Shown here piece after piece: positions 1 through 32,000 of a stretch of DNA of 32,000 nt (positions within the stretch are counted from its first letter, which is position 1; the number at the start of each line of letters is the position of its first letter). Position numbers and translations under genes: made by a program. The DNA comes from an uncultured Chloroflexia bacterium (lineage in GTDB: Bacteria; Chloroflexota; Anaerolineae; Anaerolineales; Anaerolineaceae). The stretch lies in contig OY969938.1 in NCBI GenBank assembly GCA_963704755.1, positions 4,350,001 through 4,382,000 on the forward strand, read 5' to 3'. Under the pieces are notes generated by a model. The model was not told the origin of the DNA. It worked only from the letters and a program-made list of their open reading frames with translations, and did not search any database.

Positions 1-118
1 GAGCGGGTGTGGCCGGAGGAGCAGTGTATTTGTTATGGAATTACCTGATCAAGTAAGGTGGAAGTATTCGCAGGGTCGAGACGATTATTTGTGACTACGC
101 TGGCTAATATTAAAGCGT

Positions 119-173
119 CCCGAAAATGAGGTGTTTTGCGCGGGCTTCGCCCACGTAACACCTCAGTTTTGGT
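119..173. repeat. Imperfect palindromic element, diverged copy of the hairpin at 10248-10302
   Basis: cccgaaaatgaggtgtt...gggcttcgccc...aacacctcagttttgg. It shares the arm sequence (CCCGAAAAYGAGGTGTT / AACACCTCRTTTT) and the apex GGCTTCGCCC with the perfect 22-bp hairpin at 10248-10302. Confidence 0.6.
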
Positions 174-211
174 TTCAGTGAAAAATCGGCATAATCGAAT
201 ATACTTAATCT

Positions 212-910
212 ATGGAAGTCGAACGGGTCAGTATCCTGGAAATCCTTCAGAGCAGTTACCTGTTCCAAGGGCTCAGCGACGAGCAACTGGAACGGGTGGT
301 GGAAAAGTTTGCTGCGTTTCTCTACACCGAAGGCCAAACGATTTTCTCACAAGATGCGGCCTCGGAAAACCTGTACTTCATTCTTAGCGGCAAGGTAACC
401 CTGGCGCGTAAACGGCACGGGCAGGAAGAAGCGTTTATTCTGGAGGAAAACGATATGTTTGGCCAGGAGGCCATTGCCAGGCGACCTTCTCCGCGGCGGA
501 TGACGGCCAAAGCCAAAACCGATGTCATTTTACTGCGCCTGACCGGCGAAGACATCCAAATCCTGAAGCGCACTTATCCCGAGCTGGAACGTTCATTCCA
601 GCGGGCCTTACGCACGTACAATCTGCTGGCCAACCTGGATACGCCCTGGAAGTCGCCCCGCGAAGTTATTCAATTCGTCGACCGGCGGCACTGGCTGTTC
701 CTGGTGCTCAAGCTGGCGCCATCTGTGCTGGTCAGCCTGGTGGTCGTCCTGGTTATGGCTTACCTGACCGTGGTCGTGTTTGGCGGGGAACGACTGTTTG
801 TGTATTTGCTGGCCGCCTGTGCCTTGATCGGACTGAGTTGGATTTCATGGGAATGGATTGACTTTTTAATGACTACATCGTGGTCACTAACCGGCGAATC
901 GCGCTGTTGA
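212..910 (+). CDS. Cyclic-nucleotide-binding domain membrane protein, N-terminal fragment of a frameshifted gene
   Basis: ORF track. The N-terminal ~120 aa looks like a CAP/cNMP-binding domain (LFQGLSDEQL, YFILSGKV, FGQEAI, RRMTAKAKTDVILLRL), followed by two hydrophobic helices. The frame is lost just after a T5 run at 863-867, and the sequence continues logically in ORF 880..1881. Confidence 0.7.
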   Translation: MEVERVSILEILQSSYLFQGLSDEQLERVVEKFAAFLYTEGQTIFSQDAASENLYFILSGKVTLARKRHGQEEAFILEENDMFGQEAIARRPSPRRMTAKAKTDVILLRLTGEDIQILKRTYPELERSFQRALRTYNLLANLDTPWKSPREVIQFVDRRHWLFLVLKLAPSVLVSLVVVLVMAYLTVVVFGGERLFVYLLAACALIGLSWISWEWIDFLMTTSWSLTGESRC

Positions 911-1881
911 ACAAGGTTTTGCTGTTCTACGACAGCCGCCAGGAAGTACCGATGGACGCCGTGTTATCGGACGACGTGCGCACCTCCCAGTATGGGCGCA
1001 TGGTCGGCTTCGGCAGTATCCACGTACGCACCTACACCGGCGAAATCGTGCTGGCACGGCTGGCCAACCCAACGCTGGTGGTGAATGTGATCAACGAGAT
1101 GCGCACACGGGCTGCCACGACTAAAAATCGCGCTCACCTGCAGGATATCAATAAGCGCATCGATCAAATTATCCATGGAGAAGAAGAGGGTGGAACAACC
1201 TCAACGCCCGGCGAGGCCGAACCGGCGCCGGTGCATGTGACCACCGGGCGGGTGCCCAATCTGCTGAGCAACCTGTTCAAGCTGCGTACCGAGCAGGATG
1301 GGGTGATTACCTATCGTACTCACTGGTATATCCTGGTCAAGAAGACCTGGATGCCCACTTTTTTCAACCTGTTCCTGTTGGTTTACCTGGTGCTGCTGAT
1401 CTTCCAGGTGCTGCCGATCCCGCTAAATTACGGGCTGGCAGTCTTTGTCGTTCTGGCGCCGATATTTTTCCTCTGGTGGCTGTACCGTTATGTGGATTGG
1501 CATAACGATTGCTACATCATCACCCAGGATTCGATTGTGGATGTCTTCCGCCGGCCCTTGGGCATCGAGCAAAAACGCTCCTCACCTATCCGCAATATCC
1601 TCAGCATCGATTTCAAACGCCTGGGGCTGGTGGGCCTGTTCCTGAATTTTGGCACAGTCTATATCCATGTTGGCGAAGAGACCCTTACATTTAATAATGT
1701 CACCCGCCCATCCGAAGTCCAGCAAGAATTGTTCCAGCGGATGACCGAGTTGAAGCTGCGCGATGAGGAACGCGCCCAGCAAAAAATCGACGATCAAATG
1801 ACGGATTGGATCCGAACGTACCACCAACGCTTGCAGGCCGGGCAGTCGCCCATGGATCGAGATGAAGGCCAGGAGATTTAA
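880..1881 (+). CDS. Membrane-flanked bacterial PH (bPH_2 / YdbT-like) domain protein, C-terminal fragment of the same frameshifted gene
   Basis: ORF track. There are two YdbT-like modules: (NDY)IVVTNRRIALL...GSIHVRTYTG, and TM-TM-YIITQDSIVDV...GTVYIHVGE. The in-frame upstream codons LFNDYIV join to ...EWIDF of ORF 212..910 if one T is added to the T5 run. Confidence 0.7.
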   Translation: MVTNRRIALLNKVLLFYDSRQEVPMDAVLSDDVRTSQYGRMVGFGSIHVRTYTGEIVLARLANPTLVVNVINEMRTRAATTKNRAHLQDINKRIDQIIHGEEEGGTTSTPGEAEPAPVHVTTGRVPNLLSNLFKLRTEQDGVITYRTHWYILVKKTWMPTFFNLFLLVYLVLLIFQVLPIPLNYGLAVFVVLAPIFFLWWLYRYVDWHNDCYIITQDSIVDVFRRPLGIEQKRSSPIRNILSIDFKRLGLVGLFLNFGTVYIHVGEETLTFNNVTRPSEVQQELFQRMTELKLRDEERAQQKIDDQMTDWIRTYHQRLQAGQSPMDRDEGQEI

Positions 1882-1928
1882 CGGTAGAATATAGGGGTCC
1901 TTTTTAGTGATTTTGGAGATGTGAGATT

Positions 1929-2444
1929 ATGGCAATTCGAAAAATTGTAAACGTGCCCGACGCGGTATTGCGCCGGAAAGCCCACAAAGTAACTGAATTC
2001 GATAAGGAATTACAGACGTTAGTTGACGATATGGTCGAAACACTGCACGACGCTCCCGGGGTTGGCCTGGCAGCGCCGCAGGTTGGCATTTCCGAGCGCC
2101 TGATCGTGGTCGAGTACAACGACCATGGTGACGATGACGAGGATGCGCCCAAAAAGCTGTTCATCGTGGCCAATCCGGAAATCATCAAGGCTTCACCGGA
2201 TTCAGAGGTAGGCGTCGAAGCCTGCCTGTCCATTCCGGGATTGGTCGGTGAGGTGGAGCGACCGCTCCAGGTGATCATACGCGGGCAGAACCGCCACGGC
2301 CAGCCGCTGAAAATCAAAGCCTCGGGCTGGTTAGCACGGATCTTCCAGCACGAGATCGATCACCTGGATGGGGTGTTATACACCGACCGGGCGACCAAGG
2401 TGTGGAAACCGACTGCCGAAGAAGAGACCGAATACGCGGATTAG
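1929..2444 (+). CDS. def: Peptide deformylase
   Basis: All three deformylase motifs are present: GVGLAAPQVG, EACLSIPG, QHEIDHLDG. Length is 171 aa, with GGAGA upstream of the ATG. Confidence 0.95.
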   Translation: MAIRKIVNVPDAVLRRKAHKVTEFDKELQTLVDDMVETLHDAPGVGLAAPQVGISERLIVVEYNDHGDDDEDAPKKLFIVANPEIIKASPDSEVGVEACLSIPGLVGEVERPLQVIIRGQNRHGQPLKIKASGWLARIFQHEIDHLDGVLYTDRATKVWKPTAEEETEYAD

Positions 2445-2464
2445 CGCTTTCTAACTGGCTCTGA

Positions 2465-3679
2465 ATGTACCTGACCCATCTCTCCCTGACAAATTTCCGC
2501 TCGTTTGTCCGCCTGGATATGGACGTGCCCAGGCGGAATTTATTGTTAGTCGGGGAGAATGCCCAGGGCAAGACCAGCCTGTTGGAAGCCGTCTATTACC
2601 TGGCCGCGTTCACTTCCTTGCAGGCCTCCAGTGACCGCCAGTTGATCAATTTTTGGGGCGGCGAGGAAGAACTCAGCGTCGCCCGCCTGGTGGCCGATTT
2701 CCAGCGCGCCAACCGCAATCACCGCCTGGAGGTCCGCCTGATCTTGGACGCCAGCGGGGCAACCAGTTCGCGGCTGCGCAAAGAAATCCTGTTGGACGGG
2801 GTCAAACGGACCATCCAGGAGAGCATCGGCGGGTTCAACGCAGTCATGCTGCTGCCGCAAATGACGCGCATCCTCGAGGGTGGCCCGGAAGAGCGCCGGC
2901 GTTATCTCAACCTGGCCCTTGCCCAGGTCGTGCCGGGCTATGCCCAGGCATTGAGTGAATATTCCCAAATCCTCAGCCAGCGCAACGCCTTGCTTAAACA
3001 GTTAGGCGAACGCGGCGGCGATTCGGATCAGTTGATCTATTGGGACACGCTGCTGACCCAACGTGGTTCGCAATTGATCCAGGCGCGTATCCGGGCAGTG
3101 GATGAGCTGGAAAAGCTGGCTGCGCCGATCCACGAACGATTGACCAACGGCCAGGAGATTTTGCAGTTGAATTACCAGCCTTCCTACGACCCGGCCGTAG
3201 CGCCCGGTGACCAGGCGGCGCTGCCGATCGAGGTGACCGTGGATCGATCAGGCTATTCGCGGGAGGACATTCAAAAGGGCTTTGCCGAACGGTTATTATC
3301 CCGGCGCAGAGAGGAAATTGCCCGGGGAGTGACCGTGTTTGGCCCGCACCGGGACGAATGCGGTTTTTTTGCTAACCGGATCAACCTGGGTGTGTACGGC
3401 TCTCGCGGACAAATCCGCACGACGCTATTGGCGCTCAAGCTGGCCGAGGTGGAATGGATGCACGAGAAGACCGGGGAATGGCCGGTGCTGCTGCTGGATG
3501 AGACCCTGGCCGAGCTGGACGTTCCGCGGCGGGAAGACCTGCTGCGGGTATTGGAAGAAAGCGAGCAAAGCCTGCTGACCACTACCGACCTGAGCCAGTT
3601 TTCGGCTGAGTTTGTCCGCCAGAGCACCATCTGGCAGGTTCGCGGCGGTGTGGTCGAATGCGAAGAACAATCTGTATAA
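2465..3679 (+). CDS. recF: DNA replication and repair protein RecF
   Basis: The N-terminus MYLTHLSLTNFRSF plus Walker A GENAQGKTSLLEA, and the C-terminal Walker B LLLDE with signature region, match the typical RecF architecture. Confidence 0.92.
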   Translation: MYLTHLSLTNFRSFVRLDMDVPRRNLLLVGENAQGKTSLLEAVYYLAAFTSLQASSDRQLINFWGGEEELSVARLVADFQRANRNHRLEVRLILDASGATSSRLRKEILLDGVKRTIQESIGGFNAVMLLPQMTRILEGGPEERRRYLNLALAQVVPGYAQALSEYSQILSQRNALLKQLGERGGDSDQLIYWDTLLTQRGSQLIQARIRAVDELEKLAAPIHERLTNGQEILQLNYQPSYDPAVAPGDQAALPIEVTVDRSGYSREDIQKGFAERLLSRRREEIARGVTVFGPHRDECGFFANRINLGVYGSRGQIRTTLLALKLAEVEWMHEKTGEWPVLLLDETLAELDVPRREDLLRVLEESEQSLLTTTDLSQFSAEFVRQSTIWQVRGGVVECEEQSV

Positions 3680-3691
3680 AGGAATAATCTA

Positions 3692-4498
3692 ATGGCAGAA
3701 ACCGATTCTATTGCGTTGAACACCGAAAACCAGGATATCTGGGACACCAACGCCGAATTCTGGAACGAGCGCATGGGCGATGACGGCAATCAGTTCCACC
3801 TGAATATTGTCCGGCCGGCCGCGGATCGCTTGCTGGGGATCCAAAATGGTGAGATGGTTCTGGATGTGGCCTGCGGGAATGGCTTGTTTTCCCGCCACCT
3901 GGCCGACCAGGGCGCCTGTGTAATCGCCTGCGACTTCAGCCGCAAGCTGCTGGAGCTGGCGGCCAAGCGCTCGGTGAGTTACATTGGCCAGATCGAATAC
4001 CGTTATATCGACGCCACCGATGTGGACCAGATCCGGTCGCTGGGGCTGAGGCGTTTCGACGCGGCGGTCTGCAATATGGGGCTGATGGATATGGCTTCCA
4101 TCGATCCGCTGCTCAAGGGCCTGGCGCAGGTCCTGCGTCCGGGAGGGCGGTTTGTATTCACCTTGATGCACCCCTGTTTCAATAACCCTTCCTGCCGGCT
4201 GGGGGCCGAGGAAGAAGACCGGGAAGGGGAGTTGCTGACGACTTATTACGTCCGCACCAGTCGTTACCTGAACCAGGCTCCGGCCAAGGGACTGGCGATT
4301 TTAGGGCAGCCGCGACCGCAGTATTATTTCACCCGTACCCTCAGCCAGTTGCTCAACACATGCTTCGCGGCCGGCTATGTCGTGGACGGGTTGGAAGAGC
4401 CGCCAATCCCGCCGGAATGCCAGCCGAAACGAGCCCTGGATTGGTTCAATTTCCCCGAGTTTCCACCGGTGCTGGCCGTGCGCGTTCGCCTGCCTTAG
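3692..4498 (+). CDS. Class I SAM-dependent methyltransferase
   Basis: SAM-binding motif I VLDVACGNGLFS, followed by the acidic loop VIACDFS and motif LRPGGRFVF. Substrate is not inferable. Confidence 0.8.
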   Translation: MAETDSIALNTENQDIWDTNAEFWNERMGDDGNQFHLNIVRPAADRLLGIQNGEMVLDVACGNGLFSRHLADQGACVIACDFSRKLLELAAKRSVSYIGQIEYRYIDATDVDQIRSLGLRRFDAAVCNMGLMDMASIDPLLKGLAQVLRPGGRFVFTLMHPCFNNPSCRLGAEEEDREGELLTTYYVRTSRYLNQAPAKGLAILGQPRPQYYFTRTLSQLLNTCFAAGYVVDGLEEPPIPPECQPKRALDWFNFPEFPPVLAVRVRLP

Positions 4499-5214
4499 GC
4501 CTGGGGAATTGGCCGTTTGGCCGGCAGCCCAACCCGGCGAGGATAGCCTGGCGGGGTCGCGGCGACTTTATCCACCACAATTAAATAGCGTTGTTCGCTT
4601 ACCCCGGGGAGTTCGACCGGGATGAGCTGGCGTAGATGCCCGCCCAGGATGTGAATGGCCCGCTCGGCGGTTTGGGCTTCGGCCGGGCCGGCTTCCCCTT
4701 TTTGGGCCAGCATGCCGCCGCCTATACGGACCAGCGGCAGCAGGTATTCGGATAGCACCGGCATGGTGGCTACCGCCCGTGCGATGGCCCAATCGTATTG
4801 CTCGCGGTGACGTTTATCCGTCCCCAGTTCTTCAGCGCGAGCCTGGATCAGCGTTACCCGCTCCAGGTTGAGCGTTTCCACAATGTGCCGGCAGAAATCC
4901 AGCTTCTTCCCGATCGATTCGACCAGGGTCAGGTTCATCTGGGGAAGGAGGATTTTCAAAGGGATGCCCGGAAAACCCGCTCCGGTGCCGATATCGATCA
5001 GGCTTTCTGGCGGGCGGTTCTTCCAGGCTTTTAAACAGGTGAGCGAATTGAGGAAATGTTTGCTGCGAATCCCCTCCGAATCGCGGATAGCCGTCAGGTT
5101 GAAGCGGGAATTCCACTCGAGTAATTCCCCTTCATATTTTTCAAATGCGCCAATCTGGCGCGCCGTGAGTGAGATCCCCAACAGTGATTTAGTATCTTGG
5201 GACAATTTATCCAT
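4495..5214 (-). CDS. rsmG: 16S rRNA (guanine527-N7)-methyltransferase RsmG (GidB)
   Basis: LLEWNSRFNLTAIRD...HFLNSL...IDIGTGAGFPGIPLKI is the typical GidB/RsmG pattern. Length 239 aa. Its stop overlaps the convergent methyltransferase stop (cTTAg, 4495-4498). Confidence 0.9.
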   Translation of the reverse strand: MDKLSQDTKSLLGISLTARQIGAFEKYEGELLEWNSRFNLTAIRDSEGIRSKHFLNSLTCLKAWKNRPPESLIDIGTGAGFPGIPLKILLPQMNLTLVESIGKKLDFCRHIVETLNLERVTLIQARAEELGTDKRHREQYDWAIARAVATMPVLSEYLLPLVRIGGGMLAQKGEAGPAEAQTAERAIHILGGHLRQLIPVELPGVSEQRYLIVVDKVAATPPGYPRRVGLPAKRPIPQA

Positions 5215-5265
5215 GTGGATTAATTATAAGTGAAGAAAGCGGGATTTTGTGTTTTTTATTTTCCC

Positions 5266-5294
5266 TTGACTTTCAACTGCATTTGTTATAAATT
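5266..5294 (+). promoter_or_regulatory. Candidate sigma70-type promoter of the ABC binding-protein gene
   Basis: TTGACT (5266-5271), then 17 nt, then TAAATT (5289-5294), inside a strongly AT-rich 240-bp intergenic region. Sequence pattern only. Confidence 0.35.
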
Positions 5295-5302
5295 TAATAA
5301 CT

Positions 5303-5325
5303 ATTACAAATAATCTATTTGTAAT
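5303..5325. promoter_or_regulatory. Perfect 10-bp inverted repeat, candidate operator
   Basis: ATTACAAATA-atc-TATTTGTAAT lies immediately downstream of the candidate -10 element. Confidence 0.35.
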
Positions 5326-5457
5326 AACTCGAATAACAATAATCCTGATCCAATTACTAGAAAACAATTTATCCATAAAGGAGGTGATTAGAGGGAACTT
5401 ACCTCTCATTTTTTTAATTTTATTCGCCAAAGCTTTGATCCACAAAGGAGGAGATAA

Positions 5458-7128
5458 ATGAAAGGCCGTTTTGTCTATGCAGTTTTTGCAGTACTCATAG
5501 TCGCCAGCATGGCACTGGCCGGGTGTAGTTCTGCTCCGGCAGCCCCGACGGTGGCCCCTACCGCAGCCGTCAAGGATAACTACACTCCTATGACTGTCTC
5601 GGCGCCAAGTTGCGATTATGGCGGTGAATTTAAACAAATCGAAACCGTTGACGAGTACACAGTCAAGTTCACGCTGTGCTATTCCGATCCGGCTTTCGCT
5701 TCGAAAGCAGCTTTCTCTGTATTCTCGATCGCAGATAAAGAATCACTGGATGCTGCTGGCGGTGATTCCGTAAAGATGAGCGATGCGGTCAATGGCACTG
5801 GCCCCTACACACTCCAGGAATGGGTGCGTGGCGACCGGATCATCTTCAAGTCCAACCCCACTTACTGGGGCGGCGAACCGGCGATTAAGACCTTGATTTT
5901 CCGCTGGTCCGACCAGTCTGCTCAACGGTTGCTGGAGCTACAATCCGGTACGGCCGACGGTATCGATAACCCGGCCCCGGAAGATTTCGCCACCATCGAA
6001 GGCGATTCGAACCTCAAGCTGTACAACCGGGCACCGTTGAACGTATTCTACATCGGGTTCAACAATACCATTCCGCCATTCGACAACCAGGACGTCCGCA
6101 CGGCAATTGCCTACGCTATCGACCGCCAACGGATTGTCGATCAGTATTATCCTGAAGGTTCGTTAGTAGCCAAAGTCTTCGTTCCCCCGGAGATCAAGCC
6201 CGGTTACAACGATTCGGCATCGTGGTACGACTATGACCCGGCAAAGGCTAAAGAGTTTTTAACCAAGGCCGGCTACCCGGATGGTTTGGAAATCACGCTG
6301 TCCTACCGCAATGTAGTGCGCAGCTACCTGCCCACACCGGACAAAGTTGCCCAGGAAATCCAGGCCCAATTGGCCCAGGTTGGAATCAAGGTTGACATCA
6401 ACCAGGAAGAATCGACCACTTTCCTCGACAACACTTCCGCCGGTAAAGAAGGCTTCTACCTGTTGGGTTGGGGTGCCGATTACCCGGACGCGACCGATTT
6501 CTACGACTATCACTTCGCCGCTTCCACCAACCTGCAGTTTGGTACACCGTATCCTGATCTGGTGGACGCGATCCGCGCGGCCGGCCAGGTTGCCGATGCA
6601 ACCGTGCGCCAGACCGACTACGATAAGGTTAATGACCTGATCAAACAGTACATCCCCATGATCCCGGTAGCCCATGGCGCTTCCGCCACGGCTTACAAGG
6701 CCAATGTCCAGGGCGCTCACGCTTCACCGCTGAGCAACGAGCAGTTCAGTGTGATGAACAATGGCACCGATCAGTTCGTGTGGATGCAGAACGGTGAACC
6801 GGCTGCCCTGTGGTGTGCAGACGAGACCGATGGCGAGTCCCTGCGCGCTTGCGAGCAGGTATACGAAGCGCTGTTAGGCTACAAAGTGGGCGGCACGGAA
6901 GTTGTCCCAGGCCTGGCTGAGACCTGGTCCTCCAACGCCGATGCGACCGAATGGACGTTCAACTTGCGCCATGGCGTTGCCTTCCAAAACGGCGCCGGGT
7001 TCGACGCCAGCGATGTGGTGGCCTCATACGCTGCCCAGTGGGATGCCTCCAGCCCGAACCATAAAGGCCGTACTGGCAGCTTCGAGTACTTCACTGCCTT
7101 CTTCGGCGACTTCATTAACAAACAGTAG
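5458..7128 (+). CDS. ABC transporter substrate-binding lipoprotein, family 5 (DppA/OppA-like), apparently circularly permuted
   Basis: Signal peptide with lipobox LAGC and a strong SD AAAGGAGGAG. GTGPYTLQEW...NPTYWGG...LQSGTADGI is typical of the middle of family-5 proteins. The canonical N-terminal block (YEALLGY..GGTEVVPGLAETW..WTFNLRHGVAFQNG..DASDVV..FEYF) lies at the C-terminus instead. Confidence 0.85.
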   Translation: MKGRFVYAVFAVLIVASMALAGCSSAPAAPTVAPTAAVKDNYTPMTVSAPSCDYGGEFKQIETVDEYTVKFTLCYSDPAFASKAAFSVFSIADKESLDAAGGDSVKMSDAVNGTGPYTLQEWVRGDRIIFKSNPTYWGGEPAIKTLIFRWSDQSAQRLLELQSGTADGIDNPAPEDFATIEGDSNLKLYNRAPLNVFYIGFNNTIPPFDNQDVRTAIAYAIDRQRIVDQYYPEGSLVAKVFVPPEIKPGYNDSASWYDYDPAKAKEFLTKAGYPDGLEITLSYRNVVRSYLPTPDKVAQEIQAQLAQVGIKVDINQEESTTFLDNTSAGKEGFYLLGWGADYPDATDFYDYHFAASTNLQFGTPYPDLVDAIRAAGQVADATVRQTDYDKVNDLIKQYIPMIPVAHGASATAYKANVQGAHASPLSNEQFSVMNNGTDQFVWMQNGEPAALWCADETDGESLRACEQVYEALLGYKVGGTEVVPGLAETWSSNADATEWTFNLRHGVAFQNGAGFDASDVVASYAAQWDASSPNHKGRTGSFEYFTAFFGDFINKQ

Positions 7129-7137
7129 TTTCTGTCC

Positions 7138-7174
7138 AAAGGCCTGCCTGGTACAAAAAATCGGCAGGCCTTTT
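7138..7174 (+). terminator. Intrinsic terminator/attenuator after the binding-protein gene
   Basis: aaaGGCCTGCC-14 nt-GGCAGGCCtttt lies 10 nt after the stop codon. The stem is GC-rich and is followed by a T run. Confidence 0.6.
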
Positions 7175-7193
7175 GGTAAGGTTTGACCTTTCA

Positions 7194-7232
7194 GGTGGTG
7201 TTTTCCGGTTCGTAAAGCCGGAAAACACCACC
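7194..7232. other. Perfect 15-bp hairpin
   Basis: GGTGGTGTTTTCCGG-ttcgtaaag-CCGGAAAACACCACC. This is the second of three stem-loops between the binding-protein and permease genes. Confidence 0.6.
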
Positions 7233-7284
7233 GAATTAACCGATAAAAATTCGTAACCACTCCAACCAGGGTTGAGGCGTTATC

Positions 7285-7333
7285 GAATTTGAAATGTTTT
7301 CGGGAGCTTTGCCTGACTAAACACTTCAAATTC
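7285..7333. other. 15-bp inverted repeat (1 mismatch) with a 19-nt loop
   Basis: GAATTTGAAATGTTT...AAACACTTCAAATTC. This is the third stem-loop in the same intercistronic gap. Confidence 0.5.
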
Positions 7334-7451
7334 ACGCTTCTTGTCTGTGCGGCTGAGAGTTACCAGAATTCAGGCTTTCTGCATGGATGGCCATTGAAGA
7401 AACCGGCTGTCCTTGTGCAGGTAAGCTATTATTCCAAATTGAGATAAATTC

Positions 7452-8528
7452 ATGGGACGTTTTATAGCTCGGCGTTTGGTTTTGCTAATCCCGGTTGCGA
7501 TCGGCATCTTGCTGGTCACTTTCCTGATCGTGCACAGTATCCCTGGTGATCCTTGTGTGGCGATGTTAGGAGAACGGGCAACCCCGCAGAAGTGTGAAGC
7601 ATTCAAGCAGCGCTATGGTCTGGACAAAAATATTGTGGTCCAGTTTGGCAGTTATATCAGCAATATCGCCAGGGGTAATTTTGGCGATTCGATTCGTTTC
7701 ACCCGCCCGGTCACGGATATCCTGGCCGAACGCCTGCCCATGACGATCGAATTGACCATCTTTGCGATGTTATTCTCGACGTTCTTCGGGATTTTACTGG
7801 GAATTATCTCGGCGCTGAGACCCAATACGGCCCTGGATACCGTGACGATGATCGGCGCAAATATTGGGGTATCCATGCCGGTTTTCTGGCTGGGGTTATT
7901 GCTGGCCTATTTCTTTGCGCTGATCCTCAAGAATACACCTTTCTTCATCCCGCCTTCGGGCCGTTTGAGTGCCAGCATGACCTTGCATTCTTTGGCCGAT
8001 GTGTGGGGGCTGCAAAACCTGACCGGCATCAAGCACTTCATCGTTTATTTCTTATCCAGTTCGGCAATCTTTAACAGCATTGCTACCGGCAACTGGCTGC
8101 AGCTTAAAGATGCCTTGTGGCATTTGATCCTGCCTTCGGTAGCCGTCGGCACCATCCCCATGGCGATCATCGCCCGCATGACCCGTTCGACACTGGTCGA
8201 GGTGATGCAGCAGGATTACATCCGCACAGCCCGCTCCAAAGGCTTAAGGGAACGTACCGTAGTGACTTTACACGCCATGTGCAACGTGATGATCCCCATC
8301 ATTACCATCATCGGGATCGAGACCGGTTCGCTGCTTTCGGGGGCCGTGCTGACCGAGACGGTCTTTGCCCTGCCGGGGGTAGGCACAGCCCTGGTGAGTG
8401 CCATCCTGGCTCGCGATTACCCGGTGGTGCAGGGCTTCACCCTGGTCATTGCCATTATTTTTGTGGTCATCAATCTGGTCGTGGATATTTCTTATGCGTA
8501 CCTGGATCCACGGGTGCGTCTGGATTAG
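7452..8528 (+). CDS. ABC transporter permease (DppB/OppB-like)
   Basis: The N-terminus IARRLVLLIPVAIGILLVTFLIVHSIPGDP, and the EAA-type loop DYIRTARSKGLRERTV, are typical of peptide/nickel ABC permease subunit 1. Confidence 0.88.
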   Translation: MGRFIARRLVLLIPVAIGILLVTFLIVHSIPGDPCVAMLGERATPQKCEAFKQRYGLDKNIVVQFGSYISNIARGNFGDSIRFTRPVTDILAERLPMTIELTIFAMLFSTFFGILLGIISALRPNTALDTVTMIGANIGVSMPVFWLGLLLAYFFALILKNTPFFIPPSGRLSASMTLHSLADVWGLQNLTGIKHFIVYFLSSSAIFNSIATGNWLQLKDALWHLILPSVAVGTIPMAIIARMTRSTLVEVMQQDYIRTARSKGLRERTVVTLHAMCNVMIPIITIIGIETGSLLSGAVLTETVFALPGVGTALVSAILARDYPVVQGFTLVIAIIFVVINLVVDISYAYLDPRVRLD

Positions 8529-8542
8529 TCAGGAACGATATT

Positions 8543-9475
8543 ATGAGTGCAAATGTTGCTATTTTAGGGGAAGGTACCAAAGTCGCTCCCGAATCGCCCA
8601 CCCGTGAAGCGGTCCGGCGGTTGTTACATCACCGCTCGGCCCAGGTTGGAATGATTATTCTGGGGCTCATGTTGTTTTGCGCAATCTTCGCTAAATGGAT
8701 TGCCCCTTACAATCCGACCTTACCACTGAACAACGTCGTCCGGCGGGCGCCACCCTGCGTACACCTGTTTGGCTGTCCCGCAGACCAGCCCCAGCATATT
8801 TTCGGAATCGATGGTAACAGCCGCGACCTGTTCTCGCGGGTGATTTATGGCTCACGCCTTTCGCTTCAGATCGGGGTGGCGACCATCAGCTTCGCCATCG
8901 TGATCGGCGGCATCATCGGGGCCATCGCCGGTTTTGTGGGCGGCTGGATCGACGACGTGCTGATGCGCACCATGGACGTGTTGATGGCCTTTCCCAGCCT
9001 GCTGCTGGCCATTGCCATCGTCAGCGTGCTGGGCACGGGGTTGATCAACGCTCTGCTGGCCATTGGGATTGTTTCGATTCCAAGATACGCGCGCCTGGTG
9101 CGCTCCACGGTGATCTCGATCAAGGAGTTAGACTATGTCACCGCGGCGCGATCACTGGGCGCAACTCAAGGGCAACTGCTTTTCCGCCACATCCTGCCCA
9201 ATTCGCTGACGCCGTTGATCGTCCAGGCCACCCTGGGGATCGCGACGGCCATTCTGGATGCGGCAGCGCTGTCCTTCCTGGGCCTGGGCGCTGAACCACC
9301 CACACCTGAATGGGGCTTAATGTTGGGCGAGGAACGCAACAGCATTTTCAATGCGCCTCACCTGGTGATTTTCCCCGGTATCGCTATCATGCTGACCGTG
9401 CTGGCCTTCAACCTGCTGGGGGATGGTCTGCGGGATGCTTTGGATCCACGCTTGCGCGGAACGGCGGCCGGGTAA
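8543..9475 (+). CDS. ABC transporter permease (DppC/OppC-like)
   Basis: The ORF track ORF 8117..9475 is trimmed to the ATG at 8543 (MSANVAIL...), 15 nt after the previous stop. The upstream part overlaps permease 1 and is His/Arg/Gly-rich nonsense. The EAA loop DYVTAARSLGATQGQLLFRHILPN is typical of subunit 2. Confidence 0.85.
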   Translation: MSANVAILGEGTKVAPESPTREAVRRLLHHRSAQVGMIILGLMLFCAIFAKWIAPYNPTLPLNNVVRRAPPCVHLFGCPADQPQHIFGIDGNSRDLFSRVIYGSRLSLQIGVATISFAIVIGGIIGAIAGFVGGWIDDVLMRTMDVLMAFPSLLLAIAIVSVLGTGLINALLAIGIVSIPRYARLVRSTVISIKELDYVTAARSLGATQGQLLFRHILPNSLTPLIVQATLGIATAILDAAALSFLGLGAEPPTPEWGLMLGEERNSIFNAPHLVIFPGIAIMLTVLAFNLLGDGLRDALDPRLRGTAAG

Positions 9476-9487
9476 TATAATCAGCAC

Positions 9488-10243
9488 ATGACGCATCGAT
9501 TTTACCTGCCCACCTCTGCTGTTCAAGGTGAGCAGGTTTTATTTCCCCAGGATGTTTCCCGGCAGATCACCCGGGTGCTGCGCCTACGGCCCGGCGCGGA
9601 GGTGATCGTTTTCTGCGGCGATGGCAGCGAAATCAAAGTAACCCTGTCCGTGCTGGACGCGGCTCAAACGGTAGGCGCCGTGCTCGAAAAATCGAACAAC
9701 CTGGCCGAACCAAAAGCCCAGGTGACCCTGTTCATCGGGCTAACCCAGCGCGAAAAGTTCGAATGGGTGCTGCAAAAGTGTACCGAGGTGGGGGTGAGCT
9801 CTTTTGTACCGCTGATCAGCGAGCGCAGCCTGGTCCAGTCCGCGCGGGAATTCGAGAACAAACAGCAGCGTTGGGAAAGAATCCTGCTGGAGGCAGCCGA
9901 ACAATCCGGGCGGGGGATCGTGCCGGGGCTGACCGCACCGCTGTCCTTTGCCGATGGGCTCGACCGGCTCGGCGGGCTAGAATTGGGGCTGTTTGCCTGG
10001 GAAGAGGAAAGCCGGCACAACCTGGATGAAGCGTTGGCCGGGAACGTGACAGCTCGTCAGATCGGCCTGATGGTTGGCCCGGAAGGCGGGTTCAGCCCGC
10101 AGGAGGCCCGGCAGGCGCAAACCGGGGGTTGGCAGCCGGTCAGCCTGGGCAAGCGTATTTTGCGCATGGAAACTGCCGCGGTGGTGGCTTCGGCCCTGGT
10201 GATCGATTATTTCGATAGAATGACCGCTCACCCCAATCGGTAA
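9488..10243 (+). CDS. rsmE: 16S rRNA (uracil1498-N3)-methyltransferase RsmE
   Basis: The N-terminus MTHRFYLP, the KFEWVLQKCTEVGV block, and C-terminal GPEGGFSPQE...LGKRILRMETAA match the SPOUT RsmE pattern. Length 251 aa. Confidence 0.88.
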   Translation: MTHRFYLPTSAVQGEQVLFPQDVSRQITRVLRLRPGAEVIVFCGDGSEIKVTLSVLDAAQTVGAVLEKSNNLAEPKAQVTLFIGLTQREKFEWVLQKCTEVGVSSFVPLISERSLVQSAREFENKQQRWERILLEAAEQSGRGIVPGLTAPLSFADGLDRLGGLELGLFAWEEESRHNLDEALAGNVTARQIGLMVGPEGGFSPQEARQAQTGGWQPVSLGKRILRMETAAVVASALVIDYFDRMTAHPNR

Positions 10244-10247
10244 GGAG

Positions 10248-10302
10248 CCCGAAAACGAGGTGTTTGCTCAGGCTTCGCCCGAGCAAACACCTCGTTTTCG
10301 GG
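10248..10302. terminator. Perfect 22-bp hairpin between convergent rsmE and rsmF (bidirectional terminator-like; member of a palindromic repeat family)
   Basis: CCCGAAAACGAGGTGTTTGCTC-aggcttcgccc-GAGCAAACACCTCGTTTTCGGG. No flanking U tract. A related copy is at 119-173. Confidence 0.6.
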
Positions 10303-10334
10303 AATCCCTTAATCAGAGCTTGAGCAGATAAAAA

Positions 10335-11825
10335 TTAGAATAGTCGACGTGGAAGCAGGTTGCGCAGCCGTCCGGGTTGGACCCGCCCGCGTCCAAGAAT
10401 GCGGTCGGCAGTATCCCGCACGACGACCACGCCGGAAGGCGCCGGCCCGGCCGTAAAATCTCCGTCCAGGTCACTGCCGCTCAACCAGGCCGCCTCACTG
10501 CCTTCGGGCAGGGTGAGGCAACCGGCCTGGAATTGGGCGCCGAAACGGGAGACCCATTCGTGGGAGGGGGTCCATCCCTGGGGCGATTCCTCGGCCAGTT
10601 TGAGGCCGAGCAACTGGCAGGGCAAATCGCGGAAGCCGGCCAGGAAGCGCAGTGGCACGGCGTAAATCGCTCCGGGGCTATGCCACAAGTCCAGCTCCAG
10701 GTCCGCCAAGGTCGCTTCCAGGTCGAAACCGTAGCTATTGCGGAATAGATCGAGGATTTCGGCCGCCTCCTTGCGGTGAAGGGGCTGCTGGCCAACCTGG
10801 CTCAACGGTCGGGCCGGGGCCGGCTGGGATTGAGTTGGGATGGAACCGGTCTTGCGGATCAAGGCGGCGAAAAAGCCGGAAGTGCCATAGCGCTGAGGCC
10901 ACAAGCGGGCCGCGTTTTGCACCTGGGGATCAAAGTCCTGGCCAAAGGCGGCCGGCAGGGCCGGGGCCGGAACGGGCAGCTTGTCTCCGGGCGCAAGGAT
11001 TTCCACATCCTGCGGAAACCGCGCCAGGATTTCATTCAAAACAGCCTCGTCCTCTTCGGGGGCCAGGGTGCAGGTAGAATAGACAATTTGGCCGCCTGGC
11101 TTGAGCGCGGCTAACGCGGAGGCCAGTAAGGCAACTTGCCGGCGGGCCAGGGTGCTCTGCTCGCGGGACGAGATCGGACGCATGGGGTGGGCATCGGTCG
11201 AGCGCAGGGACTGCATGCTGCAGGGCGCATCCAGGAGGATGCGGTCGAAGGTTTCGGGAAACCAGCTCCCGAATTTCTCGCCGGGGAAACGCGTCACGGC
11301 CACATTGGCTGCACCCCAGGTTTGCAGCACGTAACGCAGGGCAGTAATCCGTTCGCCGGCCGAATCGTTGGCGATCACCAGGCCGCGGTCCAGGCTGCGG
11401 CTGATCAGGTGAGTGGTCTTGCCGCCCGGCGAAGCGGCCAGGTCGAGGATCAGCGGCTGGTCGGCCGGGTCCAGGTCGAACAGCTCGACCGGCAGCATCG
11501 AGGCCGCGTCCTGGATATAATAATGGCCCATGCGGTGTTCCAGCGTCTGGCTGACCGGCTCTGGGCTGGATTTGACCCACCAGCCAGTGGGGCAGTAAGG
11601 CACCCGCTCCAGCTCCCAGCCGTAGCGGGAAGCCCAACCGGCTTCATCACCCGGGACGGCTTTGAGCGGGTTGCTGCGCAGAGCCGGGTAGAGCGGTTTG
11701 TCCAGCTCATCCAGCAGCGTCTGGAAATCTCCGGGTGTGAGCAGGCTTTGGAATCGTTCCAACGAGGCTGCCTGAGCGTCCAGGGAGGGGGTAGGGGAAG
11801 TCGAGGTTTTCTTTTTACGGCTCAT
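10335..11825 (-). CDS. rsmF: 16S rRNA (cytosine1407-C5)-methyltransferase RsmF (YebU-like, NOL1/NOP2/Sun family)
   Basis: YYIQDAASMLP, LDLAASPGGKTTHL, LLDAPCS, YSTCTL, GFFAALIRK, plus the C-terminal LGLKLAE...RLRNLLPRRL domain, are colinear with E. coli RsmF as I remember it. The ORF is open to a TTG at 11840. The ATG at 11825 is preferred because it forms an ATGA overlap with the stop of the upstream Rmt-like reading frame. Confidence 0.82.
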   Translation of the reverse strand: MSRKKKTSTSPTPSLDAQAASLERFQSLLTPGDFQTLLDELDKPLYPALRSNPLKAVPGDEAGWASRYGWELERVPYCPTGWWVKSSPEPVSQTLEHRMGHYYIQDAASMLPVELFDLDPADQPLILDLAASPGGKTTHLISRSLDRGLVIANDSAGERITALRYVLQTWGAANVAVTRFPGEKFGSWFPETFDRILLDAPCSMQSLRSTDAHPMRPISSREQSTLARRQVALLASALAALKPGGQIVYSTCTLAPEEDEAVLNEILARFPQDVEILAPGDKLPVPAPALPAAFGQDFDPQVQNAARLWPQRYGTSGFFAALIRKTGSIPTQSQPAPARPLSQVGQQPLHRKEAAEILDLFRNSYGFDLEATLADLELDLWHSPGAIYAVPLRFLAGFRDLPCQLLGLKLAEESPQGWTPSHEWVSRFGAQFQAGCLTLPEGSEAAWLSGSDLDGDFTAGPAPSGVVVVRDTADRILGRGRVQPGRLRNLLPRRLF

Positions 11826-12663
11826 AATTTTTGGATACAAAAAACCAGCTCGTTGTGGAGCAGCAGCTCGTGAACGGGCCAGTCCAATCCTTCCAGGGTG
11901 GTGGTTACCAGCTTGCGCTGTTTTTCGGCCAGGTCGTGGCGCCCGGTCAGGCTGGAGGCTGGCAGCGAGACCAGCAGCCAGCGCACGTTGAGCGCCTGCC
12001 AGAAGGCCCGGTTGCAGCCCTTCTGGCGCTGCTCGAAGCGATGGGCTTCTTTAAAAATAAGGCCACGTCCGCCTCGAGCTCGGGGGGTTGGACCAGGATG
12101 TCCTGGTGACAGGCGCCGCCATTGGCGCCGCTGAGCTTGAGGAAGCGGTCGATCAAGGCCACCCGCGGGTGGTGCAGGTCGAAGGCGTGATAACTTGTAC
12201 CGGCCGGCAGGCCCATCCAGGGCAGGCCGAAGGGGTGCAGACCGCAGGCCAGGTCGAGGATCGAGGCCGGCCGGCAGGTTGCCTGCCAGAGTTGGGTGTA
12301 AAAATCGGCCAGTGAATTGATAGGCTCGCTGCGCTCGCGGGTAGAGGCGTGGCTGGCGAGCATTTCCTGGCAAAAGTCTCGGACCGCCTGAGCGTCGCCG
12401 GAAGCAAAGGCTGTTTCCATTACCTGGCCGGCCTGGGCGTAGTCCGGGTCGCCTAGGTAAGGTGCGACAATGTTGTGCAGCTTCTCGCGCACGGCCTGTT
12501 CGATTTGCTTGTGGCTGCGGCCGGGCAGGGCTTCCTGAGCGACCAGGTCACGCAGGGTGCTGTCGGGCAGGTCGAGGTTTTTGTATTTTCGCGCCGCACG
12601 GATCTCGTCCAGGTAGGATTGGAGGTCCGCAGGCTGGGTGGCTATGGAATTGGATTTTTTCAT
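11822..12663 (-). pseudogene. FmrO/Rmt/ArmA-family 16S rRNA (guanine1405-N7)-methyltransferase paralog 1, interrupted by a 1-nt frameshift
   Basis: ORF 11947..12663 carries ARKYKNL..., HASTRER and ILDLACGLHPFGLPW, as in RmtB/Sgm-type enzymes. Homology continues in ORF 11822..12373 (LIFKEAHRFEQ...VSLPASSLTG...ELVFCIQK). The switch is at the A5 run 12053-12057 (T5 on the coding strand), and one extra T restores ...DVALFFKEAHRFEQ... Confidence 0.8.
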
Positions 12664-12692
12664 CAGAGGCGATTATACCTGTTCAGGACGAA

Positions 12693-12905
12693 AAAAAACC
12701 ACGGAGGCACGGAGGACACGGAGAAGAATAATTTAATCACAGAGCAAACAGAGAAAAACATTACTAAGGGCAGGAATAGTTGCTTGGTGGAAGCGATCGG
12801 CCCGGTCTGGAGACCGGGCTGATCTGCATCTGGCTATCATTCTTCTTAAACAGTAGTTTCTCTTTTCCTCTTTTCTCCGTGTCCTCCGTGCCTCCGTGGT
12901 TTTTT
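12693..12905. repeat. MITE-like element with perfect 33-bp terminal inverted repeats
   Basis: 12693-12725 aaaaaaccacggaggcacggaggacacggagaa is the exact reverse complement of 12873-12905. Each arm contains three CTCCGTG-type heptads. There is an internal hairpin GCCCGGTC-tgga-GACCGGGC (12800-12819), and no ORF. Confidence 0.85.
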
Positions 12906-13058
12906 CACTCCTTTTATAAATTTATCTCTTCTCAGTAATCTCTGCGCCTCCACGGCGATATTTTTGTTTGCAAACGACTTTCTTACAAAATCTTAACAAT
13001 GCTTGTACACTTGTGAATTATTATAAGATATAACAAATTACCTCAAGGGAGGTGAGCT

Positions 13059-15647
13059 ATGAATTTGGATCGTTTCACACAAAAAGCACAAGAGGCCTTG
13101 ATGCAGTCTCAGCAGATTGCCGAGGATCTCAATCACCAATCGATTGAACAGGCACATATCCTGCTTGCGCTGGTTCAGCAGGAAGAGGGCGTCGTTCCGG
13201 CCATCGTGACCAAGATCTCCGGCAGCACGGCCGGCCTGGTCAGTGACCTGCGCCAGGAGCTCGAAAAACGCCCGAAAATTACCGGTTCGGGGACCGGCGA
13301 AGTGGGCCTTTCCCGCCCGGCCGCGGACGTATTGCAGGCTGCCGAGCGGTATGCCAAAGGCATGCGCGACGAGTACGTCTCGACCGAGCATATCCTGCTG
13401 GCGCTGACCGAAAGCAGCGAAGGCAAACGTCTGGCGCAATACGGTCTGACCAAAGACGCCATCCTGCGCGCGCTCAACGAAGTGCGCGGCAACCAGCGTG
13501 TGACCAGCCAGAACCCGGAAGATTCTTACCAGGCCCTGGAAAAATATGGCCGTGACCTGACCGCCGCGGCTCGCCAGGGCAAACTCGACCCGGTCATCGG
13601 CCGGGACGAGGAAATCCGCCGGGTGGTGCAAATCCTATCGCGGCGCAGCAAGAACAACCCGGCCCTGATCGGCGACCCAGGTGTGGGCAAAACCGCCATT
13701 GTGGAAGGCCTGGCCCAGCGCATCGTCAACGGCGACGTGCCCGAAAGCCTCAAGCACAAGCGCCTGATCAACCTGGACATGGGCTCCCTGGTGGCCGGGG
13801 CCAAATACCGCGGCGAGTTCGAAGAGCGCCTTAAAGCGGTGCTCAAAGAAGTTCAGTCGTCCCAGGGTGAAATCATTCTGTTCATCGATGAGATGCACAC
13901 TGTGGTCGGTGCAGGTGCGGCCGAAGGCTCGATGGATGCCGGCAATATGCTCAAACCCATGCTGGCGCGCGGCGAGCTGCACATGATCGGCGCGACGACC
14001 ATCGACGAATACCGCAAGTACATCGAAAAAGACGCGGCCCTGGAACGCCGTTTCCAGCCGGTCGTGGTCGGCGAACCCAGCATCGAAGATACCATCAGTA
14101 TTCTGCGCGGGCTCAAGCAGCGCTATGAGGTCCATCACGGTGTGCGTATCACCGATGCGGCGGTGATCGCGGCTGCCACGTTGTCCAATCGCTACATCAC
14201 CGACCGGCGTTTGCCGGACAAGGCCATCGACCTGATCGATGAGGCCGCTGCCCACCTGCGCACTGAAATCGACTCCAAGCCGCAAACGCTGGATGTAGTC
14301 GATCGCCAGATCATGCAACTGGAAATCGAACGCCAGGCGCTCAAAAAGGAAAAGGACAAGGCTTCGGCGGATCGGTTGCAGAAAATCGAGGTCGAGCTGG
14401 CCAACCTGCGGGAGCATTCTTCGGAACTGACCACCCGCTGGCAGACTGAAAAGGCAGCCATCGCCGATTTGCAAAAGATCAAAGAGCAGACTGAGCAGGC
14501 CCAGAACGAAATGGACGGCGCTGAGCGTCGCAATGATCTCGAAAAGGCTGCGCGCCTGCGCTATGGCACCCTTTACGAACTTCAAGAGAAGCGCGAAGCG
14601 GCCGAAAAACGGCTCCAGCAGCTCCAAAAAGATGGAGCGCTGCTGAAAGAGGAAGTGGACGCAGAAGAGATCGCCAGCATTGTCGCCAAGTGGACCCACA
14701 TCCCGGTAGAACGCTTGCTGGAAGGTGAAGTTCAGAAGCTGCTGCACATGGAAGAGCGCCTGCAAGACCGTGTAGTCGGCCAGGACGACGCTTTAAAGGT
14801 GGTGTCGAATGCCATCCGGCGCACGCGGGCCGGTCTGCAGGACCCCAACCGACCGATCGGTTCGTTCATCTTTCTCGGCCCGACCGGCGTGGGCAAGACC
14901 GAACTGGCCCGTGCCCTGGCGGAGTTCCTCTTCAACGATGAACGCGCCATGGTGCGCATCGACATGAGCGAATACCAGGAAAAACATACCGTCTCGCGCT
15001 TGATCGGCGCTCCTCCGGGTTACGTCGGGTACGACGAGGGCGGCCAGCTTACCGAAGCGGTCCGCCGCCACCCGTACACGGTGGTGCTGTTCGATGAGAT
15101 CGAAAAAGCCCATCCCGAAGTCTTCAACGTCTTGTTGCAGCTCCTGGATGATGGCCGCCTGACCGATGGACAGGGCCGCACGGTGGATTTTCGCAACTCG
15201 GTGGTCATCATGACCAGTAACCTGGGCAGCAGCCTGTGGATGGGCAATACGAAAGTGCCGCGTGAACAGGTTGTGCGCACTTTGCAGGAGCACTTCAAAC
15301 CGGAATTTCTCAACCGGATCGACGAGATCATCGTCTTTCATTCGCTCGAGAAGGAGCAGCTCGCCAGCATTGTGGCCATCCAGCTCAAACGAGTGGAGAA
15401 ACTGCTCGAAGAGCGCGGCTTTACCCTGGTCGTGGATGAGTCCGCCCGGGCTTACCTGGCCGAAGTGGGCTACGACCCCGATTTCGGCGCCCGCCCGCTC
15501 AAGCGCGCCATCCAGCGCGAGCTACAGGACCCGCTGGCGATGAAATTGCTGAACGGCGATTTTCATCCCGGCCAGACGATCCTCGTCTCGCGCGGCGCGG
15601 AAGGGCTGACGTTTGGTAGCGAGGAGCGGGTAGCTGTTAGCGATTAG
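13059..15647 (+). CDS. clpB: ATP-dependent chaperone ClpB
   Basis: 862 aa with a Clp N-domain, two AAA+ modules ([18 protein letters not shown]), a long coiled-coil M domain between them, and SD GGGAGGTGA upstream. Confidence 0.97.
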
Positions 15648-15663
15648 CTTTTTGCGGATAGCC

Positions 15664-16338
15664 TGTAGGGTGGGTGGAGGGCGGATTGGGTAAATCAGCG
15701 GTAGGAAAGATTGTTTGTTGCCCCAATCGTCGCCCGAAACCCACCGGGAGTGAGTGACTGATTGCGGGTGGGTGTTGGGAAACATCTATTCTAACTAAAC
15801 CGGAAAAATTGATTTTTTCAAGCCGAAACACGGTAACCATACCCATTCTTCCCTACCACCCGACGGTACATAGTCTACCAATATTCCTGACTACGCAGTA
15901 CGGGCGACCCATCCCTTGCTAACCGAAGCCATGTCTGGCAACAACCCTTTGCCGACCGTTGCTCTGTCTGGCATCGACGGGTCGCCCCTACGCCGGATAA
16001 CGAAAAATGGGGTATTGCTACCCGGTGTATATTTAGCTTTGAAGAGAATATTGGTTCAATTGTATTGCCTGGAGCGCCAATTTACTTGGGTGGTGAAAGA
16101 AAATTTACTCTTTGTCGGTGCGCTAAAGCGGCACGCGACGGGTAATTCGATTTAGTTGGAACAAATGTGCAGGGCAGAATTTATAGATCTTGGGAAGGAA
16201 GAACCTTTTGTACACCCAATCATCGCCCGAAACCCACCGGTAGCGGTTAGCCCGGATGGTGGGTTACGGGCAAGGTTTTGTAGGTCTTGCGGCGTACAGG
16301 TCACGGGGGTTATGAATGAGCCCTGCACCCACCCTACA
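15664..16338. repeat. Repeat-rich non-coding gap containing several palindromic repeat families
   Basis: It starts with TGTAGGGTGGGTGGAGGGCGGATT (15664-) and ends with the inverse AATGAGCCCTGCACCCACCCTACA (16315-16338). A CCAATCRTCGCCCGAAACCCACCGG motif occurs twice (about 15737 and 16214). A ~105-bp palindromic element at about 15893-15996 has ends GTACGGGCGACCC / GGGTCGCCCCTAC. The segment 16207-16338 is an inverted copy of 18975-19090. Confidence 0.75.
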
Positions 16339-16383
16339 TTTCTGTGTCCTGCGTGGTTTTCTTCCTCTGCTCTTTGTCCATTT

Positions 16384-17031
16384 TTATTTCTGGACAAGCG
16401 GCAAGAAAATTTTATCCACGATCTCGGCGATGGTTTCATCCGACACCGGCTCACGGGTAGTCAGAACTTCATAGCTGATTAAAGCGACGGGCAGCGAAAG
16501 CACCCGTGGGATGATATTCGCGGTGTGAATTTCGCCGCGCGCTTCTGCCTTTTTTAGAATTTGCAGCATCGCTGCGGTCCATCTTCCAATTTCTTGGGTT
16601 GGCTTGGCGCGAGAAAAAGTGGGGACAAAATCCCGGCCAAGCTGTTCGACCATCAGGCCGTGGATCGTCTCGGGACCAATCATTTGCAAAGGGAGAAGGA
16701 CATTATGAAGAAAGGTCACCAGGTCGGTGCGTAAATTGCCGGTGTCCGGTACGTTGTCCAGGGGGAACGGAATTTTCTTTAGCAATGCGGCAACGACCAG
16801 CCTGGCCTTGCTCGGCCAGCGCCGGTAAACCGCTGCTTTATTTGTTTTGGCTCGGTCCGCCACGGCTTCCATGGTCAGGCGGGAATAACCGACCTCGCTC
16901 AATTCTTCCCAGGCGGCTTCAAGGATGGCCTTTTCGAGGACCTCACCGCGCCGGCGAGATGTTAAAGGGCGGCCCGGTTTACTCGCGTGCATTTCTGAAG
17001 TGGGAGAGCGACCCTCATTTTGCTCGTTCAA
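16384..17031 (-). CDS. TetR/AcrR family transcriptional regulator
   Basis: N-terminal HTH: ILEAAWEELSEVGYSRLTMEAVADRAKTNKAAVYRRWPSK. The ORF starts at a TTG (17031), with an alternative ATG at 16992. It is divergent from the MFS gene. Confidence 0.88.
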   Translation of the reverse strand: MNEQNEGRSPTSEMHASKPGRPLTSRRRGEVLEKAILEAAWEELSEVGYSRLTMEAVADRAKTNKAAVYRRWPSKARLVVAALLKKIPFPLDNVPDTGNLRTDLVTFLHNVLLPLQMIGPETIHGLMVEQLGRDFVPTFSRAKPTQEIGRWTAAMLQILKKAEARGEIHTANIIPRVLSLPVALISYEVLTTREPVSDETIAEIVDKIFLPLVQK

Positions 17032-17057
17032 TTTATTTTCCTCAGTGATTTTGCCTA

Positions 17058-17086
17058 TTGCATTTTCGCCAGATCTATTATATCAT
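17058..17086 (+). promoter_or_regulatory. Candidate promoter of the MFS efflux gene
   Basis: TTGCAT (17058-17063), then 17 nt, then TATCAT (17081-17086). Sequence pattern only. Confidence 0.4.
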
Positions 17087-17089
17087 ATG

Positions 17090-17119
17090 AATTAGATACG
17101 ATACGTACCGTATCTAATT
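17090..17119. promoter_or_regulatory. Candidate TetR operator (perfect 11-bp inverted repeat)
   Basis: AATTAGATACG-atacgtac-CGTATCTAATT lies immediately downstream of the candidate -10, in the tetR/MFS divergent intergenic region. Confidence 0.55.
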
Positions 17120-17134
17120 ATTTGGTTCGAGAGG

Positions 17135-18622
17135 ATGTTTCGCATGTCAACTAATCAATCTACAGGTGTAAATACCAAGAAGGAAAAACTCGATCCACGG
17201 GTGATGAAAGCGGCGATCATCCTGGTCATCTGCTCGCTTGCGCCTATGCTGGATTCAACGATGATGAATGTGGCCATCAAAACCATCACGGTGGACCTCA
17301 AAAGCACGGTAGCCGTTATCCAATGGGTCATCACCGGCTACGTTCTGGCCATGGGCATCGCTATACCGATTTCCGGCTGGGCCGACAACCGCTTTGGAGG
17401 CAAACGAGTTTTTGTAGCTTCGTTATTGGCGTTCTTAACCGGTTCCATTCTTTCTTCTCTGTCGTGGAACATAGGCAGCCTGATCCTTTTCAGGCTCATT
17501 CAAGGGTTCGGTGCCGGGTTATTGATCCCGACCATGCAAACCCTGTTGGTACAGGTTTCGGGCGGCAAACAGTTGGGTCAGTTAATGTCCTTTGTCAGCA
17601 TCCCGGCCGCTTTTGCGCCTATCCTTGGACCGGTCGTAGGCGGCGTGATCGTCAACAGCCTGAGCTGGCGTTGGATTTTCTATGTGAACATCCCTGTAAC
17701 CCTGATTTCCATTCTTTTGGCCTGGCGTGGCCTGCCGGAGGATCAGAAATCCGACCATAAGCAGTCGTTGGATTGGGTAGGCATCCTCTTGCTTTCACCG
17801 GCGTTTGCCGTTCTTATCTATGGCATTGCCCAGGTTAGTTCTCATGGCGGGCTGGCCAGCAGCGCTGTCCTGGTGCCTTTGATCATCGGCCTGGTCCTCA
17901 TGACGACCTTTGTCATTTATTCTTTGAGGCGCAAAAGCGCAGCGGTGCTGGACTTGCGGCTTTTCGGTTCGAGAAACTTTTCCGCTTCCAACCTCTTGAT
18001 TTTTCTCTCGGGAATTATCGCCAATGGGTCCTTGCTGCTTATCCCGCTCTATTTCCAACAAATTCGTGGTGAAAGTGTCTTATTTGCCGGGTTATTGTTG
18101 ATCCCTCAGGGGGTGGGGATGTTGCTGACGCGAAGCCAAATCGGCAAGCTGACCGACCGCATCGGCGCGCGCCTGATTGTGCTGGTCATTCTGGTCGTCA
18201 CGGTGATCAGTACGCTGCCTTTCGCCTTTGCCGATGCCCAGACGAGTCTGATTATCCTGGGTGTTGCGCTGTTTATTCGCGGCGCATCGCAGGGTGGGCT
18301 GATCATTCCGCTGATGGCTACTGCCTACCTTGGACTTAAAAAGGAGCACATTCCCGACGCCAGCACGGCGACCAGAATTACGGCGACCATCGGCAGCGCT
18401 TTTGGGTCGGCCGTTCTGGCAACCGTGCTGCAGCATCAAATGTCCATGCAGGCTGTAGCCAGCGTCCAGTCCAGTGTAAATGCTTATAACGTGGCCTTCT
18501 GGTGGACGATCGGCTTCACCGTGGTTTCCATTATTCCAGTTTTGTTCCTGTCCGCGCGCAAAGCGGAACCGGAACAAGCAAAATTATCACAGCAGGAGTT
18601 GGAAGCTACCCCGATTGAATAA
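17135..18622 (+). CDS. MFS transporter, DHA2 (EmrB/QacA-like, 14-TMS) drug:H+ antiporter family
   Basis: About 14 hydrophobic segments. Motifs LDSTMMNVAIKTI, GWADNRFGGKRV, LIQGFGAGLLIP. A second ATG at 17144 has better spacing to GAGGA and may be the true start. Confidence 0.88.
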   Translation: MFRMSTNQSTGVNTKKEKLDPRVMKAAIILVICSLAPMLDSTMMNVAIKTITVDLKSTVAVIQWVITGYVLAMGIAIPISGWADNRFGGKRVFVASLLAFLTGSILSSLSWNIGSLILFRLIQGFGAGLLIPTMQTLLVQVSGGKQLGQLMSFVSIPAAFAPILGPVVGGVIVNSLSWRWIFYVNIPVTLISILLAWRGLPEDQKSDHKQSLDWVGILLLSPAFAVLIYGIAQVSSHGGLASSAVLVPLIIGLVLMTTFVIYSLRRKSAAVLDLRLFGSRNFSASNLLIFLSGIIANGSLLLIPLYFQQIRGESVLFAGLLLIPQGVGMLLTRSQIGKLTDRIGARLIVLVILVVTVISTLPFAFADAQTSLIILGVALFIRGASQGGLIIPLMATAYLGLKKEHIPDASTATRITATIGSAFGSAVLATVLQHQMSMQAVASVQSSVNAYNVAFWWTIGFTVVSIIPVLFLSARKAEPEQAKLSQQELEATPIE

Positions 18623-18632
18623 TGAGAATCGT

Positions 18633-18671
18633 ATGCTTGTGGAGCAGGTATTTTGTCTGCTCCACAAGCAT
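18633..18671 (+). terminator. Perfect 15-bp hairpin after the MFS gene
   Basis: ATGCTTGTGGAGCAG-gtattttgt-CTGCTCCACAAGCAT lies 11 nt after the stop. No clear U tract follows. Confidence 0.5.
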
Positions 18672-18974
18672 GGCCGGGTTATGGGAAGTTGTGTCTGATG
18701 CGGAATCGTTAGCCGGCGTAAAAGAGCGGCCTCGGTCGAGGGTTGCGAGGGGCCGGGCCAATTCGCACCCAAAACGCTTTTCTCCGTAAACTCCGTGTCC
18801 GTGGTTTTATTTGTAAAGCCGGCGCCTCAATGGCGCGTTTCGGGCACGCCGGGGTGGACAAATGGCCTGATGGCTCACCGGCACCAAGAAAGTCAGCCCT
18901 CAAACGCACCCTACGCCGGTGCTCTTCCAAAGAATCTTCTCCGTGCACTCTGCGTCTAGCAAATAAGCCAGCGC

Positions 18975-19150
18975 TGTAGGGTGGGTGCAGGGCTCATTAA
19001 CACCACTGGTGACCTACACACCGGCAAGACCTACGAAACCTTGCCCGTAACCCACCATCCGGATATAACGGTGGGTTACGGGCAAGCCCTGGGTTGAGCA
19101 TCTACATTTTGTTCGCCAATATTATAAATGAGCCCTTCACCCACTCTACA
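18975..19150. repeat. MITE-like ~176-bp element with ~24-nt terminal inverted repeats
   Basis: TGTAGGGTGGGTGCAGGGCTCATT (18975-18998) versus AATGAGCCCTTCACCCACTCTACA (19127-19150), 21/24 complementary. There is an internal 17-bp hairpin CTTGCCCGTAACCCACC...GGTGGGTTACGGGCAAG. The left ~115 nt are about 80% identical by eye to the reverse complement of 16207-16338. Confidence 0.8.
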
Positions 19151-19324
19151 TTTCTCAACGGCTTCCGCGCCTCTGCGGTTTAATCTATGACCAGCTGATA
19201 AGAGCGGCCTCGGCCGACGGAATGGAGGGAGAGACCGGGCCGATCCACTCCAAGCCGGCACCTTTTCGACCAGCAATTTTGCTTATGTTTTTCTTTCATA
19301 ACTGCTTAGGCTGGTTAAGAAGTT

Positions 19325-19383
19325 GAGAGTGTTTTTGAAGATTTTCGTGTGCGAAGCACATAAAAATCTTCAAAAACACTCTC
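19325..19383. terminator. Perfect 21-bp hairpin downstream of the Rmt-like gene
   Basis: GAGAGTGTTTTTGAAGATTTT-cgtgtGCGAAGCacataa... closing on AAAATCTTCAAAAACACTCTC. It lies 36 nt after the minus-strand stop at 19419. The apex contains GCGAAGC. Confidence 0.55.
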
Positions 19384-19418
19384 TTTCTATCGGGTAGCTC
19401 AGTAGTAACTTTCTTTCT

Positions 19419-20231
19419 TCATTTCCTGGTCAGCAGATAGGCCAGCTCCCCGGGAAAATCGAAACGGCGGGCGTCGAAGGGCAGGCCGGCCAGCAACTCC
19501 AGAAAGTGAGCGTCGTAATTGCTGCGCATACCCTTGCTCTTACCGCCCAGGCTGTGCGCCGGGAAAGTTACCAGGATGTGCTCGGCCTGGATGCCGCCCA
19601 ACAGCCGCCGGCCGATGGCTTTATCGACCTGCTCCAGGCAGGGGATGGTTTTGAGCAGCAGCGCCAGTTGGACCGGCTGCTGCGGCACGGATTGGGTCAG
19701 GTCGCAGACACTGGCCTGGCCGGCGATGGCAAAGTGGGCGAAAAACCGGTTCAGGAAGGCAGCCTGGTCGGCGTAAATATCGCAAACCTGGAGGGTGACA
19801 TCCGGCGAAAGAGGCATCCAACTGAAGGCCAGGGGATTCAGGCCACAAGCCAGGTCCAGCAGCGAGCGCAGTGGTTGGATAGGCGCCAGAGTTTCGGCGT
19901 AGAAACGTTCCAGGTAAGGCAGGCGTTCGCGGGTGGAGGTGTGCTCGGCCATCATTTCCAGGCAAAACTGGCGGGCCGGTTCGCTGTGAACGTCGCCCAG
20001 CAGACCGGCCAGGCGCTCACTCCACTTCGTATAGACGATGGGTTTTTCCTGGTAAGCGCCGCCCACCTGGTGCAGTTTATTACGCACTGCCTTGACCAGC
20101 TCCTTGCGGCTGCGGCTGTTGGCCAATTCGCGTTCGAGCAGCCGGCGGACGAAGCCGGGGTCGATGGGGGCGTATTTGGCGCCGGCCTGCACCTCGGCGA
20201 CCAGCTCGTCCAGGTCGGCCGGGGAATTCAC
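19419..20231 (-). CDS. FmrO/Rmt/ArmA-family 16S rRNA (guanine1405-N7)-methyltransferase paralog 2 (aminoglycoside-resistance type)
   Basis: AKYAPID..., HTSTRER, LLDLACGLNPLAFSW, ALLLKTIPCLEQ, TFPAHSLGGKSKGMRSNY and ELAYLL are colinear with RmtB/ArmA/Sgm as I remember them. A GTG start overlaps the upstream TGA (GTGA). Confidence 0.85.
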   Translation of the reverse strand: MNSPADLDELVAEVQAGAKYAPIDPGFVRRLLERELANSRSRKELVKAVRNKLHQVGGAYQEKPIVYTKWSERLAGLLGDVHSEPARQFCLEMMAEHTSTRERLPYLERFYAETLAPIQPLRSLLDLACGLNPLAFSWMPLSPDVTLQVCDIYADQAAFLNRFFAHFAIAGQASVCDLTQSVPQQPVQLALLLKTIPCLEQVDKAIGRRLLGGIQAEHILVTFPAHSLGGKSKGMRSNYDAHFLELLAGLPFDARRFDFPGELAYLLTRK

Positions 20232-21325
20232 GGCTGCTCCTGCCGTATGCGGTCGGTGAGCTGGGTCATAAAGCGCAGGTTGTGCAGGGTAGCCAGGCGC
20301 AGGTATAAGCCGTCGTTGAGCTTGAACAGATGGTGCAGATAACCCAGCGAGTAATGCCGGCAGGTAGGACAGTCACAGAACTGCGATACCGGCTGGTCGG
20401 CTTTGATGTGCTGCTCGTCGTTGATGTATAGGTATTTGAGCCAATCGCCGCTCAAGCTGCCCGGAGAGCCGGCCGGTTGGGTGAAGGTGTACAGCCGGCC
20501 GTGGCGGGCATCGCGGGTGGGCATGGCACAGTCGAAGATGCCGTAGCCCATGCGGTACCCGGAGAGCACGTTGTGCGGGTGGCCGATCCCCAGGGCATGG
20601 ATGGGGAATTCCTGCGGGACCAGCGAGCGGGTATATTCCAGGATCTCGCTTAGGAGCTGGCCCTCGGAATCCAGCGGCCAGCCGCCAAATCCATAACCAT
20701 CGAAGCCGAGTTCCAGCAGCGCTTCGGCGCAGCGTTTGCGCAGGTCGAATTCACCGCCGCCCTGGATGACCGCGAACAACCTGGGAATTTGGCCGGCGGG
20801 CAATTTCTTCTGGGCAATCTGGCGATCGAACTCGGCCCGGGCGCGTTTTGCCCAGCCAATCGTCCGGCCGACCGATAGCTCCTGCTCGCTGCGGGGTGCA
20901 TCTACGTGAGTGCAGTCGTCCAGGCAAATGACCACATCGGCGCCGTAAGCCAACTGCAATTGGATGCCTTTTTCAGGGGTCAACTGAAACTTGCGCGTGT
21001 TGCCTTCCGGCTGAAAGGTGATTCCACGATCGTCCATTTTGCCGAATTTAGGGTTGTTGCGAATCAACGAGTAAGCCTGAAAACCACCCGAGTCGGTAAT
21101 AATCGGGTGGGGCCAGGAACTCATCTTGTGCAGCCCCCCCAAGGCCTGGATGGTGCTGGAACCAGGGCGCTGCATCAGGTGAAATGTATTCATCACCGCG
21201 GCCCGGATCTGGACCGCTTCCAGGTCGCGTGAATCGATGGTACGCACGACCCCAAAGGTTGCGTCTGGCATAAATACCGGGAATTCGAGCGTGCCATGAA
21301 GGAGTTGGAGTGAATTAACCTGCAT
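20228..21325 (-). CDS. Divergent tRNA-guanine transglycosylase (TGT) family protein
   Basis: TGT motifs FPVFMPDAT, ITDSGGFQ, LDDC, FDCAMPTRDARHG, and the Zn site CDCPTCRHY...LHH are present. The canonical GYAIGGLAVGE pocket segment is replaced by GYGFGGWPLDSEG, and LMGVGTP by ALGIGHP. SD GAGGA lies upstream. Confidence 0.8.
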   Translation of the reverse strand: MQVNSLQLLHGTLEFPVFMPDATFGVVRTIDSRDLEAVQIRAAVMNTFHLMQRPGSSTIQALGGLHKMSSWPHPIITDSGGFQAYSLIRNNPKFGKMDDRGITFQPEGNTRKFQLTPEKGIQLQLAYGADVVICLDDCTHVDAPRSEQELSVGRTIGWAKRARAEFDRQIAQKKLPAGQIPRLFAVIQGGGEFDLRKRCAEALLELGFDGYGFGGWPLDSEGQLLSEILEYTRSLVPQEFPIHALGIGHPHNVLSGYRMGYGIFDCAMPTRDARHGRLYTFTQPAGSPGSLSGDWLKYLYINDEQHIKADQPVSQFCDCPTCRHYSLGYLHHLFKLNDGLYLRLATLHNLRFMTQLTDRIRQEQP

Positions 21326-21371
21326 AATCCTCGTTTAGACGGGTGCCTGGGGCACCAAATATTTCGACTGG

Positions 21372-21875
21372 TCAGAGCTGGTCATCCAGGTCGATGGCTA
21401 ATTCTATCTCATCCCGAATGGGAATCCCGAAATTGCCGATTGCCGGGATCTCGGGCTTGAGCCGGCGCGAACGCTCGATCGCACCAGGGAAAACCGCGAC
21501 CAGTCGAAATCCGCGGCGCTGGTAGAAGCGCAGGCCATCCAGGTTGTCGTTGGTGGTGATCAGCCACAGGCGCCGGCAGTGATTTTGGCGGGCGTAGGTT
21601 TTGGCGGCCTGGACCAGCAGAGTCCCAATGCCCAGGTGGGGTTGGAGGCTGTCGATGGTGACGATTTCACAGCCCTTGGGTGTGATGGAACAGGTAACCA
21701 GTCCAACCGGCCGGCCGGATAAGGTGGCGACAAAACCGGGCAGCCCGGCGGGGTAGATCAATTCCCCATGGGCCACGACCGTCTCGGCGCCCCAGCGGTC
21801 GATCGTGAAGCGGGTCACCCAATCCCGGTCACTTTCGACCAGCGGACGCAAGGTTGCCGAATTTAACTCATCCAT
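21372..21875 (-). CDS. GNAT family N-acetyltransferase
   Basis: 167 aa. Acetyl-CoA motif A region HLGIGTLLVQAAKTYARQ and C-terminal FYQRRGFRLV. It lies 46 nt upstream of the TGT-like gene on the same strand. Confidence 0.8.
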   Translation of the reverse strand: MDELNSATLRPLVESDRDWVTRFTIDRWGAETVVAHGELIYPAGLPGFVATLSGRPVGLVTCSITPKGCEIVTIDSLQPHLGIGTLLVQAAKTYARQNHCRRLWLITTNDNLDGLRFYQRRGFRLVAVFPGAIERSRRLKPEIPAIGNFGIPIRDEIELAIDLDDQL

Positions 21876-22077
21876 TGTCAGGCTCCCCTGGGATTCGGAT
21901 CAAGGCATTCTTAAGAAGGGGGTTACCACCGCAAACCCTGGCTACTTTTGCCGGGGTTCATGGTTATAATCAAGGCGTCGCTGCAAATCCCTCAAATTCG
22001 GGGATTTCTCGCACAAATCAAAATTGTTGCAGCGATTTATTAATCATACCATCACAAAAAGTTTGGAGAAGACAAGC

Positions 22078-22404
22078 ATGAAAGGGTTCGAACCTGTCAA
22101 TCAAGAAAATTTCAATGCCAGCGTGCTTGGATCGAAAAAACCGTACCTGGTCGAATTTGGAGCTACCTGGTGCGCTCCTTGCAAGCGGCTGGAGCCGGAC
22201 CTTGAAAAATTGGCGGAAAATATGGGTGAGCGCATGGCCATGGGCAAGATCGACGTAGACGAATCGCCGGACCTGGCTGTGCAATTTACGGTGATGAGTG
22301 TTCCTACTGTAATTCTGTTTGTCGATGGCGAGCCGAAAGCACGCCTGACCGGTTACCAACCGCTGCGGAAACTGGAAAGTTTAGTCGAAGAAAATATGCC
22401 TTAG
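22078..22404 (+). CDS. trxA: Thioredoxin
   Basis: WCAPC active site (EFGATWCAPCKRL), 108 aa. The ORF track ORF is trimmed to the ATG at 22078, which is preceded by GGAGA. Confidence 0.9.
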   Translation: MKGFEPVNQENFNASVLGSKKPYLVEFGATWCAPCKRLEPDLEKLAENMGERMAMGKIDVDESPDLAVQFTVMSVPTVILFVDGEPKARLTGYQPLRKLESLVEENMP

Positions 22405-22428
22405 GTCCTGTCTATAAGATAGTTTTTG

Positions 22429-22466
22429 GGGTTTGTTTCGGGTGGCTTCCCACCTGAAACAAACCC
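22429..22466 (+). terminator. 17-bp hairpin (one G-T pair) after trxA
   Basis: GGGTTTGTTTCGGGTGG-cttc-CCACCTGAAACAAACCC. No downstream U tract, so the terminator function is uncertain. Confidence 0.4.
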
Positions 22467-22556
22467 TACAACAAAATTTATTAAAGATAATTACCCGATT
22501 TTTTAGCTTGCGTCACACAACGGGTTTCGAAAAGCCCCCGATGATAGGAGCAGAAA

Positions 22557-24455
22557 ATGCCGATCACAAAACAAAACGTACCTTTTGGCCAGTGGCACAG
22601 TCCCATCGACCCGGCGATGATGAGCCGGCGTACGCGTTTCGAGGACGTGGCCTGGATGGCGGACGGGAATGGGCTCGTCTGGCAGGAAGGCCGGGGAGGG
22701 CAAGGGGTGCTGGTCTATCAGGCCAAGGGCGACGCACGCCGCGACCTGTGCAACGAATATTCGGTCCGCGGGGGCGTAGGCTACGGTGGAGCCGGCTTTA
22801 CTACCGCCAACGGGGCGGTGTTCTTCGTCGATCAGGGCCGGCGGTTAATGCGCAAAGACCTGCCTTTCGGCAAGCCGTACGCGATTACACCGGAATATGG
22901 CGGCCTGGCTGCGCCTTGTATCTCACCGGACGGCCGGTGGGTAACTTATGTCTATAGCGACGGCCAGACGGATCTATTGGCCATCGTGGATGCGCTGGGC
23001 AAAGAATGGCCGGCCAGGCTGGTCAGCGGCGCGGATTTTTATATGCAGCCGGCCTGGCATCCCTCCGGCAAACAACTGGCCTGGGTCGAGTGGGACCATC
23101 CCAATATGCCCTGGCGGGCTACTCGCCTGGTGCTGGCCGACCTGGAAGGCGAGCTGCCTAAGGTTAGCCGCTCGAAAGTAATCGCCGCTCAGCCGGATGG
23201 GGTGTATACCCAGCCGCAGTTCTCGCCGGACGGGCGCTGGCTGAGTTACCTGGCCGGAGAGGGCGAATGGGAAAACCTGGTGCTGGTTGACCTGGTCAGT
23301 GGCGAAACACGCATCTTATACCAGGGTGAGCACAAGCTGCTGTCAACGCCGGCCTGGGTGCAGGGGGTGCGGAGTTATGGCTGGAACCCCAATTCGAGCA
23401 CCATATTCAGCTTGTGGAATTATGCGGGTTCTGCCGGCCTGGTTAAGATCGAGATAGCCGGTGGAAAAGTGACGCCAATCGACACTGCGCCATACACCTG
23501 GCTGGACCAGTTGAGCGTTTCGCCTTCAAGCGGTGCGCTGGCGTTGGTCGCCTCGGCACCCAACCTGCCCGAGCGGGTGGTTTGTTACGAGAACGGCGCC
23601 TGGCGCTGCCTGGCCTATAACGATGCCTGGATGTTCGATCCGGAGAATTTCAGCCGGCCCGAGCAGGTGGAATGGCAAAGCCTGGATGGCGGCACGGTAT
23701 TCGGTAATTTTTATGCTCCCAGCAACCCGGGCTTCAGTGCGGATGGGCTGCCGGCGCTGGTGGTCTACGTCCACGGCGGGCCTAGCAGCCAGACGCCTTT
23801 GAGCTTTTCGCCCACGGCCCAGTTCTTTACCACCCGCGGGTACGCTTTTCTGGAGGTCAATTACCACGGCAGCAGCGGGTACGGGCGCAGCTATCTCGCG
23901 GCGCTCGACCGGCGCTGGGGTGAAGTGGATACGGCCGACATTGTCTCCGGGGCGAAGGCCATGGCCGAGCGCGGCCTGGTTGACCCAGCCCGCATGGTGA
24001 TTATGGGGGGCAGCGCCGGCGGATTCGCCGTATTGAATGCGCTCTATCAATATCCGGGGGCTTTCAAGGCCGGTATTGCCATGTACCCGGTGGCCGATTT
24101 GATCTCGATTGACCTGGACACGCACAAATTCGAGGCGCATTACACCAAAAGCCTGGTGGGTAAGCTGCCGGATGACCTGGCGACCTACCGGGCGCGCTCA
24201 GCGCTGTACCATGCCGATGAGATCCGGGGTGGACTGATTATTTTTCATGGGATGGACGACCGGGTCGTGCCGGTTTCGCAGTCCCAGACCATCGTAGCAC
24301 GGATGCGGGCGGGCGGCTTCCCGGTCGATCTGCACACCTATGCAGGGGAAGGGCACGGCTTCCGCAAGCCCGAAACGATCCGGGACGTGTATGAGAAGAT
24401 CGAGCGGTTTATGATCACGGAGGTGTTGTATGGAGGGAGAGAGAATAGAGAGTAG
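22557..24455 (+). CDS. S9 family serine peptidase (prolyl oligopeptidase / acylaminoacyl-peptidase type)
   Basis: An N-terminal PD40/beta-propeller-like repeat region (SPDGRW twice). The C-terminal alpha/beta hydrolase has the nucleophile GGSAGG, then HGMDDRVV and GEGHGF. AGGAG lies upstream. Confidence 0.88.
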   Translation: MPITKQNVPFGQWHSPIDPAMMSRRTRFEDVAWMADGNGLVWQEGRGGQGVLVYQAKGDARRDLCNEYSVRGGVGYGGAGFTTANGAVFFVDQGRRLMRKDLPFGKPYAITPEYGGLAAPCISPDGRWVTYVYSDGQTDLLAIVDALGKEWPARLVSGADFYMQPAWHPSGKQLAWVEWDHPNMPWRATRLVLADLEGELPKVSRSKVIAAQPDGVYTQPQFSPDGRWLSYLAGEGEWENLVLVDLVSGETRILYQGEHKLLSTPAWVQGVRSYGWNPNSSTIFSLWNYAGSAGLVKIEIAGGKVTPIDTAPYTWLDQLSVSPSSGALALVASAPNLPERVVCYENGAWRCLAYNDAWMFDPENFSRPEQVEWQSLDGGTVFGNFYAPSNPGFSADGLPALVVYVHGGPSSQTPLSFSPTAQFFTTRGYAFLEVNYHGSSGYGRSYLAALDRRWGEVDTADIVSGAKAMAERGLVDPARMVIMGGSAGGFAVLNALYQYPGAFKAGIAMYPVADLISIDLDTHKFEAHYTKSLVGKLPDDLATYRARSALYHADEIRGGLIIFHGMDDRVVPVSQSQTIVARMRAGGFPVDLHTYAGEGHGFRKPETIRDVYEKIERFMITEVLYGGRENRE

Positions 24456-24812
24456 AGATTAGTAAAAAGTCAACAAGGCAACGAGCGAATGAGGCAATAG
24501 GGGAAGAGGCAATGAGGCGACGAGTGAATGAGGCAAAAAGGAAAGAGGCAACGAGGTAAGAAGTCGATCAGGGTACCAGTAGAAAGGTGGACGTCGCATC
24601 GCCTTATTGCCTCTTGACGCTTCACTGGCCGGCGCTCACCCTCATCCCCCGGCCCCTTCCCCCAGAGCAGGGGAAGGGGTGCCTTGCTACCGAGATATGA
24701 CGTTACCTGATTGCTCGTTGCCTAATTACTCGTTGCCTCGTCGACTTGTCCCCTCATCGACTTGTTGCCTCTTTACTAATCTCTAATCCCTATTTTTCTA
24801 ATCTCTATTCTC
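24441..24812. repeat. ~370-bp imperfect palindromic element between convergent genes, overlapping both 3' ends
   Basis: The left end gagaatagaga...tagagattagtaaa is mirrored at the right end (reverse complement of 24770-24812). The left arm carries 4-5 GAGGCAA heptamers, mirrored by TTGCCTC on the right arm. There is a central hairpin CCCCTTCCCC-N7-GGGGAAGGGG (24653-24679). Confidence 0.75.
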
Positions 24813-26537
24813 TTGTTCGCCCAGCACTGCTCGCACATGCTCAATAACCTGGTCCAGCCCCACAATTTCCTTCTGGCTGGAGCGGCGGGGTTTCGATTCG
24901 ACGCCGCCGGCTTCGAGGGAGCGGGCGGAGACGGTCAGGCGCAGGGGCAGGCCGATCAGGTCGGCGTCGTTGAATTTGATGCCAGGGCTTTCGCGGCGGT
25001 TGTCGAACAGCACCTCGATGCCGGCGGCGGTCAGGCTGGCATAAAGTTCCTCGGCGACCTTTTCGGGCTGGTCGCTTTGTTTGCCCTGCAGCAGCACCAG
25101 GTGGACCTGGAAAGGCGCCAGGCTGGCCGGCCAGACCAGGCCGGCCGCGTCGTGATGCGCTTCGGCCACACAGCCGATCAGGCGGCCGAGGCCGATACCA
25201 TACGAGCCCATCACAATCGGCTGCGTCTCGCCGTTTTCGTCCTGGTAGGTACAGCCCATGGCATCCGAATAGCGGGTCCCCAGCTTGAAAATGTTGGCGA
25301 CCTCAACACCGCGCTCGGCACGCAGGGGCTGCCCGCAGTTGGGGCAGGCGTCCCCTTCCTGGGCGGCGGCCAGGTCGGTAACGATATTGGCAGCGTAATC
25401 GCGCCCGTAATTGACGTTGCGCAGGTGGGTATCTACCTGGTTGGCGCCGCTGACCAGGTTGGCGGATTGAGGGATCAAGTCGTCCACCACCACCAGTGGG
25501 GCGGTCAGCCCGACCGGCGAGGCGAAACCCGGCACGGCTCCGCTGGCCAGGATTTCCTCTTCGGTAGCCGGGCGCAGGTCGCTGGCATGGATGGCGTTGG
25601 CCAGTTTGGTCTCGTTGAGCTGCATATCCCCGCGCAGGATGGCCATGACCAGGCGTTCTTGCGGACCGGCCGGATCCGCCAGGGTGGCTGTCATGAACAC
25701 GGCTTTGGCCGTTTGGGTATCCGCAATGCCGAGGAAATTGGCCAGGGCTTCGATAGTCTTGGTCCCAGGTGTGGCGACCGGCTCCAGGGGCAGGGGCTGT
25801 TCGGCTGGGGCGGCCTGTTTTTTGAAGGTCGCGACCTGGCGGTTGGCGGAATAGCCGCACGAATCGCACAGGATCAGGGTATCTTCGCCGATGGGGGTCA
25901 GGTACATGTATTCATGGGCGGTCTTGCCGCCCATCATACCCGAGTCGGCGGCCACCGCAATGACCGGCAGCTCGCAGCGCCGGAAGATGTTGAAATAGGC
26001 CTGGTAATGGGCCTGGTACTGCGCATCCAGCCCTTCCCAGGAGGCATCCAGCGAGTAGCTGTCTTTCATGGTGAACTCGCGTACGCGGATCAAGCCCGCG
26101 CGCGGGCGGGGGTCATCGCGGAATTTGGTCTGGATTTGATAGACCAGCAGCGGGAGCTGTTTGTACGAATGAATCTCGCGCCGGACCAGGTCGGCGACAG
26201 CCTCTTCGTGGGTCATAGCCAGGACCATGTCGCGCTCGTTGCGGTCTTTGAAACGGGCCATTTCGGCTCCGATAGCGTACCAGCGGCCGCTTTCCTTCCA
26301 GATCTCAGCCGGCAGCGTGACCGGCAGGCTTAATTCCTGGCCGCCAATGGCGCCCATTTCTTCTCGCAAGATCATTTCGATTTTTTGCTGGACGCGTTTG
26401 CCCAGCGGCATCATGGCGAAAATACCGGTCGCAACCTGGCGGATAAAGCCGGCCCTGACCAGCAGGGCGTAGCCCTCCGATTGGGCTTCGGCGGGCGCTT
26501 CGCGTAACGTTTGAGTGAAAAGCTGGGTCATGCGCAT
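24798..26537 (-). CDS. proS: Proline--tRNA ligase (bacterial type with editing insertion)
   Basis: MTQLFTQTLREAP..., class II motifs (FRDE-like KFRDDPRPRAGLIRVREF, GIGLGR), 579 aa. Confidence 0.96.
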   Translation of the reverse strand: MRMTQLFTQTLREAPAEAQSEGYALLVRAGFIRQVATGIFAMMPLGKRVQQKIEMILREEMGAIGGQELSLPVTLPAEIWKESGRWYAIGAEMARFKDRNERDMVLAMTHEEAVADLVRREIHSYKQLPLLVYQIQTKFRDDPRPRAGLIRVREFTMKDSYSLDASWEGLDAQYQAHYQAYFNIFRRCELPVIAVAADSGMMGGKTAHEYMYLTPIGEDTLILCDSCGYSANRQVATFKKQAAPAEQPLPLEPVATPGTKTIEALANFLGIADTQTAKAVFMTATLADPAGPQERLVMAILRGDMQLNETKLANAIHASDLRPATEEEILASGAVPGFASPVGLTAPLVVVDDLIPQSANLVSGANQVDTHLRNVNYGRDYAANIVTDLAAAQEGDACPNCGQPLRAERGVEVANIFKLGTRYSDAMGCTYQDENGETQPIVMGSYGIGLGRLIGCVAEAHHDAAGLVWPASLAPFQVHLVLLQGKQSDQPEKVAEELYASLTAAGIEVLFDNRRESPGIKFNDADLIGLPLRLTVSARSLEAGGVESKPRRSSQKEIVGLDQVIEHVRAVLGEQENRD

Positions 26538-26590
26538 AATTGGCTTTTATTGTCCTCCATGCGTAACAAATCGGCTCCATACAAAGAACA

Positions 26591-26645
26591 CCCCAATTGG
26601 AGGGGTTTGCGGGTACGAAGCACCCGCAAACCCCTCCAATTGGGG
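26591..26645 (-). terminator. Perfect 24-bp hairpin after the CDF gene
   Basis: CCCCAATTGGAGGGGTTTGCGGGT-acgaagc-ACCCGCAAACCCCTCCAATTGGGG lies 6 nt after the minus-strand stop. On the minus strand it is followed by UGUUCUUUGUAU. Confidence 0.65.
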
Positions 26646-26650
26646 AAAAA

Positions 26651-27550
26651 TTAATCTATCCAATCATCCGGCTCCAGGTGGACATAGGCACGGTCGATAT
26701 TCGGCAGGGATTCTAATCTTTCCGTGATTTCGTCGGTGATTTTGTGCGCGTCGCGCAGGAGCATATCGCCGGCGACGTTGACGTGCAGGTCGGCCACCAG
26801 GCGCGGGCCGGCGTATTCGGTCATCAGGTGATGGACGCGGATGACGCCCGGGACCGATTCGGTGATTTCGATGATCTGGTTGCGCAGCTCTTCCGAGGCG
26901 CCTCCGCCGGTCAGGAAGTTGAGGTTCTCGCGGATGGCCAGGTAAGCTGCCCGGAAAATCCACAAGGCGACGGCGAAGCCTGCGATTGGATCAAGCAGGG
27001 GACTGATCAGCTTGGAGCCGAAGGCCCCCAGGAAAGCTGCACTGGAGGTGAGCACATCGCTGAGGTTATCCTGAGCGGTGGTATTGAGCGTGGGGCTCAC
27101 CAGCTTACGGGCATAATTGCGGATAACGATGAACATCCCGGCTTTGGTGGCTGCACTGACGATCAAAACTACCGTCGGCAGGCCGGGGTTGACTGCCAGG
27201 CCGCCGGCCTGGAAACGGACCCATGAGGCCCGCGCGGCTTCGAACCCGGCCAGGGTCATCGAAAGGGCCACGGCCAGCCCGACCAGGGGCTCGAAGCGGC
27301 TATGCCCCTGCGGGTGCGACATGTCCGGCGGTCGCTGTGCTACCTGCAGTCCCAGCACCATCAACAGCGAGTAGAGCACGTCCGAAATGGAGTTGGCGGC
27401 GTCCGAATAGATCGCAACTGAGCCGGAAGCCCAGGCTACCAGTGCTTTTATACTCGCCAGAAATATATTACCCACCAGGGTGATAATCATTGCCTGGCGG
27501 TAAATTCGGTTTTCTTCAGGCCGTGGTGTGTAATCTCGTACCCAACGCAT
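26651..27550 (-). CDS. Cation diffusion facilitator (CDF) family metal efflux transporter
   Basis: Six TM segments with IYSDAANSISDV and LEPDDW-type C-terminal cytoplasmic domain features. 299 aa. SD AAGGGAGAG upstream. Confidence 0.88.
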   Translation of the reverse strand: MRWVRDYTPRPEENRIYRQAMIITLVGNIFLASIKALVAWASGSVAIYSDAANSISDVLYSLLMVLGLQVAQRPPDMSHPQGHSRFEPLVGLAVALSMTLAGFEAARASWVRFQAGGLAVNPGLPTVVLIVSAATKAGMFIVIRNYARKLVSPTLNTTAQDNLSDVLTSSAAFLGAFGSKLISPLLDPIAGFAVALWIFRAAYLAIRENLNFLTGGGASEELRNQIIEITESVPGVIRVHHLMTEYAGPRLVADLHVNVAGDMLLRDAHKITDEITERLESLPNIDRAYVHLEPDDWID

Positions 27551-27749
27551 GGAACTCTCCCTTAAAAAAATTTACCTCTTAGGTGCAAATATTCTCCATC
27601 CTGGCGGTCAGGCCAGGGTGCACCTTTGAGGTTCTTCTTTCATCGGGGTGGAGTCAGGCTGTGTGCTCCGCCTGCAGTGAGATTTAAGTTTACCATAAAT
27701 TTTGCGGCTGTAGCCTGGCTTTCAAAGCCGGGTTTCGGGCAAACCAGCG

Positions 27750-27884
27750 TCTGGGCGACCAGGGTCGCGGCAACAAAAACACGAAGCCCGGCCTGCGCCG
27801 GGCTCAGGGTTGACGGGGGACCTGGCCCTGATGGAGACCCACGAAGGTGGGTCTTTGTGTACTTGTAGGTGCAGCTTTAGCTGC
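27750..27884 (-). repeat. Structured repeat unit 1 (type A); candidate terminator-ended small RNA on the minus strand
   Basis: Hairpins: GCGAC-cagg-GTCGC; AGCCCGGC-ctgc-GCCGGGCT (27785-27804), preceded on the plus strand by caacaaaaacacga, which is a U tract on the minus strand; AGACCCAC-gaag-GTGGGTCT (27835-27854); GCAGC-ttta-GCTGC. Confidence 0.9.
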
Positions 27885-27908
27885 CACCGGGTTACGGTCA
27901 GGCCCGTG

Positions 27909-28043
27909 CCTGGGCGACCAAGGTCGCGGCAACAAAAACACGAAGCCCGGCCTGCGCCGGGCTCAAGGATGACGGGGAATCTGTCGTAGGTGGAGCCCCA
28001 CGAAGGTGGGGCTTTGTGTGGTTGTAGGTGCAGCTTTAGCTGC
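27909..28043 (-). repeat. Structured repeat unit 2 (type B)
   Basis: Same four hairpins. Terminator stem at 27944-27963. The third hairpin reads AGCCCCAC-gaag-GTGGGGCT, a compensatory change relative to type A. Confidence 0.9.
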
Positions 28044-28090
28044 TGATTGCCCAGCCCGGCTTTCGAAGCCGGGTTTCGGGCAAACCAGCG

Positions 28091-28225
28091 TCTGGGCGAC
28101 CAAGGTCGCGGCAACAAAAACACGAAGCCCGGCCTGCGCCGGGCTCAGGGTAGACGGGGAATCTGTCGTAGGTGGAGCCCCACGAAGGTGGGGCTTTGTG
28201 TGGTTGTAGGTGCAGCTTTAGCTGC
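28091..28225 (-). repeat. Structured repeat unit 3 (type B)
   Basis: Near-identical to unit 2. Terminator stem at 28126-28145. Confidence 0.9.
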
Positions 28226-28249
28226 TGCCGGGCTACGGACAGGCCCGTG

Positions 28250-28384
28250 TCTGGGCGACTAAAGTCGCGGCAACAAAAACACGAAGCCCGGCCTGCGCCG
28301 GGCTCAGGGTTGACGGGGGACCTGGCCCGGAGGGAGACCCACGAAGGTGGGTCTTTGTGTACTTGTAGGTGCAGCTTTAGCTGC
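28250..28384 (-). repeat. Structured repeat unit 4 (type A)
   Basis: Near-identical to unit 1, except the first hairpin GCGAC-taaa-GTCGC and 4 nt in the variable segment. Terminator stem at 28285-28304. Confidence 0.9.
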
Positions 28385-28488
28385 TGTCTGAACGGCGAAG
28401 CCCTGAATTCAACCTCTCTGACTTACACCAAACTTATCCCCGGCTTTGAAAGCCAGGCTACATGATAGATGTCTACATGATCGACAGT

Positions 28489-29505
28489 TCAGGGATTCTT
28501 GGCGACCGCAAGGATTTGGGTGGTGAAGGCTTTGGAGGCGTCCATGGCCGGCAGGGCGTCGTATTGGTGCAGCATGTCGGCCAGGCCCTGCCACTGATCC
28601 AGTGTCTGCCAGCCGATGCCGTTGGCGTCGGTCAGGGGACTGATCGCGTCGGCCATCTCGGTATCCAGCATGAAGCGCTGGAGTTTCGGGTCGGCCTGGT
28701 CGCCGGCGTAGCGCATGACGATTTGGATGGCCTCGTCCGGGTTCTGACGGGCGTAATCGATGCCACGCAGCGCGGCGCGCAGGAAGCGGGCCAGGTCAGT
28801 GGGGCGGGTGTTGAGGATATCCTCAGTGGTAACGTAGGTGAGCCCCAGGCTGGTCAAGCCGAAATCGGAGGCCGACCACAGGTCGATGTCGTAACCCCAG
28901 GAGCGAATCAGGTAAGGCTCGTTGGAATTAAAGACCGGATAAACGTCCACCTTGCCCTCGGTTAGCAGGCGCGGGTCGTAACCCACGCTGACCAGGTTCA
29001 CCTTATTGAGGTCGGCCCCGGCGGCGTCTAAAATGGCGTACAGATCCGGCGGCGGAGTGCCTTTGTAGCCCACGGTGTGGCCTTCCCAATCTTTGGGCGA
29101 GGTGAAACCGGAGGAATGCAAGGCGGCGTAGGCTTGCTGGCCGGTCTGGCCGATCAGGGCGATCGAGACCAGCGGCAGGCCGGGATCGGCGCGGCGTTTC
29201 AACAGCACGGCCGCGTCCTGGGTGGTCACCTGGATTTTGTCCGCGGCCAGGAGCTGGAGCTGAGAGGATTGCCCGACCGAATCCTCGACAGTCACATCCA
29301 GGCCCTCGTCGGCGAAGAAACCCTTGTCCTTGGCCACGTATACCCCCACGAAAGGCAGGTCGGCTTGAGGCTGGTAGCCGGCCATGAAGCTGAAGGGGAT
29401 CAACGCCTGGCCGGTGGGGGCGGAAGTTGGGGATTGGCCGGCGGCGGCGGGGATGCAGGCCGATAGTACAAACAATAAGAAAACCAGGGGGATGAGTCTG
29501 CGCAT
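28489..29505 (-). CDS. ABC transporter substrate-binding lipoprotein, NMT1/THI5-like (NitT/TauT family)
   Basis: Signal peptide with lipobox LSAC. 338 aa with an overall SsuA/ThiY-like pattern (VYVAKDKGFF, VGYKG, PVFNSNEP). Confidence 0.8.
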   Translation of the reverse strand: MRRLIPLVFLLFVLSACIPAAAGQSPTSAPTGQALIPFSFMAGYQPQADLPFVGVYVAKDKGFFADEGLDVTVEDSVGQSSQLQLLAADKIQVTTQDAAVLLKRRADPGLPLVSIALIGQTGQQAYAALHSSGFTSPKDWEGHTVGYKGTPPPDLYAILDAAGADLNKVNLVSVGYDPRLLTEGKVDVYPVFNSNEPYLIRSWGYDIDLWSASDFGLTSLGLTYVTTEDILNTRPTDLARFLRAALRGIDYARQNPDEAIQIVMRYAGDQADPKLQRFMLDTEMADAISPLTDANGIGWQTLDQWQGLADMLHQYDALPAMDASKAFTTQILAVAKNP

Positions 29506-29540
29506 GAGAAATGTTCCTGTAAAGTGGTTTTTTAAGAGGG

Positions 29541-30313
29541 TTATTCAGCCCGACCGGCGTCGCGCTGCCAGAAAATGGCCCGGTGCTCGGCCAGAACGGA
29601 GAGCCGATAGAAAAGGATGCCGGCCAGGGAAAGGATGAAAATGGCGGCGAACAAATAAGGCAGGTTCAGGTTGGCGTAGGCCACCCACATGATGCGGCCC
29701 AGCCCACCGGACGCGCCGGTCCACTCGGCCACTACCGCGCCGATCAGTGCCAGCGGGGCGCTGATTTTGAGAGCCGCGAAAAGGTAGGGCAGCGAAGAAG
29801 GAAATCCGTAAGTTGGTGAAGACCTCCCAGCGTGAAGCGTACCAGGAGTCGAACAGGTCGATCAGGGGCGGCTCCACCTGCTGCAGGCCGGTGAGCATGT
29901 TCACCAGCACCGGAAAGAAGGTCAGCAGGGCCGTGATGATAATCTTGGGGGTGACGCCAAAGCCCAACCAGAGCGTCAGCAGCGGCGCGATGGCCACCAG
30001 CGGGGTGGATTTGACCAGGATAGCCAGGGTCATGACCCCATCTTCGATGCCGGGGATGAGGATCAACAGGCAGGCCAGCAAGATCTCCGGCGGCCATTCC
30101 AAAAATCAAGCCGGCCAGGGCCTCGCCCAGGGTGAACAGGGTCGCCTGGCTGAAATCGGACAGATTGGCAAACAGGGTGGCCAGAATGCGGGTCGGGGCC
30201 GGCAGCAAATAGACCGGGATCGACCAGATCTGCACGGCAGCCTGCCAGCCGAGTAGAAATAACAGTACGATGACCCAGGCAACCCAGACGGAATTCCGCG
30301 ATGAGGTTTTCAT
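29541..30313 (-). pseudogene. ABC transporter permease (SsuC/TauC-like) interrupted by two frameshifts
   Basis: Three overlapping ORF pieces together give a complete permease. Piece 29744..30313 holds the N-terminus up to ...EALAGLIFG. Piece 29545..30102 reads ...[16 protein letters not shown]...[10 protein letters not shown]...[10 protein letters not shown]. Piece 29541..29732 reads ...[15 protein letters not shown]...FWQRD. The switches are near 30081-30106 (next to the A5 run 30101-30105) and at the A3 run 29802-29804, where removing one base gives [30 protein letters not shown]. Confidence 0.8.
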
Positions 30314-31077
30314 CCGGCGCTCCGCTGGACTCCGGCTGCCTGGGCGAGCGTCTGGCGCAATTCGGCCAGCAAGCGCTGGAAGGCCGGGTCGGATTCGTGG
30401 CGGGGCCGCTCCAGGCGGACCGGCAGATCGGCGATGATTTTGCCAGGGGCAGCGCTCATCACCAGCACCCGGTCGGCCAGGCGCAGGGCTTCATAGACGT
30501 TATGGGTTACCCATAAAACGGTGGGGTGCAGCGGACGCCAGAGGTCTAGCAATTCGACCGCCAACAATTCGCGCGTGATTTCGTCCAGAGCAGAAAAGGG
30601 CTCATCCATCAACCACAGGCCGGCATCCTGGACCAGCAAGCGCGCCAGGGCCAAACGTTGCTGCATGCCGCCCGAGAGGGTAAAGGGGTATTCCCCATTG
30701 AGGTTACCCAGGCCGACTCTGCTCAACGCTTCCTGCGGATCGAGCGGCGCAGCCGAGCCCGCGCGGGTAAAGCGGGCCGCCAGGGACACGTTTTGGCGGG
30801 CGGTCAGCCAGGGCAGCAAGGCCGGGCTCTGGGCCATCCAGGCGACTTTTCGACTGGCTTTGACCTCGGCCGGGGATTGGCCGTCGATGCGAATACTCCC
30901 GGCGGTCGGCTTGAGCAGGCCGGCCACCAGGCGCAGCAAGGTAGATTTGCCGCACCCGCTGGGTCCGACGATGGCGACAAATTCGCCGTTGTCCGCCTGG
31001 AATGACAGGCTGTCGATGGCCTTGACAGGCGGCCGGGCGGGATAGGCCAGGAATAATTGATCTACGGATAATTGCAT
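30310..31077 (-). CDS. ABC transporter ATP-binding protein (SsuB/TauB-like)
   Basis: Walker A GPSGCGKST, signature LSGGMQQR, Walker B LWLMDEPFSALD. ATGA overlap with the permease start. Confidence 0.92.
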   Translation of the reverse strand: MQLSVDQLFLAYPARPPVKAIDSLSFQADNGEFVAIVGPSGCGKSTLLRLVAGLLKPTAGSIRIDGQSPAEVKASRKVAWMAQSPALLPWLTARQNVSLAARFTRAGSAAPLDPQEALSRVGLGNLNGEYPFTLSGGMQQRLALARLLVQDAGLWLMDEPFSALDEITRELLAVELLDLWRPLHPTVLWVTHNVYEALRLADRVLVMSAAPGKIIADLPVRLERPRHESDPAFQRLLAELRQTLAQAAGVQRSAG

Positions 31078-31080
31078 GAC

Positions 31081-32000
31081 TCAGGCCTTACGATGCGGGG
31101 GTGTATTGCCGGGCAGCCCCTGCCAGCCGCGCAGAGTTTCGACTTCGACACGGAAGGCGTTTTGAACCCGCCCCGGCAGTTTGTCCTGGCCGGTTTCACC
31201 CAGGTAGCGGCGGGTCAGGCGCGCGGTCAGGCGGTTGAGCACGGCCGAGCCGGATTCATAAGGCAGCGCGCTGACCTTCCCGCGGGCGGCCAGGCGGCGT
31301 AAAGGCGGCCAGGGTTCGTCGATGGTCAACGAAACTTGCGGGTTGCCGCGCACAAATTCGGCCCAGGCGGAACCTTGCCAGGCGATCAAAGTAAAGGATT
31401 TGCCGTCCCACTCCTGCCAGACCGGGATGACGTGGGGCTGGCCATCCGGGCGGATGCAGGCCAGCCGGGCGGTCCAGGGGCCGCGCAGAAAGTCGTCGAT
31501 TTCTGCGGGTGACATTTCCAGCGCCGGGGTGATCTCTTGACGCAGCGCCGGTTGAAAAGGCTGGTAACTGAGCGCACCCAGCCGGTAGGAGAGATGAGCG
31601 GCCACCACACGCAGCTCGGGCAGCCAATTGTTGAGCGTCTCTTGCTCGTCCGCGCGGAAAGCCGGGATGCTCAACAGGACGGCCGCCTGGGGATGGCAGC
31701 CGTCCGGGCAGACCGGCACCGCCAGTTCGAGGGTATCCGGGCTGCGCACCAGGCTGTAGCCGTTGGCCAGCACTTTGCTGTCCGGGTTGTTGGTGATCAC
31801 CAGGCTGGCGGCCAGGTTGTTGTCGATGGCTTCGCCGACCCGGTACACGCTGCGCACCAGGGAATGGCCTTCGGTCTGGCCATAGACCAGGTGCCCTGCC
31901 GGCACCGGCACGACCAGGATGAGGGTCTCCGGCCAGGAAAGACGGGTGGTCTCCAGGTGGAAAGCGGCCAGGAGGTCCTGGCGGAAGTCGCCGGCGGATC
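31081..32000 (-). CDS. Two-domain protein, unknown N-terminal region plus C-terminal PPOX-class (pyridoxamine 5'-phosphate oxidase / F420-binding split-barrel-like) domain; 5' end outside the window
   Basis: The C-terminal part LRGPWTARLACIRPDGQPHVIPVWQEWDGKSFTLIAWQGSAWAEFVRGNPQVSLTID resembles PPOX-like proteins. The frame stays open upstream of the GTG at 31911 to the window edge (…DFRQDLLAAFHLETTRLSWPETLILVVPVPAGH), so the gene is probably partial. It ends 3 nt before the ATPase start. Confidence 0.6.
   Translation of the reverse strand, partial: SAGDFRQDLLAAFHLETTRLSWPETLILVVPVPAGHLVYGQTEGHSLVRSVYRVGEAIDNNLAASLVITNNPDSKVLANGYSLVRSPDTLELAVPVCPDGCHPQAAVLLSIPAFRADEQETLNNWLPELRVVAAHLSYRLGALSYQPFQPALRQEITPALEMSPAEIDDFLRGPWTARLACIRPDGQPHVIPVWQEWDGKSFTLIAWQGSAWAEFVRGNPQVSLTIDEPWPPLRRLAARGKVSALPYESGSAVLNRLTARLTRRYLGETGQDKLPGRVQNAFRVEVETLRGWQGLPGNTPPHRKA

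Follow-up and report, generated by a model that had tools for sequence, protein, structure and literature searches.

The gene at positions 5458..7128 (+) of the window, i.e., of the whole 32,000-nucleotide stretch of DNA that was analysed, encodes a binding lipoprotein of family 5 (DppA/OppA-type, cluster C) with a circularly permuted chain. Taking the explanation as a whole, we consider it very probable that the product is a functional, membrane-tethered binding protein of a Dpp/Opp-type ABC importer, that within family 5 (structural cluster C) it falls into the DppA branch, and that its permutation goes back to a gene duplication.

The swapped order becomes evident from comparison with canonical relatives. 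A phmmer search of PDB sequences yields two significant stretches in inverted succession. In Yersinia DppA (5f1q), query residues 456-553 correspond to chain residues 47-152 (49.9 bits, 2.5e-12) and query residues 60-433 to 154-532 (177 bits, 6.9e-51). In E. coli DppA (1dpe) the pairs are 467-547 with 31-117 and 59-431 with 125-502, and HbpA/GbpA (3m8u) displays the same swap. The Pfam profile SBP_bac_5 (PF00496) recognises the protein with 293.8 bits against a gathering threshold of 32.4 (E = 2.6e-87) and splits into two stretches, as the original prediction had expected; the full-length NCBIfam models likewise break into two. A colinear full-length match, which would be at odds with a permutation, was found neither to the canonical profiles of Pfam and NCBIfam nor, by phmmer or Foldseek, to any PDB chain.

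The break disappears when the reference is doubled. Against two copies of mature E. coli DppA in series, the sequence used agreeing with the alignment printed by phmmer outside residues 1-30 and 118-124, query residues 60-545 align as one colinear block to 126-507 and then 1-115. The score rises from 453 for the single DppA to 608, and a one-residue gap marks the seam of C- and N-terminus. The original prediction had claimed just such a swap, with a junction near residue 437 (nt ~6766) and with new termini sharing one position of the canonical fold. All of this proved correct: residues 60-437 equal DppA 126-507, residues 438-545 equal DppA 1-115, and both new termini map to a single DppA segment, 116-125. 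They carry short overlapping remnants, FFGxFLNA in the C-terminal tail and YGGEFKSI near the N-terminus, which both correspond to DppA ~119-125. The chain begins halfway through the extra domain that is specific to cluster C (DppA ~126) and terminates at DppA ~115, which places its two new ends within this domain. Identity to DppA amounts to about 40-45% in the relocated N-block and to about 30-35% in the core.

By direct reading, the open reading frame of 556 amino acids is intact from its ATG, 6 nt downstream of a GGAGG ribosome-binding site (5447..5451, +), to the stop codon. It begins with a lipoprotein signal peptide (5458..5526, +), foreseen together with its lipobox, which reads L-A-G-C and is discernible in the sequence as well as in the homolog alignment; the lipobox cysteine, Cys23, is conserved in at least 90% of the 60 homologs of alignment A1. 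A Pro/Thr/Ala-rich tether follows (residues 24-43; 5527..5586, +), the length of which varies between aligned homologs; the AlphaFold pLDDT is below 50 at residues 23-35. The alignment then reveals a family-specific N-terminal segment (residues 44-59; 5587..5634, +) of the consensus PMKVEAPxCDYGGEFK, which overlaps the canonical segment DppA ~116-125; AlphaFold models this block with a pLDDT of ~90 and residues 46-48 as a short strand. Its invariant Cys52 probably pairs with the invariant Cys74 in a disulfide.

The core (residues 60-437; 5635..6768, +), delimited by phmmer, the doubled-DppA alignment, the homolog alignment and Foldseek, comprises in this order the latter half of the extra domain, lobe 1, the hinge, lobe 2, the hinge once more and the canonical C-terminal strands. 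At the junction (residues 431-441, SVMNNGTDQFV; 6748..6780, +) the alignments place the canonical C-terminus head-to-tail against the canonical mature N-terminus, with practically no added linker. The relocated N-block (residues 438-545; 6769..7092, +; phmmer and doubled-DppA alignment) carries, according to the homolog alignments, the family motif WC[SA]DETDG and the invariant pair Cys453/Cys465, which may form a further disulfide. The alignments finally delimit a C-terminal tail (residues 546-556, TAFFGDFINKQ, with the stop codon; 7093..7128, +), in which the canonical segment DppA ~116-125 occurs for the second time and which AlphaFold models as a helix at a reduced pLDDT of 61-70.

The AlphaFold model is a compact single fold (pLDDT 90.2, pTM 0.85), in which residues 438-540 of the N-block reach a pLDDT of ~79-97. 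Its best Foldseek matches are the DppA structures 5f1q and 1dpp, with an rmsd of 2.7 Å over ~390 columns and a TM score of 0.62-0.69; with HbpA/GbpA taken together with DppA, the rmsd is 2.4-2.7 Å over 376-394 columns. The aligned length of ~390 columns equals that of the colinear part. Foldseek aligns sequentially, and the position of the relocated block is not confirmable by Foldseek alone. Its sequence identity of 40-45% and the high pTM suggest that it would sit at its canonical place. Both crossings of the hinge are expected to be preserved, if we go by the domain boundaries of DppA as reportedly described in the structure papers of 1995.

Downstream, the gene is accompanied by two permease genes, one of the DppB/OppB type (7452..8528, +; BPD_transp_1_N and BPD_transp_1) and one of the DppC/OppC type (8543..9475, +; OppC_N and BPD_transp_1), the ATG of the latter being placed at 8543 from the translated reading frame. 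Of 80 related loci, at least 50 keep the order binding protein-DppB-DppC. Genes for ATPases adjoin the operon neither in the window nor in most of the related loci. Upstream, a promoter-like site, TTGACT-17-TAAATT, within the AT-rich leader (5266..5294, +) is a consensus match of a kind that is not more frequent than in shuffled sequence. Just 3' of it lies a perfect 11-nt palindrome, TATTACAAATA-N3-TATTTGTAATA (5302..5326), a candidate operator. Directly after the stop codon, a hairpin, AAAGGCCTGCC-N14-GGCAGGCCTTT, followed by TTGG (7138..7173, +), may act as a partial terminator or as a stabiliser; it is absent from the calls of the terminator scan. A second hairpin, whose 15-bp stem is perfect (7194..7232, +), is located within the 323-nt spacer 5' of the first permease gene. 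An Rfam scan of the leader and of this spacer gave sub-threshold chance matches only and assigned the second hairpin to no family.

The most likely ligands are short peptides with free termini, which would be bound in the manner of a Venus flytrap. DppA residues R355, Y357, W405 and D408 correspond to R288, Y290, W338 and D341, which all lie in the core and are invariant in 60 homologs. Asp408 and Arg355, together with Tyr357 and Trp405, are what we take to be the residues that clamp the peptide termini according to the DppA structure papers. By analogy, Asp341 would hold the α-amino group of the peptide and Arg288 its carboxylate. Family-5 proteins, of course, handle many ligands, and a non-peptide ligand (a metal chelate, an opine, a sugar or glutathione) or a role mainly as a sensor has to be considered. 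The protein stays far below every equivalog cutoff of NCBIfam; with the DppA equivalog NF043070, for instance, it scores 242.4 bits, the cutoff being 1005. NikA, AccA, GbpA and sialic-acid binders figure among its PDB matches, reflecting the ligand diversity of the family, and relatives fuse the same domain to signalling modules. Yet DppA, HbpA and SapA are consistently the best matches, the clamp is invariant and the downstream permease genes are of the Dpp type, all of which makes such a deviating function unlikely and leaves peptide binding as the preferred reading.

A closer comparison with DppA (1DPP, 1DPE, 5F1Q) and HbpA/GbpA (3M8U) underscores both kinship and distance. All sequence blocks of these proteins are also present here, the colinear part is ~30% identical, the clamping Arg, Tyr, Trp and Asp are kept, and, as for DppA, the gene is encoded with permeases of the DppB/DppC type. 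Unlike DppA, however, the protein has its termini in the extra domain, is a lipoprotein with a Pro/Thr tether, and adds the conserved PMKVEAPxCDYGG segment and two family-specific invariant cysteine pairs, whereas those disulfide cysteines of DppA that could be mapped (6, 234 and 422) are not conserved.

The original prediction had also considered a permuted DppA/OppA-type protein to be undescribed. For family 5 and cluster C this stands, as no such permuted protein turned up in full-text searches of the literature that is available without subscription. Permuted binding proteins as such, however, do have a precedent: Tp0684 of Treponema pallidum, alias TpMglB-2 (“Type Ic / Cluster Bc”), has been published as a natural permuted ABC binding protein (PMC4990184). 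It resembles the present protein in being a tethered lipoprotein with the canonical N-terminal ~100 residues at its C-terminus, and in that its C-terminal part finds no colinear match in sequence searches (PMC4990184). It differs in belonging to the sugar-binding cluster B (PMC4990184); all significant matches of the present protein are to family 5/cluster C and none to the MglB-like cluster B. TpMglB-2 gains a fourth hinge crossing (PMC4990184), whereas none is expected here. Further, its permuted block is just 13% identical to EcMglB (PMC4990184), in contrast to the 40-45% identity of the present block with DppA; here, moreover, the origin is traceable. As far as we could find, this is the first permutation in the peptide-binding cluster C, and the second natural circular permutation among ABC binding proteins, in a much larger and better traceable family than TpMglB-2. 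To a known family the protein adds a topological variant that is real and new.

The permuted order is widespread. Family motifs occur in at least 410 species genomes, and all 80 species genomes that were inspected, every one of them from Chloroflexota, contain the gene in the same order at 52-78% identity. The matches are colinear from query positions 1-56 through 554-556, apart from one locus at a contig end that starts at 117. The nearest genome is that of a Bellilinea sp. MAG (78% identity); also among the 80 are an isolate, Leptolinea tardivitalis YMTK-2, and a complete genome, that of Leptolinea sp. HRD-7. The 120 best protein clusters (512-595 aa, 62-100% identical, 92-100% coverage) are permuted without exception. 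The same holds for about 108 of the 150 best representatives of 50%-identity clusters, in which core identity falls as low as ~31%. In all permuted cluster representatives inspected the breakpoint is identical; the inspected permuted relatives end within 0-10 residues of where their alignment to the query stops, at or near the FFGxF motif. A version split into two genes was considered in view of many matches of ~430 and ~150 aa, which turned out to be internal-start calls, contig-end fragments or frameshifts. As part of the highly probable overall explanation, the permuted order is long established and fixed in a large Chloroflexota clade, which in NCBI terms comprises the classes Anaerolineae, Thermoflexia and Ca. 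Thermofontia. In a neighbour-joining tree of un-permuted sequences (95 permuted and 17 canonical ones), branches are long and internal nodes short, and the permuted proteins do not form one clade, seven divergent ones and P0234 being placed near the canonical proteins. Since the breakpoint is common to the permuted proteins, a single origin is likely.

How the order came about is suggested by relatives. Permutation by duplication is the general model for natural circular permutants. According to this scheme, a canonical gene would duplicate head-to-tail in tandem, an in-frame fusion would drop the stop codon, the spacer and the second signal peptide, and the outer parts would then be lost. For the present lineage, too, this tandem duplication, fusion and loss is the most likely route. 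It is supported by the terminal remnants, by natural fused doubles and by two further permutations with exact fusion signatures. In common with the general model, the chain is colinear to a doubled canonical protein; a peculiarity is that successive stages coexist within one phylum. Head-to-tail arrays of the permuted gene occur in relatives, e.g., three copies in locus L070, and two canonical double binding proteins fused in tandem were found (P0145 and P0240). The latter are only 31-42% identical, and no fused double close to the present lineage was found. The duplication, fusion and truncation at both ends postulated by the original prediction are thereby supported as the probable course in the present lineage.

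Type 2 (P0121/P0460) is 72% identical over 540 aa to a doubled P0080, a protein of the present type, type 1, and keeps both type-1 termini in series; by its sequence, it is a re-permuted derivative of the present family. Its AlphaFold model (pLDDT 46.6, pTM 0.37), built on a shallow alignment of 12 near-identical sequences, is uninformative, also as to a surface loop that might bridge the type-1 termini. Type 3 (P0262) is 87% identical over 525 aa to a doubled canonical protein, P0508, and its sole gap, of 33 aa, covers the last 3 residues of copy 1 and, in copy 2, the signal peptide, lipobox and linker. Very probably, Chloroflexota family-5 proteins form a natural hotspot in which circular permutation has happened at least three times and whose stages can still be found today.

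Three permutations within one phylum suggest opportunity or selection. If selection were at work, the benefit could be that the lipid or transmembrane tether leaves lobe 1 and is attached at the extra domain's tip, which would alter how the tethered protein reaches its permease or improve a C-terminal sensor module. The inspected members are indeed all tethered lipoproteins or are placed C-terminally to kinase, caspase-FHA, zinc-ribbon or other binding-protein modules, and the TpMglB-2 study, too, brings up this possibility for binding proteins that are tethered (PMC4990184). Canonical-order relatives of the same phylum, however, are lipoproteins as well and are likewise found fused behind other modules (e.g., P0239 and P0515), and type 3 coexists with canonical siblings that are 87% identical. 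A permutation that is adaptive and selected rather than neutral looks unlikely.

A mosaic origin, i.e., recombination of the C-terminal block from a different binding-protein gene, is less probable still. Recombinational acquisition has been suggested as a possibility for TpMglB-2 (PMC4990184). Here, the N-block is closer to DppA (about 42-45%) than the core (about 30-35%), and the poorly resolved neighbour-joining tree leaves room for such an event. The N-block, however, is also the better conserved part in comparisons between canonical proteins, the canonical C- and N-termini meet exactly head-to-tail at the junction, and the two younger permutations, types 2 and 3, bear clean signatures of the duplication of one single gene. 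An assembly artefact, i.e., a tandem pair of binding-protein genes that was collapsed or wrongly joined by the assembler, has next to no chance of being true: the tandem arrays in relatives would provide the raw material for a mis-join, but the order recurs with the same breakpoint in independent assemblies of all 80 inspected genomes, isolate and complete genomes included, in each of the 120 best clusters and in 108 cluster representatives that are divergent, the reading frame with signal peptide, ribosome-binding site and stop is intact, and the AlphaFold model is confident.

With the duplication origin as the preferred reading, the steps of a circular permutation are preserved in living genomes: arrays, fused doubles, an old permutant, a protein re-permuted from it that retains both earlier termini, and a young permutant whose canonical sibling is 87% identical. 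Matched pairs from this series could serve to measure the effects of a permutation on folding, stability, ligand binding and docking. Nature tolerates three breakpoints (DppA ~116-125, DppA ~341/342 and the joined canonical termini), which are ready sites for engineered, permuted peptide sensors. For annotation it matters that profile models break permuted proteins into two matches. In public records, some permuted members are labelled “hypothetical protein”.

The gene at 5458..7128 (+), as read from the sequence, starts with ATG, has a GGAGG 6 nt 5' of it and encodes a binding lipoprotein of 556 residues. A lipoprotein signal with the lipobox L-A-G-C at Cys23 is followed by a Pro/Thr/Ala-rich tether. 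The original prediction had called this product a circularly permuted member of family 5 of the substrate-binding proteins (SBPs), the DppA/OppA type, and had expected the Pfam profile SBP_bac_5 to match it twice. The match (293.8 bits) is indeed split over two stretches, and the full-length NCBIfam models DppA, SapA, GsiB, NikA and OppA also give two stretches each, with scores far under their equivalog cutoffs. In a phmmer search of PDB sequences, residues 60-433 match positions 154-532 of Yersinia DppA (5f1q; 6.9e-51) and residues 456-553 match positions 47-152 (2.5e-12). The same swapped pattern is seen with HbpA/GbpA (3m8u) and E. coli DppA (1dpe). No PDB chain was colinear across the junction by sequence (phmmer), and none with low rmsd by fold (Foldseek).

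When mature E. coli DppA is doubled (a sequence the bulk of which agrees with the alignment printed by phmmer), residues 60-545 align colinearly in one block with DppA 126-507, the core, and then with 1-115, the N-block. The score is 608, as against 453 for single DppA, and the join of the DppA C-terminus to its N-terminus costs a one-residue gap. Swapped matches to PDB chains and colinearity with doubled DppA only thus establish the permutation. The two new ends fall on DppA 116-125, in line with the single canonical position given for both in the original prediction. The C-terminal TAFFGDFINKQ and the N-terminal YGGEFKQ both resemble this segment; therefore, a few residues are duplicated.

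Homologues share this order, here called type 1. It is present in 120/120 of the best protein clusters (512-595 aa, 62-100% identical to the window protein, 92-100% coverage), whose names include Bellilinea, Leptolinea tardivitalis, Thermoflexus and Anaerolineae. When one genome of each species was scanned for the family motifs WC[SAI]DETDG or TVKF[TS]LCx[PS]D, 410 genomes proved to carry them. The best 80 of these, all Chloroflexota and including the isolate L. tardivitalis YMTK-2 and complete genomes, are colinear with the window protein, starting at its residue 1-56 and ending at 554-556; at one contig-truncated locus the alignment starts at 117. The host classes by NCBI taxonomy are Anaerolineae, Thermoflexia and Ca. 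Thermofontia. When the best 150 representatives of an exhaustive search through 1.84 billion clusters were sorted by order, 108 proved to be type 1, down to about 31% core identity, and canonical proteins appeared only below about 280 bits. In every permuted representative inspected, the most divergent included, only 0-10 residues separate the chain end from the end of the alignment with the window protein, at or near the FFGxF motif. Divergent permuted members with a taxon name are always Anaerolineae or Chloroflexota. Judged by these sequences, type 1 is a real, old and conserved family, widespread in Chloroflexota. NCBI records list the permuted members P0151, P0276, P0277, P0280, P0297, P0493 and P0537 as 'hypothetical protein', a label suspected to come from the split profile match.

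An AlphaFold model built with 60 homologs is a single confident globular structure (pLDDT 90.2, pTM 0.85). The tether alone, residues 23-35, falls below 50; the C-terminal tail is at 61-70 and the relocated block at about 79-97. The best PDB matches by Foldseek are DppA (5f1q and 1dpp) and GbpA (3m8u), with TM 0.62-0.69 and rmsd 2.4-2.7 Å over 376-394 columns, which is as long as the colinear part; liganded, closed structures fit best. The residues that clamp the dipeptide termini in DppA, Asp408 and Arg355 with Tyr357 and Trp405, align with D341, R288, Y290 and W338, which are invariant in the 60-sequence alignment. Because of the model, the invariant clamp residues and the gene order SBP-DppB-DppC, we read the protein as a functional lipoprotein that binds peptides for a Dpp-type importer, its ligand being inferred. 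Lobe 1 of DppA comprises residues 1-33, 183-260 and 479-507, the extra domain 34-182 and lobe 2 261-478. On these boundaries the break is inside the extra domain, and the hinge crossings remain two. Two family-specific Cys pairs, 52/74 near the new N-terminus and 453/465, are invariant in the same alignment and probably form disulfides.

Relatives show two further permuted orders. Type 2 (P0121 and P0460, 575 aa, with 62-76% identity to the window protein in each block) has its own signal peptide and tether, then residues 275-556 in window-protein numbering, a linker of about 11 residues and residues 45-274. It keeps both type-1 termini in series: ...FFGSFLNAE-SAVSQLVDTNG-LLSLSAPDCEYGGEFKSIE... 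Aligned to type-1 P0080 in doubled form, it shows 72% identity across 540 residues and runs colinearly through the junction. Because of these two features, type 2 is a second permutation of the already permuted gene. Four contigs from as many JGI samples carry the gene intact, as does an ENA scaffold apart from its Ns; two further assemblies hold frameshifted copies. Its loci are L081 (489-2216), L086 (7001-8728), L087 (3007-4734), L088 (658-2385), L085 (6443-8077) and L083 (6116-7846, frameshifted), and independent clusters cover the junction by 99-100%. Every context long enough to show the order reads dppD-dppF-SBP-dppB-dppC, whereas the window and at least 50 of 80 type-1 loci have SBP-DppB-DppC only. 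The linker at about 332-343 of P0121, AVSQLVDTNGLL, aligns with 5/12 identities to the hydrophobic core FVLSLVIVATMLL of the P0080 signal peptide; speculatively, it may be the decayed remnant of the signal peptide of copy 2.

Type 3, the P0262 family of Anaerolineales (591 aa, a complete lipoprotein gene at L089 5418-7193), runs core C-part, N-block, core N-part. Its new ends are those of type 2, and its N-block joins the core in a canonical-like way, without the type-1 scar. Among the 120 best relatives of P0262, 54 share its order and 66 are canonical, and per block the two groups are about equally similar to it (71-92% identity in the examples given). Aligned to doubled canonical P0508, P0262 shows 87% identity across 525 residues. 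The alignment has only one gap, of 33 residues, which takes out the final 3 residues of copy 1 and, from copy 2, the signal peptide, lipobox and linker; this is the mark that duplication, fusion and truncation are expected to leave.

The original prediction had proposed tandem duplication, fusion and truncation also for the window protein. The exact signature is found in type 3; to type 1 the same route is assigned by analogy with its relatives and from the terminal overlap, and a fused intermediate close to type 1 was not found among the relatives. The kind of intermediate that the duplication model needs is represented by P0145 (1202 aa, complete on a 7.5-kb contig, L082 1609-5217), a natural tandem-fused canonical double of N-block, core, N-block, core, the middle of which is exactly the type-1 order. 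P0240 (1600 aa) is a similar double, and both single chains bear extra C-terminal domains. Type-1 genes also stand in head-to-tail arrays: L070 has three in a row ahead of dppBC (6001-11340), and L057 and L073 have a second permuted copy each. The arrayed genes, which share one transporter locus, show 52-68% identity to the window protein. A quick NJ tree did not group all type-1 proteins in one clade. Eight divergent permuted proteins without the Cys52/Cys74 pair (P0234, P0159, P0164, P0178, P0216, P0219, P0231 and P0247) fall near canonical sequences, and they have the type-1 C-terminal breakpoint, FFGGF plus 1-6 residues. Either the tree misplaces them or they were permuted independently at this site.

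All in all, the fold has very probably been permuted at least three times within Chloroflexota. The openly accessible full-text literature searched describes no permuted protein of family 5 (structural cluster C), in line with the original prediction. The one natural permutant among ABC binding proteins found there is TpMglB-2 of 'Cluster Bc' (PMC4990184). TpMglB-2 comes from another cluster, needs an extra, fourth hinge crossing and is barely traceable in origin, whereas the window protein is expected to keep two crossings. The latter presumably works like DppA and by profile belongs to SBP_bac_5, but it departs from the colinear topology implicit in that family and stays below the DppA equivalog cutoff. 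The original prediction is supported both in what it saw and in how it read it. The topology is new, the family known.

Neutral fixation is the default reading of the permutation. That moving the tether brings an advantage is unlikely, yet this reading gains interest because the type-1 domain is also the C-terminal module of long proteins (P0123, P0125, P0193, P0128, P0139, P0150 and P0175), behind Ser/Thr kinase, caspase plus FHA, double zinc ribbon or Peripla_BP_6 partners. Such architectures suggest use as an extracellular sensor domain.

In the window, the AT-rich leader of the gene holds a promoter-like site (5266-5294) and, directly downstream, a perfect palindrome, TATTACAAATA-N3-TATTTGTAATA (5302-5326), a candidate operator of some regulator. 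The DppB-type (7452-8528) and DppC-type (8543-9475) permease genes follow the SBP gene; no ATPase genes adjoin this locus (5458-9475), and the order is kept in at least 50 of the 80 related loci, mostly also without adjacent ATPase genes. The spacer before dppB (7129-7451) is unusually long, 323 nt, with four inverted repeats, among them hairpins at 7138-7173 and 7194-7232, the latter with a perfect 15-bp stem. It has no Rfam match and may set the expression ratio of binding protein to permease. Upstream, on the opposite strand, lies rsmG, and an RsmE-type methyltransferase gene follows dppC. A group of genes for RNA modification surrounds the locus (RsmG, RsmE, RsmB/F-type, FmrO-family rRNA methyltransferase and tRNA-guanine transglycosylase), at 4495-5214 (-), 9488-10243 (+), 10335-11840 (-), 11947-12663 (-) and 20228-21325 (-).

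Follow-up and report, generated by a model that had tools for sequence, protein, structure and literature searches.

The three genes at positions 19,419-21,875 of the window, as the whole 32,000-nt stretch of DNA analyzed here is called, form the leading part of a gene cluster that is conserved phylum-wide in Chloroflexota. The genome is one of the Anaerolineae (Chloroflexota). TGT was located directly upstream of FmrO1 in 72 of 82 related loci, usually overlapping it, and the cluster is composed of ordinary enzyme families in a conserved arrangement. We consider it quite likely that the cluster is vertically inherited and co-expresses modifiers of both RNA partners at the ribosomal decoding site. 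This reading builds on gene identities, conserved residues, synteny and distribution, and from these it predicts which RNAs are targeted, that Tgt is specific for preQ1 and that the genes are transcribed together.

Gene layout in the window

ORF calls and profile matches bore out the original prediction of three minus-strand genes encoding GNAT, TGT and FmrO, and profile searches agreed with its family assignments (E-values of 2e-13 for GNAT on PF00583, 9e-93 for TGT on PF01702 and 9e-45 for FmrO1 on PF07091). The GNAT stop is separated from the TGT ATG by 46 nt as described, and this gap contains an AGGA-type ribosome-binding site. The GTGA at 20228-20231 was correctly read as the TGT stop TGA overlapping the GTG start of FmrO1, and a GGAG lies 8 nt upstream of that start. 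The motifs quoted earlier all occur in the translations, namely HTSTRER, DLACGLNP and SLGGKSKGM in FmrO1, and TDSGGFQ, FDCAMPTR, CDCPTC...HH, GYGFGGWPLDSEG and ALGIGHP in TGT. Rfam and tRNA scans of the window gave zero matches, and a search for promoters and terminators at 18.6-22.2 kb found none above shuffled expectation.

Table 1. Features of the cluster and of its insertion in the window.
Feature	Position	Strand	Basis
GNAT N-acetyltransferase, 167 aa	21372..21875	-	PF00583 profile match
TGT (Tgt, 'GGWPLD' subfamily), 365 aa	20228..21325	-	PF01702, TIGR00430
FmrO1, 270 aa, GTG start	19419..20231	-	PF07091, NF000466, Sgm 3lcu match
Lineage-specific insertion ClpB/TetR/MFS	13059..18622	.	Pfam
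ClpB	13059-15647	+	Pfam
TetR	16384-17031	-	Pfam
MFS transporter	17135-18622	+	Pfam
FmrO2, interrupted by 1-nt frameshift	11822..12663	-	PF07091, tblastn
RsmF-type 16S rRNA m5C1407 methyltransferase	10335..11825	-	PF01189 + PF17125
RsmE-type 16S rRNA m3U1498 methyltransferase	9488..10243	+	PF04452, TIGR00046

The genes had been described as a compact three-gene module. The genes are indeed there, but the module is not complete between GNAT and FmrO1: it resumes after a 6.7-kb insertion with FmrO2, RsmF and RsmE, located 7-10 kb downstream of TGT-FmrO1. ClpB, TetR and MFS were found at this position in none of 80 genome loci, and the GC content is 0.50-0.52 at 16-18 kb vs ~0.58 elsewhere in the window.

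The 5' ORF of FmrO2 matched PF07091 with 107 bits, and intact FmrO2 proteins searched against the window by tblastn gave two HSPs in different frames. Direct reading of the sequence showed that one nt is missing from a run of T near 12052-12057. To check this frameshift in a second assembly, the exact product of the window RsmF was searched for, with no match. Reading of the next junction showed that the likely ATG of RsmF at 11825 overlaps the FmrO2 stop (ATGA). The best NCBIfam model for this RsmF was RsmF NF008898 (272.9 bits, below the cut-off), and the protein is 57% identical to one located after FmrO2 in a related locus (L013). RsmE, which is convergent with RsmF in the window, scored 164.6 bits on PF04452 and 161.9 bits on TIGR00046 against a cut-off of 41.

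Conservation of the cluster across Chloroflexota

The adjacency of TGT and FmrO1 spans Anaerolineae, Thermoflexia and Ktedonobacteria, with a spacing from TGT stop to FmrO1 start of mostly -23 to +9 nt. The pairing, for which the original prediction knew of no description, is thus real and strongly conserved among relatives according to the neighborhood survey, and our literature search found a description neither of the pairing nor of the conserved cluster arrangement. The larger conserved order is YhhQ - RsmI - TGT - FmrO1 - FmrO2 - RsmF - RsmE, and in L051, L062 and L080 the seven genes all run in the same direction. Over the 82 loci, FmrO was counted in 82, TGT in 72, RsmF in 41, RsmE in 36 (mostly just past RsmF), RsmI-type proteins in 35 and YhhQ in 25; an intact FmrO2 follows FmrO1 in ~50 loci. 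The cluster RsmI scored 181.9 on TIGR00096 (cut-off 167.9) and YhhQ 118 on TIGR00697 (cut-off 51), while the identities of the cluster RsmF and RsmE were taken from Pfam.

No other adjacency of the cluster is preserved as strongly as that of Tgt and FmrO1, and the pair is kept in Ktedonobacteria and low-GC lineages after loss of the remaining cluster genes. The suggestion of a coupled RNA-modification system holds in the sense of a conserved cluster of translation-machinery modifiers that would be co-transcribed, but not beyond that weak sense.

TGT and the two FmrO-type proteins

TGT scored 312 bits on PF01702 and passed TIGR00430 narrowly (318.2 vs 306.75). Its orthologues ranged from 304.6 to 323.1 bits on TIGR00430, some of them, such as the L084 protein at 304.6, failing the cut-off, and one orthologue was named merely 'family protein' by PGAP. 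TGT aligned over the full length with Z. mobilis and E. coli Tgt (E ~1e-62, ~37% identical), and it shares with these bacterial enzymes the catalytic and Zn residues. D102, D156, C158, Q203, G229, G230, D280, R286 and R289 are kept in this alignment, as are the Zn ligands C318/C320/C323/H349; the catalytic nucleophile Asp280, Asp102 and the base-binding Asp156/Gln203/Gly230 were aligned and identical. We take R286 and R289 to be the residues reading U35 of the UGU target in the Z. mobilis Tgt-RNA complex.

The earlier claim that the substrate-pocket loops of TGT differ from canonical Tgt was confirmed. Compared with the same two enzymes, TGT displayed the substitutions L231W, A232P, V233L, G234D, Y258H, M260L and K264H. 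TGT keeps neither YLMGVGxP nor GGLAVGE, the canonical preQ1-specificity loop whose Leu231/Ala232 peptide switch works with Glu235: GGLAVGE is GGWPLD(x), where position 232 is Pro and Glu235 is gone, and YLMGVGKP is HALG(I/V)GHP. GGWPLD and HALG[IV]GHP are invariant across 66 TGT orthologues, S, G, A and other residues occupy the variable position of Glu235, and the only systematic changes fall in the loop reading N7 or the 7-substituent. TGT also differs from bacterial Tgt by a ~14-residue insertion before the Zn motif. In a neighbor-joining tree without bootstrap support, rooted on E. coli Tgt, the 'GGW' subfamily formed a clade apart from canonical Tgt.

To read guanine N7, canonical Tgt uses the backbone NH of Ala232 together with the switch of Glu235. 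Trp-Pro-Leu-Asp in place of Leu-Ala-Val-Gly-Glu would remove both, and judged from the sequence the remodelled loop probably locks the pocket in a preQ1-accepting state. The HxxGxGHP motif presumably resembles the archaeal version. TGT shares the fold family with both ArcTGT and DpdA, but assignment to either was rejected: the ArcTGT model gave 82 bits vs a cut-off of 350 and 1iq8 matched with only 1.9e-8, while 7ui4 (DpdA) matched with only 3.3e-5. TGT is without the ArcTGT C-terminal domains, and there are no dpd genes nearby. The pocket is also unlike that of the queuine-salvaging Tgt type, which has a GG[LS][AS]G motif (PMC10723273). Neither Chloroflexota nor a GGW pocket type was mentioned in the text of the queuosine-salvage papers searched.

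TGT had been called a divergent paralog. It is instead the orthologue carried by these classes, with about one TGT per QueA and QueG in class-level counts. The published numbers are QueE 6, QueC 18, TGT 210, QueA 248 and QueG 208 for Anaerolineae, and TGT/QueA/QueG of 57/48/51 for Anaerolineaceae and 39/50/30 for Ktedonobacteria (PMC11570991 Table S1); the class-level counts argue against a second canonical Tgt beside TGT. YhhQ (queuosine-precursor transporter) or QueT adjoins TGT in related loci, and a 58%-identical relative has the order QueT-TGT-FmrO. Together, these counts at the level of classes, orders and families, the low numbers for preQ0 synthesis and the YhhQ or QueT next to TGT indirectly indicate that TGT is probably the sole housekeeping, salvage-fed Tgt of the lineage. 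A lone tgt was among the original prediction's own grounds for refutation, and the counts point that way indirectly.

FmrO1 scored 153.5 bits on PF07091 (cut-off 27) and 193.8 bits on NF000466, under the equivalog cut-off of 250. The nearest solved relative is Sgm (3lcu, 4.7e-39, 137.7 bits), and FmrO1 is ~25-34% identical to the solved enzymes. The RmtC-30S structure has assigned roles on the 30S subunit to RmtC residues (PMC10054953), and RmtC H54, S107, D160, K204, G240 and M245 are identical in all 73 aligned FmrO1 orthologues. The Y60 position is Tyr in 70 and Phe in three of them, and the R241 position is R or K in 66/73, with K in the window FmrO1. The SAM-binding residues S107, D134 and D160, as well as K204, which positions G1405 together with Y60, occur both in the window FmrO1 and in 73/73 orthologues. 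Among the residues docking on 30S and distorting helix 44, K20, R50, H54 and M245 correspond to K19, R, H and M in the window FmrO1, while Lys236 is His (R/H/Q/K across the clade). Sgm was sister to the FmrO1 clade, again in a neighbor-joining tree without bootstrap support. Since the essential RmtC residues are kept and Sgm is the sister, the most likely role of FmrO1 is that of an intrinsic 16S m7G1405 methyltransferase.

FmrO1 has PF07091, length and two-domain layout in common with the producer enzymes Sgm, GrmA, FmrO and Kgm and the acquired ArmA and RmtA-H. However, its gene lies on the chromosome throughout the phylum, in synteny with tgt and with housekeeping rRNA methyltransferases, rather than in an antibiotic cluster or on a mobile element, and unlike the Sgm/Arm/Rmt enzymes it is accompanied by a second paralogue. 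Earlier, Chloroflexi FmrO homologues had been no more than 'uncharacterized' entries of a tree (bioRxiv 10.1101/712810). FmrO2 is ~30% identical to FmrO1 and has a different loop 237-246 and a His at position 207. It has the 30S-docking and catalytic residues of FmrO1 but not its helix-44-distorting loop, and is probably an older paralogue.

Explanations for the cluster and their meaning

The full ancestral cluster would have comprised YhhQ as a preQ0/preQ1 importer, RsmI (Cm1402), Tgt, FmrO1, FmrO2, RsmF (m5C1407) and RsmE (m3U1498). In tRNAs with a GUN anticodon, Tgt would replace G34 by an imported precursor of the 7-deazaguanine type, most probably preQ1, and QueA and QueG, encoded elsewhere, would turn the inserted precursor into queuosine. 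FmrO1, predicted to be translationally coupled to Tgt via the GTGA overlap, would be a constitutive chromosomal m7G1405 methyltransferase acting on mature 30S subunits. GNAT would be only an occasional neighbor of the cluster. The E. coli genes for RsmH, RsmI, RsmF and RsmE are scattered round the chromosome and we know of no FmrO-type enzyme in E. coli, whereas in Chloroflexota decoding-center methyltransferase genes are clustered with tgt, a Q-precursor transporter and two FmrO-type enzymes. The E. coli queA-tgt-yajC-secDF likewise has tgt in a conserved operon with genes mechanistically unlinked to it. The nucleotides modified by RsmI, RsmF and RsmE, all on mature 30S subunits, are 1402, 1407 and 1498 (PMC10054953). 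According to work cited in that paper (references 33-35 in PMC10054953), m7G1405 impedes RsmF in E. coli, so the presence of RsmF and FmrO1 in one operon would require ordering or adaptation.

Plain co-expression leaves the top conservation of the usually overlapping Tgt-FmrO1 junction unaccounted for. This junction persists without FmrO2, RsmF and RsmI (Ktedonobacteria L050, L059 and L060; L085/L086; L084), every other enzyme gene of the cluster targets nucleotides 1402-1407 or 1498, and the invariant Tgt changes are confined to the N7/7-substituent loop, all of which would fit a mechanistic coupling of Tgt and FmrO1 beyond co-expression, as a complex or through successive action on the same RNA. 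In one version, m7G made by FmrO, with its weakened glycosidic bond and positive charge, would be read by the Trp-Pro-x-Asp loop and lead to 7-deazaguanine exchange; in another, TGT would also act on helix 44 of 16S rRNA. We regard such coupling as unlikely. The class-level TGT:QueA:QueG ratio of ~1:1:1 would mean that this one TGT must serve tRNA queuosine synthesis, the adjacent Q-precursor transporter fits ordinary salvage, and the U35-reading R286 and R289 are kept while G1405 sits in a CGU context in E. coli 16S. Moreover, in L082 and L087 more distant GGW-type TGTs stand without FmrO, TGT is absent from 5-6 FmrO1 loci, and a Trp231 facing the base is presumed by the coupling reading only. 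A two-step base replacement, in which N7-methylation by FmrO marks or activates a guanine of tRNA or of the 16S decoding site and the Tgt loop then recognizes the m7G for exchange with imported 7-deazaguanine, seems highly improbable; the invariant Trp-Pro-x-Asp is reminiscent of m7G-cap recognition, with its cation-pi stacking and acidic residue, and if true such replacement would be a new RNA editing logic and provide the first 7-deazaguanine in rRNA. It is also doubtful that FmrO1 and FmrO2 methylate another guanine of rRNA or tRNA, their Rmt likeness reflecting only the fold and the 30S docking surface. Both paralogues scored below the NF000466 cut-off (193.8 and ~175 vs 250), FmrO2 differs in its loop and at position 207, and two paralogues per operon suggest two different targets; however, FmrO1 keeps H54, Y60, K204, R/K241 and M245, which flip and position G1405 in RmtC, and groups with Sgm, a proven G1405 enzyme.

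The original prediction had also offered an aminoglycoside-resistance-like island with a passenger tgt, considered here as a self-resistance or acquired module of acetyltransferase and G1405 methylase. High-level aminoglycoside resistance is indeed conferred by members of the FmrO family, namely Sgm and the Rmt enzymes, and in the window GNAT adjoins the TGT-FmrO pair with a TetR/MFS pair nearby; in L085/L086, TGT-FmrO is followed by a GNAT unrelated to this one, and L086 has an IS66 transposase upstream. However, GNAT (51 bits on PF00583) matched no AAC model, scoring far under the cut-offs of curated models (27/86 for RimI, 16.5/140 for AAC(6') group E), and had only weak generic GNAT matches in the PDB. 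It was found in 3/80 genome loci, and between thioredoxin and TGT only in L010 and L026 (47-49% identity); GNAT is an inconsistent accessory neighbor of the cluster. TGT-FmrO is vertically inherited across classes, and its flanks (ProRS, S9 peptidase and thioredoxin) show synteny with the chromosomes of Bellilinea and Longilinea. The GC content is native, the window has no tRNA genes, and neither a transposase nor an integrase was found among its annotated ORFs, which are not all of its ORFs. The conserved neighbors are housekeeping rRNA methyltransferases, and aminoglycoside biosynthesis genes were not seen among the annotated neighbors. The island reading, already largely refuted by synteny, retains very little probability.

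Under the preferred reading of a vertically inherited decoding-site cluster, several consequences follow if FmrO1 makes m7G1405. The modification, to our knowledge so far known only as producer self-protection or acquired clinical resistance, would be both constitutive and ancient in the ribosomes of Chloroflexota and genetically integrated with RsmI, RsmF and RsmE, and intrinsic high-level resistance to 4,6-disubstituted deoxystreptamine aminoglycosides would be predicted phylum-wide. Our literature search found no settled origin of the Arm/Rmt enzymes; Chloroflexota, an abundant environmental phylum, may be a deep natural reservoir and possible evolutionary source of them. Metagenomic resistome surveys should not count chromosomal FmrO genes as mobile resistance genes. 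The cluster also defines a second FmrO subfamily, FmrO2, and the operon may serve as a natural system for how RsmF copes with m7G1405. The salvage-tied 'GGW' Tgt subfamily would add a third pocket type to the preQ1 and queuine types.

The TGT-FmrO pair and its conservation

Three adjacent co-directional genes encoding a GNAT, a tRNA-guanine transglycosylase-family protein (TGT) and an FmrO-family protein (FmrO1) were recovered as ORFs, and all motifs quoted in the original prediction are present. Profile matches assigned the three families without ambiguity. As read directly from the sequence, the GNAT-TGT spacer of 46 nt contained an AGGA ribosome-binding site, and the TGT stop and FmrO1 start shared GTGA with a GGAG 8 nt upstream.

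Features of the cluster and its surroundings in the window
Feature	Position	Strand	Evidence or remark
GNAT	21372-21875	minus	ORF; PF00583, 2e-13
TGT-family protein	20228-21325	minus	ORF; PF01702, 9e-93
FmrO-family protein (FmrO1)	19419-20231	minus	ORF; PF07091, 9e-45
ClpB, TetR, MFS transporter	13059-18622		between FmrO1 and FmrO2
FmrO2	11822-12663	minus	expected strand
RsmF	10335-11825		expected strand
RsmE	9488-10243	plus	expected strand
RsmG/GidB (m7G527 family)	4495-5214	minus	PF02527
Class I methyltransferase	3692-4498		
333-aa ORF	880-1881	plus	no Pfam match

Using the FmrO protein as query with one genome per species, 80 loci were obtained, of which 79 were labelled Chloroflexota. They spanned Anaerolineaceae, Brevefilum, Ornatilinea, Thermoflexus, Caldilineaceae and Ktedonobacteria, and included the complete genomes of Longilinea arvoryzae and Ktedonosporobacter rubrisoli. 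The proposed TGT-FmrO adjacency held in other genomes: in 72 of 82 loci the gene immediately 5' of FmrO was a TGT orthologue (tblastn and ORF clustering), and the distance from TGT stop to FmrO start was mostly -23 to +9 nt. The pairing was also kept around more distant TGTs, one 52% identical from a 6.3-Mb genome (FmrO next, accompanied by a further FmrO and a TP_methylase), one 50% identical from a low-GC lineage (FmrO, then an unrelated GNAT) and one 58% identical (QueT-TGT-FmrO).

The locus L084 (5490-7528), from a 46%-GC lineage, encoded QueT (an ECF-type queuosine-precursor transporter), a TGT with a GGYPLD variant and FmrO. Here the connection of the pair with precursor salvage runs via a transporter family other than YhhQ. 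In a low-GC (36-39%) lineage, the loci L085 (191-2661) and L086 (16-3994) displayed the order TGT-FmrO-GNAT. This FmrO was the closest to RmtC in our analysis (36% identity; RmtC model, 161.6 bits), the GNAT was unrelated to that of the window, the identical TGT protein occurred on 17 contigs, and on one of the two contigs an IS66 transposase was located directly upstream. These loci may carry a mobilisable version of the pair. The sole FmrO1 match labelled outside Chloroflexota (L063, JAYTNY010000711.1, a Roseobacter sp. MAG) was on an 8-kb contig without TGT, and its label probably reflects misbinning, not lateral transfer.

The larger cluster and its genomic context

The trio had been described as a compact module. 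The three genes are adjacent and co-directional, but they represent just the front part of a split cluster conserved in the phylum. Further genes flanked the pair in most loci. A second paralogue, FmrO2 (about 30% identical), was located immediately after FmrO1, and next to it an RsmF-type m5C methyltransferase (PF01189 and PF17125). An RsmE gene (PF04452) was detected in 36 loci, an RsmI gene in about 35 (TIGR00096 score 181.9, cut-off 167.9) and a COG1738/YhhQ queuosine-precursor transporter in 25 (PF02592; TIGR00697, 118 against a cut-off of 51). All seven genes were co-directional in L051, L062 and L080, in the order YhhQ-RsmI-TGT-FmrO1-FmrO2-RsmF-RsmE. The loci L028, L031, L039, L042, L044, L045 and L054 each encoded two TP_methylase (RsmI-like) proteins sharing about 30-35% identity; the first gene lies upstream of TGT, the other beyond YhhQ on the opposite strand (positions about 4190-4900 and 12280-12780); for these loci the TIGR00096 comparison covers the copy upstream of TGT.

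In the window the cluster is interrupted by ClpB, TetR and MFS transporter genes, none of which occupied this site in 80 related genomes; GC content is lower (0.50-0.52) in the TetR/MFS part. The FmrO1-FmrO2 junction was also opened by 0.2-2.7 kb in several Bellilinea-like relatives, which suggests repeated insertion at this site. The FmrO2 of the window displayed two overlapping frames near 12052-12057, with an apparent 1-nt deletion in a T-run (TTATTTTTAAAG) where the intact orthologues have LFFKEAH. Either the homopolymer was misread in sequencing, or the gene is truly a pseudogene in this strain.

The nearest homologues of TGT and FmrO1 were from Anaerolineae (Bellilinea, Longilinea and Anaerolineaceae MAGs), an identical copy of the FmrO1 protein was encoded on a 4.87-Mb contig, and the GNAT recurred in only three of the related loci surveyed. 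The suggestion of an aminoglycoside-resistance island is essentially excluded. Evidence against a mobile island comes from the GC content of the module (0.56-0.62, the same as the window), the lack of tRNA genes in the window and of transposases or integrases among its annotated ORFs, and the synteny of the upstream thioredoxin, S9 peptidase and ProRS genes with Bellilinea and Longilinea chromosomes. No Rfam match was found in the window. Elsewhere it encodes another 16S rRNA methyltransferase (RsmG/GidB), a class I methyltransferase, and a 333-aa ORF between a cNMP-binding protein and a peptide deformylase.

The Tgt pocket and its precursor

When compared with bacterial Tgt, ArcTGT and DpdA, the window TGT was placed with bacterial Tgt, being about 37% identical over the full length to the Z. 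mobilis and E. coli enzymes (E about 1e-62), far from ArcTGT (1.9e-8) and DpdA (3.3e-5). It narrowly passed TIGR00430 (318.2 against a cut-off of 306.75). It retains Asp102, Asp156, Cys158, Gln203, Gly229/230, Asp280, Arg286/289 and the Zn ligands. The predicted divergence of the pocket was upheld, with WPLD(x) instead of LAVGE at positions 231-235 and HALGIGH instead of YLMGVGK at 258-264; both variant motifs were invariant across 66 orthologues, the Glu235 position being variable. When 1.84 billion cluster representatives were searched, proteins of this 'GGW' type accounted for many 50%-identity clusters, and a neighbour-joining tree set them apart from the canonical GGLAVGE type. In Z. mobilis Tgt, the Leu231/Ala232 peptide acts as a switch. 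By analogy, with proline at 232 the enzyme would lack the backbone NH needed to read guanine N7. Together with the loss of Glu235, this may fix the pocket in the preQ1-accepting state, which, if true, would be useful under precursor scarcity. The queuine-salvaging Tgt differs from the GGW type, having a GG[LS][AS]G pocket (PMC10723273).

InterPro counts per taxon at class, order or family level (Table S1, PMC11570991)
Taxon		QueE	QueC		TGT	QueA	QueG	
Anaerolineae	102	6	18	37	210	248	208	17
Anaerolineales	54	5	12	15	104	113	109	5
Anaerolineaceae	21	2	5	7	57	48	51	1
Ktedonobacteria	81	27	34	28	39	50	30	0

On average, Anaerolineae and Ktedonobacteria encode one TGT per QueA and QueG, and genes for de novo preQ0 synthesis are mostly absent in Anaerolineae (PMC11570991). 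These class-level 1:1:1 counts, the few preQ0 genes and the YhhQ or QueT beside TGT suggest that these organisms have just one Tgt, the one in the cluster, and that it is fed by salvaged precursor. Because QueA requires the aminomethyl group of preQ1, the base inserted is likely preQ1.

FmrO paralogues and the probable function of the cluster

Among solved structures FmrO1 was most related to Sgm (137.7 bits), with RmtB, RmtC and ArmA scoring lower, and a neighbour-joining tree placed Sgm as the sister of the FmrO1 clade. In the RmtC-30S structure, His54, Tyr60, Ser107, Asp160, Lys204, Lys236, Arg241 and Met245 are functionally critical (PMC10054953). Across 73 aligned FmrO1 orthologues, H54, S107, D134, D160, K204, G240 and M245 were invariant, position 60 was Tyr or Phe, 241 was Arg or Lys in 66, and 236 was basic or polar. 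FmrO1 fell below the NCBI Rmt equivalog model (193.8 against a cut-off of 250). Judged from its sequence, FmrO1 is probably an intrinsic m7G1405 methyltransferase. FmrO2 formed a separate clade that retains the N-terminal docking residues, SAM-binding residues and Lys204, with a different helix-44-distorting loop.

Two features hint that the Tgt and FmrO1 mechanisms may be directly linked: the exceptional persistence of the gene junction and the location of the Tgt changes in the N7-reading loop. The 1:1:1 ratio of TGT, QueA and QueG, the linkage of TGT to transporters and the occurrence of GGW-type TGTs where FmrO is absent speak against such a link, which we regard as improbable. The best reading, in which we have reasonable confidence, is a conserved operon of enzymes modifying the translation machinery. 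Its enzymes would all act on the decoding site, namely the tRNA wobble base and 16S rRNA positions 1402, 1405, 1407 and 1498.

Every protein of the cluster is a member of a known family. Chloroflexi FmrO homologues were noted once, as 'uncharacterized' (bioRxiv 10.1101/712810), and our literature search found no description of the Tgt-FmrO pairing, the seven-gene cluster, the FmrO2 subfamily or the GGW Tgt pocket. According to references 33-35 as cited in PMC10054953, C1407 methylation by RsmF is hindered in E. coli when Sgm or an Arm/Rmt enzyme acts. The operon is therefore of interest in that FmrO- and RsmF-type activities are encoded side by side despite this interference.

What the first reader, a model, noticed from the sequence alone, without database searches (positions are those of the whole stretch)
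27711..28460. Four tandem 135-nt structured units (A-B-B-A), each with its own minus-strand intrinsic terminator, in a gene-free gap upstream of a CDF transporter gene
The units at 27750-27884, 27909-28043, 28091-28225 and 28250-28384 are each exactly 135 nt and nearly identical.

Arrangement:
- Spacers alternate 24/47/24 nt. This gives a 341-bp higher-order period: long spacer, unit, short spacer, unit, twice over.
- The block is bracketed by a 22-nt inverted repeat (27711-27732 versus 28439-28460).

Structure within each unit:
- Four hairpins are conserved: GCGAC-N4-GTCGC, AGCCCGGC-CTGC-GCCGGGCT, AG(A/C)CCCAC-GAAG-GTGGG(T/G)CT and GCAGC-TTTA-GCTGC.
- On the minus strand the 8-bp GC-rich hairpin is followed by UCGUGUUUUUGUUG. 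Every unit therefore carries a canonical Rho-independent terminator.
- Units 1 and 4 (type A) differ from units 2 and 3 (type B) in a ~25-nt variable segment.
- The two types also differ by a compensatory double change in the third hairpin (A:T in type A, C:G in type B). The stem is preserved, not the sequence.
- ACAAAAACAC upstream of the terminator stem can pair with GTGT(AC/GG)TTGT downstream of hairpin 3. That pairing would close a three-way junction.

No reading frame survives across units, because the 159/182-nt spacing breaks frame.

Possible readings:
- an array of small terminator-ended RNAs, like multicopy sRNA arrays
- a tandem cis-regulatory or insulator element between the ABC operon and the CDF gene
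- an unusually ordered REP/BIME-like array

I do not recognise it as any RNA family I know. I could not find a conserved -35/-10 in front of each unit, which weakens the independent-sRNA reading.
Basis: partly seen in the sequence, partly recalled or inferred. Interest (0 to 1): 0.8.

Follow-up and report, generated by a model that had tools for sequence, protein, structure and literature searches.

The report
Tandem cluster of palindromic repeat elements
The four 135-base units are real, but they look like a tandem cluster of a selfish palindromic DNA repeat (the REP/REPIN/BIME kind) inserted between two genes of an Anaerolineae bacterium, not an array of small RNA genes. The find is a new repeat family of a familiar type.

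Summary
There are four near-identical 135-nt units with 24/47/24-nt spacers, a 341-bp higher-order repeat present twice, a perfect 24-nt flanking inverted repeat, and a terminator-like hairpin on the minus strand of every unit.

The sRNA-array reading is not supported:
- Each unit is a pseudo-palindrome. A covariance model built on the minus strand also hits the plus strand of every unit.
- The unit consists of two inverted half-modules: GC hairpin, CTTCGTGTTTTTGT, a 4-nt tag, then a 5-bp stem-loop. One arm is GTAG-GT-GCAGC-TTTA-GCTGC, the signature of GTAG-type REPs.
- The "U-tract" is also one strand of a 14-bp closing helix.
- No unit contains a -10-like hexamer on either strand.
- Five syntenic Anaerolineae relatives lack the array. 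One has only 162 nt between the same genes, and all keep the CDF gene's own promoter and leader.
- One full copy sits in frame inside a glycosyltransferase gene of another Anaerolineales organism.
- The half-module alone recurs at six loci of an Armatimonadota genome, inside mosaic repeats.
- Rfam has no match.

Best reading: a REPIN/BIME-like repeat cluster that probably also terminates transcription. The family's defining features (genome-wide copy number, a cognate RAYT transposase) could not be tested. Interest is modest.

The parts
27709..27732 (+). Left GTAG-tagged palindrome (TGTAG-CCTGGCTTTCAAAGCCGGG). It is one arm of the perfect 24-nt inverted repeat that brackets the array.
   Evidence: sequence
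27712..28393 (.). Two copies of a 341-bp higher-order repeat. Each copy holds a palindrome, a linker, a unit, a 24-nt spacer and a second unit. The two copies are 89% identical.
27750..27884 (.). Unit 1 (type A), a pseudo-palindromic REPIN-like element. Sub-parts: H1 27755-27768; helix strand ACAAAAACACGAAG 27773-27786; H2 27785-27804; variable linker 27805-27834; H3 27835-27854; helix strand CTTTGTGTACTTGT 27853-27866; GTAG tag 27865-27868; H4 27871-27884.
27909..28043 (.). Unit 2 (type B)
28055..28073 (.). Middle copy of the 19-nt palindrome (CCCGGCTTTCGAAGCCGGG), inside the 47-nt spacer. Its tag is CCAG rather than GTAG.
28091..28225 (.). Unit 3 (type B)
28250..28384 (.). Unit 4 (type A)
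28439..28462 (-). Right GTAG-tagged palindrome, the second arm of the 24-nt inverted repeat. It is followed by a short direct repeat CTACATGATAGA / CTACATGATCGA at 28458-28484.
27784..27805 (-). Terminator-like hairpin H2 of unit 1, with tail CGTGTTTTTG. Equivalent sites lie at 27943-27964, 28125-28146 and 28284-28305.
27551..27700 (-). Context, not part of the repeat: the CDF gene's own extended -10 promoter (TGGTAAACT at 27695) and its conserved structured leader. Relatives that lack the array keep both.

Best explanation
The block is a tandem cluster of a non-coding palindromic repeat element of the REP/REPIN/BIME kind, sitting in a repeat-prone intergenic gap of an Anaerolineae (Chloroflexota) genome.

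Anatomy (shown). Each 135-nt unit is a doublet of two inverted arms:
- Each arm is a GC-rich hairpin, then CTTCGTGTTTTTGT, then a 4-nt tag, then a 5-bp stem-loop.
- The tags face inward.
- About 25 variable nucleotides separate the arms, so the whole unit can fold back on itself on either strand.
- One arm carries GTAG-GT-GCAGC-TTTA-GCTGC. The other carries GTTG-CC-GCGAC-NNNN-GTCGC.

Origin (inferred). The element arrived by transposition or recombination, possibly through a Y1/HUH-type (RAYT-like) enzyme that recognises the tagged stem-loop on single-stranded DNA. It was then amplified locally by unequal recombination: first into a two-unit 341-bp block that included flanking sequence, then into two blocks. 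Gene conversion would account for the A-B-B-A order.

Consequence (inferred). On the minus strand, which is the sense strand of both neighbouring genes, every unit presents a strong hairpin followed by a U-rich tract. The cluster therefore probably ends transcription of the upstream ABC-transporter operon and shields the CDF promoter that starts a few bases beyond the array. I regard this as a by-product, not the reason the array exists.
For: Symmetry
- A covariance model built on the minus strand scores 175-177 bits on the minus strand and 66-72 bits (E about 1e-14 to 1e-15) on the plus strand of the same units. nhmmer shows the same.
- Both strands fold into the same architecture, with z-scores from -3.2 to -6.1.
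- In the independent copy L011 the two arms are nearly perfect mirror images. Both have a hairpin followed by CUUCGUGUUUUU(U)GU.

REP signature
- GTAG-GT-GCAGC-TTTA-GCTGC is present in all four units and in L011.
- The flanking palindromes are GTAG-tagged.
- PMC3733652 describes GTAG REPs this way: stems of 5-13 bp; GW extra bases in families GTAG-1 and -2; dimers with 20-100-bp spacers that may contain stem-loops or complementary ends; clusters of dimers reiterated in tandem with flanking DNA; intragenic copies; and occurrence in Chloroflexi.
[quoted passage not shown] The largest held four REPINs plus one REP over more than 700 bp, and compensatory changes were common.

Not conserved at this locus
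- Syntenic relatives L010 (CDF 84% identical), L013 (89%), L014 (76%), L016 and L017 (73%) have no unit upstream of the CDF gene.
- L017 has only 162 nt between the two genes.
- L010 and L013 carry unrelated simple repeats in the gap.

Unrelated contexts
- One full unit lies in frame inside a 939-aa GT39-like gene of an Anaerolineales metagenome contig. It occupies a segment where homologues carry other repeat-derived insertions.
- The roughly 50-nt arm occurs at six loci of an Armatimonadota chromosome, within mosaic repeats whose modules are shuffled.

Conservation pattern
- One arm (GGGCTTCGTGTTTTTGTTGCCGCGAC) is identical in the window, L011 and the Armatimonadota copies, while its partner strand drifts. 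That fits sequence-specific recognition better than a helix selected for pairing.

No sign of independent genes
- No promoter-like site was found and no TANNWT hexamer lies inside any unit.
- Rfam gives nothing at gathering score.
Against: - Copy number in the source genome is unknown. The other 31 kb of the window hold no further copy, and the source genome was not retrievable.
- Only one other full unit was found by exact 20-mer scans of 185,579 species genomes and of the JGI metagenomes. A six-frame protein search found nothing. The family is therefore rare or fast-diverging, whereas classical REP families are abundant.
- No Y1/RAYT transposase was seen in the window or in the held loci (a weak test).
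- One arm is tagged GTTG, not GTAG. The arms are much longer than a classical 20-40-nt REP.
- No target-site duplication or clean empty site could be defined.
- Sharing a 50-nt module at roughly 80% identity (my estimate from the alignments) between two phyla is unusual for REPs, which are mostly lineage-specific.
Confidence: 0.6

Rival explanations
1. A selected tandem terminator or insulator. The four minus-strand hairpin plus U-tract modules are kept because they stop read-through from the ABC-transporter operon into the CDF promoter. They might also stabilise the operon's 3' end, as REP hairpins do in E. coli.
For: - There are four terminator-like sites on the sense strand of both flanking genes, with hairpins of -18.9 kcal/mol.
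- The array ends about 12 nt upstream of the CDF extended -10 promoter.
- In three of the four Armatimonadota loci where the neighbouring genes could be read, the arm lies downstream of a co-oriented gene.
Against: - One terminator would do the job, and relatives manage with none or with unrelated repeats.
- In L011 the same module lies on the sense strand in the middle of a 939-aa gene.
- In Armatimonadota locus L001 it is antisense to both neighbouring genes.
- The U-tract starts 2-4 nt after the stem and also pairs in the closing helix.
- This reading is compatible with the repeat-element reading as a side effect. It does not replace it.
Confidence: 0.15
2. An array of four independently made small RNAs of about 100-135 nt on the minus strand, each ending at its own terminator. 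A variant is a single precursor processed into such RNAs.
For: - Stable predicted folds (z from -4.2 to -4.5 on the minus strand).
- Terminator-like 3' ends.
- Stems kept with different sequences in L011.
- One G-U pair in L011's H2 works only on the minus strand.
Against: - No promoter-like element lies in or between units. This lineage's own promoter type (TGnTAAACT) is absent from the units, and only 24 nt separate units.
- The plus strand folds as well or better, and G-U evidence points both ways. The type B linker hairpin and two Armatimonadota H1 variants wobble only on the plus strand.
- The array is absent from five syntenic relatives.
- A homologue lies in frame within a coding gene.
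- There is no Rfam family match.
Confidence: 0.1
3. Plus-strand Rsm/Csr-type (RsmY/RsmX-like) protein-sponge RNAs in tandem.
For: Weak cmscan matches on the plus strand: RsmY at 23.0 and 18.7 bits and rsmX at 20.1 bits. A few AGG/GGA motifs occur in the linker.
Against: - The scores are far below the gathering thresholds (57 and 56 bits).
- The matches rest mainly on the terminal hairpin.
- The GGA-containing linker is the least conserved part. It is replaced by CTAGTTTAAGAGAG in L011.
- There is no promoter or GacA-type upstream site.
Confidence: 0.02
4. An assembly artefact: a collapsed or expanded repeat.
For: Tandem repeats are error-prone in assemblies, and no reads are available to check.
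Against: - The two 341-bp blocks differ at 11% of positions. The units come in two sequence types in the order A-B-B-A, which mis-assembly of identical repeats would not produce.
- The source is a 4.87-Mb contig.
- An independent homologous unit exists in another organism.
Confidence: 0.03

Closest known systems
REPINs (REP doublets forming hairpins) and their ordered tandem clusters, as described in Pseudomonas fluorescens SBW25 (PMC3116915)
   Same: - Two conserved arms in inverted orientation around a variable spacer, and the whole unit can form a long hairpin.
- Compensatory changes are seen in the stems.
- Clusters are tandem repeats of nearly identical units including flanking sequence. 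The largest SBW25 cluster has four REPINs plus one REP over more than 700 bp. Here there are four units plus three extra palindromes over about 750 bp.
   Different: - The arms here are about 55 nt and include a GC hairpin and a T-rich tract, against about 25 nt in SBW25.
- The phylum is Chloroflexota.
- Genome-wide population size and a cognate RAYT are unknown.
- Only one arm carries GTAG.
- Part of one arm is shared with an Armatimonadota genome.
GTAG-tagged REPs (GTAG-1 type) and BIME clusters (PMC3733652; PMC3333891 and PMC2817692, abstracts only)
   Same: - An unpaired GTAG tag plus two extra bases (GT), then a 5-bp stem with a 4-nt TTTA loop.
- Tail-to-tail dimers with a spacer of just under 100 bp that carries its own stem-loops and complementary ends.
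- Alternating orientation at regular spacing.
- Location downstream of a coding region.
- Intragenic copies exist, and GTAG REPs have been reported in Chloroflexi.
   Different: - The second arm is tagged GTTG-CC.
- The conserved sequence extends 14 nt beyond the tag.
- Copy number was not established.
- Binding of IHF or gyrase, or RAYT cleavage, was not tested.
In-frame palindromic insertions such as Rickettsia palindromic elements (RPEs), and MITEs such as Neisseria Correia elements (my own knowledge; RPE-1, -4 and -6 as intragenic palindromic insertions are mentioned in PMC3733652)
   Same: - A palindromic element of 100-150 bp that is tolerated in frame inside a protein-coding gene (the L011 copy).
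- Elements of this kind can carry terminator-like or promoter-like activity.
   Different: - No terminal inverted repeats with a target-site duplication could be defined here.
- There is no evidence that the encoded peptide is selected.
- The window copies are intergenic and tandem.
Multicopy tandem sRNA genes, for example tandem rsmX copies or PrrF1/PrrF2 in Pseudomonas (my own knowledge)
   Same: Near-identical units of about 100-150 nt lie head to tail, each ending in a hairpin plus U-tract.
   Different: Those units each have a promoter, are strand-specific and are conserved at their loci. Here no promoters were found, both strands are equivalent, and the locus is not conserved.

Membership tests
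REPIN / REP doublet | [quoted passage not shown] | tested here: met
   The covariance model hits both strands of every unit. The folds agree, and the type B unit folds as one extended hairpin. The arms in L011 are near-perfect mirror images.
REPIN / REP doublet | Arms conserved and spacer variable, with compensatory changes | tested here: met
   Window versus L011: the spacer is 20 nt shorter and unrelated. H3 shows three double changes, and H4 and H2 one each. Types A and B differ in the spacer and by one compensatory pair.
REPIN / REP doublet | A dispersed population of copies within one genome | not testable with these tools
   Only 32 kb of the source genome is available and it holds no other copy. 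The source contig could not be fetched. Indirect support: one copy in another Anaerolineales contig, and six half-module loci in one Armatimonadota chromosome.
REPIN / REP doublet | A cognate RAYT (Y1/HUH transposase) gene in the genome, flanked by the same REPs | not testable with these tools
   None was found among the window's genes. tblastn with an IS200 TnpA sequence recalled from memory gave no significant hit in 163 kb of held DNA. This is a weak test that covers only a tiny fraction of the genomes.
GTAG-tagged REP (PMC3733652) | A short stem-loop (stem 5-13 bp, loop 2-20 nt) tagged at one end by an unpaired GTAG | tested here: inconclusive
   Met for H4 in all four units and in L011 (GTAG-GT-GCAGC-TTTA-GCTGC), and for the two flanking palindromes. 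Not met for H1 (GTTG-CC) or for the middle palindrome (CCAG).
BIME-type cluster | Regularly spaced palindromic units in alternating orientation with alternating linker types | tested here: met
   Arms alternate in orientation. The internal linker is about 30 nt and the external linkers alternate between 24 and 47 nt.
Independent small-RNA gene | Its own promoter, a defined strand and a conserved locus | tested here: not met
   No promoter-like sites, strand symmetry, and absence from five syntenic loci.
Rsm/Csr sponge RNAs (Rfam clan CL00106) | A score at or above the Rfam gathering threshold, and conserved GGA loops | tested here: not met
   RsmY scores 23 bits against a threshold of 57, and rsmX 20 bits against 56. 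The motif region is not conserved in L011.
Any Rfam 15 family | A match at gathering score | tested here: not met
   No match in the window and none overlapping the homologous modules in 13 loci.

The most novel reading that the evidence does not exclude
The 36-nt module GGGCTTCGTGTTTTTGTTGCC-GCGAC, identical in an Anaerolineae genome, an Anaerolineales metagenome contig and an Armatimonadota chromosome, may be the recognition end of an undescribed mobilisation system. This could be a non-RAYT HUH enzyme or another single-strand DNA enzyme, or an RNA-level mobile element. Such a system would move between phyla and build self-terminating, in-frame-tolerated palindromic elements. Alternatively, the 135-nt junction-type fold (a closing helix around two or three hairpins) could be a functional mobile RNA.
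Probability: 0.1. Interest if true: 0.6.

Novelty: new member of a known kind. Interest (0 to 1): 0.3.

Why it matters
If the reading is right, this is an undescribed REPIN/BIME-like repeat family in Chloroflexota, a phylum whose small mobile DNA is barely catalogued.

Three details are worth a specialist's attention:
- The arms carry a built-in terminator-like hairpin.
- One copy is tolerated in frame within a membrane glycosyltransferase gene.
- Part of one arm is shared almost unchanged with an Armatimonadota genome.

The case is also a practical caution for RNA-motif discovery. Tandem units with neat hairpins, compensatory changes and 'terminators' can be palindromic DNA repeats. A simple test is whether a structure model scores on both strands. 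The finding does not open a new kind of biology.

Tried and rejected
- Rfam. Nothing in the whole window at gathering score. The region at E<=10 gave only sub-threshold RsmY, rsmX and CC3552 matches. The Rsm reading was rejected because its motifs are not conserved in L011.
- Source genome. Looking up both flanking proteins and the 100%-identical P0001 found nothing on record.
- Exact 20-mer scans.
  - Genome collection: real homologues only in one Armatimonadota metagenome-assembled genome (MAG). The three 'Acidobacteria' contigs are one locus family. They share only about 26 nt and may be a chance match, since about one chance hit is expected for a 20-mer.
  - Metagenomes: one real homologue (L011) and one chance hit inside a coding gene (L012).
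  - Viral contigs: a chance hit.
- A six-frame chimeric 'protein' query, meant to catch mis-called ORFs over other copies: no hit.
- blastn of the unit and of the Armatimonadota module against plasmids: no match.
- nhmmer and covariance-model searches of all held loci (147 kb searched with the covariance model): no extra copies.
- The Armatimonadota copies do not share the unit-level fold.
- tblastn with an IS200 TnpA sequence recalled from memory: nothing.
- A scan for other GTAG-tagged hairpins in the window: no excess outside the array, 6 observed against 4.1 expected.
- An empty-site test for the L011 insertion. The homologues are too divergent in that segment to define exact boundaries or a target-site duplication.
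- Considered from the sequence alone and dropped: sigma-54 or ECF promoters, a hammerhead-like core, attC, dif, a CRISPR repeat, a retron, and a TnpB guide RNA. None had its defining features or an associated gene nearby.
- The NiCo/czcD riboswitch as an explanation for the CDF leader: no Rfam match.
Full report
**1. The observation**

The region was read directly. Four units lie at 27750-27884, 27909-28043, 28091-28225 and 28250-28384.
- A 36-nt core is identical in all four, against none expected by chance. Mean column identity is 88%.
- The spacers are 24, 47 and 24 nt.
- Tandem Repeats Finder reports a 341-bp period with two copies at 89% identity, plus the 159-bp sub-period.
- The flanking inverted repeat is 24 nt and perfect (27709-27732 / 28439-28462). 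It is itself a palindromic hairpin, with a third copy at 28055-28073 inside the long spacer.
- The consensus scan finds four minus-strand terminator-like sites, one per unit.
- The A/B types and the compensatory A:T / C:G pair in hairpin 3 are as described.
- The gap (27551-28488) lies between an NMT1-type solute-binding-protein gene and a CDF gene. Both are on the minus strand.

**2. Anatomy: a pseudo-palindrome, not a directional gene**

Read on the minus strand, a unit runs as follows:
- H4 (GCAGC-TAAA-GCTGC), then ACCT
- ACAAGTACACAAAG
- H3
- a variable linker of about 30 nt
- H2
- CTTCGTGTTTTTGT
- TGCC, then H1 (GCGAC-NNNN-GTCGC)

The two A-rich and T-rich 14-mers pair and close the structure. 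The 'terminator U-tract' is therefore also one strand of that helix.

The unit is really two inverted arms, each made of a GC hairpin, the 14-mer, a 4-nt tag and a 5-bp stem-loop.
- Both strands fold into the same architecture, with z-scores from -3.2 to -6.1.
- A covariance model built on the minus strand scores 175-177 bits there. It still scores 66-72 bits on the plus strand of the same units. nhmmer shows the same.
- G-U versus A-C asymmetries point both ways, so no strand is favoured. L011's H2 wobbles only on the minus strand. The type B linker hairpin and two Armatimonadota H1 variants wobble only on the plus strand.

**3. Relatives**

The window comes from an Anaerolineae bacterium. 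The CDF protein's best named relatives are Anaerolineaceae, Bellilinea and Anaerolinea, and a 100%-identical protein sits on a 4.87-Mb contig. That contig could not be fetched.

Five loci with the same gene order (ABC operon, solute-binding protein, gap, CDF, ProRS) were retrieved: L010 (CDF 84% identical), L013 (89%), L014 (76%), and L016 and L017 (73%).
- None contains the unit.
- L017 has just 162 nt between the two genes.
- L010 and L013 carry unrelated simple repeats there.
- All share only the last 150 nt or so before the CDF start codon: an extended -10 (TGGTAAACT) and a structured leader.

The array is therefore a lineage-specific insertion upstream of an ancestral promoter, not a conserved regulator of the CDF gene.

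**4. The same element elsewhere**

An exact 20-mer from the core (GGCAACAAAAACACGAAGCC) was scanned against one genome per species and against the JGI metagenomes.

*A full unit in L011.* One full homologous unit exists in L011, an Anaerolineales contig.
- All four hairpins and the closing helix are kept, although the stems differ. H3 has three double changes, and H4 and H2 one each.
- The linker is 20 nt shorter and unrelated.
- Its two arms are almost perfect mirror images.
- This copy lies in frame inside a 939-aa GT39-like glycosyltransferase gene.
- In homologues, that same segment is hypervariable and carries other repeat-derived insertions.

*A half-module in Armatimonadota.* In an Armatimonadota chromosome (OY760504.1) the 20-mer occurs at six loci.
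- Only one arm is shared: an H2-like hairpin, CTTCGTGTTTTTGTTGCC, then GCGAA-TTTA-TTCGC, with a compensatory change in the small stem.
- It sits within mosaic intergenic repeats whose modules recombine in different orders.
- The unit-level fold is not present there.

*A doubtful hit.* Three 'Acidobacteria' contigs share about 26 nt. They represent one locus family, which is about what chance predicts for a 20-mer, so I do not rely on them.

*Negative searches.* No further copies turned up in viral contigs, in plasmids, or by a six-frame protein trick.

**5. No sign of independent transcription**

The promoter scan found nothing in the gap. No TANNWT hexamer lies inside any unit on either strand. 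The only extended -10 is the CDF promoter at 27695 on the minus strand. Rfam gives nothing at gathering score. The best sub-threshold hits are plus-strand RsmY and rsmX at 20-23 bits against thresholds of 56-57. They rest on the hairpin and on linker motifs that L011 lacks.

**6. Comparison with known kinds**

One arm reads GTAG-GT-GCAGC-TTTA-GCTGC in all units and in L011. The flanking palindromes are also GTAG-tagged.

Di Nocera et al. (PMC3733652) define GTAG REPs as follows:
- short stem-loops (stems 5-13 bp) with an unpaired GTAG
- 'GW' extra bases in families GTAG-1 and -2
- frequent head-head or tail-tail dimers with 20-100-bp spacers that may carry stem-loops or complementary ends
- clusters of dimers reiterated in tandem with flanking DNA
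- intragenic copies
- occurrence in Chloroflexi

Bertels and Rainey (PMC3116915) describe REPINs as inverted REP doublets that form hairpins. The arms are conserved, the spacers vary and compensatory changes are common. [quoted passage not shown] That is nearly a description of this block.

Differences from those families:
- The arms are longer and include a GC hairpin and a T-rich tract.
- The second arm is tagged GTTG-CC.
- Genome-wide copy number and a cognate RAYT could not be tested.
- Part of one arm is shared across phyla.

**7. Mechanism**

Shown: the palindromic doublet architecture, the tandem higher-order duplication, absence at orthologous loci, presence in unrelated contexts, and terminator-like hairpins (-18.9 kcal/mol) on the sense strand of both neighbouring genes.

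Inferred:
- The element arrived by transposition or recombination, perhaps through an HUH/Y1 enzyme that recognises the tagged stem-loop on single-stranded DNA.
- It was then amplified by unequal recombination, and gene conversion produced the A-B-B-A order and the perfect outer inverted repeat.
- Its likely effect is to terminate the ABC operon's transcript and shield the CDF promoter, which begins about 12 nt beyond the array.

I put 0.6 on this reading. The rivals are:
- 0.15 on a selected terminator or insulator, which overlaps with the main reading
- 0.10 on small RNAs
- 0.02 on Rsm-like RNAs
- 0.03 on an assembly artefact

**8. Verdict**

The feature is real and neatly organised, but it belongs to a known kind. 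It is a new member, with some unusual details, of the palindromic intergenic repeats. Interest is 0.3. The most novel reading not excluded is a cross-phylum mobilisation system, or a mobile structured RNA, defined by the invariant 36-nt arm. I give that about 0.1.

Noticed in passing
window 27551-27700 (minus strand); L010 9856-10003; L013 380-531; L014 26-173; L016 2852-3005; L017 2866-3005: The CDF (cation efflux) gene has a conserved extended -10 promoter (TGGTAAACT) and a structured 5' leader. The leader holds an invariant GGCGGAGCAC(A/T)CAGCC hairpin and a long stem CCTCAAAGGTGCA/TGCACCTnAGAGG around a variable hairpin that shows compensatory changes. In the four-sequence fold, CUCC is predicted to pair with the Shine-Dalgarno GGAG. 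Rfam has no match, including the NiCo/czcD riboswitch. This could be an undescribed metal-responsive leader or a protein operator.
   Followed up: partly
window 29545-30313 (minus strand): The ABC permease gene appears frameshifted. Two overlapping ORFs (29545-30102, which matches BPD_transp_1, and 29744-30313) stand where the orthologue in L010 is one 256-aa gene. It is either a pseudogene or a sequencing error.
   Followed up: no
window 24460-24800: The gap between the convergent peptidase S9 and ProRS genes is filled with short repeats (GAGGCAAYGAG on one side, its inverse CTCGTTGCCT on the other) and AATCTCTAATCTC-type repeats. Similar simple repeats occur in the L013 gap and inside the L011 glycosyltransferase gene.
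   Followed up: no
L011 5434-8253 (minus strand) and homologues P0121, P0126, P0130: One loop/transmembrane segment of a GT39-like glycosyltransferase is a hotspot for different in-frame repeat-derived insertions in several Anaerolineales organisms. This suggests that repeat invasion of coding sequence is tolerated in this lineage.
   Followed up: partly
L001, L002, L004, L005, L006, L009 (Armatimonadota OY760504.1): These loci contain dense mosaic intergenic repeats built from shuffled modules of 45-500 nt. One module is the common GTCATTCTGAGC...GAAGAATC type. L002 and L005 also carry a second, degenerate copy of the core (GCGGAACAAAAACGCGC) about 150 nt away in the same orientation.
   Followed up: partly
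window 28458-28484: A short direct repeat, CTACATGATAGA / CTACATGATCGA, abuts the right-hand GTAG palindrome. It may be a partial duplication of the element's end. It was not interpretable as a target-site duplication.
   Followed up: no
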